From IMG/VR virus record IMGVR_UViG_3300035501_000484, positions 1-64,000 of that record: a DNA stretch of 64,000 nt; one strand, 5' to 3'. The notes under the pieces are model-generated. The model searched no databases, was not told where the DNA came from, and worked only from the letters and a program-made list of their open reading frames with translations. This DNA is from a virus. Of this stretch, positions 1-64,000 are shown piece by piece. The position numbers were made by a program, and so were the translations under genes. Positions within the stretch are counted from its first letter, which is position 1. Every line of letters starts with the position of its first letter.

Positions 1-65
1 CTCATTTGTATAATCTAATATTTGATTTATAGTTAAATTAAATTTTAATTCATCTTTATCCATTA

Positions 66-1628
66 TTAAAATGCACTCGATTCTATTTTAGGTTTAATTT
101 TTATCTTTAAATCTTCCATTGGAACTAGCTCATATTGATAATTTGTCGCAAACATAGGCTCTATTTTACAAGTTCCTCTGTTACTTTTACACCATAATAA
201 AATATCTTTATATCTACCTCTACGATTTTTATACACAGATATTTTAATACTAGGATTTTCAAATCCGCCAGACCTAATAACATCTTCAAGAGCAGTTAAG
301 TCATTTTGGCTTGTCTCTAACATAATCATACCTAGGTCTATTTTGTCAGCAATCGATTTTGCACCCCTCAAAAGGTTCTGGTCATATTGCTCTGCAGTCC
401 GATAATCCGCATTTAACTGAGTGGCTGTCATAATAAAAACTCCATATTGATTACATAAATCTTTTATTCTAATTGAAATCATAAAAAGAATATTATCCTC
501 TCTTAATCCTTTTACTCCAGCTTTTGAACTAACTTCACCCAATATTTTCATACTAGAATGAATATAATCAAAAAAGATATATTTAGTTCCATATTCGCGG
601 ATTCCGCGCTTAATAGTATTTTCAATATCTTTTAAAGAAAAATCTGGTAATTGCTCTACATATAAAGGACATTTCTTTAAAAGATTAGCTGCATAACAAA
701 CTCTCTCCCATTCTCCGACATAATATTCTCCATTAAGAATATGCTCTTCATCAACATCAGATAAAAATGCTATCATCATAGTTTGAATTTCATCTAATTC
801 CTGTTCTGTAGAAATAAACATTGCAGGCTCTCTAGTACCATTATTTATCCATTTTTGTTCTGATGAACTATATATTTCATCACAAGCAATAGAACAAACA
901 TCAGCAATCATTGAACGAGTTTTACCAACTCCTGTCGCGGCAGACCGCAAATAAAACTTTTTAAGTCTTGCTCCGCGAGTTACTGTATTCACTAATGGTC
1001 CATAAAGCGGATATCCAATTTCAGGAGTCTCTTTAAGTTGCTGTAGGAGCTCTATAGCACCATCTCCCGCGTTTTGAATACCACCTTGACTATTATCAGC
1101 ATATTTTAAACGAATATCAGTAATTTTTTTATCAATTAAATCAGCTATATCGTCTATTGGAGTATTATCTAACCAATCTTCTTGAGCTTGCTTCTTTTTT
1201 AAATCAGTTATATTATCAATGTCATATAACCAAGTTAAATCCATACCAATACTTTGATACATTCTTAATAAAGTCATTTTTTTCATTCTATTGTAATAAT
1301 ACTCAAAAGCTGCAAACTGTGTATTTTGACTTATCTTTTGAAGGTATTCCGCACCTTTATTAACTTTATATACAGCCAATTGTTTTGGACGTTGCTCTAA
1401 ATAATCTTCTATTGCATTTAGACTAATTTCTTTTACACCTAAAGCGTGTAAATTATAAATAGAACCAAAAAGAATTTTATGAAATTCTTCTGTAAAATCT
1501 TCTTCATTAAAATAATATTTATCATCTTCATCAAGTAAAGAAGGATAATTATATATTGCTCCTATGACTTGAATAATAGATGGTATATCTACATATTTAG
1601 ACACTATCACTTTCCTCACTATCATCAA
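66..1628 (-). CDS. DnaB-like replicative DNA helicase
   Basis: 520 aa. RecA-fold P-loop (SAATGVGKT), a DnaB-like motif (KGLREDNILFMISIRIKDL ... IMTATQLNAD) and a C-terminal KNRRGRY close to the DnaB KNRNG motif. Confidence 0.65.
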   Translation of the reverse strand: MMIVRKVIVSKYVDIPSIIQVIGAIYNYPSLLDEDDKYYFNEEDFTEEFHKILFGSIYNLHALGVKEISLNAIEDYLEQRPKQLAVYKVNKGAEYLQKISQNTQFAAFEYYYNRMKKMTLLRMYQSIGMDLTWLYDIDNITDLKKKQAQEDWLDNTPIDDIADLIDKKITDIRLKYADNSQGGIQNAGDGAIELLQQLKETPEIGYPLYGPLVNTVTRGARLKKFYLRSAATGVGKTRSMIADVCSIACDEIYSSSEQKWINNGTREPAMFISTEQELDEIQTMMIAFLSDVDEEHILNGEYYVGEWERVCYAANLLKKCPLYVEQLPDFSLKDIENTIKRGIREYGTKYIFFDYIHSSMKILGEVSSKAGVKGLREDNILFMISIRIKDLCNQYGVFIMTATQLNADYRTAEQYDQNLLRGAKSIADKIDLGMIMLETSQNDLTALEDVIRSGGFENPSIKISVYKNRRGRYKDILLWCKSNRGTCKIEPMFATNYQYELVPMEDLKIKIKPKIESSAF

Positions 1629-2118
1629 AATTAAATAATCTTATAGTTTTAGTTTTAGCTTCTGGCGGATATATTTCAACTGTTTTTACTTTTGGTTTAT
1701 ATTCTTCTATATCCTTATCTTCATTTGCCAATTTTGCTAAATATAAACTATAATAATACTGACAAGCCTGCTCATAAATATATGGAACTATTCCTAAACC
1801 GCCATTAGCTTTCTCTGTAGAATTACCTTTAATTTCATACCAATAAACTAAAGTTTTTAATATACCACTATAAGTATAATTATATTGTTCTTGATATTCT
1901 TTTAATTGTTTTCTTATTCTAGCATTAACATAAGGCATATCAAATAGTTTCATAATATATTTTTCAAGAGCTTCTAAATCTTTTTGTTCTTGAGTTTTAC
2001 TTGCCTCGCCCTTTTCTGCACATTCTTTATGAGCATAACGACGTGCGGAAACTTGGATAGTAGGAACTTTATCTCGGTCAAACTTTTTTTTACAATAAAT
2101 GCAAGTTACCATATGCAT
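1597..2118 (-). CDS. hypothetical Cys-rich zinc-finger protein with acidic C-terminal tail
   Basis: 173 aa. CxxC...HKEC near the N-terminus and an acidic tail FDDSEESDSV. Sits between the helicase and ATPase genes. Confidence 0.3.
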   Translation of the reverse strand: MHMVTCIYCKKKFDRDKVPTIQVSARRYAHKECAEKGEASKTQEQKDLEALEKYIMKLFDMPYVNARIRKQLKEYQEQYNYTYSGILKTLVYWYEIKGNSTEKANGGLGIVPYIYEQACQYYYSLYLAKLANEDKDIEEYKPKVKTVEIYPPEAKTKTIRLFNFDDSEESDSV

Positions 2119-2158
2119 AGTTATTGACCTCTTTCACTTTAATATTTTCTATAATTAT

Positions 2159-2187
2159 ATTATAACATATTTTTTTAAATAAATCAA
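2159..2187 (-). promoter_or_regulatory. consensus sigma70-type promoter (TTGATT, 17 nt spacer, TATAAT)
   Basis: Minus strand reads TTGATT + 17 nt + TATAAT, upstream of the 1597..2118 gene. One member of a repeat family of about 30 copies. Confidence 0.55.
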
Positions 2188-2215
2188 AAAGAGGCTCGCC
2201 TTTAAAGCTAGCCTC
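2183..2215 (-). terminator. rho-independent terminator (hairpin plus U-run) after the ATPase gene
   Basis: gaggct...agcctc hairpin at 2191-2215. On the minus strand it is followed by a U-run (plus-strand aaaaa at 2185-2190). Confidence 0.5.
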
Positions 2216-2225
2216 ATTTTTTTCT

Positions 2226-3179
2226 TTATTCATTTGCTGGATTTAAATTTTCTGTTAATTCTTTTAAATCCGTAATGATTAAATCAAGTGCTTCTACTTG
2301 GTCACGAGAACATTGATTTACTTTCTGACCTTTACCAAGATATTTGTCAGTAATCTGAACAATTCTTGGTTGCCAATAACTCTTAAAGTATTCTTCTGAA
2401 TTATTTACAATTAAATTATTAACAATAGAATTAAAACTATCAACTAATTCATCAAAATCTAATTCTTGTGTAACATTAGAATATAAGTTATTTCTTTCAT
2501 TGGTAAAGTATTCAGTACCATCTTCCGCAGCTTGTTTATCAATAGCATCACTAATAGCTTTTACTAATGCATTATAATTAAAATCTATATAATCTGGTGT
2601 ATACTTAAAACGGCTGCCTGCTATATAACGTGGTGTACCTCGCATAAATAGCTTTGTAGAAGTTGTTCCATCTTCATTTTGAATTGCTCTTGAATATGCT
2701 ATAATATCGCACATTCTTGAAACTATATTACGAGCTTTACTTCCTAATGTTGGAACAATCTGATTAAACTCGTTACCTTGTTCATCTTTAAAAGTTTTAT
2801 CAGCCGCATGACTAATTAAAACTAGACCATAGTCCATCTGAACAATACTTCTTAAACATTCATCAAATTCTTTAGCTACCATTGTATATCCCTTACCATA
2901 AGGAATATCTCCAACTGCGTCTACACCAAAACTGCCGTCTCCACGAGGAGCATTTGCACAAATATATTTCTCACAATCATCATATGCAATATCCGCAGTA
3001 TCAATAATTATAGTTTCGTACATCGCCTTAACATTTTCATCTTTAAGTTGTCTTAAAACCTTTTTAAATTCAGACCAAGAATTAATAGGTTGAGCCATCG
3101 CACCTGGAATTGCGTTATATCCTTTTTCAAAGGCTAATAACAAATGCCTAGGAAATTTAGTGGCTATTGTGGTTTTACC
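2226..3179 (-). CDS. AAA_24/Sak4-like RecA-type ATPase, exon 2 (GKTTIATKF... onwards)
   Basis: The ORF begins right after a stop with TTG-GGT-AAA-ACC, in the middle of a Walker A box. Joined to exon 1 the P-loop reads GEPKSGKTT, and LLLAFEKG/IIIDT match the AAA_24 fold. Confidence 0.7.
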   Translation of the reverse strand, partial: GKTTIATKFPRHLLLAFEKGYNAIPGAMAQPINSWSEFKKVLRQLKDENVKAMYETIIIDTADIAYDDCEKYICANAPRGDGSFGVDAVGDIPYGKGYTMVAKEFDECLRSIVQMDYGLVLISHAADKTFKDEQGNEFNQIVPTLGSKARNIVSRMCDIIAYSRAIQNEDGTTSTKLFMRGTPRYIAGSRFKYTPDYIDFNYNALVKAISDAIDKQAAEDGTEYFTNERNNLYSNVTQELDFDELVDSFNSIVNNLIVNNSEEYFKSYWQPRIVQITDKYLGKGQKVNQCSRDQVEALDLIITDLKELTENLNPANE

Positions 3180-4293
3180 CAATTAGTTATTAACTGTAAG
3201 TTTTTTATCTTACACTCTGGAGATTACTCTCATTTTCATCGACTGGTTATTTCCAATCCAGTTTAGCGTACCTTCTCTTCCTTATTTAAGGAAGTCGCAG
3301 ACTCTTGGCTTTACTATATTCTATTATTTTGTTTCTTCCATTCTATATATTTATTATATTTTCTTTGAAGATAAAAACTATTTGTTTTATTCATAATTTG
3401 ATACATAGAATCTAAAATTTGTATAACATCTTTAGTCGAATAAGTTAAAGTATAATAATTCTCTCTACTAGGGTCTTTATATACTTCCTTATGACTATTA
3501 ATTTTTTGATTAATTATTTTTGCAAAATCTTCTAAAATTGTTTTATCATATGAGCAAATTTCAAATCTACAAGTTGTTCCATCATTTTTAAAACAACCAT
3601 CGCCATCATAATATCCTAAAATATAAGCTAATTTAAAGTCATCATTTTCAAATTGAGGTAAGTGGATTCCTTTATAAGTTTTATTTGGAACAATATCATA
3701 TTTAACTAATTTATTTTTATGATTTTCACTACTCCAACTTAATTCTGAAATTTGAAATCCTTGATTAGTTTCATAATCTAAAATTTCTCTTTCAGAGTTT
3801 AATTCTTTCTGAATTTTTTCAAGAATTTCTCTATCTACTGAACTTAGTCCTATTTTTATTCTATTTCTATCTGATGCTACAGAACCATCTGCCGCAAGAA
3901 AACCAAGTAGCCATGCTTTTTGACAAGTATCTATATTATCAAAATAAGTATGATTAACTTTCTTTCCTCTCTCTTGATTAGTAATTTTATTTTGCTCAGC
4001 TCTAGTTCTTATTTTAATTCCATTATCAATAAGAATTTTTTTAATTTTTGCTCCATATGTATTATATTTATTTGCAATAAAACTTAAAGATTTTCCTTCA
4101 TTATATAATTGAATCATATCTTGGATGTCCATATGTGTAACATTCTCCTTTAAAATAATAGTTTCAAAAGCTACGCGTTGCGTGTGTTATAATTGTTATA
4201 TTATAACTTCCCTTCGGATTCATCTAAATAGAAGTTCCCGATTTTTCTGCGATGTGAACTTTATAGTTACCTATAAAGAGAGCAGTTTTATTT
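3180..4293 (-). mobile_element. group I-type intron (about 1114 nt) interrupting the AAA_24 ATPase gene, carrying a LAGLIDADG homing endonuclease ORF
   Basis: Exon 1 (4294..4380) ends ...CCAAAGAGU and is followed by an in-frame stop. The intron starts AAAUAAAACUGCUCU, where GCUCU can pair with exon AGAGU to give P1 with a U.G at the splice site. The intron's last nucleotide is G (plus-strand c at 3180) just before GGT AAA ACC. About 295 nt of non-ORF intron remain for the ribozyme core. Confidence 0.6.
3314..4132 (-). CDS. LAGLIDADG homing endonuclease (double-motif, intron-encoded)
   Basis: Two LAGLIDADG motifs, LLGFLAADGSV and ILGYYDGDGCF. Own RBS, AAAGGAGA 9 nt upstream of the ATG at 4132. 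Confidence 0.8.
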   Translation of the reverse strand: MDIQDMIQLYNEGKSLSFIANKYNTYGAKIKKILIDNGIKIRTRAEQNKITNQERGKKVNHTYFDNIDTCQKAWLLGFLAADGSVASDRNRIKIGLSSVDREILEKIQKELNSEREILDYETNQGFQISELSWSSENHKNKLVKYDIVPNKTYKGIHLPQFENDDFKLAYILGYYDGDGCFKNDGTTCRFEICSYDKTILEDFAKIINQKINSHKEVYKDPSRENYYTLTYSTKDVIQILDSMYQIMNKTNSFYLQRKYNKYIEWKKQNNRI

Positions 4294-4380
4294 ACTCTTT
4301 GGCTCTCCATAGAAGAAGACTGAATAACCCCTAAGGTCTCGACTAACTTGATGAGGCTGTATATTTAATAAATCTATCAT
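4294..4380 (-). CDS. AAA_24/Sak4-like ATPase, exon 1 (MIDLLNIQPHQVSRDLRGYSVFFYGEPKS)
   Basis: RBS GGAGAAAA and ATG at 4380. 29 codons ending in the first half of the Walker A box; an in-frame TAA follows unless spliced to 3179. Confidence 0.65.
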
Positions 4381-4449
4381 GCTATATATTTTCTCCTTAT
4401 TTATTATCAATTTAAACTAGAAATATAAGGGCTTCCGCCCTTATATTAT

Positions 4450-5406
4450 TTAGAAATTAAATCCGCCCTTCTTTGCAGGAGCTGTTTCAACTGGACCTCC
4501 AAAAGCATTTGGAGTAGTATTCTTAGATGCCTGAGAAGCTTGCCACTCTTCTCTTCTCTTCTTAACTTCTGCCAGCATAACTTCTCTATTTTGACAAGCT
4601 GTTCTTACCTCATCAGCAGTTAAAATCTTTTCATCTCCAAAATCATAAGGAACCTTTGCAGTGCCTGTAACAACCCACTCCTTAGTTTTCTTTTCATAAG
4701 TCTTAACTGAAGCTTCTCCAAATGCAGACTCTTCTGTTCTTTCAATAGTGGCTGTTGTACAATTAATCTTACCCCATACTTTAGTATAAACTGGCTCTGC
4801 ATTAGTTACATCTAAATTCATAAAATACTTCATACCCTGTTCATTACGAACAATAAATTCAACAGGTAACAAATCATTTCTAAAATTAAATACCGCTCCC
4901 TTAATGGTTACATATGGATTAGAGATATTCTTCTCTTCATCTGCCTCAACTGCTGTTACAGAAGTAATTAACATATCTACATTAAATGTATTTCTCTCAT
5001 TTTCTGGACATAACTCTGTTACTATAGTAACAAATCCGCCCTCATTCATCTTTACAGATACTAAATTATCATCTTGTGTATAAAAATCATTTAATGCAAG
5101 AGCTGTATCAATCTTTACTTTTGTTGCAGCATCTTTGCCATCTGTAATCCAAGCCTTGCCCTCTTCTATAATCTTCTTTAAAGCTGTAAATGTAGCGTTC
5201 TTTCCGCCATTCTTTGTAGTTTCAGTTACATATGTAAAATGTACTTGAATAACATTAAGTCCCTCTTCATCAACAGCAATATCTATATTACCATTAATAA
5301 ATTCTTTTCCAAAATTAGCAGACTGCTGATTTTGAACTGTCTTTATCGCTAATTCATGCTGATAAACTCTACCTTCAATATGTTCTTGATTTAATGCTTT
5401 CCTCAT
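4450..5406 (-). CDS. hypothetical protein, possibly a phage ssDNA-binding or annealing-associated protein
   Basis: 318 aa directly upstream of the Sak4-like ATPase gene. The C-terminal ...GGFNF tail is reminiscent of SSB tails. No catalytic motif found. Confidence 0.25.
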   Translation of the reverse strand: MRKALNQEHIEGRVYQHELAIKTVQNQQSANFGKEFINGNIDIAVDEEGLNVIQVHFTYVTETTKNGGKNATFTALKKIIEEGKAWITDGKDAATKVKIDTALALNDFYTQDDNLVSVKMNEGGFVTIVTELCPENERNTFNVDMLITSVTAVEADEEKNISNPYVTIKGAVFNFRNDLLPVEFIVRNEQGMKYFMNLDVTNAEPVYTKVWGKINCTTATIERTEESAFGEASVKTYEKKTKEWVVTGTAKVPYDFGDEKILTADEVRTACQNREVMLAEVKKRREEWQASQASKNTTPNAFGGPVETAPAKKGGFNF

Positions 5407-5459
5407 GCTTTATTATCTCCTTATTATTTTACTATTTCTTTTATTTATCTTATACTAAA

Positions 5460-5489
5460 ATTATATCAAAATTTTTAAATAATGTCAAT
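5460..5489 (-). promoter_or_regulatory. consensus promoter TTGACA, 17 nt spacer, TATAAT
   Basis: Minus strand reads ATTGACATTATTTAAAAATTTTGATATAAT, upstream of the 4450..5406 gene. Confidence 0.55.
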
Positions 5490-5856
5490 TTAAATCTTTA
5501 CTTTTGCCTTTATCAGTAATTGAATAAGCTACTGGGTCTGAACCTATCTTTTCAACAAAACCTTCTGTTACTAACTTTTTCATTGAACCTGACACTGAAC
5601 GAGAAGATACAAACAATCCTTCTCCAATTTCTTTAGATTTAAATATATTATTATATTTCTCATAATTATTCTGCATAAAAGCAAGAATTTTTATTCCATT
5701 TTCAGTTAATTCTACTTTATCTTTTGTTTTATTATTTTTTAATTCATCAAAATATTCTAATGCCATTTTAGTAGTTTCATCTTTACTTATCTCTGTAATA
5801 TCAAGAGGATTAAGCAATTCTTCTACCATTTTAATAAACGCTTCTTTTTTTGTCAT
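5485..5856 (-). CDS. hypothetical protein, possible winged-helix DNA-binding protein
   Basis: 123 aa. The C-terminal region (SRSVSGSMKKLVTEGFVEKIG) looks like a MarR-type recognition helix and wing. Confidence 0.25.
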   Translation of the reverse strand: MTKKEAFIKMVEELLNPLDITEISKDETTKMALEYFDELKNNKTKDKVELTENGIKILAFMQNNYEKYNNIFKSKEIGEGLFVSSRSVSGSMKKLVTEGFVEKIGSDPVAYSITDKGKSKDLN

Positions 5857-5938
5857 TTATTTTAATCTTCCTTTAATATAATTATTTTATTTATTTATTT
5901 ATTTTATAATTATATTATATAATAATTTAATTAATAAA

Positions 5939-6814
5939 TCAATTATTATTTATAAACAATAGCTCATTGGCATAAGGAAGAGTTTTTGCATATTCTATAA
6001 ATTGATGCCATTCTGTAAGTTTATGTCCTTCACGCTGTTTGCATATAGATAAAATATTTTCATAGTTCATTGTTACTGTGCGGGTTTGTAGCCAAGATTC
6101 TGGTAGCCAACGAATTAATTCTTTCCAATATCTTTTATCTTTTGTTTTAAGATACCTTTGTCTTAAACTTTCTAAAAAATCAATCATATCAGAAAGAAAA
6201 GTATCTCCATCATCAAAACTATAAATATAATTATTTGCATCATATCCACTTAATGTTTCTGTTAATTGATTATCAATTTCATAAATACTATTAATATCAT
6301 CAGTTTCAAAACAATCAATAGTAATAGGAGTTGAAGCTAGCTTATGCATGGTAGAAGTAGAATTGCGTACAGTTCCAATGAGGTAGGTATCAAATTCTTT
6401 CCACCAATATATCGGAGCCGTAATATCAACAGATAAAAAAATTTGACGCAAAAATTTACGATGCTCTGAACCAGCTTTTATTAACCTTTGAGCTAAATCT
6501 AAATCATTTGGACCAAGAAAAGCAACTTCATAATAATCATCTATATCATTTCTATATAATAATCCATTCATCATAAACCATTTATCATATTTATTTTCAA
6601 GTTCAATTCTTTCATCTTCATGCTCTCCAAAATGTTCGCCATAATATTCAGGCTTTTCTTTTTCTGCCCATACAGCTGCCATATCATAATCAATATCTGA
6701 ATCTACATCAACTATTCCAAAATAACTATCACTTTTATTCCAACTTTCAAGAGGATTCCTCATTCCTCTAAAAGCCCCTTCAAAATTCATAACTCTACCA
6801 TTCTTAAATTCCAT
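5939..6814 (-). CDS. hypothetical protein with weak ThyX-like segments but no RHR motif
   Basis: 291 aa. APIYWWKEF resembles ThyX APIFVARQWF, but the catalytic RHR...S is absent. Confidence 0.2.
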   Translation of the reverse strand: MEFKNGRVMNFEGAFRGMRNPLESWNKSDSYFGIVDVDSDIDYDMAAVWAEKEKPEYYGEHFGEHEDERIELENKYDKWFMMNGLLYRNDIDDYYEVAFLGPNDLDLAQRLIKAGSEHRKFLRQIFLSVDITAPIYWWKEFDTYLIGTVRNSTSTMHKLASTPITIDCFETDDINSIYEIDNQLTETLSGYDANNYIYSFDDGDTFLSDMIDFLESLRQRYLKTKDKRYWKELIRWLPESWLQTRTVTMNYENILSICKQREGHKLTEWHQFIEYAKTLPYANELLFINNN

Positions 6815-6815
6815 T

Positions 6816-7526
6816 CTATTCTCCCCTTTCGTTTTTCTTATTCAATTCTTCTGCAAGATTGGAAACAAAATTTTCTAAATTAGTGTTTTTATTAACTCTA
6901 TATAATAAAATGTTATTATTTTTACAATACTCATTTTTTAAATTATCTATATATACTAATCTTTCATAGTCTTCTTTGGTCATTTTCCAGTTATTGTCAA
7001 ATTGAAAATGTTGACGACCATCATATTCAACTAAACAAAAAATATTATTTAGATTATCATAAATTACAAAATCAAAACGAACTTTGTAATTTTTATCAGT
7101 CTTTAAATCAGAAAAAGAAAATTGTGTACTATAAAAAATATCATATTTATTAAATAAATATTTTAATTGTGTTTCTCCCCATGAGTTCGTGCAACCACAC
7201 CCTAAAGATTTTCCAGAAGTTAAATTGCCTCTAAAAACGTCTTTCTCTTCTCCGCATTTGCACTTACAATGCCAATAATTTGATTTATTAGCTTTATATA
7301 AAACTGTCCAATTTCCAAACTGACGCCCAGTTAAATTATCTTTGATGCCAGTTTTTCTTTTATTAGAAGCAGCGCAACTTCTACATTTTTGATATAAATT
7401 ATCGCTTCGTACACTTCTTATACTTTTACATATTTGACATTCGCAGACCCAATATTCTCGTTTCTTAGAAAAATCTCTTTCTATAATTTTATTAGTCCCA
7501 AAAATGTCTCCATTCTTTAAATTCAT
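6816..7526 (-). CDS. zinc-ribbon plus DUF559/Vsr-like (PD-(D/E)XK) endonuclease-domain protein, putative homing-type endonuclease
   Basis: Several CxxC pairs in the N-terminal half. The C-terminus has FDFVIYD...LVEYDGRQHF, typical of DUF559 endonuclease domains. Start chosen at MNLKNG (ATG 7526) so it abuts the stop of the upstream gene; the track start at 7607 overlaps that gene by 80 nt. Confidence 0.4.
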   Translation of the reverse strand: MNLKNGDIFGTNKIIERDFSKKREYWVCECQICKSIRSVRSDNLYQKCRSCAASNKRKTGIKDNLTGRQFGNWTVLYKANKSNYWHCKCKCGEEKDVFRGNLTSGKSLGCGCTNSWGETQLKYLFNKYDIFYSTQFSFSDLKTDKNYKVRFDFVIYDNLNNIFCLVEYDGRQHFQFDNNWKMTKEDYERLVYIDNLKNEYCKNNNILLYRVNKNTNLENFVSNLAEELNKKNERGE

Positions 7527-7527
7527 T

Positions 7528-8499
7528 TTATTTTCCCACCCCATGGTTAGAATTATATCCAAAATTATAGGAATCATAAAGCTCAATATAATATTTTTCT
7601 TTTTCATTTAATAAATCTCGCGGGCATTCTTCCAAAAGCTCCCAAGAGAAAGACCATAAACCATATTCTTGCATAGCTTGATATAATTTATTATTTGCGG
7701 GAGTGTCGATTCCAAGTCCGCATTTCGCGTGTTCCGCCCATCTAGTTGCAATATCAGACGCTTGACCGATGTAACATTCTCCAGTTTCTATATTTGTAAT
7801 TTTATAAATACCAGTTATTGTTTTAGTTCCAAGTATATTTGCTGATAATGCTTTTAAAGGTTTTTGGAACCAAGTTTGCCATATTAACATACTAAGCACA
7901 CGAGGCTTGTTCAAAGTCTTTTTAACCTGCTCCAGCCGTGTTATATCAGTTTTATCTATATCAGAAATTTGTAGACAATAGAAAGCTAAATCATTTTGAA
8001 TTTCTTTTTCTCTTACTCTTGCTTGAATACTTGCGGCAAGTGTATCTTTAAGTTTTTGAAGTTCTTGATTAGTTTTATTAAATTCTATATTTAAAGTTTC
8101 TATTTTTTTCTTATATGCGGTTTCCGCATTTTGATATTGTAATTCTAGATTTTCAAAATATTTATTACTTGCATAATCAGTATTTTGTCTATAAATTTTT
8201 AATTGTTCAGAAATTTGATTTTTTTCATTTTCATATAATTCTTCAATTTTTTCTTTTTCTTTTGTAATATCTTCTAATAACTTTGTTTTCTCATAGGAAA
8301 GATTTAATATTTCTTGTTGTATTTTTTCTTTTTCTTTTATTTCATTATCTTTATTTACTTTAATATTATGAGCTTTATTCATAACATTATAGCTGATAAT
8401 AATAAAAATAATACCAATAATAAGAACTACTAAACTTAACATTTCTAAAAAGGTTATTTTAAGCACCTCCATATAAGAAAAATGGATTAAGTTTATCAC
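7528..8499 (-). CDS. membrane-anchored coiled-coil protein with C-terminal GIY-YIG nuclease domain
   Basis: N-terminal TM segment (LVVLIIGIIFIIISY), long coiled coil, then GIYKITNIETGECYIGQA...RWAEH, a GIY-YIG motif. Confidence 0.55.
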   Translation of the reverse strand: MINLIHFSYMEVLKITFLEMLSLVVLIIGIIFIIISYNVMNKAHNIKVNKDNEIKEKEKIQQEILNLSYEKTKLLEDITKEKEKIEELYENEKNQISEQLKIYRQNTDYASNKYFENLELQYQNAETAYKKKIETLNIEFNKTNQELQKLKDTLAASIQARVREKEIQNDLAFYCLQISDIDKTDITRLEQVKKTLNKPRVLSMLIWQTWFQKPLKALSANILGTKTITGIYKITNIETGECYIGQASDIATRWAEHAKCGLGIDTPANNKLYQAMQEYGLWSFSWELLEECPRDLLNEKEKYYIELYDSYNFGYNSNHGVGK

Positions 8500-8523
8500 T
8501 TAATCCATTTAAATTGTCATTAT

Positions 8524-8793
8524 TTATTCCTCTGTTTGAGCATCAGGGTTAAATGCGAGTCCCTTTTCGGTCAAACGGATTAGCTTTACTGGCTTATGAG
8601 TTCCGTCTGGAAGCTCTACTTCTGCAGGAATACGTTCCATAAGCTCTTTCTTCTGAAATGCTGATGTTACAATTCCATTTACCTGTTTTGTCTCTAATCC
8701 TGTTGCTTCAGCAATATCTGCTGCTGTAATATTCTGACCATTAACGCTCTTTACGTAATTAAAAACCTTGAGGCTATTTTCCTTTAATGCCAT
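8524..8793 (-). CDS. small winged-helix DNA-binding protein (transcription regulator-like)
   Basis: 89 aa. ITAADIAEATGLETKQVNGIVTSAFQKKELMER reads as an HTH plus wing. Confidence 0.35.
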   Translation of the reverse strand: MALKENSLKVFNYVKSVNGQNITAADIAEATGLETKQVNGIVTSAFQKKELMERIPAEVELPDGTHKPVKLIRLTEKGLAFNPDAQTEE

Positions 8794-8838
8794 TATTTTA
8801 TCTCCTTTAACTTCTTATAAATTATTTTATTTAATATT

Positions 8839-8867
8839 ATTATATCAAAAAATTTTTATTATGTCAA
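8839..8867 (-). promoter_or_regulatory. consensus promoter TTGACA, 17 nt spacer, TATAAT
   Basis: Minus strand reads TTGACATAATAAAAATTTTTTGATATAAT, upstream of the 8524..8793 gene. Confidence 0.55.
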
Positions 8868-9047
8868 TAATTTTTTCTTTATGATATAACTATCTACTTT
8901 AATTGCATCCTCTAAAGAGAGAGAGTCCATAATATCTTTAATTTTCTTTCTATTCTCTTGAACATTTTTGCCCAATTGCAATTCTTTTTCTAAGTCCACT
9001 AACTTATTAGCTATTATTTTTATATATTTATTTCTTTTATCTTTCAT
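8859..9047 (-). CDS. hypothetical small coiled-coil protein
   Basis: 62 aa ORF with the promoter motif upstream at about 9050-9080. Confidence 0.3.
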   Translation of the reverse strand: MKDKRNKYIKIIANKLVDLEKELQLGKNVQENRKKIKDIMDSLSLEDAIKVDSYIIKKKLLT

Positions 9048-9078
9048 ATAAATATTGTATCAAAAATTTTTAAAAAAA

Positions 9079-10188
9079 TCAAAAGATAGATTTAATCGTG
9101 CAATCTTTGATGTCTTTATCCTCCCTCATATATTTAAAAAAGCCATGTCTAATAGTATGTTCAGTTTTAGATTTTTCCATACATTGAATTGCACATACCT
9201 GATTTAAATATTTATCTGGATTCTCTGACATATCTTGTTTCATTTCATCAGATATACCAGAATGAATTATTCCTATATCTTTAAGTTCTTCATTTTCATC
9301 ATATGCTCCAATGTGAATACGAGAATTATGCCAATTTAAATAATAAGGTTTTGTTACTGGAATAACAGATTCTTCTCTATAATGAAAATCAATAGGCAAA
9401 CGAGTTTCTTCTTCATTATCTTTAATCCAATATTGCCATAATTCAATTTCTTTTCCATAATATTCTTTAGTAGGCTCTTCAAATCCTATAATCACTGCGT
9501 CAGCAAAATCAACTTTTTTAGCTTTAAGATTACTATCAGGACGTTTTCCAGGCTCATATATTCCGTCTTTCTTTTTAATAACCATGCCTTCTTCACCTGC
9601 GGCAAGTGCATTTCCTACTCTCTCATAAAGATTATCATACCAGGCTTCCGCCAACTCTAAAAAATCATATTGGTCTAAATTATGAAGTTTAAATATTTTT
9701 TCTAATATTTTATATCTTAATTCATTTCCAACTTTATTGGCTATCAAATCCACTCCTTCATACATTAAAATATCATGGATATAATAATGAATTTTACCCC
9801 AGCCACTTTTCTGACGCAAGATTGCTTTATCTGGTAAACATCCCATAATTTCAGTTACATTCTTTGAACTCCCGCCTGGATAGTATATTTCACCTACTAA
9901 AATTGTATCTACTGGTAAACAATCAAGAGCTTCTGCGATATGAGGAACATTGGCTATTTTTTCTGCTTGTAAACCTGTCTTTTTACTTGAACTACGAGAA
10001 AATAAATATGAATTATTTTGATGTTTTTCAAACTGATACCAATATCCATCTTTCTTTAATTCTCCAAAATAATTTCCACTTTCACAAGCAGATTGGAGTT
10101 GACTATCAGTAGATTTATGAATTAGCATAGCTTCATACATTATCGCCTCTGGATATAATTCTTGAATTTTGTTTTTATCAAATGCCAT
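9079..10188 (-). CDS. ATP-dependent DNA ligase-like nucleotidyltransferase
   Basis: Motif I KxDG in FGELKKDGYWYQF. 369 aa, similar in size to T7-type ATP-dependent DNA ligases. Confidence 0.55.
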   Translation of the reverse strand: MAFDKNKIQELYPEAIMYEAMLIHKSTDSQLQSACESGNYFGELKKDGYWYQFEKHQNNSYLFSRSSSKKTGLQAEKIANVPHIAEALDCLPVDTILVGEIYYPGGSSKNVTEIMGCLPDKAILRQKSGWGKIHYYIHDILMYEGVDLIANKVGNELRYKILEKIFKLHNLDQYDFLELAEAWYDNLYERVGNALAAGEEGMVIKKKDGIYEPGKRPDSNLKAKKVDFADAVIIGFEEPTKEYYGKEIELWQYWIKDNEEETRLPIDFHYREESVIPVTKPYYLNWHNSRIHIGAYDENEELKDIGIIHSGISDEMKQDMSENPDKYLNQVCAIQCMEKSKTEHTIRHGFFKYMREDKDIKDCTIKSIF

Positions 10189-10216
10189 TTTATTCTCCTT
10201 TAAGTCTGCGGCAGCT

Positions 10217-12556
10217 CTATAGCTTAACCGCAGATATTACATTACTTTTAACCATTATATTTCCCATACTAATTCTATTTAATAAAGGAATTTCAGTAGC
10301 TTTAATACATATTGAATTAGGTTTTCCTACTAAAAGAATATTATCTTCATCATTTATCATTAAAGCTCCTGCTATATTACCTGTAACGCCACTAGGTTTA
10401 TAAACCATAACTCCTTTACCGCCTCGTTGTTGAAGAGGAAATTCTTCTAATGAACATTTTTTAGCATAACCTTTTTCAGTAAAGATAGCTAAATAATCTG
10501 TATCCTTATGAATAGGTAAACCAATTAATACTTCATCAGTATCATTAAGTTTAATAGACTTAACTCCTGCGGTTACTCGACCAATAGCTGCTATCTCATT
10601 GGTTGTAAAATGAATAGACATACCTTCCTTAGTCACAACTATAATTTCTTCATCTGCAATAAAAGTTACATTAGCTAAAGCGTCGCCTTCTTTAATATTG
10701 ATAGCTGCAATTCCCGTACTTCTTTTTACTTTTGTATATTCATCTAATGAAGTCTTTTTGATAAGACCTCTCTTAGTAAAGAATACTACATATTTAGCAC
10801 TAGTTTGATGTTGTAGAGAGGTTGCCGCCACTATTTTTTCATCTGGTTCAATATTAATAAGATTTCTTACATTTATTCCTTTTGATGAATTAGTTCCAAC
10901 AGGCACATTATCTATTAATAATTTATACATTTTACCTTTTGAAGTAAATAATAATAAGTTATCAATAGTATTTGTAGAAATAGAAGTTAAAATAGCCTCA
11001 TCTTCATTTTTAACCCCCTTGCCGCCTCTTCTTTGAGTCTTAAATGAAGTTTTAGGAATACGCTTTATATCACCAGTTTGGGTAAGAATAACAACTACAT
11101 CTTCTGGGATAACTTCCGCAATTTCTTTTTCTTCTTTTGGAACTTCAATTTGTGCAAGTTCTGTTCTTCTAGCATCACCATATTTATTTACAAGAGATTG
11201 AAGTCTTTCTCTTAAAATACTTTCTTTTCTTGATTGACTTGCAATAATTTCATTTAAATCAGTTATTTTATTTTCCAGTTCATTCTTCTCTTGATTTAAT
11301 TCAACTTTCTCTAATTTAGCTAAACTACTTAATCTCATAGCTAAAATTGCTTTAGCTTGATTTTCAGTAAAATGATATTTTATCATTAAATATTCTTTAG
11401 CCATTGCCGCGCTTTCAGATTTCTTTATTAAAGCTATAATATTATCTATATCTTCAAGAGCCTTAATTAAGCCATTTACTATTTCCAATCTATCTGTAGC
11501 TTTTTTTAAATCAAATTCAGCTTCTTTTTGTATGCAATTAATATTATGTTCAATATATATTTTAATACAATCAATTAAATTTAATTCAACTGGTGTTTTA
11601 TCAATTAAAGCTACTTGATTGTATGAAATTGAAGTTTGAAGATTAGTTTTACTATAAAGTTTCATAGCTATAGAATCAAGATTTACGCCTTTCTCACATT
11701 CTATAACAATTCTAATTCCTTTTTTATTACTTTCATCACGAATTTCAGATATACCTTCAATCTCTTTTGCATCACAAACTTTACTTATTTCATCTAATAA
11801 TCCTTCAATAGTAGTGCCATAAGGAATTTCATAGAATACTATATTCTGCTTTTCAGTTTTATATTTTCCTCTAATTTTTACACTTCCATGCCCAGTTTTC
11901 ATAATCTCAGGAATATCATTTTTATTTATTATAATTCCGCCAGTTGGAAAATCAGGACCTGCTAAAGTAACCTCTTTTCCATCTATATAATCATATATAG
12001 CTTGAGCAACTTCATTTAAATTATGCGGCAACCAATTACAAGCCATTGCTACTCCGATACCTGTATTTGGATTACAAAGAAGATTAGGAAAAGTTGCGGG
12101 AAGAGTTACAGGCTCATCAAGGGTTTCATCAAAATTAACTGTAAAATCAACATTTCTCTTTTTAATTCCAGCTAACATTCCATCTTCCGCAAGTTTAGAT
12201 AATCTTGCCTCTGTATATCGCATTGCGGCAGCCCCATCACCTGATATATTTCCATTACTTCCATGCCAATCTATAAGCGGATAACGCATAACCCAATTCT
12301 GAGATAATCTAGTCATTGCGCCATATATACTTGAGTCTCCATGAGGATGATATTTACCCATTACATCTCCAACAATTCTAGCAGCTTTTACATGAGGTTT
12401 AGAAAATAATCTTCCTTCTTCAAATGCAGACCATAAAATTCTCTTTGCTACTGGCTTTAATCCAGATTTTGCATCTGGAATAGCTCGGTCCGTGTTGACA
12501 GCAACCGCGTATTCAATAAAGTTTGTACCAAGCTCTTGTTTAACATCATTCTTCAT
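10217..12556 (-). CDS. type II DNA topoisomerase, GyrA/ParC-like subunit
   Basis: DGLKPVAKRILW and YHPHGD motifs in the N-terminus; 779 aa. Confidence 0.85.
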   Translation of the reverse strand: MKNDVKQELGTNFIEYAVAVNTDRAIPDAKSGLKPVAKRILWSAFEEGRLFSKPHVKAARIVGDVMGKYHPHGDSSIYGAMTRLSQNWVMRYPLIDWHGSNGNISGDGAAAMRYTEARLSKLAEDGMLAGIKKRNVDFTVNFDETLDEPVTLPATFPNLLCNPNTGIGVAMACNWLPHNLNEVAQAIYDYIDGKEVTLAGPDFPTGGIIINKNDIPEIMKTGHGSVKIRGKYKTEKQNIVFYEIPYGTTIEGLLDEISKVCDAKEIEGISEIRDESNKKGIRIVIECEKGVNLDSIAMKLYSKTNLQTSISYNQVALIDKTPVELNLIDCIKIYIEHNINCIQKEAEFDLKKATDRLEIVNGLIKALEDIDNIIALIKKSESAAMAKEYLMIKYHFTENQAKAILAMRLSSLAKLEKVELNQEKNELENKITDLNEIIASQSRKESILRERLQSLVNKYGDARRTELAQIEVPKEEKEIAEVIPEDVVVILTQTGDIKRIPKTSFKTQRRGGKGVKNEDEAILTSISTNTIDNLLLFTSKGKMYKLLIDNVPVGTNSSKGINVRNLINIEPDEKIVAATSLQHQTSAKYVVFFTKRGLIKKTSLDEYTKVKRSTGIAAINIKEGDALANVTFIADEEIIVVTKEGMSIHFTTNEIAAIGRVTAGVKSIKLNDTDEVLIGLPIHKDTDYLAIFTEKGYAKKCSLEEFPLQQRGGKGVMVYKPSGVTGNIAGALMINDEDNILLVGKPNSICIKATEIPLLNRISMGNIMVKSNVISAVKL

Positions 12557-14444
12557 TATAAGTAGCCTCCTTACTATGCTCTTTAATATAGGCTTTACGT
12601 GCTGTCACACCATTTCCCATTAATTGTTCAAAAAGAATATTTGTTGCATCTACATCTTCTACAGTAATTTGTTTAATAATGCGTTGGTCTGGCTTCGTTA
12701 GAGTTTCTTCCGTCTCTTCAACGCTCATCTCACCGAGGCCCTTCATACGATTAACCAAATATTTTTTACCTTGATTAGCTTTTCTAAACTCTTCAAGCGC
12801 TTCATCATTTTTAAGATATTTATATTCTTTTCCTATTGTAATTTTATAAAGAGGTGGAACACCTGCATAAACATATCCATCTATAATAAGTTCTGGGCAA
12901 AAATTCCATATAAATGTATAGAATAGATTCTTAATATGGGCGCCATCTACGTCTCCATCACTCATGATTATAATTTTCCCATACCGCAAATCTTCTTTAT
13001 CATATGTAACTTTCATAGTTTTAGGGTCAATATGTAATCCAAAAGCATCAATCATTGTCATAATTTCAGCGTTTTTTTGTATCTGTGCAAGACTAGCTTT
13101 TTGGGTATTCAATATTTTACCTCTTACTGGCATTACAGCTTGATATTTATTATCACGAGCCATCTTTAAGTTTCCTGAGGCTGAATCACCTTCCACTATA
13201 TATATCTCACAACTTAATCTATCTTTCGAATAGCAATCTGCAAGTTTACTATCAAATTTTAAAACTTTCTCTTTCTTTTTCTTTTCTTTATCTCTAACAG
13301 CTTCTCTAGCTTTCTTTGCGGCTTCCCTCGCTTTGCGAGCATTAATCGACTTATCCGCAACTTCTTTTATTTCTTTCTCATTAGCCGCAAACCAAACTTG
13401 AAGATTTTCTACAAGAGCTTGTATAAATGGTTTTGTATCAATACGAGTTACTCTGCTCTTTACCTGAGCATCATAAGCTACGCTAGGAGCTGTCATATTA
13501 AATACTATATACATCCCCTCTTGAATATCATCACCAGTTAAATTTTCATCTTTTTCTTTAAGCCATTTCTTCTCTCTAAAAAATTTATTAAATTCTCTAG
13601 TTAAAGCTGTTTTTAATTGAGTTATATGTGGACCAGATTCAGTTAAACCTGTATTTACATATGGAACAATAGTAGAAGAATAATTTGATGTATATGTTAA
13701 TACCATATCCATTTTATTCTTACCATCGACAAAATTCATACTAAAACGATTTTTAATAATTTCTTTATCTTTTGTTGCTTCATCTACTAAATCATTTAAT
13801 CCATTTTCTGAATAGAAATCTGTAATTTCTTTATTATAATCAAGATGAATAGTTAGACCTGGGCATAGACATACGATTGTTTTAAACAAAGATTTAATTT
13901 TACTAATATCCACCTCTGTATGTGTAAAAAATTCTTCGCTAGGTTTCCAAGTAACAACTGTACCATTTTCTTTTGACCAAGGACCAGTAACTCTATTTGC
14001 AAAAACACCTTCTTCAAAAATAATCTTTTCATATTGATTACCTCTGTGTGTTTCAACTATTAACCAATGACTTAAAAAAGTAGTAATTTTACTACCAATA
14101 CCAAATGAACCTAATGAAGTTCCTTCATATGTGCCATCTTCTCTATACTTACCAGATGTATTTAATACACTAAATGCTGCTTCAAGAATAGTTTTACCAT
14201 CTTCTCTAAATGAATTAGGAATGAAGCCTTGTCCATAATCTTGAACTGTAATTTCATCTTTATCTATTGTCACATCTATTTTATTTCCATTACCTAGTCT
14301 AAATTCATCAACAGCATTAGAAACTATTTCAACTAATAATTGTGTAGAATATGTTGTATCTCCTGCATATACACCAGGTCGAAGTCTTGTAAATTCAAGA
14401 GGCGATAAACTTTCAATACTATCTTCGTTATATAACTTTGACAT
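12546..14444 (-). CDS. type II DNA topoisomerase, GyrB-like ATPase/Toprim subunit
   Basis: GHKL ATPase region (LLVEIVSNAVDE) and Toprim YIVEGDSASG; 632 aa, adjacent to the A subunit. Confidence 0.85.
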   Translation of the reverse strand: MSKLYNEDSIESLSPLEFTRLRPGVYAGDTTYSTQLLVEIVSNAVDEFRLGNGNKIDVTIDKDEITVQDYGQGFIPNSFREDGKTILEAAFSVLNTSGKYREDGTYEGTSLGSFGIGSKITTFLSHWLIVETHRGNQYEKIIFEEGVFANRVTGPWSKENGTVVTWKPSEEFFTHTEVDISKIKSLFKTIVCLCPGLTIHLDYNKEITDFYSENGLNDLVDEATKDKEIIKNRFSMNFVDGKNKMDMVLTYTSNYSSTIVPYVNTGLTESGPHITQLKTALTREFNKFFREKKWLKEKDENLTGDDIQEGMYIVFNMTAPSVAYDAQVKSRVTRIDTKPFIQALVENLQVWFAANEKEIKEVADKSINARKAREAAKKAREAVRDKEKKKKEKVLKFDSKLADCYSKDRLSCEIYIVEGDSASGNLKMARDNKYQAVMPVRGKILNTQKASLAQIQKNAEIMTMIDAFGLHIDPKTMKVTYDKEDLRYGKIIIMSDGDVDGAHIKNLFYTFIWNFCPELIIDGYVYAGVPPLYKITIGKEYKYLKNDEALEEFRKANQGKKYLVNRMKGLGEMSVEETEETLTKPDQRIIKQITVEDVDATNILFEQLMGNGVTARKAYIKEHSKEATYNEE

Positions 14445-14476
14445 TCTTACAATCCTTTCTTAATTTATTATAATTA

Positions 14477-14505
14477 ATTATATCATACTTTATAAAATTA
14501 GTCAA
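14477..14505 (-). promoter_or_regulatory. consensus promoter TTGACT, 17 nt spacer, TATAAT
   Basis: Minus strand reads TTGACTAATTTTATAAAGTATGATATAAT, upstream of the GyrB-like gene. Confidence 0.55.
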
Positions 14506-14999
14506 TTTTTTATATTAATTCTTGTTAAAGTAGTATTATTTATAATTTTGGCAATTTTAATTTTATTATTAGTAGCAAGTGCATCTGCAAGCTCATTTTC
14601 TAAAATTCCACAATGAGATTTACAATGGATTACTTGACAATTAAAAAAATCTATAGTAAGATAATTATAAAGAGATTTAATTAAATCAATATTTTCTATT
14701 TGTTTCTTTTTGCTATTTATCCAATTATTTTTTGCCCATGAATATATCCATGAATTACATATATTAACACAATATGCTGAATCTGAATATATTAAACAAG
14801 TTTCATTTTTAAATTTAGTTTGTGCTAATTCAAAAGCTAAAAGAATAGCTTTTAATTCAGCTTGATTATTAGTAATAAGAGGCTCTTGAACATTTTCACA
14901 ATCAATTATTGTTTGAGTTTCTTTATCTTTTACTACAATGGCATAACCACCTGGACCAGGATTACCTTTACTACTTCCATCAGTATAAATTTCTATCAT
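14502..14999 (-). CDS. ribonuclease H (RNase HI family)
   Basis: MIEIYTDGSSKGNPGPGGYAIVV is the canonical RNase H N-terminus. Confidence 0.8.
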   Translation of the reverse strand: MIEIYTDGSSKGNPGPGGYAIVVKDKETQTIIDCENVQEPLITNNQAELKAILLAFELAQTKFKNETCLIYSDSAYCVNICNSWIYSWAKNNWINSKKKQIENIDLIKSLYNYLTIDFFNCQVIHCKSHCGILENELADALATNNKIKIAKIINNTTLTRINIKN

Positions 15000-15060
15000 T
15001 TTTTAAACTGTCCTTTTCTATTTTATAATAATTGAGTAAGCTATTTTTTATTTCATTTTT

Positions 15061-15089
15061 ATTATAATATAATTTTTGAAGAAAGTCAA
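15061..15089 (-). promoter_or_regulatory. consensus promoter TTGACT, 17 nt spacer, TATAAT
   Basis: Minus strand reads TTGACTTTCTTCAAAAATTATATTATAAT, upstream of the RNase H gene. Confidence 0.5.
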
Positions 15090-15120
15090 GTCCTTTTACT
15101 AAAAATTAGTTAAAATAAAT

Positions 15121-15156
15121 AAAAAAAATAAGTGAGTAGCAAAATGCTACTCACTT
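15121..15156 (-). terminator. rho-independent terminator after the endolysin gene
   Basis: aagtgagtagc-aaaat-gctactcactt hairpin followed on the minus strand by an 8-9 nt U-run. Confidence 0.6.
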
Positions 15157-15159
15157 ATA

Positions 15160-15933
15160 TTACACTTTCTCAGTATACTTTAAAGAAATCCAACCGGCAC
15201 CTGATTTTAACTTACCCCAACCATTATTTTCTTGAACAATAGTATAAGTACCTTTATCAGTAATTTTACCAACAATAGGATAAGTAGTCCCAGCACCACT
15301 TCTAATATTTAAAATACTTGCGGTTACCTTGACTTTATACGCGGAAGTTGAGGTAGAAGAAACTTTAGCTGGAGTTGAAGTTGCACTAACCGACACCCCG
15401 CTTAATTTATTTGTTACCTCTTGTGCTAAATTGCCCATTTTATTATACATCCAATCACCAGGACATGACTTTGCGGCAAACCATCTATGAACTGTTAATA
15501 ACATTTCATCATCTTTTGGAGTATAGTTTAATGCAGTATTTTTATTTTCAATCCAAATTAATTTAGTTTTATTATATCTTTTACAGATATCTATACATAA
15601 ATTAATTAATGAATTATATACTTTATCATTAAAAGCATAAGGGGCGGTTTTATCTGACGCACATTCTATTGTAATAGCCCTTTGGTCATTATCATTATTT
15701 GAACTACACCAAGAACGATTATTTTCATCTACACAAAGAAGAATCCTACCATCTGTGCCTATGCCATAATTACAACTAGCTTGTCTACTTGAATTAGCAA
15801 AAGTATTTCCTAAACTTTCTACACTTAATTGACCTACAACACAATGTGGAGTAATTCTATCAATTTTATGTGTTCTAGTTCCACTATGATTAGGGCTTAA
15901 TTTTGTGTAATTAACTAAACTACTTTTACTCAT
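15160..15933 (-). CDS. endolysin: N-acetylmuramoyl-L-alanine amidase (Amidase_2/PGRP-like) with C-terminal SH3b cell-wall-binding domain
   Basis: NRSWCSS...AITIECASD matches the Amidase_2 signature. The C-terminal ~60 aa (VKVTASILNIRSGAGTTYPIVGKITDKGTYTIV...GWGKL) are SH3b-like. Confidence 0.65.
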   Translation of the reverse strand: MSKSSLVNYTKLSPNHSGTRTHKIDRITPHCVVGQLSVESLGNTFANSSRQASCNYGIGTDGRILLCVDENNRSWCSSNNDNDQRAITIECASDKTAPYAFNDKVYNSLINLCIDICKRYNKTKLIWIENKNTALNYTPKDDEMLLTVHRWFAAKSCPGDWMYNKMGNLAQEVTNKLSGVSVSATSTPAKVSSTSTSAYKVKVTASILNIRSGAGTTYPIVGKITDKGTYTIVQENNGWGKLKSGAGWISLKYTEKV

Positions 15934-15948
15934 ATTAATTCTCCTTAA

Positions 15949-16293
15949 TTATTTATTTATATAATTTTGTAAATTTGAATTTTGTTCTAATATATTTTTA
16001 AATTCGTCTAAAACTTCATCTACTAAATTGCTAAAATATTCAAAAGAAATAATTTTTGAAAGATATGGAAATTTAGTTAAAAACATATTATATACATAAC
16101 TAAGCTTAATTTGTCCAGTCCCTGAACCTAATTCTTTTTCTGCTATAGTTACTGCATAAAGTAACCATTCTTTTATTTTTGCAATTTGTTCTGTTTTTGG
16201 GGTTTTTATAAAAATATAAATTTCATATCCAATTGCAGCAATAGCCGCAATAATTATAATAATTAAAACCCAATTAGAAATTAAAAATTCCAT
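15949..16293 (-). CDS. putative holin (N-terminal TM helix, phage holin_1-like)
   Basis: 114 aa with a single N-terminal TM segment, immediately upstream of the endolysin gene. Confidence 0.45.
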   Translation of the reverse strand: MEFLISNWVLIIIIIAAIAAIGYEIYIFIKTPKTEQIAKIKEWLLYAVTIAEKELGSGTGQIKLSYVYNMFLTKFPYLSKIISFEYFSNLVDEVLDEFKNILEQNSNLQNYINK

Positions 16294-16307
16294 AATATTT
16301 ATCTCCT

Positions 16308-16712
16308 TTATCCTACAATATTATCATTATTATTATTTATTTCAAATTGTTTCATTGCTATATCATATGTAATTCCATTTTTAGTATTTTCTTTAGTAGA
16401 TTTTAAAGCGTAGATAGCAAAAGAAAAAATTTCTCCTATTGTAACTCCTATTAATGTAGTTAATGGAGAAAAATCAGGAGCTAAATTGGTATATTTTGCT
16501 AATTGCAAACTTTGAACAACAGTCCAGCCAGTAAATAATTCAATAATAGTACAATTTATAAATAAAAATAAAATTAATAATTTTGTTGTAGTAATTTTTT
16601 TCTTTTTATGTAATTCTTTTTTTTCTTCATCTATTTTTTGTTGTCTTTTTATTAAATCCTTTTTAGCAGCCCACAGTTCCTCTTCTTTTTTTATTTTTTT
16701 CTCATTTAACAT
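16308..16712 (-). CDS. hypothetical membrane protein (coiled-coil N-terminus plus TM), possible second holin or lysis accessory
   Basis: 134 aa with central hydrophobic segments, in the lysis gene neighbourhood. Confidence 0.3.
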   Translation of the reverse strand: MLNEKKIKKEEELWAAKKDLIKRQQKIDEEKKELHKKKKITTTKLLILFLFINCTIIELFTGWTVVQSLQLAKYTNLAPDFSPLTTLIGVTIGEIFSFAIYALKSTKENTKNGITYDIAMKQFEINNNNDNIVG

Positions 16713-16824
16713 AAATGTGATATCTCCATTTTTTTTAAATATAAACTTTTATAAGAAATATTAAATTCATTTTAGATAAATTAATCACTTTTGCCAAATA
16801 AAAAAAAGAAGTTAATATAAAATA

Positions 16825-17109
16825 TTAACTTCTTATTTTATTAATTTTTTCTTGTAATTCTTTACTATTGCCAGTTCCGCTATGTCCAAATATCATGCCA
16901 ATAACACTAATTACTCCACATATTAAAGGAATTGAATCTGGGCTAATATTAATATGTAATAAAGCTAATCCAGCACAAAAAGTTACTCCAAAAATTTTCT
17001 TAATGAATATTCCAATTATCCAGCCTTCAGCAAAAGATAAAATAGAAATAATTATAGCACAAAGAATTATTGCAATAACCATAATTAGAAAAATAGCAAA
17101 TATTTCCAT
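16825..17109 (-). CDS. hypothetical small membrane protein
   Basis: 94 aa with two TM segments; terminator hairpin at its 3' end (16807-16834). Confidence 0.3.
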   Translation of the reverse strand: MEIFAIFLIMVIAIILCAIIISILSFAEGWIIGIFIKKIFGVTFCAGLALLHINISPDSIPLICGVISVIGMIFGHSGTGNSKELQEKINKIRS

Positions 17110-17114
17110 TTATT

Positions 17115-17648
17115 TTAATAAGCTCCTTTCTTATTGATATCTTCAATAATAGTATTTAAATTAACAGGATAGCAATTGTGGGCATCCATATTTACATTAT
17201 AAGTATGTGGCACGTCGCTCCATTTATTTTGACTATGAGTATGTCCATGCAGGCTATAAATAAATTTCTTTTCACCCATATTTGCAACTAATTGCGGATA
17301 ATGACTTAAAACAAAAGTTTTTTTACCTACTTTAATACGATATCCCATTTGAACATCTTTAATGTTTTTAATAGTTTTGAATAACTTCTCGCGGGTATCC
17401 GTATCATGGTTCCCTAGAGCTAAAATAATATTCCCATTAAGTTGGCTTAATAATTTTAAACCTTCTTCATTATTGCCTAGCATAACATCTCCAAGATGAT
17501 ACACAATATCATTATATCCTACAACAGAGTTCCATCTTTCAATAATTGTTTCATTCATTTCTTCAATACTATTAAAACCACGTGGCTTCCAGATAAAATC
17601 CTTATTATGCGCCAAATGAGTGTCACTAGTAAGCCAAATTTCTGACAT
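17115..17648 (-). CDS. calcineurin-like metallophosphoesterase, candidate RNA 3'-end healing phosphoesterase
   Basis: DTHLAHN, GDV and GNHD metallophosphoesterase motifs. Immediately downstream of the Pnk-like kinase, in the domain order seen in bacterial Pnkp. Confidence 0.6.
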   Translation of the reverse strand: MSEIWLTSDTHLAHNKDFIWKPRGFNSIEEMNETIIERWNSVVGYNDIVYHLGDVMLGNNEEGLKLLSQLNGNIILALGNHDTDTREKLFKTIKNIKDVQMGYRIKVGKKTFVLSHYPQLVANMGEKKFIYSLHGHTHSQNKWSDVPHTYNVNMDAHNCYPVNLNTIIEDINKKGAY

Positions 17649-17666
17649 TTTTATTCCTCCTTATAA

Positions 17667-18188
17667 TTAATTAATATAAATTTCATCTTTAATAATATTA
17701 GCGTTTATACGACATTGAATAGGTTTATTATCTTCAATTATATAAATTTTGTTAAATCCTTCATCAAAATCTGGTGCTTCAATATTACCATACATGCGGC
17801 GAAGCTGGTTTTCAGGAACATATGACCGAGTTCCCGCGCGATTTGCATTTCTATTGATGCACTCTTCTAATGGAGTTTTTATCCATATAACTTCAATTGA
17901 ACTAGGCTTGACTGTAATATTTCTTAATAACTTATTTCTTGAACTTCTATTTAAATGAGTTGCATCTGCAAAAACATTATATCCAGCTTTTAAATTCTCA
18001 TTAATTTGTCTTATATATTCTGTATATACTTGCTTTTCTTTTGAAAAATATTCTTCATCTTCTGACACCATAGAAAATCTAATTTCGTCACGAGAAATAT
18101 ATTTATCAGTTTCAATATTTATATGATTTCGAGTCCATGTGCTTTTCCCAGCACCTGGGCATCCCATTAACATATATAAATTACTCAT
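17667..18188 (-). CDS. T4 Pnk-like polynucleotide 5'-kinase domain protein
   Basis: MLMGCPGAGKSTWTRNH...ISRDEIRFSMV...RNANRAGTRSYVPENQLRRMY is closely parallel to the T4 Pnk kinase domain (GCPGSGKSTWA...NRDDYRQSIM...RNSKRGTKAVPIDVLRSMY). Confidence 0.7.
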   Translation of the reverse strand: MSNLYMLMGCPGAGKSTWTRNHINIETDKYISRDEIRFSMVSEDEEYFSKEKQVYTEYIRQINENLKAGYNVFADATHLNRSSRNKLLRNITVKPSSIEVIWIKTPLEECINRNANRAGTRSYVPENQLRRMYGNIEAPDFDEGFNKIYIIEDNKPIQCRINANIIKDEIYIN

Positions 18189-18189
18189 A

Positions 18190-18591
18190 TTACCAACCTC
18201 TATTCAATAAATTTTTTGTTTCATCATTAGGATTTTCTTTTAAAATTCGATGCCCGCATGAATAATCACCTTTTGAGTTCCAACATTTACCAGACTTGTT
18301 ATATTCACAATCTGTCTTTGAACAACTTAATAATTCTGCTACAGGAACTTTTTCTCCATTTACAAATCTACCTAAGCGGAACTCTTCTTGAAAATCTTCT
18401 AATCTATATGCTCCGAAAGGGCGAATTTCCGCGTGATTAGTCTCTTTTTGACAATTTAAACAAAATATTCTTTTCAAATGACCAGCTTCTCTTTGTTTAC
18501 CAACTTGTCGAGGCACCATTACACCTTCTTTTCCGCACTCAGTACAAAACATTCTACTAATTGTAAAACCATTGTTGTTCTTTTTCCCCAT
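18190..18591 (-). CDS. hypothetical zinc-ribbon protein
   Basis: CTECGKEG...CLNCQKETNH plus further Cys/His residues; 133 aa. Confidence 0.3.
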   Translation of the reverse strand: MGKKNNNGFTISRMFCTECGKEGVMVPRQVGKQREAGHLKRIFCLNCQKETNHAEIRPFGAYRLEDFQEEFRLGRFVNGEKVPVAELLSCSKTDCEYNKSGKCWNSKGDYSCGHRILKENPNDETKNLLNRGW

Positions 18592-18650
18592 TTATTATCA
18601 TACCTTCTTTTTCTTATTTTATAAATATATTATATAATATTTTTTTAATA

Positions 18651-18682
18651 AAATCAAAAAGAATGATATTTCTATCATTCTT
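18651..18682 (-). terminator. rho-independent terminator after the MVP-like gene
   Basis: aagaatgata-tttc-tatcattctt hairpin followed on the minus strand by TTTTTGATTT. Confidence 0.55.
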
Positions 18683-18690
18683 TTGTCATT

Positions 18691-28195: not shown

Positions 28196-29401
28196 ATGCA
28201 CCATTCTTATTGTAAGAATGTAAACATTTTAGATAGGGAAGGTATTTATTTTTGTATTACTCAATGTTTATCTGATAAGTGGAATAGATATGATGTTATA
28301 AATTTCATTAATGAATATCTTCCTAGTTTTAGTAAAGATGAAGTTAGAAATATTATTAAATATAATAGAGATTTTTTAAAAGGAACCTTATATACAATCG
28401 CGGATGTCCTCGCTTATGAGATTAAGACGCGGACGGTACATTTTAAACCTATTAAATATAAAGAGAAATATGATAGCAATTCTAAGAAAACTAGAGAAAT
28501 AGGTGTCCAATCTATTAAACATCAATTATATGATTATATTGCAGTTTATTATGCAAGAGAAGTATGGGAGAAAAAGATTGGAGACTATCAATGTGCTTCA
28601 ATGCCTGGTCGAGGTCAGGTATTTGGTAAAAAATTAATAGAAAATTGTATTAGAACTTTTCCTAAAAAGACGAGATTTGCAGTTAAAGGAGATATTAGAA
28701 AATGTTATCCTTCAATTAATACTAGAAGATTGAAAAAGTTATTAAAGAAAGATATAGATAATGAAGATTTACTATATCTTATTTTTTATTTAATAGACTC
28801 TTTTAAACAAGGATTGTCGATAGGTTCTTTTCTTAGTCAATATTTATGCAATTATTACTTATCATTTGCTTATCATTATATAGAAACAAATTTAAGTCGT
28901 AATTATTATTTTATGTTATTTTATATGGATGACTTTATTCTTATAGCAGAAAATAAATCTGAATTAGCTACGGCGATGATTAAGATAGTTCAATATTTTA
29001 AAGAGTATTTAGACTTAGAAGTTAAAAATACTTGGCAAATATTTCCAATAGATTATTTTAGTAAAGATGGTAAAAGACGCGGTCGCGCAATAGATATGAT
29101 GGGATATGTAATTTATAAAACTCATACAGAAGTTAGACCATGTATCTTTTTAAAGGCTAGACGATTATATATTTATACTTATATACATTACGGGCAATTT
29201 AATAAGAGAATACCAGAGAAATTAGCACATCAATGCATTTCTTATTATGGTTGGTTTGTAAATTCTAATTCAGAATGGTTTATTAGAGAATATAATGTAA
29301 AGAAATTAGTTCATATGTCTGAAGTTGCGGTATCTTATTATTCAAAGCAAAAAAATAATAGAGAATCTTTAAAACGAGATTCTCTATTTTTTTTATTCTG
29401 A
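28196..29401 (+). CDS. DGR reverse transcriptase
   Basis: RT motifs VKGDIRKCYPSIN, YMDDFIL (YxDD) and the DGR-specific GLSIGSFLSQ (I/LGxxxSQ). Start placed at ATG 28196 with RBS aaagagga; the track ORF starts at TTG 28160. Confidence 0.8.
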   Translation: MHHSYCKNVNILDREGIYFCITQCLSDKWNRYDVINFINEYLPSFSKDEVRNIIKYNRDFLKGTLYTIADVLAYEIKTRTVHFKPIKYKEKYDSNSKKTREIGVQSIKHQLYDYIAVYYAREVWEKKIGDYQCASMPGRGQVFGKKLIENCIRTFPKKTRFAVKGDIRKCYPSINTRRLKKLLKKDIDNEDLLYLIFYLIDSFKQGLSIGSFLSQYLCNYYLSFAYHYIETNLSRNYYFMLFYMDDFILIAENKSELATAMIKIVQYFKEYLDLEVKNTWQIFPIDYFSKDGKRRGRAIDMMGYVIYKTHTEVRPCIFLKARRLYIYTYIHYGQFNKRIPEKLAHQCISYYGWFVNSNSEWFIREYNVKKLVHMSEVAVSYYSKQKNNRESLKRDSLFFLF

Positions 29402-29532
29402 AACTAAATATTCATATCCTTGTTTTATTAAAATTTTTTTTACTTGTTCTTTTAATAAACGAGGAACATCATTAAAAGATTTAATACCTTTTATAACTTG
29501 CTCTGCCCATAGTTTACTCATTTCCGCACCTC

Positions 29533-30006
29533 TTATTCATAAACCAATTCACTCATTTCTAAAAGACAATTAGTAAGTTCTTGATTTCTAGCAATCAATT
29601 CTTCAATTGAAGTTTGCATTTCTGAATTAATTTGTTTTAATTCTTTATTAGTATTTTCCATTTCTAAAACAGTTTTTCTTAATTGACTAACTTCAGCTCT
29701 TTCAGAAGTAGAATAATTATAAATTTCTTCCATATTTTGAGTATGATATTTTTTAACTGCGGCAACACTTGATATATCTTGCTGTGAGAACATTTTTTCT
29801 TTTAATGAAAGATATTCATATTCTGAAATTCCTAATAATACATACTCACTTAAATCATAACAGACTTCCCCATCAGATGAAAGAACCTGAGTAGCTTCAC
29901 TTTTATCGCATAATAATTTTAAATTATATTGTTCTTGAAGTTTAACATAGGATGGGTCTTTTAGCAAATCAATGACTGTATTATTCTTAACTACTTTATA
30001 CCACAT
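29533..30006 (-). CDS. hypothetical coiled-coil protein, possible tail-fiber assembly/chaperone
   Basis: 157 aa, immediately downstream on the minus strand of the 2144-aa gene. Confidence 0.25.
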   Translation of the reverse strand: MWYKVVKNNTVIDLLKDPSYVKLQEQYNLKLLCDKSEATQVLSSDGEVCYDLSEYVLLGISEYEYLSLKEKMFSQQDISSVAAVKKYHTQNMEEIYNYSTSERAEVSQLRKTVLEMENTNKELKQINSEMQTSIEELIARNQELTNCLLEMSELVYE

Positions 30007-30029
30007 TATAATTCTCCTATTTTATATTA

Positions 30030-30064
30030 AAGGGTGCTTTTTAAAAAAACACCCTTTATTTTTT
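30030..30064 (+). terminator. hairpin with U-run (plus-strand orientation) between the giant gene and the next minus-strand gene
   Basis: aagggtg...caccctt hairpin followed by tatttttt on the plus strand; no U-run on the minus strand. Confidence 0.4.
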
Positions 30065-33000
30065 ATTCTGTTGCAGACATTTCAATAGCAAAAGCACATG
30101 GAAAATATGAATAAGCTGGATAGCCTTGATTCCATTTACCATTCTTATCTACTGCACCAAAGCCGTTAGCATAATCAACATAAGTTGAACCTAACCAGTA
30201 GAACTCATTCTTTGGATTTAATGCTGTCTCTGGACGATGGCGGACACGAGAATCATTTCCAGTAAATACTGAGAATGTAGAACCTTCTTTAGCATACACT
30301 GGATATTTATCTACGTCTGCGGCAATTGAAGTGACTTCCGCATTGTTTAAAATCCATATTTTATCTTCTGTAGTTATAAATATATCTTCATCATTCATAG
30401 CTTTTAATTCTGCGGTTGAAGTTCCATCATCGCCATCATAGGTAATTTCTATATCTGTATAATTACCTATAGAATTTACTCTCTTCTTTGGTGTTACTAA
30501 AGCTTGCATTAATCCTGGAAGCGAGTTATAAAACTCATCATTCGCGCGTTCACGAAGTTCACTATAGAACCATCCGCCATTATTCCAAGATTCGCCTTTT
30601 AAGAATGTCTCAATTTTAACGACGCTTGAGTTAGATACTGGAATCCTTATAGATACGTTTCCGCTTAATTCAGTAAAGCCAGCTTCATTGTATATTAATT
30701 CTCCATCAGTACTCTCAAACTCGATTCCGCTTGGTAAAGTTGCTCCCTTAGTAAAATCATAAGTTTTAGTTTGTCCACCTGTAGTAACTGTAATAGTTGT
30801 TAATAAAGGACGTCCTAATCTATCTATTGAATTAAATTGAGGAGCTAAAACTATATAATCACTGTTTCCTGTGTATTCATATGTAAAGGTATCGCTATCT
30901 GCGTCAATTCCATTAATAGTATAGCAATAAGATTTTCTCTTTTGAGAGTTCATCTGATATGCTTGAACTGAAGTATACGCTGGAAGTAAATCAATACCTT
31001 TTTGATTATCCATACTTATTAAAGTCCATAACGTACTTTCTTTTGTATTTAATATAGCACTCTTAGATTGTCCAAGAGTCCACCAATCAGATAAGTTTAA
31101 TTTACCTGCGGTTGCCGCGTTTAGAACTGCATTAATTTCACCCCATGAGCAACTTTGGAACTCTTTTTTACTTGCTGGTAATGTTACTTTAGAAGTAACT
31201 GCAAAACATAATGTTGTACCTATTATATTTTGTATAGTTAAAGTTTCATTAGTATCTAATTCTTCAAAGTTAGGAGGAATAATTGTGCTTTCATCTCTCC
31301 AACCATCTGTTTTAACTACAGTCCATCCGCCTTTTAACCAAGTACCAGATTCATCTTCCAATGGGTCAGGTATAGTATTCATATCGACATCTCCGCCATA
31401 ACTAATTGCAGTTGTATTTTTACCTTCCTCATCTCCAGTAATACTGTAGTAAGGGGTATAAGCACTTGGGTTAGCCGCAAATGTTTCATAATCTTCTTTA
31501 AAGAAGTAAACATTGTAATGTCTTGCTACTGCGTCATAAGTTGCGGTTAATATTCTATCCTCAGTAACATTCATATAACTATTACTCCAAGAATTATAAT
31601 AATAATTATATTTAGAGTCACTAGGTTTCTTTGGTGTATCTATTTTTATGTTATTAGCGTCTACTGTTGTAATTGGGTCGTATCCATCTGAACCTTTAAT
31701 GACTGTATATTCTGCTAAAACTGAATTATCATAATTCCTAAATGATAATGTATAAAGTGTCTTATTAAATAAGAAACTTAAACTAGGGAATTGTTTTCTA
31801 TATTCAGCTAATGTTGATTCTTTAATTGTTTCAATTTCTACTGTACCAGTTACATATGAATTGGTTGAAGAAGTTGCTAAAGAACCTGATTCAGTAATAC
31901 CTTTACATTTCTTTAATATATCAAATGTATCAGAGCCATCTCCGCTTAATATCCAATAAATATCAAGCAATCTAACAGAAGTTAAATTGACACTATTATT
32001 AATAATATTAACTAATAATTGGTCAGCAGTTGTAGATAAATATTCTGCTGTAATACTTGATAAACTATTATAACCTTGTAATGTTAAAGTTTTTAATTGT
32101 TGTAAGTATTGCAGTTTTAAGTTAGTTATTGTAGCTGGCAATTTCATAATTTGAATATTACTATTAGAAGCTAATGTTACAGAAGGAACATTAGTATTCT
32201 CAGCATAGAAATATTTTAATGCTGTACAACCAGAAATACCAATTGTTGTATTTAAATAAATTAATCCTGTTATATCAATTGTATTAATTAAATCAGAGTT
32301 AAATGAAATACTTGTACCTGCTTGCCAAGCTTGGTTTTGGTATCCTTCAATCTGGCTTCCCGCGATAATTCTTTGTAACTTTGATGCTCTTGATATATCT
32401 AACCAACTTAAATAGCAAGCTGATAAATCTCCAATGTCAGTCAAGAGAGAAGCATTGTAGATATAAGTTTCAACACCACCTGAACCAGTCTCACCGAATG
32501 TTGGTGCGGTCATTGTTACAGCTTCACCACGTTTAGCTTTTATCTTTTGATAATCACCATTACCATATTTTACTAATACATACATATCTGAATATGGAGT
32601 AATAGTTAAATCTTGGTTAGGTGGAACTATATTTGGTGAATTATATGTATCAGTTGCGGAAGGCTTGGTAATACGCATCTGAATCGCGTCTGATATTACT
32701 GTAGGTCCATTGTATTTAGAACTCATATAACGGTCTTGATAGAATAAGAACCAGTCTCTTTGAAGGTCTTTATTTCCTAACATCATTGAGATATAAGTTC
32801 TATCATTGTAATCTACATATGGATTAATATATTTCTTGAACATATCTTCAATCCATATAGCCTCCGGCCATTCGTCCTGATGAGATTTAAATTTAGCACT
32901 TAATCTCTCTGCGTTAAAAGCACCTTCACTCTCTTTAACTGTAACCATGTTAGAAATTTCAGTAGCGAAACATTTAGCTAAATTTATCCATAATACAGAT

Positions 33001-36000
33001 TCTTCACCACCATATGATTGGCTACCATCTCTATATTCAACACCATAGCTATGGCTTAAACGACCGATGTTATCAATACCAAGAGCAGTATCGTTATCAT
33101 AGTCATTTTTGAAGTGCCAATGAATACCATCATCTGTTGCCATGAATACGTTCTTTGCGCGGTTATCTACCATTAAATGACGTTCAGTAAATATATATAA
33201 CCAAATTGCAGAATCTAAAATGAAATAATCTTCAAATTCTGCTTTGAACTTTGCTAATCTATATTCTGCGGTATCCTTGTTATAAGTTACTCCATTGTAA
33301 ACTACTGGAGTAATAGAAGCATCGGTTGCCGCAGTTGTATCAGTTGATTTTACCCAACTTACAACACGATGTAAGTTATCTATATCAGTTTGAGTATATC
33401 CTTTTTTAGGGAATCTAAATTCAAATCCATCTTCCCACTTATCATCGCTAAAATCATCTTCTTTAAATACACAATATAAAGATTCATTAGTTAAGAACTC
33501 AACACAACATTGTTGAGGATATTTATCTCTGTTTTGTCCAAATACATCATAATTAATTTTATCATTGTTCATATTGAACTTTCCATAAAATTGAGTTGTA
33601 GTATATTTGCTTCCGCTAGAGTCGTTATGGAATACTATAATAGGTTGACCTTCAATGGTACCACGAATCTTATTTGTATATCCTTGGTTCTTTAATTCAG
33701 TAACTAATTCACTTCTCTCTGTTTCTCTATTGTGCTTAGGTTCATATCCTTTAGCGGCTGCCGCGTCTAAAAGTTCATCAAGCTGAGGGTCTGAAACATA
33801 AGGGTCGTATAAATTATATTCATCTGTTAAAATAACGTTATTAGCGCCTTCTGATGAAGCAACGTCCGCCTTTAAACAGAAGTAATCAACTGGAATACTA
33901 TTAGATGACATAGCAAACGTTGATTCTTTTGTACCAGACTCACTATAATTAAAACCGTCTACTTGGAAGTCTACATTTAAGTTTAATGCAGCTCTACCAT
34001 AACCAGCAGATGAGGTACCTTGCATACCAATACCAACGTTATTACTTGTAAAATTTTTTTTACTATTATCTGGGTCATAGTACGCAATTGTTCCTTTAAT
34101 AGGAGGATTTGCTCTATCTTTTATTTTAACTTGAGGGAAAATATAATCATATTGACTTGCATCAGAAGTAATAATCATATATTTAGTTTTTAATTTATCT
34201 AAAACAATATTATGGTAATCATCATAAATATCATTTCTTTGGTATCTTTCTACCATTTCATCTGAATTTGGAGCATCTAAAATAAAGTTATTTAAGATTT
34301 CATATTGATTTAAAACTTTATTATAAGTTTTAATTAAATAAATATCTAAATCACATTCACTAGAACCTAAACTAAGTGTTTGTAAATTTTCTTGTACAAA
34401 AGTATCAGTTGCTTCATAGATTGATGCTGAACATGGGATACCTTGTAGATACCATAAAATTAAACTATTTTGAGTAGAAGGATAAATTACTAAGTCCATT
34501 TCAATATAAGAATCTTCCTTATAAGGAACTTCCATTTGAATATCACGAGAATTAAATATACCTTTATTTGCATAAAGAGTTAATCCAATTCCTTGTCTCT
34601 TCTCACTCTCTAAATCATCATTTGTATTATCATAACAATCAATTATTTTTGTATCATAGTTAATACTATTTTTACATCTAAAAATAATCTTAATTGATTT
34701 ACCAGTATTTTTAAAATCAGTTGAGAATAATTTTAAAGGAATAGTAACTTTTTCACTACTAGCCTTAATTCTCATAACTGAGTTTCCATCGCTATCAACC
34801 TGCCAGCCGCCATTAACCCAGTCAAAAGTACTTGGGAAAGATGCTTTATAAGTGCCTCCTTCCGCAGTTGATGATTGCCATACATTATAATTACTTTGTG
34901 AATTACTTCTACCTGTTGTTGTAAATTCTGCCTCTAAACTATTTGTAATTGGGGAAGCACTAATATCAAGAGGTTCAACAGATAAATTAAATTCTCTATA
35001 TCTAGTTCCAACATAAATTCTTAATCTGTAATCGTCTGTTGTAGTAAATTTTAAAGTCCAATATTGTAAAGTTCTATCAGGATTAATAGATGAATTAATA
35101 GTAAATTCTTCTGTATTTTTATTAAATGCTTCTAGTCTACAGTTTCTACTAGTTGAGCTTGTGCTAGAAGTATAAGTTGGGTCCCAAATTAAATATGGGA
35201 TAGTAACGTTATCATATTGCTTTACTGTTGTTTCATTAAAAGAAGAAGCTATAATTGGAGTAGAACTACTTTTATTAACAAAGATAATTTCATAATATAA
35301 TACATTGCTTGTTAATTCTGTTCCATTTACTGTTGCAGTTACATATACTGTTAAAGGATATGCGCCATGTGCTTGATAAGGAATTGTCTGTGTAGAAATA
35401 CCTCCCGATGAAGTAGTTGTAACAGTTTTTATTTCTTGACCATTTAAAATAAAGTGAACAGTTTTTTCAAATGTACCGCCAGCGGTTACTGTATATGTAA
35501 AAGTTGCATCATCATAGTATGCAGTATAAGCATCAAAAGTAGATGTTAATTCAAGAGAAACAGTGGTAATAGTCCATCTTAAAGTTCTAACACTACCAGT
35601 ATTATCAGTTAAGATAACTTGAACAGAATTAGTTCCTCTACCTAATAATGATGAAACATCATATTCATAATCACCTTGAGCTACATTAGTATCTTGGTCT
35701 GCGCGGACGCCATTGACATTAAGCACCATAGAGCCAGGTCCTGTAGATGAATTATCATCTGCATAAATAGAGGACCATCTAAAAGCAATCTTTATATTAG
35801 TATCACCATAAATTGCAGTAAATGATGATTCATTGATATAAGTCATTTTAAATGTCGTACCTGCGCTACTTCCACCGCCGCCTGTCCCAGTAATAGTAAT
35901 AGTACCTAAAGGATTAGCGTCTCCTTTTTTATACCAAGCTAATTCACTTGTAGTTTCATCAAATTCAATATCTAAATCTTCTAGTGCATTTAGATTTGCT

Positions 36001-36497
36001 ACTGTATTGGAAAGAGTCGCAAGGTCATCCGCAGATGCATAATTAGCTAAAAGACCATTTATCTGTCCTTTTGTATAATAATCAGAAAGGTCAGTTGCGA
36101 TAGAGACTCCCGCAGTAATTTTCTTTCCGTTGCTTAATAAATAAAATTTATTATCATCATCAATTAAATATCCATCCGCTTTAGTTTCAACATCTTCATC
36201 TAAAGAGTCTAAATAATTTAATAATGTATTGATTTGTGTTCTAACTGCGGTTCCCGCAGATGTATAAACTTCGCCAGTAAAATCAGTATATTTATCACTA
36301 GATATACTTTGTCTAATATCTTCCAATTCAGTCTGACGTTCTGAACTAGAGAAGGAAGGATATTTTTGTAAAAGGTTGTCCACCCTATTGTTAGTAGTAG
36401 CAATTGAACTATTTATAGATGTATCTTGTTTATCTACATAATTTTTTGTTGCTATAGTTACTAAACGTAGAGCTTCTACAATAGATATTTTACTCAT
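30063..36497 (-). CDS. giant (2144 aa) structural protein, probable tail fiber/adhesin with multiple beta-rich domains
   Basis: Uninterrupted 6.4 kb ORF, Ser/Thr/Asn/Gly-rich with repetitive beta-strand-like composition. Lies next to small structural-type genes. Confidence 0.45.
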   Translation of the reverse strand: MSKISIVEALRLVTIATKNYVDKQDTSINSSIATTNNRVDNLLQKYPSFSSSERQTELEDIRQSISSDKYTDFTGEVYTSAGTAVRTQINTLLNYLDSLDEDVETKADGYLIDDDNKFYLLSNGKKITAGVSIATDLSDYYTKGQINGLLANYASADDLATLSNTVANLNALEDLDIEFDETTSELAWYKKGDANPLGTITITGTGGGGSSAGTTFKMTYINESSFTAIYGDTNIKIAFRWSSIYADDNSSTGPGSMVLNVNGVRADQDTNVAQGDYEYDVSSLLGRGTNSVQVILTDNTGSVRTLRWTITTVSLELTSTFDAYTAYYDDATFTYTVTAGGTFEKTVHFILNGQEIKTVTTTSSGGISTQTIPYQAHGAYPLTVYVTATVNGTELTSNVLYYEIIFVNKSSSTPIIASSFNETTVKQYDNVTIPYLIWDPTYTSSTSSTSRNCRLEAFNKNTEEFTINSSINPDRTLQYWTLKFTTTDDYRLRIYVGTRYREFNLSVEPLDISASPITNSLEAEFTTTGRSNSQSNYNVWQSSTAEGGTYKASFPSTFDWVNGGWQVDSDGNSVMRIKASSEKVTIPLKLFSTDFKNTGKSIKIIFRCKNSINYDTKIIDCYDNTNDDLESEKRQGIGLTLYANKGIFNSRDIQMEVPYKEDSYIEMDLVIYPSTQNSLILWYLQGIPCSASIYEATDTFVQENLQTLSLGSSECDLDIYLIKTYNKVLNQYEILNNFILDAPNSDEMVERYQRNDIYDDYHNIVLDKLKTKYMIITSDASQYDYIFPQVKIKDRANPPIKGTIAYYDPDNSKKNFTSNNVGIGMQGTSSAGYGRAALNLNVDFQVDGFNYSESGTKESTFAMSSNSIPVDYFCLKADVASSEGANNVILTDEYNLYDPYVSDPQLDELLDAAAAKGYEPKHNRETERSELVTELKNQGYTNKIRGTIEGQPIIVFHNDSSGSKYTTTQFYGKFNMNNDKINYDVFGQNRDKYPQQCCVEFLTNESLYCVFKEDDFSDDKWEDGFEFRFPKKGYTQTDIDNLHRVVSWVKSTDTTAATDASITPVVYNGVTYNKDTAEYRLAKFKAEFEDYFILDSAIWLYIFTERHLMVDNRAKNVFMATDDGIHWHFKNDYDNDTALGIDNIGRLSHSYGVEYRDGSQSYGGEESVLWINLAKCFATEISNMVTVKESEGAFNAERLSAKFKSHQDEWPEAIWIEDMFKKYINPYVDYNDRTYISMMLGNKDLQRDWFLFYQDRYMSSKYNGPTVISDAIQMRITKPSATDTYNSPNIVPPNQDLTITPYSDMYVLVKYGNGDYQKIKAKRGEAVTMTAPTFGETGSGGVETYIYNASLLTDIGDLSACYLSWLDISRASKLQRIIAGSQIEGYQNQAWQAGTSISFNSDLINTIDITGLIYLNTTIGISGCTALKYFYAENTNVPSVTLASNSNIQIMKLPATITNLKLQYLQQLKTLTLQGYNSLSSITAEYLSTTADQLLVNIINNSVNLTSVRLLDIYWILSGDGSDTFDILKKCKGITESGSLATSSTNSYVTGTVEIETIKESTLAEYRKQFPSLSFLFNKTLYTLSFRNYDNSVLAEYTVIKGSDGYDPITTVDANNIKIDTPKKPSDSKYNYYYNSWSNSYMNVTEDRILTATYDAVARHYNVYFFKEDYETFAANPSAYTPYYSITGDEEGKNTTAISYGGDVDMNTIPDPLEDESGTWLKGGWTVVKTDGWRDESTIIPPNFEELDTNETLTIQNIIGTTLCFAVTSKVTLPASKKEFQSCSWGEINAVLNAATAGKLNLSDWWTLGQSKSAILNTKESTLWTLISMDNQKGIDLLPAYTSVQAYQMNSQKRKSYCYTINGIDADSDTFTYEYTGNSDYIVLAPQFNSIDRLGRPLLTTITVTTGGQTKTYDFTKGATLPSGIEFESTDGELIYNEAGFTELSGNVSIRIPVSNSSVVKIETFLKGESWNNGGWFYSELRERANDEFYNSLPGLMQALVTPKKRVNSIGNYTDIEITYDGDDGTSTAELKAMNDEDIFITTEDKIWILNNAEVTSIAADVDKYPVYAKEGSTFSVFTGNDSRVRHRPETALNPKNEFYWLGSTYVDYANGFGAVDKNGKWNQGYPAYSYFPCAFAIEMSATE

Positions 36498-36499
36498 TT

Positions 36500-37108
36500 T
36501 TAACTATTATAAACCTCCTGTAACATTTTATTAACTTGTGTATCTTCAACGAAAATAATCTCAAAAGTGCCTGTGTCACCTATTTGTTGAGAGCCATCTA
36601 CATTTGCATTATAGAGACCATCTCCTATAGATAAATCTCCATTAACTGTAGTATTCCAACGATAACAAATTGAATCTTCATCTTCATTAACATCAATATA
36701 CTCTAATGAAAATTGAAGTCTACCTGCTGCGGATGTGATAGCGCCCGCGATAATCCAAGAAAATTCAACCATTGAAGAATCTTCATCTCGCACTTGCATA
36801 TCTTCAATTTGATAAACGCCAGCTACAGATGCCGCGACATTATACCACTTAATTACCTTTTGAGAACATTTTAAAATATCATAACCATCTATATAACGAG
36901 GACAATGAAAAGTGATTGCATTAGAATTATGGTCATTCTTTATGCCAATCATTTTTGTAAAAGAAGTAGGAATAGAAAAAGTCCTACTTAAACTATTTAC
37001 TGTAATAGCAGACTCTTCATCAGTTAAAGCGTTATGAGTATTGGTATTGATTACTGTTGACAAACTTGAAGAACTAAGAGTTTGTATCATATTTGTATAA
37101 TCTGCCAT
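36500..37108 (-). CDS. hypothetical structural-module protein
   Basis: 202 aa, translationally coupled to the flanking genes. Confidence 0.25.
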   Translation of the reverse strand: MADYTNMIQTLSSSSLSTVINTNTHNALTDEESAITVNSLSRTFSIPTSFTKMIGIKNDHNSNAITFHCPRYIDGYDILKCSQKVIKWYNVAASVAGVYQIEDMQVRDEDSSMVEFSWIIAGAITSAAGRLQFSLEYIDVNEDEDSICYRWNTTVNGDLSIGDGLYNANVDGSQQIGDTGTFEIIFVEDTQVNKMLQEVYNS

Positions 37109-37590
37109 TATTTTTTCTCTCCTCTAATTTCTTTAACTTCATCTAAAATTGCTTGACAATCTTGTAAAATTTGATTGCATATTAAAGCATACTGTTGAAA
37201 TAGTTGAGTCATTTGTGCGGATATATTATTGGTTGTTATATCTGAGTTAACAATTTCTTCTTTATATCCAGATTTATAAATTTTAACAGAAACTTCATCT
37301 GTTGTAATTAAATCACCGCAACAGATAGAAACTGAGAATCCAGGACTCTTTATTACTTCAGAAGGAATGTAGCATTGATTTAATGCTAATCCATCGTCAG
37401 AACCTAAAATTTTTGCATATGTTTTATTATTATATGTAAAAAGTGCAGTAACAGGAATATCGTTCCATTCATTTGTTTTATAAACAAAAGTAGCAATTAA
37501 ATACTGCTTACTGTCCGCTACTAGATATTTATTTTCATTACTATCTGCGGATTTCAACATTTGATGGATAACATTGAATTTTATTTCCAT
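37108..37590 (-). CDS. hypothetical structural-module protein
   Basis: 160 aa; its stop overlaps the start of the next gene. Confidence 0.25.
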   Translation of the reverse strand: MEIKFNVIHQMLKSADSNENKYLVADSKQYLIATFVYKTNEWNDIPVTALFTYNNKTYAKILGSDDGLALNQCYIPSEVIKSPGFSVSICCGDLITTDEVSVKIYKSGYKEEIVNSDITTNNISAQMTQLFQQYALICNQILQDCQAILDEVKEIRGEKK

Positions 37591-37740
37591 AAACTACAAC
37601 CTCCTTTTAAGAAATATGAAAATGAGTTTTATTTAATTATAAAGAAATGTCCTTTCTTATATTTTGGGTGAAAAATTTCTAAAAGCCATTTTGAATCTGA
37701 ATTGCGGTTGAAGGCGCTCCTAGCAGGTTGCCGCATAACA

Positions 37741-37773
37741 ATAAAAAAATGCAGAACAATTAAGTTCTGCATT
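37741..37773 (-). terminator. rho-independent terminator after the vWA protein gene
   Basis: aaatgcagaac-aatta-gttctgcattt hairpin followed on the minus strand by a 7-nt U-run. Confidence 0.6.
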
Positions 37774-37779
37774 TATATT

Positions 37780-46120: not shown

Positions 46121-46738
46121 TTAAACCAATTCCCATTGTTCATCAGTAAAATTATTTATATCTTTTTTTCTACTTGGTAAATTTTCAGTTTTACACCATT
46201 TAGTAATTGCTTTATCACTAACTCCATATTGTTCTCCTATCTTTGTAAAAGGAACTGTTCTAATAAGATGTTTTAAAGTATCTCTATCTGGTCTTTCAAC
46301 TATTCGAGATTGTTTTTTATAACAATCTTCACATAAACCACTTTTAGAATATCTTGTAATTTCCTTGCCGCAATTTGAACAAAAATACATTTTTTTATTT
46401 TGCAATTGTCCTTTATTTTCTCTTAATTGATTAGCAATATCTTCATTATAAACTTTATACTTATATAATTCTTCCTCAGAAAAAAGTTTATCGTGAATTT
46501 CTCTATGGCAATTTGCACAAACTAAAATACATTTTTTTATTTCTGCTAAATCTTTTTCTAAATCATGGCAAGTTCCATTAGAAGAAATACCATATAATTT
46601 TTCTTCAGCATTGATATGATGAAATTCTAAAGCTGAATTAGTTTTATGATAACCACATATATTACACTGATTACCACATACCTTAATTAAATTATCTTTT
46701 CTTCTTCTTCTATAATTACTTGTTTCTGTTGCACCCAT
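46121..46738 (-). CDS. HNH homing endonuclease, encoded inside the split tRNA gene
   Basis: HNH motifs CGNQCNICGYHK...EFHHI and CANCHREIH. Internal RBS AAAGGAGTG plus ATG at 46738; the track ORF extends to the ATG at 46834, overlapping the tRNA 5' half. Confidence 0.65.
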   Translation of the reverse strand: MGATETSNYRRRRKDNLIKVCGNQCNICGYHKTNSALEFHHINAEEKLYGISSNGTCHDLEKDLAEIKKCILVCANCHREIHDKLFSEEELYKYKVYNEDIANQLRENKGQLQNKKMYFCSNCGKEITRYSKSGLCEDCYKKQSRIVERPDRDTLKHLIRTVPFTKIGEQYGVSDKAITKWCKTENLPSRKKDINNFTDEQWELV

Positions 46739-46840
46739 ATTTTTCACTCCTTTATTTTTCATACTGTATATGAAAAATAAACCGATATGATTAATTACTG
46801 TTGTCCAATGTTCATTTATGCTACTTAACACCATTTTTGC

Positions 46841-46876
46841 ACAGTCGTGTGCTCATACCAACTGAGCTACATCCCA
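46841..46876 (-). tRNA. 5' half of a split tRNA gene (acceptor 5' strand, D-arm, 5' anticodon stem, start of anticodon loop CUGU)
   Basis: TGGGATG-TA-GCTCAGTTGGTATGAGC-A-CACGA-CTGT..., with a canonical D-arm. The anticodon would be GUU (Asn) or GUG (His) depending on the junction; G73 favours Asn. Confidence 0.5.
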
Positions 46877-47061
46877 AAATTTCAAACAAGACACTTTATT
46901 TTTAAATTAAATTAATAACTATTACTTTTAAATATAAATTTGATATTCTTTTTAAAAATTGCAGTATGTGTCTTTATTTTTTCTTTTGTTTTATTATATT
47001 AATATTATAATATAATTTTTTATTAAAATCAATTAAGCACTTTTGATAAATTATTTTTTTC

Positions 47062-47095
47062 TTTTTGTTTATATAAATATTATAACAAAAATTTT
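47062..47095 (-). promoter_or_regulatory. consensus promoter variant (TTGAAA, 17 nt spacer, TATAAT), one of two tandem promoters upstream of the split tRNA
   Basis: Minus strand reads TTGAAATTTAAAAAAATTTTTGTTATAAT. A second copy of the motif lies at about 47010-47040. Confidence 0.45.
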
Positions 47096-47096
47096 T

Positions 47097-47426
47097 TTAA
47101 ATTTCAAATATTTTATAATTATAATGAAGAAGCAATTCTTTAATATTTTTATATCCAACTAGATTAAAACTATGGCACTCAAAACCATCAATTTTAATAT
47201 TATTTGCAACAATATACTTTGCTAAATCATATCCAGTCTTTTTTCCGCCTAAATCATGGTCAAAAGCTACAAAAACAGTTCCATCTAGCTTATTATCTTT
47301 AACTTTATCTAACCAATCTTTGGCTTGATTATAAGTTTTACAAATTATTATTTCTTCAAAAACTGATTTCATCTTCTCTGGAACTGCTCTTTCATCATCA
47401 ATCCATAATAAATATTTCCATTTCAC
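47097..47426 (-). CDS. hypothetical protein, possibly receiver (REC)-like fold
   Basis: 109 aa, GTG start. LWIDDE...VAFDHDLGG...K spacing is reminiscent of CheY-like receiver domains; weak. Confidence 0.2.
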   Translation of the reverse strand: MKWKYLLWIDDERAVPEKMKSVFEEIIICKTYNQAKDWLDKVKDNKLDGTVFVAFDHDLGGKKTGYDLAKYIVANNIKIDGFECHSFNLVGYKNIKELLLHYNYKIFEI

Positions 47427-47509
47427 ATAATCACTTCTTTCTTTTCTTTATATAAATATTATATCAAAAATTTTATATAAAATCAAAAGAAAGAAAATAA
47501 CTAAATATT

Positions 47510-48094
47510 TTATTTAAATTGATGTTGCTCTATTTGAAGGCGACAACCTTTTACTCGTCTGCTAAAAAAATAATAATCATTCATTTCATAATAATTATTA
47601 TTATAATATATTAAAGTATTTCCTTCTAAAACATACATAGCTGCCTCTAAACATTCTTCTGGCAATTCCCCATTATCATATAGTTTTAATGCTTTATTTA
47701 AATTTCCGTCTGTTACAGGAGTAAATTGACCAGATTGATAAATTACATCATGGATTGAGTTTTCAAAAATCTCTGAATTAACTCTATTCATAACCACAAT
47801 ACCTACAGCTTGCTGTCCAGCTTCGCATTGATTGCCAGCTTCCGCATAAATAATTGATGCCATATATCTTAAATCTTCTGCATCAAAATCAACTTCCTCT
47901 TGTTCTGTATTTTCTTCTATTGTTTCTTCTTCATTAGTTTCTATTTCTATTATTTCTTCTTCTTCAAAAGCAGTATCTTGTATTAAAGATTGAAAATCTA
48001 CTACTTCTATTTGTAAATCTTGTGTTGGCAAGGGATTAAATAATGATAACACAAAACTCATTACATTAATTCCTAAAAAGTATTTAATTTTCAT
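47510..48094 (-). CDS. secreted cell-wall hydrolase, SleB/CwlJ-like (Hydrolase_2) domain
   Basis: Signal peptide and acidic linker. The C-terminal MASIIYAEAGNQCEAGQQAVGIVVMNRVNS...VIYQSGQFTPVTDG matches the SleB domain consensus. Confidence 0.6.
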   Translation of the reverse strand: MKIKYFLGINVMSFVLSLFNPLPTQDLQIEVVDFQSLIQDTAFEEEEIIEIETNEEETIEENTEQEEVDFDAEDLRYMASIIYAEAGNQCEAGQQAVGIVVMNRVNSEIFENSIHDVIYQSGQFTPVTDGNLNKALKLYDNGELPEECLEAAMYVLEGNTLIYYNNNYYEMNDYYFFSRRVKGCRLQIEQHQFK

Positions 48095-48221
48095 TAGTTT
48101 GTTTTCTTACCTTTCTTCTTAATGTTTTGCGAAATTTCTCAAAACCTATACAAGAACAAGTAGAAAATAATTAAAAGCCAAAAAATATTATTTTCTATAG
48201 TACAAGACTAAATATTTCTGT

Positions 48222-48491
48222 CTATTTCCTTTTAGTACATTTCTCCCAATAATTTAAAAAATTTTGTTTATCTGGATACATTTCTCTAATCCGAGATAAA
48301 TTCTCATAGTCTTGAATAGCTTGCTCTCTAGTCCAGACTTCTTTCCACGTACTACAATGCGGTTTGAGCCGCCTATACGCTCCTCCGTCTGGGATTTCCG
48401 CAAGTTTATCGTGTCTAAGTTTTCGATTAGATAGACGATAATCCTCTTTCTCTTGAATGACGATTGGAAATTTTTTATAAGACCTACTCAT
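48222..48491 (-). CDS. hypothetical protein
   Basis: 89 aa, basic. Confidence 0.2.
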   Translation of the reverse strand: MSRSYKKFPIVIQEKEDYRLSNRKLRHDKLAEIPDGGAYRRLKPHCSTWKEVWTREQAIQDYENLSRIREMYPDKQNFLNYWEKCTKRK

Positions 48492-48532
48492 ATATAATAC
48501 CTCCTTAAAAGTATTACATAATAATCACTCCT

Positions 48533-49084
48533 TTATTTCTCCCATTGGTGTCTTACTTTTCTTTGGGTTTTCCAATTTTTTTCAACAGTAGTATAGTTCC
48601 ACTCTTCAACTTCTTTGTGACTACCTCTATTGTATTTTTTATACTCTGGATTAGCATACATAGCTAATAAAGCTTTTTTATGATTATGCGGTGATTCATC
48701 TTTCCAACCCCTAGATTTATGAATCCCCTCAACAGGCTCTCGCCTAAACATGCCTTTATAAATACGTTTTTTAACCCAATAAGAACGTTTCTTATTAATA
48801 TAAGATGGTTTATTTTTTAAATATTTTATAAAATAATCCCAAGCCTCATTACGATATACCTGTGGAGTAATTCTTCTTCCATGTCCATCCCAATATTCAT
48901 AATTGAGTCTATTGTTAAAATACTTATCACAAAATAATATAGAATCATAAAATGAGCCTTTAAAGCCTTCTGCTAAAAAAGCAATTAGTTCTTTTTCATT
49001 ATTAAATTTTTGAATTTTATATTGATGCTTCCAACCTATTTCATAACCTACATAAATAGCATCGTCATTCATTATATTATACAT
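48533..49084 (-). CDS. hypothetical protein
   Basis: 183 aa, Trp/Tyr/Lys-rich. Confidence 0.2.
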   Translation of the reverse strand: MYNIMNDDAIYVGYEIGWKHQYKIQKFNNEKELIAFLAEGFKGSFYDSILFCDKYFNNRLNYEYWDGHGRRITPQVYRNEAWDYFIKYLKNKPSYINKKRSYWVKKRIYKGMFRREPVEGIHKSRGWKDESPHNHKKALLAMYANPEYKKYNRGSHKEVEEWNYTTVEKNWKTQRKVRHQWEK

Positions 49085-49128
49085 AGTAATTCTCCTTTAT
49101 TTTATTTTACTTACTTACTACATATAAA

Positions 49129-49202
49129 TAGAAAGTCTGAGATTTGAACTCAGCATCTCTGGCGTATCAGACCAGTGTACTAACCAACTATACTAACTTT
49201 CT
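49129..49202 (-). tRNA. tRNA-Ile (anticodon GAU)
   Basis: Acceptor AGAAAGT/ACTTTCT, D-arm TA-GTAT-AGTTGGTTA-GTAC, anticodon arm CTGGT-CTGATAC-GCCAG, T-arm CTGAG-TTCAAAT-CTCAG, A73. Confidence 0.7.
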
Positions 49203-49411
49203 ATAATCCCAAAGATTTAAGCGGCATCTCTATACTTGGGTAGTTTTATATGGATTTCGCCATAGGAAAGTTTTATTTATATACGTTCTTGAAAAATATC
49301 TGCTTAAAGTAGATATCCCGCATCCGCACTCTGCAGCCATAACGGCACCAGTTTTAAAGACTTCTGGATTGTCTGCTGATTATAAAATAATATTACAAGT
49401 TTTATGAAAAA

Positions 49412-49702
49412 CTAAATAATAAAATTAGCCTTTCTTGACATGGAATTTATCCAATTTTTATATTTTCTTTCATCCTCTTGTTTATCCCAAGAGTAGAGTA
49501 AGACATTCTTTTTAAGATTGTAACTAATATGACTTGCATTAAATGTTTCTTTTAACATCAATACAAAATCTGCGGGAGCCATGCCTAAAAGGCGACATGG
49601 CAACCACCAATTATTAGAGCCGCCAGCTAAATTTTCCACATCTCCGCAGTGCCAACGTCCAATACCATCTTCCCATTCATTACACTTATATAAGTGACTC
49701 AT
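49412..49702 (-). CDS. hypothetical protein
   Basis: 96 aa. Confidence 0.2.
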   Translation of the reverse strand: MSHLYKCNEWEDGIGRWHCGDVENLAGGSNNWWLPCRLLGMAPADFVLMLKETFNASHISYNLKKNVLLYSWDKQEDERKYKNWINSMSRKANFII

Positions 49703-50019
49703 TACTGTGTTAAACCTAACTTTGCACAGAGGTCTGCAACTGCTTGCTTCTCTTCTGCGGTTGGTTCTGCTACAGAAGTTTTCGTAACTGGAGTTGAAGC
49801 TGATGCTGCCTTAGTTTCACTTAATACTGCAACTCTGCTATCATTTTCATCATTCTCAACATTGGTTTTCGCACAAGTCAGAGTAACTTTTATTTGGACT
49901 GGCTCTCCATTCTCAAGGACTGGAATACGTATCTCTTTATCATACTTAAATGAACCCTGAAATGTCTCAAGAATTTTTGCGATTATTTCTTCCTTTGCTA
50001 TACTTCCTTTTGCTGCCAT
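49702..50019 (-). CDS. hypothetical protein with low-complexity Ala/Thr/Ser C-terminal region
   Basis: 105 aa. Confidence 0.2.
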   Translation of the reverse strand: MAAKGSIAKEEIIAKILETFQGSFKYDKEIRIPVLENGEPVQIKVTLTCAKTNVENDENDSRVAVLSETKAASASTPVTKTSVAEPTAEEKQAVADLCAKLGLTQ

Positions 50020-50044
50020 AATTATTTCTCCTTTATTTTATTCT

Positions 50045-50590
50045 TTAAACTTCTTTGTGCATTTTAAAAAATACTGGAACGCCCATAAGCTCTGTCGTAT
50101 TTTCATATCTACAATCTCCAAGATTAGAAACTATATTAGCCTCTCCTACGGTATCTGAATCTGCCGCCCAATAAGATGCTGCTGGAGTATTTGATTCGTG
50201 CCTTCCTTTTATTCTAGCTAAATTTCCATATAATTTATACCAAGCAAAATATTCATTTTTATTTTTCCTTTCATCAGTCCCAAATAATTGACAGATATCT
50301 GGAATAAATAAATAATCTATATCTATTAATGTATTTTCATCAAAAAATATTATATTATTGTAGCTACCTGTATTATAAATTTCTATTAAAATATCTATAA
50401 TATGATTATAGTCAGATTTCACAAATATTTCATCAAAAGAAAAAAAATAATCATTTTTATCTATATGAACACATGTACATGGGTGACCACCAATAAAAAT
50501 TCTGCCTCCAACTGAAATATCATCATCATTAATCATCTTTTGTAATAAAGATTTATTTCTTTGTGTTTTCTGCTTAGGATATGATATCAT
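50045..50590 (-). CDS. hypothetical protein, paralog A of a duplicated family (C-terminus GVPVFFKMHKEV)
   Basis: About 50% identical to 54419..54973 (HPCTC(V/I)HID(K/N)NDYFFSFDEIF...DIDYLFIPD...GVPVFFKMHKEV). The DNA around the stop codon is also conserved between the two. Confidence 0.35.
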   Translation of the reverse strand: MISYPKQKTQRNKSLLQKMINDDDISVGGRIFIGGHPCTCVHIDKNDYFFSFDEIFVKSDYNHIIDILIEIYNTGSYNNIIFFDENTLIDIDYLFIPDICQLFGTDERKNKNEYFAWYKLYGNLARIKGRHESNTPAASYWAADSDTVGEANIVSNLGDCRYENTTELMGVPVFFKMHKEV

Positions 50591-50656
50591 TACTATTATT
50601 TCTCCTTTATTTTATTATATAAATATTATAATATATTTTTTATTTAAAATCAATTA

Positions 50657-51481
50657 TTATTTATTTTTTTTAATCATAATATTTTTATCTTCTAAGGTTG
50701 CCGCTAAGTGTTCAATAGCTTCACATATTCTACAGCTTTTACATTTTTGACAGCGTTTTCCACACTTAATTCTATATTCTGCAAATTGCGGCAATATAAA
50801 TCTACTATCAAGAGTGTCATTATTAAAACTTAAAATTACTTCACTAAGCTTCCCCATCCATTTCTTATCTATAGCATAAATTTTATAATAAGTCTCAATC
50901 GAATCTTCCTTACCAAAAAATTCCATTACATCTACATATGGTTCATATGTATCTATATCATCAGGACGAATAAAGAATTTTTTTAATGCGGGAGTGCCGC
51001 TCCATATGGATTGAGCTACATTTGGAAATACTCTTATCTTGATCCCCGCGCCATGAAGTAAGGCTGCCGCTTTATCTATTTCAAATCCCATATCTTCTAC
51101 TAAATATACATCTGAAGGATTTAACTCCATGATTCCATGTAAAAAATCCCAATTATTTACAAAGTCAGAAAAGAAGTATTTATGCTTTATTTCATTCTCT
51201 TGTAATAATTGCAATAATTCTTTAACATTATTTTCTTTACAATGTCCTAATAAAAAGGCAAAGTTAATCTCTGGATGTTCTATAGCTATTGCATTAAAGA
51301 TTTTTATGCAATCATGAGCAATAAAATCATCTGCGTCTTGAATTGATATAATAATTCTTTGATTAGAATGAAGTAACATAAAATCTAATAATGATGCATC
51401 TGTTCTACGGAAATTAATCTTTATTTCATCTACATCATTGATATATTTAAAATTTCTTTTATAGTCTACGCAATATTTCAT
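50657..51481 (-). CDS. hypothetical protein with C-terminal Cys cluster (CGKRCQKCKSCRIC)
   Basis: 274 aa; Cx3CxxCxxCxxC near the C-terminus. Confidence 0.2.
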   Translation of the reverse strand: MKYCVDYKRNFKYINDVDEIKINFRRTDASLLDFMLLHSNQRIIISIQDADDFIAHDCIKIFNAIAIEHPEINFAFLLGHCKENNVKELLQLLQENEIKHKYFFSDFVNNWDFLHGIMELNPSDVYLVEDMGFEIDKAAALLHGAGIKIRVFPNVAQSIWSGTPALKKFFIRPDDIDTYEPYVDVMEFFGKEDSIETYYKIYAIDKKWMGKLSEVILSFNNDTLDSRFILPQFAEYRIKCGKRCQKCKSCRICEAIEHLAATLEDKNIMIKKNK

Positions 51482-51493
51482 CTTTTTTCCTCA

Positions 51494-51524
51494 TCAAAAA
51501 TAAGGGATGGTGTTTGCCATCCCT
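51494..51524 (-). terminator. rho-independent terminator
   Basis: agggatgg-tgtttg-ccatccct hairpin followed on the minus strand by TATTTTTG. Confidence 0.5.
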
Positions 51525-51540
51525 AAATTTTCAGTTCTTA

Positions 51541-51921
51541 TTAAGCCAGCTTGTAAGCAACGACCTTTCTGCCATCTGAAGTCTTAATGGTATCTTTTAC
51601 TACTGTTTCAGCCTTAACTAGCTGTGCAAGTCTTGCAACAATCTTAGCCTTAGTAATACCCTCACCATCAATCTGCGCAGTAATGTCATCTGCTGACTGA
51701 AGCTCATCTGTTACCACTGAAAGAACAACTCCTCTGAGTTCATCTCCCTCAGCTTTCTTCTCAGCAGCCTTCTCCTGTGCCTTAGCCGCCTTTGCGTCAA
51801 GTAACTCTACCTGTTTATCAATAAAAGCAAGAACCTCGTCCTTTTGCTCGCTATCTGAGTTCTCAACAATTCCCTTAATAATAGCATAAAACTCTTTCTT
51901 TGTAGTCTTTCTGTCTGCCAT
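51541..51921 (-). CDS. hypothetical Ala/Lys/Glu-rich protein (composition distinct from neighbours)
   Basis: 126 aa and GC-richer than the surroundings. Confidence 0.2.
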   Translation of the reverse strand: MADRKTTKKEFYAIIKGIVENSDSEQKDEVLAFIDKQVELLDAKAAKAQEKAAEKKAEGDELRGVVLSVVTDELQSADDITAQIDGEGITKAKIVARLAQLVKAETVVKDTIKTSDGRKVVAYKLA

Positions 51922-52007
51922 CTTAAAAATCTCCTTTTCTTTAAATTATTAATTTTCATTTCTTTATGTATTTATTATATCAAAAATTTTTTCAAAAATC
52001 AATCCTA

Positions 52008-52220
52008 TTATTTAATCGCCCTTGTAATTTTTTTTATCTCTGCTTGGGAGAGCGTTGAAGCTGCAATCCCGCACTCTTCACATGTTTGATAAAAAACCTC
52101 TTCAGGCATAGATGAATATGGATAATTTTTAACTTTTTTAATTATCTTTTGTATTTTACTTTCTCTTGTATCTAAGTATCCTTCAGCCTCTGCCATATAA
52201 AGTCCATAATCTATATTCAT
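52008..52220 (-). CDS. hypothetical small protein
   Basis: 70 aa. Confidence 0.2.
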   Translation of the reverse strand: MNIDYGLYMAEAEGYLDTRESKIQKIIKKVKNYPYSSMPEEVFYQTCEECGIAASTLSQAEIKKITRAIK

Positions 52221-52222
52221 AA

Positions 52223-52498
52223 TTACATACTTTCTATTAAAAATGTTTCTAATTGAAGAATACCTTTTTCAATCCAAGTTACTGATAAAACTTCACAATC
52301 ATAAGCAGGTGACTCATAAGCATCTGTAGAAGTAATAATATAATCTGTAATATTTTTATTTTTTAAAAATGACTCAACAAAATCACTTAGACTTAAATCT
52401 TCATTATTATATTTACAATAATAACCTTCTGTAAGATATCCAGCCTTTTCTATTTCATTATATAATTCGTTTACAAATTTTGATTCTATTCTTTCCAT
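52223..52498 (-). CDS. hypothetical small acidic protein
   Basis: 91 aa. Confidence 0.2.
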   Translation of the reverse strand: MERIESKFVNELYNEIEKAGYLTEGYYCKYNNEDLSLSDFVESFLKNKNITDYIITSTDAYESPAYDCEVLSVTWIEKGILQLETFLIESM

Positions 52499-52560
52499 AT
52501 TATTATTCCTTCTTTTCTTTATTCTTTATATAAATATTATAATAAAAATTTTATATAAAA

Positions 52561-52767
52561 TCAATAATTATATTTATTACTAACAAAATATTTATATTTT
52601 TTAGGCTGTAGCTGTCTATAATAATAATTATCTATAATTGCTGACTCATGAATATCTATAAAACCGCTATGATAATAAGGCTGCCCTTGTTTATCTTTAA
52701 TATAATCTATAAGAGTTTCAATATTGTTTATTTCTTTTATCATTTTTTGAATTTCTTCACTTGCCAT
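52561..52767 (-). CDS. hypothetical small protein
   Basis: 68 aa. Confidence 0.2.
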   Translation of the reverse strand: MASEEIQKMIKEINNIETLIDYIKDKQGQPYYHSGFIDIHESAIIDNYYYRQLQPKKYKYFVSNKYNY

Positions 52768-52925
52768 ATTATCTCTCTCCTTTATCTTATATAAATATTA
52801 TATAATAAATTTTAATAAAAGTAAAGAAATGATAAAATTGATTTAAAAATTGCCAAAAGGCTATTTCATTCCTGCACGCGGGTGTTTACTGCCCTAGCAG
52901 ATAAAAGAAAAAAAGAGCAAATTTA

Positions 52926-53168
52926 TTACTCTTTTTCTTCAAAATTATTCAAATATAAATCAAAACTATATGCAGTCTCTGGATATTCTACTTTAAAACC
53001 AGTTGATGTATCAAATGTCATTAATCCTAATATTGATTTTCCATCAACTGTATATCTTCCTTTAGTGCAAAGAACATTTCCATCAACTTTTGATGCCTCT
53101 CTAATAAAAGAGGTTATATCTGAAATACCATTAATTTTAATTGTTTTATTTTTCATATTTTCCTCCAA
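52926..53168 (-). CDS. hypothetical small protein
   Basis: 80 aa; preferred over the overlapping plus-strand ORF because it follows the minus-strand coding pattern. Confidence 0.25.
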   Translation of the reverse strand: MEENMKNKTIKINGISDITSFIREASKVDGNVLCTKGRYTVDGKSILGLMTFDTSTGFKVEYPETAYSFDLYLNNFEEKE

Positions 53169-53197
53169 AGAAATAGGGCTTAAACAAGCCCCAAAGA

Positions 53198-54415
53198 TTA
53201 ATTGTGATATTTAAGTAAAAACTCGTTACTAACTGCTTTGAAACTTTTAGTTCCGTCTTGAGAGCGGAATACCAATCCTTCCCGCATACCGCCATCGATT
53301 GCGGAATCCGCAGTTGCAATATTAAGTAACTCTTCAACCGTATCAGGCAAAATAAATTTCTCATCTACTATTGGCACCCAAGGGATACCATACTCTGCCA
53401 TAATAGCTGCTGCTTCTACAGAATTTAAACGTCCTCTATCAGAGAAAATAAGATTAAATCCTGCAAACTCATGTTCTTTAAGAGAATATTCACGCTTTTG
53501 AATCCCAGCTCCATAGGTTTCTCCTTGTAAAGTTGCCCACTCCAAATTATATTTCTCTACTAAATCACCAAGCACATCCTCAAAATGATACTTTTCAGAC
53601 ATCTCGGTATATGGATTAAAATCATAGTAGCAATTCTTATCAGGTTTATCAAATACTACATTACGTGAGCAGATAAAATAATCATGCTTCTTTCTTCCAG
53701 TTTTTCGGTAAGTAGCTGTTGTTGAGCTGCCATCAATTTTCTCTGTAGCAATCCATTCTGACTTATCATTTAAAATCCATGACATGCACTGGACCCGCTC
53801 TTCATCTGTTTTCTGGACCCATGTAGGCCATGCGGTCTTCTTATCTTTCTTCTTACCAAAGAAGAAAAACATCACCTTTCTGCCCCACTCTCGTCTCATC
53901 ATCCATTTTGCCCATGATTTCTTAAATATATCAGGTCTACGTTGAGACATTTTCTTATATTTGTCCTCAGAATTTGCCTTACGCCTATTATCTTCCTCAG
54001 CAGAATAAATAACTTTAAGTTCTTTAGTTAAAAATCTTGATTCATCATCTATTCTATGAATTTCTCCACTATCTGGAATTATAATAGCATTATCATCATA
54101 CTTAGTCCAACCAAAATCTAAAGGATGCATAAGCAAACCTTGTGAAACGAAATTTCCAGCTCCGCCAAATGTATAGCGTTGAGTCTTAATCTTATAATGC
54201 TTCTTTTCAAGGAACGCAAAAACTTCTGTCTCTGGTACTTTTGAGTCTATCTCAAAATATACTCCAATCTCACCTCGCTGGAAGGTATTTTTCTTGACCA
54301 TAATCTGCCAACCGCCTACAACCGCGGCTTCGCAATTATCTGAACCCTTAATAGGAATAATCGCGTCTATTTTCACCAAGTACGCGAGCTCTCTTTCTTG
54401 TCTCTCGTTTAACAT
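53198..54415 (-). CDS. ATP-dependent RNA ligase (Rnl-type nucleotidyltransferase)
   Basis: Motif I IATEKIDGSS (KxDGS). The N-terminal region (VKIDAIIPIKGSDNCEAAVVGGWQIMVKK...GEIGVYFEIDSKVP) is typical of the N-terminal fold of phage/bacterial RNA ligases. Confidence 0.6.
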   Translation of the reverse strand: MLNERQERELAYLVKIDAIIPIKGSDNCEAAVVGGWQIMVKKNTFQRGEIGVYFEIDSKVPETEVFAFLEKKHYKIKTQRYTFGGAGNFVSQGLLMHPLDFGWTKYDDNAIIIPDSGEIHRIDDESRFLTKELKVIYSAEEDNRRKANSEDKYKKMSQRRPDIFKKSWAKWMMRREWGRKVMFFFFGKKKDKKTAWPTWVQKTDEERVQCMSWILNDKSEWIATEKIDGSSTTATYRKTGRKKHDYFICSRNVVFDKPDKNCYYDFNPYTEMSEKYHFEDVLGDLVEKYNLEWATLQGETYGAGIQKREYSLKEHEFAGFNLIFSDRGRLNSVEAAAIMAEYGIPWVPIVDEKFILPDTVEELLNIATADSAIDGGMREGLVFRSQDGTKSFKAVSNEFLLKYHN

Positions 54416-54418
54416 TCT

Positions 54419-54973
54419 TTAAACCTCCTTATGCATTTTAAAAAATACTGGAACACCAATAGTATCATCAGTTTTTATTATATAATCATCTTGACCTGTG
54501 CTACTGACTACCATGCCATATCCAAAAGTATCATCATTACTTGTCCAATATGGTATTAATTTTTTAGAAAGATAATCTCCTTTCACTCTTGCTAAATTTC
54601 CATACCTTTTATACCAAGTAAAGTGCTTATCTTTATTTTTTTCTCCCTCAGTTCCAAATAATTGATAAGTATCTGGAATAAATAAATAATCTATATCTTT
54701 TAGTGTATTTTTATCAAAAATTGCAATTTTATTATATACTAAGCCTGTATTATAAATTTCTGTTAAAATGTCCACTATATCGTCCCATAAAACTTTAGCA
54801 AATATTTCATCAAAAGAAAAAAAATAATCATTATTATCTATATGAATACAAGTGCATGGATGATGACAAATAGCAACTCTATCTCCAACTTTTACATTAT
54901 CACCATTAATTAATTCTTGTAATAAAGATTTTTCATCTTTTTCTCTAACATCTCTATCAGGATATTTCAGCAT
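54419..54973 (-). CDS. hypothetical protein, paralog B of the duplicated family (C-terminus GVPVFFKMHKEV)
   Basis: See paralog A at 50045..50590. Confidence 0.35.
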   Translation of the reverse strand: MLKYPDRDVREKDEKSLLQELINGDNVKVGDRVAICHHPCTCIHIDNNDYFFSFDEIFAKVLWDDIVDILTEIYNTGLVYNKIAIFDKNTLKDIDYLFIPDTYQLFGTEGEKNKDKHFTWYKRYGNLARVKGDYLSKKLIPYWTSNDDTFGYGMVVSSTGQDDYIIKTDDTIGVPVFFKMHKEV

Positions 54974-55383
54974 TATATATAGCCTCCTTCATATAAATTA
55001 TGCGGAAGCTCGGTCATATGCTCGGGAATCGGGACCTTCCGCCAATCAACTTTATCTTCTCTTGGCTTCTCATTCCGCCAAACATCTAAATCATCTACGA
55101 TAAAAGTATTCATTATATCCATTGTTAAGTTCCAATTAATAAAAGGATTTGTTTTGAAATAATCTAAAGGATAATTTTTATAATATTTAGTCTTTTTATC
55201 ATAAACTCTTAATATAACATAAAGAATACCACCTGAGCCATCTCGAAATTGCTCCCATCTTGCTTTAACTTGCCTTACTACGAAACGTCCTCTCCAAAGG
55301 TCGTCGTTTTCACAGACTTTATTAAGTTCTCTAATCTTTTTATTTAAAGCGTGTTGATAAGATTTCTCCATTTTGTTCCTCAT
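54973..55383 (-). CDS. hypothetical protein
   Basis: 136 aa. Confidence 0.2.
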   Translation of the reverse strand: MRNKMEKSYQHALNKKIRELNKVCENDDLWRGRFVVRQVKARWEQFRDGSGGILYVILRVYDKKTKYYKNYPLDYFKTNPFINWNLTMDIMNTFIVDDLDVWRNEKPREDKVDWRKVPIPEHMTELPHNLYEGGYI

Positions 55384-55397
55384 ATTATTCCCTCCAA

Positions 55398-64000: not shown

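What the first reader, a model, noticed from the sequence alone, without database searches (positions are those of the whole stretch)
3180..4380. Sak4-like AAA_24 ATPase gene split by a group I-type intron carrying a LAGLIDADG homing endonuclease
Exon 1 (4294..4380, MIDLLNIQPHQVSRDLRGYSVFFYGEPKS) stops in the middle of the Walker A box. Exon 2 (2226..3179) starts GKTTIATKF, so the joined P-loop reads GEPKSGKTT. The intervening 1114 nt start just after an exonic U, end in G, contain a candidate IGS (GCUCU pairing exon AGAGU), and carry an ORF with two LAGLIDADG motifs and its own RBS. The in-frame stop after exon 1 makes this an RNA-spliced intron, not an intein.
Basis: partly seen in the sequence, partly recalled or inferred. 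Interest (0 to 1): 0.65.

Follow-up and report, generated by a model that had tools for sequence, protein, structure and literature searches.

The report
Self-splicing intron inside phage recombinase gene
A phage recombination gene (Sak4) is interrupted in its ATP-binding motif by a mobile group I intron that carries its own homing endonuclease gene, and near-identical intron-free phages show that it arrived recently; the kind is well known, but this example is unusually well documented.

Summary
On the minus strand, exon 1 (4380..4294) and exon 2 (3179..2226) join into a 346-aa Sak4/AAA_24 ATPase. It aligns without a gap across the junction (FYGEPKS|GKTT) with uninterrupted homologues.

The 1114-nt insert (4293..3180) folds as a group I intron. 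It has the U·G 5' splice site paired to the guide sequence GCUCU, helices P2-P9.2, the P3/P7 pseudoknot and a terminal G. Relatives occur in at least 118 viral contigs and support the fold by covariation: 95.6% of cells paired against 31-42% in slid controls, with 36 of 51 pairs compensatory.

The 272-aa LAGLIDADG ORF sits in the loop of a helix between P7 and P3'.

It also fails on ORF-less relatives, yet it detects the T4 td and nrdB introns, so the model is blind to this family.

An intron-less contig differs from the spliced window at 18 positions in 3232 nt. All are synonymous and lie between -13 and +42 of the insertion site, which is a co-conversion tract from recent homing.

Splicing and endonuclease activity are inferred, not shown. 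This is a new member of a known kind.

The parts
4294..4380 (-). Exon 1 of the Sak4/AAA_24 gene (29 codons, ends ...GEPKS inside Walker A). The last 5 nt, AGAGU (4298..4294), form the exon strand of P1.
4288..4290 (-). In-frame UAA stop, two codons into the intron. It rules out an intein and stops ribosomes before the ribozyme core.
3180..4293 (-). Group I intron, 1114 nt, inserted in phase 0 between Ser29 and Gly30.
4279..4283 (-). Internal guide sequence GCUCU. It pairs with exon AGAGU, with U·G at the splice site, and lies directly 5' of P2 as in family members.
4259..4278 (-). P2 hairpin CUUUAUAG-GUAA-CUAUAAAG (GNRA loop). Two compensatory changes against the L146 orthologue.
4247..4252 (-). 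P3 5' strand UCGCAG. It pairs with 3300..3295.
   Evidence: (6/6 pairs compensatory, 100% paired)
4215..4240 (-). P4 (CGGG/UCCG), J4/5 AA, P5 (CUUCU/AGAUG with one U·U), J5/4 AA. The layout is very close to T4 td (CGGGGAACCUCUCUAGUAGACAAUCCCG).
4186..4207 (-). P6 hairpin GUUAUAAU/AUUAUAAC.
4172..4178 (-). P7 5' strand A[C]GCGUA with bulged C. The G-C pair next to the bulge is the presumed guanosine-binding site.
   Evidence: (100% paired in 40 sequences; the pair across the bulge is AU:30 GC:10; the G-C is invariant)
4152..4170 (-). 5' strands of P7.1 (CUUU, 4170..4167) and P7.2/P7.1a (CUAUUAUUUU, 4161..4152), separated by the conserved UGAAA.
4145..4151 (-). AAAGGAG, candidate ribosome-binding site of the endonuclease ORF, 12 nt before the AUG.
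3314..4132 (-). 272-aa LAGLIDADG homing endonuclease ORF in the loop of P7.2. Motif 1 is at 3910..3878 (D82) and motif 2 at 3622..3590 (D178). About 65 N-terminal residues are weakly HTH-like.
3309..3330 (-). 3' strands of P7.2 (AAAAUAAUAG, the last ORF codons, 3330..3321) and P7.1 (AAAG, 3312..3309). The ORF stop UAG (3316..3314) lies inside the conserved GAAUAUA(A/G)U element.
3295..3300 (-). P3 3' strand CUGCGA, which forms a pseudoknot with P7.
3277..3294 (-). P8 hairpin CUUCCUU-AAAU-AAGGAAG.
   Evidence: (70/75 paired against 23-34/75 when shifted)
3265..3276 (-). J8/7 (AGAAGG) and P7 3' strand UACGCU, resembling the classical 'S' element.
3195..3258 (-). 3' domain: P9 (3258..3241), the conserved GAUGAAAAUGA...CCAGAG motif (3240..3215) containing P9.1 (3231..3220, GNRA loop), and P9.2 (3214..3195). 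It is 75-83% identical to introns in the AR9/PBS1 and phiR1-37 gyrA genes and the Clostridium phage terL gene.
3180..3180 (-). Terminal G (omega-G) at the 3' splice site.
2226..3179 (-). Exon 2 of Sak4 (317 codons plus the stop, starts GKTTIATKF). Gene callers report it as a 318-aa TTG-start ORF.
3138..3179 (-). Downstream part of the co-conversion tract (+1..+42). It holds 13 synonymous differences from the intron-less allele L129.
4294..4306 (-). Upstream part of the co-conversion tract (-13..-1). It includes the Ser codon switch TCG to AGU, which creates the U·G splice site and the P1 pairing.

Best explanation
A mobile group I intron of subgroup IA type, carrying a LAGLIDADG homing endonuclease gene, interrupts the Walker A (P-loop) coding sequence of the phage Sak4-like recombinase gene.

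Inferred splicing mechanism:
- The pre-mRNA folds into the P1-P9.2 ribozyme.
- Exogenous guanosine bound in P7 attacks after the exonic U (4294), which is wobble-paired to the G of the guide sequence GCUCU.
- The freed exon 1 then attacks after the terminal G (3180).
- This gives an mRNA for an intact 346-aa ATPase with the P-loop GEPKSGKT.
- The UAA two codons into the intron keeps ribosomes out of the core.

Inferred homing mechanism:
- The endonuclease is translated from the loop of P7.2.
- It cuts intron-less Sak4 alleles of co-infecting relatives near the insertion site.
- Double-strand-break repair from the intron-plus allele copies the intron together with about 55 nt of flanking exon.

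Shown computationally: the exact junction, the covariation-supported fold, the intact endonuclease motifs, and natural intron-plus and intron-minus alleles with a sharply bounded co-conversion tract.

Inferred only: catalysis, endonuclease activity and the cleavage site.
For: 1. Junction. The spliced protein aligns in one piece with uninterrupted Sak4 genes. BLASTP against VRE9_4 gives 4e-129 with FYGEPKSGKTT identical and no gap. Most of the 80 listed viral-contig relatives are uninterrupted. Among the 120 best database proteins listed, the only truncated one is the 318-aa exon-2 call of this phage.

2. Fold.
- The minimum-energy structure of the ORF-deleted precursor recovers P1, P2, P3, P4, P5, P6, P7.1, P7.2, P8, P9, P9.1 and P9.2 (z = -5.14).
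- In a 15-sequence alignment, 95.6% of cells pair against 31-42% in slid controls, and 36 of 51 pairs show compensatory change.
- In 40 diverse relatives, P7, P7.1 and P8 are 97.1% paired. P7 is 100% paired, including A-U to G-C covariation across the bulge and an invariant G-C.
- P8 pairs at 70 of 75 positions, against 23-34 of 75 when shifted.

3. Orthologue. The intron at the same site in L146 is 74% identical and shows compensatory changes in P2, P3, P6, P7, P7.1 and P7.2.

4. Family. The 3' domain is 75-83% identical to sequences that split gyrA in AR9, PBS1 and phiR1-37, terL in a Clostridium phage, and a Staphylococcus phage tail gene. AR9 gyrA is annotated as a three-piece join. The family model R1 scores the AR9 introns at 62-64 bits and the window's 3' half at 28.1 bits (E 9e-4).

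5. Guide sequence tracks the exon. It is GCUCU with AGAGU here, GCCGU with (A/C)(U/C)GGU in the gyrA introns, and GCCAC with GUGGU in the L147 intron (sequences).

6. Endonuclease. Pfam LAGLIDADG_3 2e-16 and PHROG 4645 3e-44. It is 28-32% identical over its full length to intron-encoded endonucleases of Staphylococcus phages such as I-MsaII. Both motif aspartates are present.

7. Mobility. The intron-less contig L129 differs from the spliced window at 18 positions in 3232 nt, all synonymous and all between -13 and +42. Three further intron-less contigs from other samples carry the same cluster.
Against: - There is no transcript or biochemical evidence of splicing.
- No contig with the window-type spliced junction was found in metagenome contigs.
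- Rfam RF00028 gives no hit at E <= 10.
- The family model R1 does not hit the proven self-splicing T4 td or nrdB introns. The link to experimentally verified group I introns therefore rests on architecture and shared core motifs, not on a significant model score.
- P5 in this copy has a U·U mismatch.
- The spacing between the candidate ribosome-binding site and the endonuclease AUG is long (12 nt).
- The donor of the co-converted tract was not found. The intron-plus relatives L146, L214 and L256 differ from the window within the tract.
Confidence: 0.9

Rival explanations
1. A free-standing homing endonuclease gene has split Sak4 into two separately translated pieces that work together, or do not work at all, and no RNA splicing occurs.
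For: Gene callers annotate exon 2 as an independent 318-aa TTG-start gene. Other homing-endonuclease-like ORFs lie nearby at 6816..8499.
Against: - Exon 1 encodes only 29 residues and ends in the middle of Walker A.
- The TTG 'start' overlaps the 3' splice site and has no Shine-Dalgarno sequence.
- The 295 nt flanking the ORF form a conserved structure supported by covariation and shared with ORF-less relatives.
- Both exons stay 100% identical in protein to the intron-less allele, and under purifying selection in L146.
Confidence: 0.04
2. The structure is a degenerate group I intron that can no longer splice, so Sak4 is a pseudogene in this phage.
For: Splicing is untested. P5 has a mismatch. 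RF00028 does not recognise the sequence.
Against: - All core helices are intact, and the invariant positions of the family are kept.
- The Ser codon at -3..-1 was co-converted to AGU, exactly what P1 and the U·G pair need.
- The intron-plus allele occurs on five contigs, one of them 139,648 nt long.
- Orthologous intron-plus alleles persist at 74-76% nucleotide identity with compensatory changes.
Confidence: 0.05
3. The insert is an intein, a group II intron or a translational bypass element.
For: LAGLIDADG domains also occur in inteins, and P-loops are common intein sites.
Against: - There is an in-frame stop two codons into the insert, and the ORF has its own start.
- The insert encodes no reverse transcriptase, and no Rfam group II family is hit.
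- 1114 nt is far too long for ribosomal bypassing.
Confidence: 0.01

Closest known systems
Group I introns in gyrA of Bacillus jumbo phages AR9/PBS1 and Yersinia phage phiR1-37 (same RNA family)
   Same: - The RNA is homologous. The 3' domain is 75-83% identical, and family model R1 scores the AR9 introns at 62-64 bits.
- The helices are the same and covary.
- The guide sequence lies directly 5' of a P2 hairpin with a GNRA loop.
   Different: - The host gene and insertion site differ.
- The AR9 introns have no ORF and carry a roughly 60-nt extension in P1.
- In phiR1-37 the ORF lies between the 5' splice site and the guide sequence.
- Here the ORF is in the P7.2 loop.
T4 td intron (subgroup IA2) with I-TevI
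   Same: - Both are phage group I introns in a DNA-metabolism gene with an early in-frame stop.
- The P2-P5 layout is nearly superimposable: CGGG-AA-P5-AA-UCCG here and CGGGG-AA-P5-AA-UCCCG in td.
- Both have extra helices between P7 and P3'.
- In both, the endonuclease ORF sits in a peripheral loop.
   Different: - I-TevI is a GIY-YIG enzyme located in P6a.
- td has two side-by-side hairpins (P7.1 and P7.2), whereas here there is one nested arm.
- The P9 domains are unrelated.
- RF00028 detects td at 40.3 bits but not this intron.
- R1 does not detect td.
Intron with I-MsaII in the rec (RecA-like) gene of Staphylococcus Kayvirus phages (MSA6 and relatives)
   Same: - The endonuclease is the closest named homologue found (28% identity over 94% of its length).
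- That intron also interrupts the Walker A motif of a RecA-superfamily recombinase (YGLTGSG|KSTF).
   Different: - The host protein family differs: a RecA-like 'rec' gene as annotated in that record, not Sak4/AAA_24.
- The junction is one codon later (G|K).
- The intron RNA belongs to another family: its P7 3' strand is AUAGUCU, the 3' domain differs, and R1 gives no significant hit.
HNH (I-HmuI-like) group I intron in the Sak4 gene of a related phage (L147)
   Same: Same gene and same P-loop. Exon 2 is 79% identical in protein. It is a group I intron (RF00028 27.8 bits, E 8e-5).
   Different: It is inserted 3 nt downstream (G30|K31). The RNA is unrelated, and the endonuclease is an HNH_3/NUMOD type.

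Membership tests
Group I intron | P1 formed by the 5' exon end and an internal guide sequence, with a U·G wobble at the cleavage site | tested here: met
   AGAGU (4298..4294) pairs with GCUCU (4283..4279), with U·G at the junction. All five additional intron-plus loci checked (six loci, L146 plus the five recovered) end exon 1 in AAGAGU, while intron-less alleles have AAAUCG. The guide sequence differs with the exon sequence in relatives at other sites.
Group I intron | Terminal guanosine (omega-G) at the 3' splice site | tested here: met
   The intron ends in G at 3180. The AR9 I1 and I2, BpSp and phiR1-37 relatives also end in G.
Group I intron | Conserved core P3-P4-P5-P6-P7-P8 with the P3/P7 pseudoknot, supported by covariation | tested here: met
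   95.6% of cells paired against 31-42% in slid controls; P3 has 6 of 6 pairs compensatory. P7 is 100% paired in 40 sequences. P8 pairs at 70 of 75 positions. P3 (4252..4247 with 3300..3295) crosses P7 (4178..4172 with 3270..3265).
Group I intron | Guanosine-binding site: a G-C pair in P7 next to a bulged nucleotide | tested here: met
   The 5' strand is A[C]GCGUA and the 3' strand UACGCU. The G-C pair is invariant in 40 of 40 sequences, and the pair beyond the bulge covaries (A-U 30, G-C 10). That this pair binds guanosine is inferred.
Group I intron | Match to the curated covariance model RF00028 (a diagnostic, not a defining feature) | tested here: not met
   No hit at E <= 10. There is also none for the ORF-less AR9 relatives or for 16 of 16 family loci. 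T4 td and nrdB are hit at 40.3 and 35.7 bits. The model does not cover this family.
Group I intron | GTP-dependent self-splicing | not testable with these tools
   This needs in-vitro transcription and splicing, or RNA-seq.
Subgroup IA | Extra helices (P7.1 with P7.2 or P7.1a) between P7 and P3' | tested here: met
   P7.1 is CUUU/AAAG and encloses CUAUUAUUUU/AAAAUAAUAG; both are 100% paired with compensatory changes. The nested arrangement is closer to P7.1/P7.1a than to the two hairpins of T4 td. The sub-subgroup (IA1 or IA2) was not resolved.
LAGLIDADG homing endonuclease | Two LAGLIDADG motifs, each with the metal-binding acidic residue; profile match | tested here: met
   LLGFLAADG (D82) and ILGYYDGDG (D178). 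Pfam LAGLIDADG_3 2.1e-16 with two stretches. PHROG 4645 2.7e-44. PDB 2dch gives a marginal match at 0.0099.
LAGLIDADG homing endonuclease | Site-specific cleavage of the intron-less allele | not testable with these tools
   Indirect only: the co-conversion tract from -13 to +42.
Sak4 / AAA_24 (RecA-like core ATPase) | Full-length profile match with intact Walker A and Walker B | tested here: met
   After splicing: AAA_24 1.3e-40 over profile positions 2-195 of 195; PHROG 124 6.2e-55; Walker A GEPKSGKT and hydrophobic-D IIIDTAD. It is 53% identical to the annotated Sak4 of phage VRE9_4. Gene order matches the SPbeta yorF-yorG-yorH-dnaB module.

The most novel reading that the evidence does not exclude
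The P-loop codons of Sak4 in this clade of roughly 140-kb phages may be a contested homing site. Two unrelated group I introns insert 3 nt apart: a LAGLIDADG-bearing one here and an I-HmuI-like HNH-bearing one in L147. Each would destroy the other's target, so they would act as competition or exclusion markers between co-infecting phages.

In addition, the intron RNA belongs to a large phage-specific structural family, found in at least 118 viral contigs. It has a nested P7.1 arm and a conserved P9-P9.2 domain. The curated Rfam model misses it entirely, which leaves many split phage genes (gyrA, terL, tail genes) annotated as separate fragments.
Probability: 0.35. Interest if true: 0.55.

Novelty: new member of a known kind. 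Interest (0 to 1): 0.45.

Why it matters
- **Annotation.** Sak4 in this phage is intact only after splicing. Automatic annotation reports a truncated 318-aa protein without half of its P-loop, and the same error affects relatives in GenBank.
- **Detection.** A widespread phage group I intron family escapes RF00028, so intron surveys that rely on that model undercount phage introns.
- **Biology.** The intron-plus and intron-minus pair gives a natural, base-resolution record of a homing event. It includes the forced Ser-codon switch (TCG to AGU) that the ribozyme needs for P1. It also gives a ready-made target sequence for testing a new LAGLIDADG enzyme.
- **Limits.** The class itself, a phage group I intron with a homing endonuclease in a DNA-metabolism gene, has been known for decades.

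Tried and rejected
- **Rfam on the region.** Scan of 2800..4700 at E <= 10: no group I hit.
- **Rfam on relatives.** No hit on the AR9 introns or on 16 family loci. The failure was calibrated with T4 td and nrdB as positive controls.
- **Pattern error.** A first family pattern had a spacing error and found nothing, not even in the window. It was corrected.
- **Source phage.** Megablast of 20 kb against GenBank phages found no close relative.
- **Link to T4.** Family covariance model R1 did not reach T4 td or nrdB, nor the Staphylococcus rec intron, so no statistical link to experimentally proven introns was obtained. R1 found no second copy in the window; the 17.3-bit hit at 16398..16489 on the plus strand (E 0.22) is taken as chance.
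- **Spliced transcripts.** An exact search for the window-type spliced junction in metagenome contigs, as a proxy for spliced transcripts or precise intron loss, found nothing.
- **5' junction pattern.** This search returned mostly chance hits. Five of about 120 loci were true homologues, and none is the donor of the co-converted tract.
- The intron-less allele was reached instead through cluster members.
- **Literature.** Searches for introns in Sak4 genes found nothing relevant.
- **Rejected readings.** Intein, group II intron and bypass readings were rejected from the sequence itself.
Full report
**1. Observation**

All genes in this part of the window are on the minus strand. Reading it gives:
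- a 29-codon ORF start (4380..4294, MIDLL...FFYGEPKS), followed by AAA UAA;
- 161 nt of non-coding sequence;
- a 272-aa ORF (4132..3314);
- 134 nt of non-coding sequence ending in G (3180);
- an open frame starting GKTTIATKF (3179..2226).

The joined 346-aa product matches Pfam AAA_24 end to end (1.3e-40) and PHROG 124 'Sak4-like ssDNA annealing protein' (6e-55). The internal ORF matches LAGLIDADG_3 (2e-16) and PHROG 4645 (3e-44).

**2. The junction is exact**

tblastn of the joined protein against GenBank phages gives single-piece alignments over residues 2-337 to uninterrupted genes. The best are Enterococcus phages at 52.5% identity. BLASTP against the annotated Sak4 of phage VRE9_4 gives 4e-129 with FYGEPKSGKTT identical and no gap at the joint.

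Gene order is conserved: PHROG 2367/YorF, then Sak4/YorG, then YorH, then DnaB. Most of the 80 listed relatives in viral contigs are uninterrupted. Among the 120 best database proteins listed, all others are 341-347 aa; the only truncated one is the 318-aa exon-2 call of this phage itself.

**3. The insert is a structured RNA of a large phage intron family**

BLASTN showed that the 3' non-coding 139 nt (window 3184..3322) are 75-83% identical to sequences inside split genes of unrelated phages:
- gyrA of Bacillus phages AR9 and PBS1, annotated in AR9 as a three-piece join;
- gyrA of Bacillus phage BpSp and of Yersinia phage phiR1-37;
- terL of a Clostridium perfringens phage;
- a tail gene of a Staphylococcus phage.

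A 26-nt motif from this domain occurs exactly in at least 118 IMG/VR contigs.

I aligned the ORF-deleted window intron with 14 relatives (A1) and wrote out the helices. The results were:
- 95.6% of 758 cells form standard pairs, against 31-42% when the 3' partners are slid by 1-3 columns.
- 36 of 51 pairs show changes on both sides.
- P3, P6, P7, P7.1, P7.2, P9, P9.1 and P9.2 are 100% paired.
- P4 and P5 looked weaker only because the window copy is shifted by one column. In the window they read CGGG/UCCG, J4/5 AA, CUUCU/AGAUG and J5/4 AA.

In 40 more diverse relatives (A2), P7, P7.1 and P8 are 97.1% paired. P7 is 100% paired, one G-C pair is invariant, and an A-U to G-C covariation occurs across a bulged nucleotide. 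This is the geometry expected for a group I guanosine-binding site.

P8 pairs at 70 of 75 outer positions, against 23-34 of 75 when shifted. P3 and P7 cross, giving the group I pseudoknot.

ViennaRNA on the ORF-deleted precursor recovers P1, P2, P3, P4, P5, P6, P7.1, P7.2, P8, P9, P9.1 and P9.2 without any input from the alignment (z = -5.14, 0 of 100 shuffles as good).

An orthologous intron at the same site in a related phage (L146, 74% nucleotide identity) shows compensatory changes in P2 (two), P3, P6 (two), P7, P7.1 and P7.2.

**4. Anatomy of the window copy** (coordinates verified)

- P1 is AGAGU (exon) paired with GCUCU (4283..4279), with U·G at the cleavage site.
- P2 follows directly and has a GUAA loop.
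- The order is then P3, P4-P5, P6 and the P7 5' strand A[C]GCGUA.
- Next comes a nested arm: P7.1 (CUUU/AAAG) encloses P7.2 (CUAUUAUUUU/AAAAUAAUAG).
- The loop of P7.2 holds the ribosome-binding site and the whole endonuclease ORF. The last ORF codons form the 3' strand of P7.2, and the stop codon lies inside the conserved GAAUAUA(A/G)U element.
- After the arm come P3', P8, J8/7, P7', P9, P9.1 (GNRA loop), P9.2 and the terminal G.

The P2-P5 layout closely resembles T4 td. Extra helices between P7 and P3' place the intron in subgroup IA.

In relatives the ORF, when present, sits elsewhere. In phiR1-37 it lies between the 5' splice site and the guide sequence. In the Staphylococcus phage it lies in P8. 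AR9 has none. This fits independent invasion of introns by endonuclease genes.

**5. The Rfam test fails, and why that is not decisive**

- RF00028 gives no hit at E <= 10 on 2800..4700.
- It gives none on the ORF-less AR9 introns, even when only 861 nt are searched.
- It gives none on 16 other family loci.
- The same procedure finds T4 td (40.3 bits, E 9e-8) and nrdB (35.7 bits), both carrying ORFs.
- It also finds the unrelated L147 intron (27.8 bits).

The model is therefore insensitive to this family. My own model R1 finds the AR9 introns at 62-64 bits, L146 at 41 bits and the window's 3' half at 28.1 bits (E 9e-4). It does not find the T4 introns. Membership therefore rests on the defining structural features, not on a score link to an experimentally proven intron.

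**6. The endonuclease**

Both LAGLIDADG motifs keep their acidic residue (D82, D178). The protein is 28-32% identical over nearly its full length to intron-encoded endonucleases of Staphylococcus Kayvirus phages, for example I-MsaII. The I-MsaII intron also interrupts a Walker A motif, in a RecA-like recombinase (YGLTGSG|KSTF).

The N-terminal 65 or so residues give only sub-threshold helix-turn-helix hits. A maturase role cannot be excluded.

**7. Evidence of recent mobility**

Contig L129, from another sample, lacks the intron. Over 3232 aligned nucleotides it differs from the spliced window at 18 positions. All are synonymous and all lie between -13 and +42 of the insertion site. The remaining 3137 nt downstream are identical. 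By my own estimate, the chance that 18 uniformly placed differences all fall in one 56-nt span is about 1e-32.

Three further intron-less contigs from other samples (L209-L211, about 98% identical overall) carry the same cluster.

The intron-less alleles read ...CCAAAATCG|GG(G/A)AAAACTACGATT. All intron-plus alleles read ...CC(A/T)AAGAGT|GGTAAAAC(C/G)ACAAT. The Ser codon switch TCG to AGU cannot arise by a single substitution, and it is exactly what P1 and the U·G pair require. This is the signature of endonuclease-initiated double-strand-break repair with co-conversion of flanking exon. The actual donor was not found.

**8. Comparison with what is known, and verdict**

Group I introns with homing endonucleases in phage DNA-metabolism genes have long been known (PMC12350094 and references therein).

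What is new here:
- the host gene and site, since I found no report of an intron in a Sak4 gene;
- membership in a large family that Rfam does not detect;
- an unusually clean natural intron-plus and intron-minus pair.

A related phage carries an unrelated HNH-bearing group I intron 3 nt downstream, so the P-loop codons are a hot spot.

This is a new member of a known kind. Splicing and cleavage remain to be shown experimentally.

Noticed in passing
window 25651-29401 (+ strand): Probable diversity-generating retroelement. A 97-nt repeat at the 3' end of a tail-like ORF (27180-27276) is 85% identical to a copy at 27836-27932. By eye, every mismatch is an A in the second copy, as expected for a template repeat. 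A reverse-transcriptase ORF follows at 28160-29401 (PHROG 1423, 5e-66)..
   Followed up: partly
L147 1505-2497 (IMGVR_UViG_3300045988_151959): A relative whose Sak4 exon 2 is 79% identical in protein carries a different group I intron in Sak4 (RF00028 27.8 bits, E 8e-5). Its ORF is I-HmuI-like (HNH_3, NUMOD1, NUMOD4). It is inserted 3 nt downstream (G30|K31) of the site used here. Its guide sequence GCCAC pairs with exon GUGGU..
   Followed up: partly
L007-L124 (IMG/VR); L001, L002, L003, L005, L006: The intron RNA family is found in at least 118 viral contigs. Rfam RF00028 detected none of the members tested: 16 loci plus the AR9 introns. In GenBank, phiR1-37 gyrA (g327/g329), Clostridium phage CpeS-1181 terL (00002/00004) and Staphylococcus phage SscS-F1 major tail protein (9/7) are annotated as separate CDS fragments rather than as spliced genes..
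   Followed up: partly
window 6816-8499 (- strand): ORF 6816-7607 matches HNH and 'intron encoded nuclease' PHROGs. The C-terminal residues 230-320 of the overlapping ORF 7528-8499 match GIY-YIG homing endonucleases. This may be a frameshifted or free-standing homing endonuclease about 2.5 kb upstream of the Sak4 gene..
   Followed up: no
window 39660-49202 (- strand): An array of 16 tRNA genes at or above the Rfam gathering score..
   Followed up: no
L146 (IMGVR_UViG_3300045988_178161), endonuclease ORF: The orthologous intron endonuclease has DGNG instead of DGDG in the second LAGLIDADG motif. The loss of the acidic residue suggests a nickase or a decaying enzyme..
   Followed up: no
L126 (Staphylococcus phage MSA6) 1752-4384: The annotated rec intron carrying I-MsaII also splits the Walker A motif (YGLTGSG|KSTF). 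Related LAGLIDADG enzymes therefore sit in P-loop codons of two different recombinase families..
   Followed up: partly
window 4347-4442 (- strand): Weak RAGATH-17 match (26.3 bits against a gathering score of 102.3, E 1.3). It covers the terminator-like hairpin AAGGGCGGAAGCCCUU and the Sak4 ribosome-binding site. Probably chance..
   Followed up: no
L041 1784-1902 (- strand): Strong Fusobacteriales-1 RNA match (RF02920, 82.4 bits) in a viral contig that also carries a member of the intron family..
   Followed up: no
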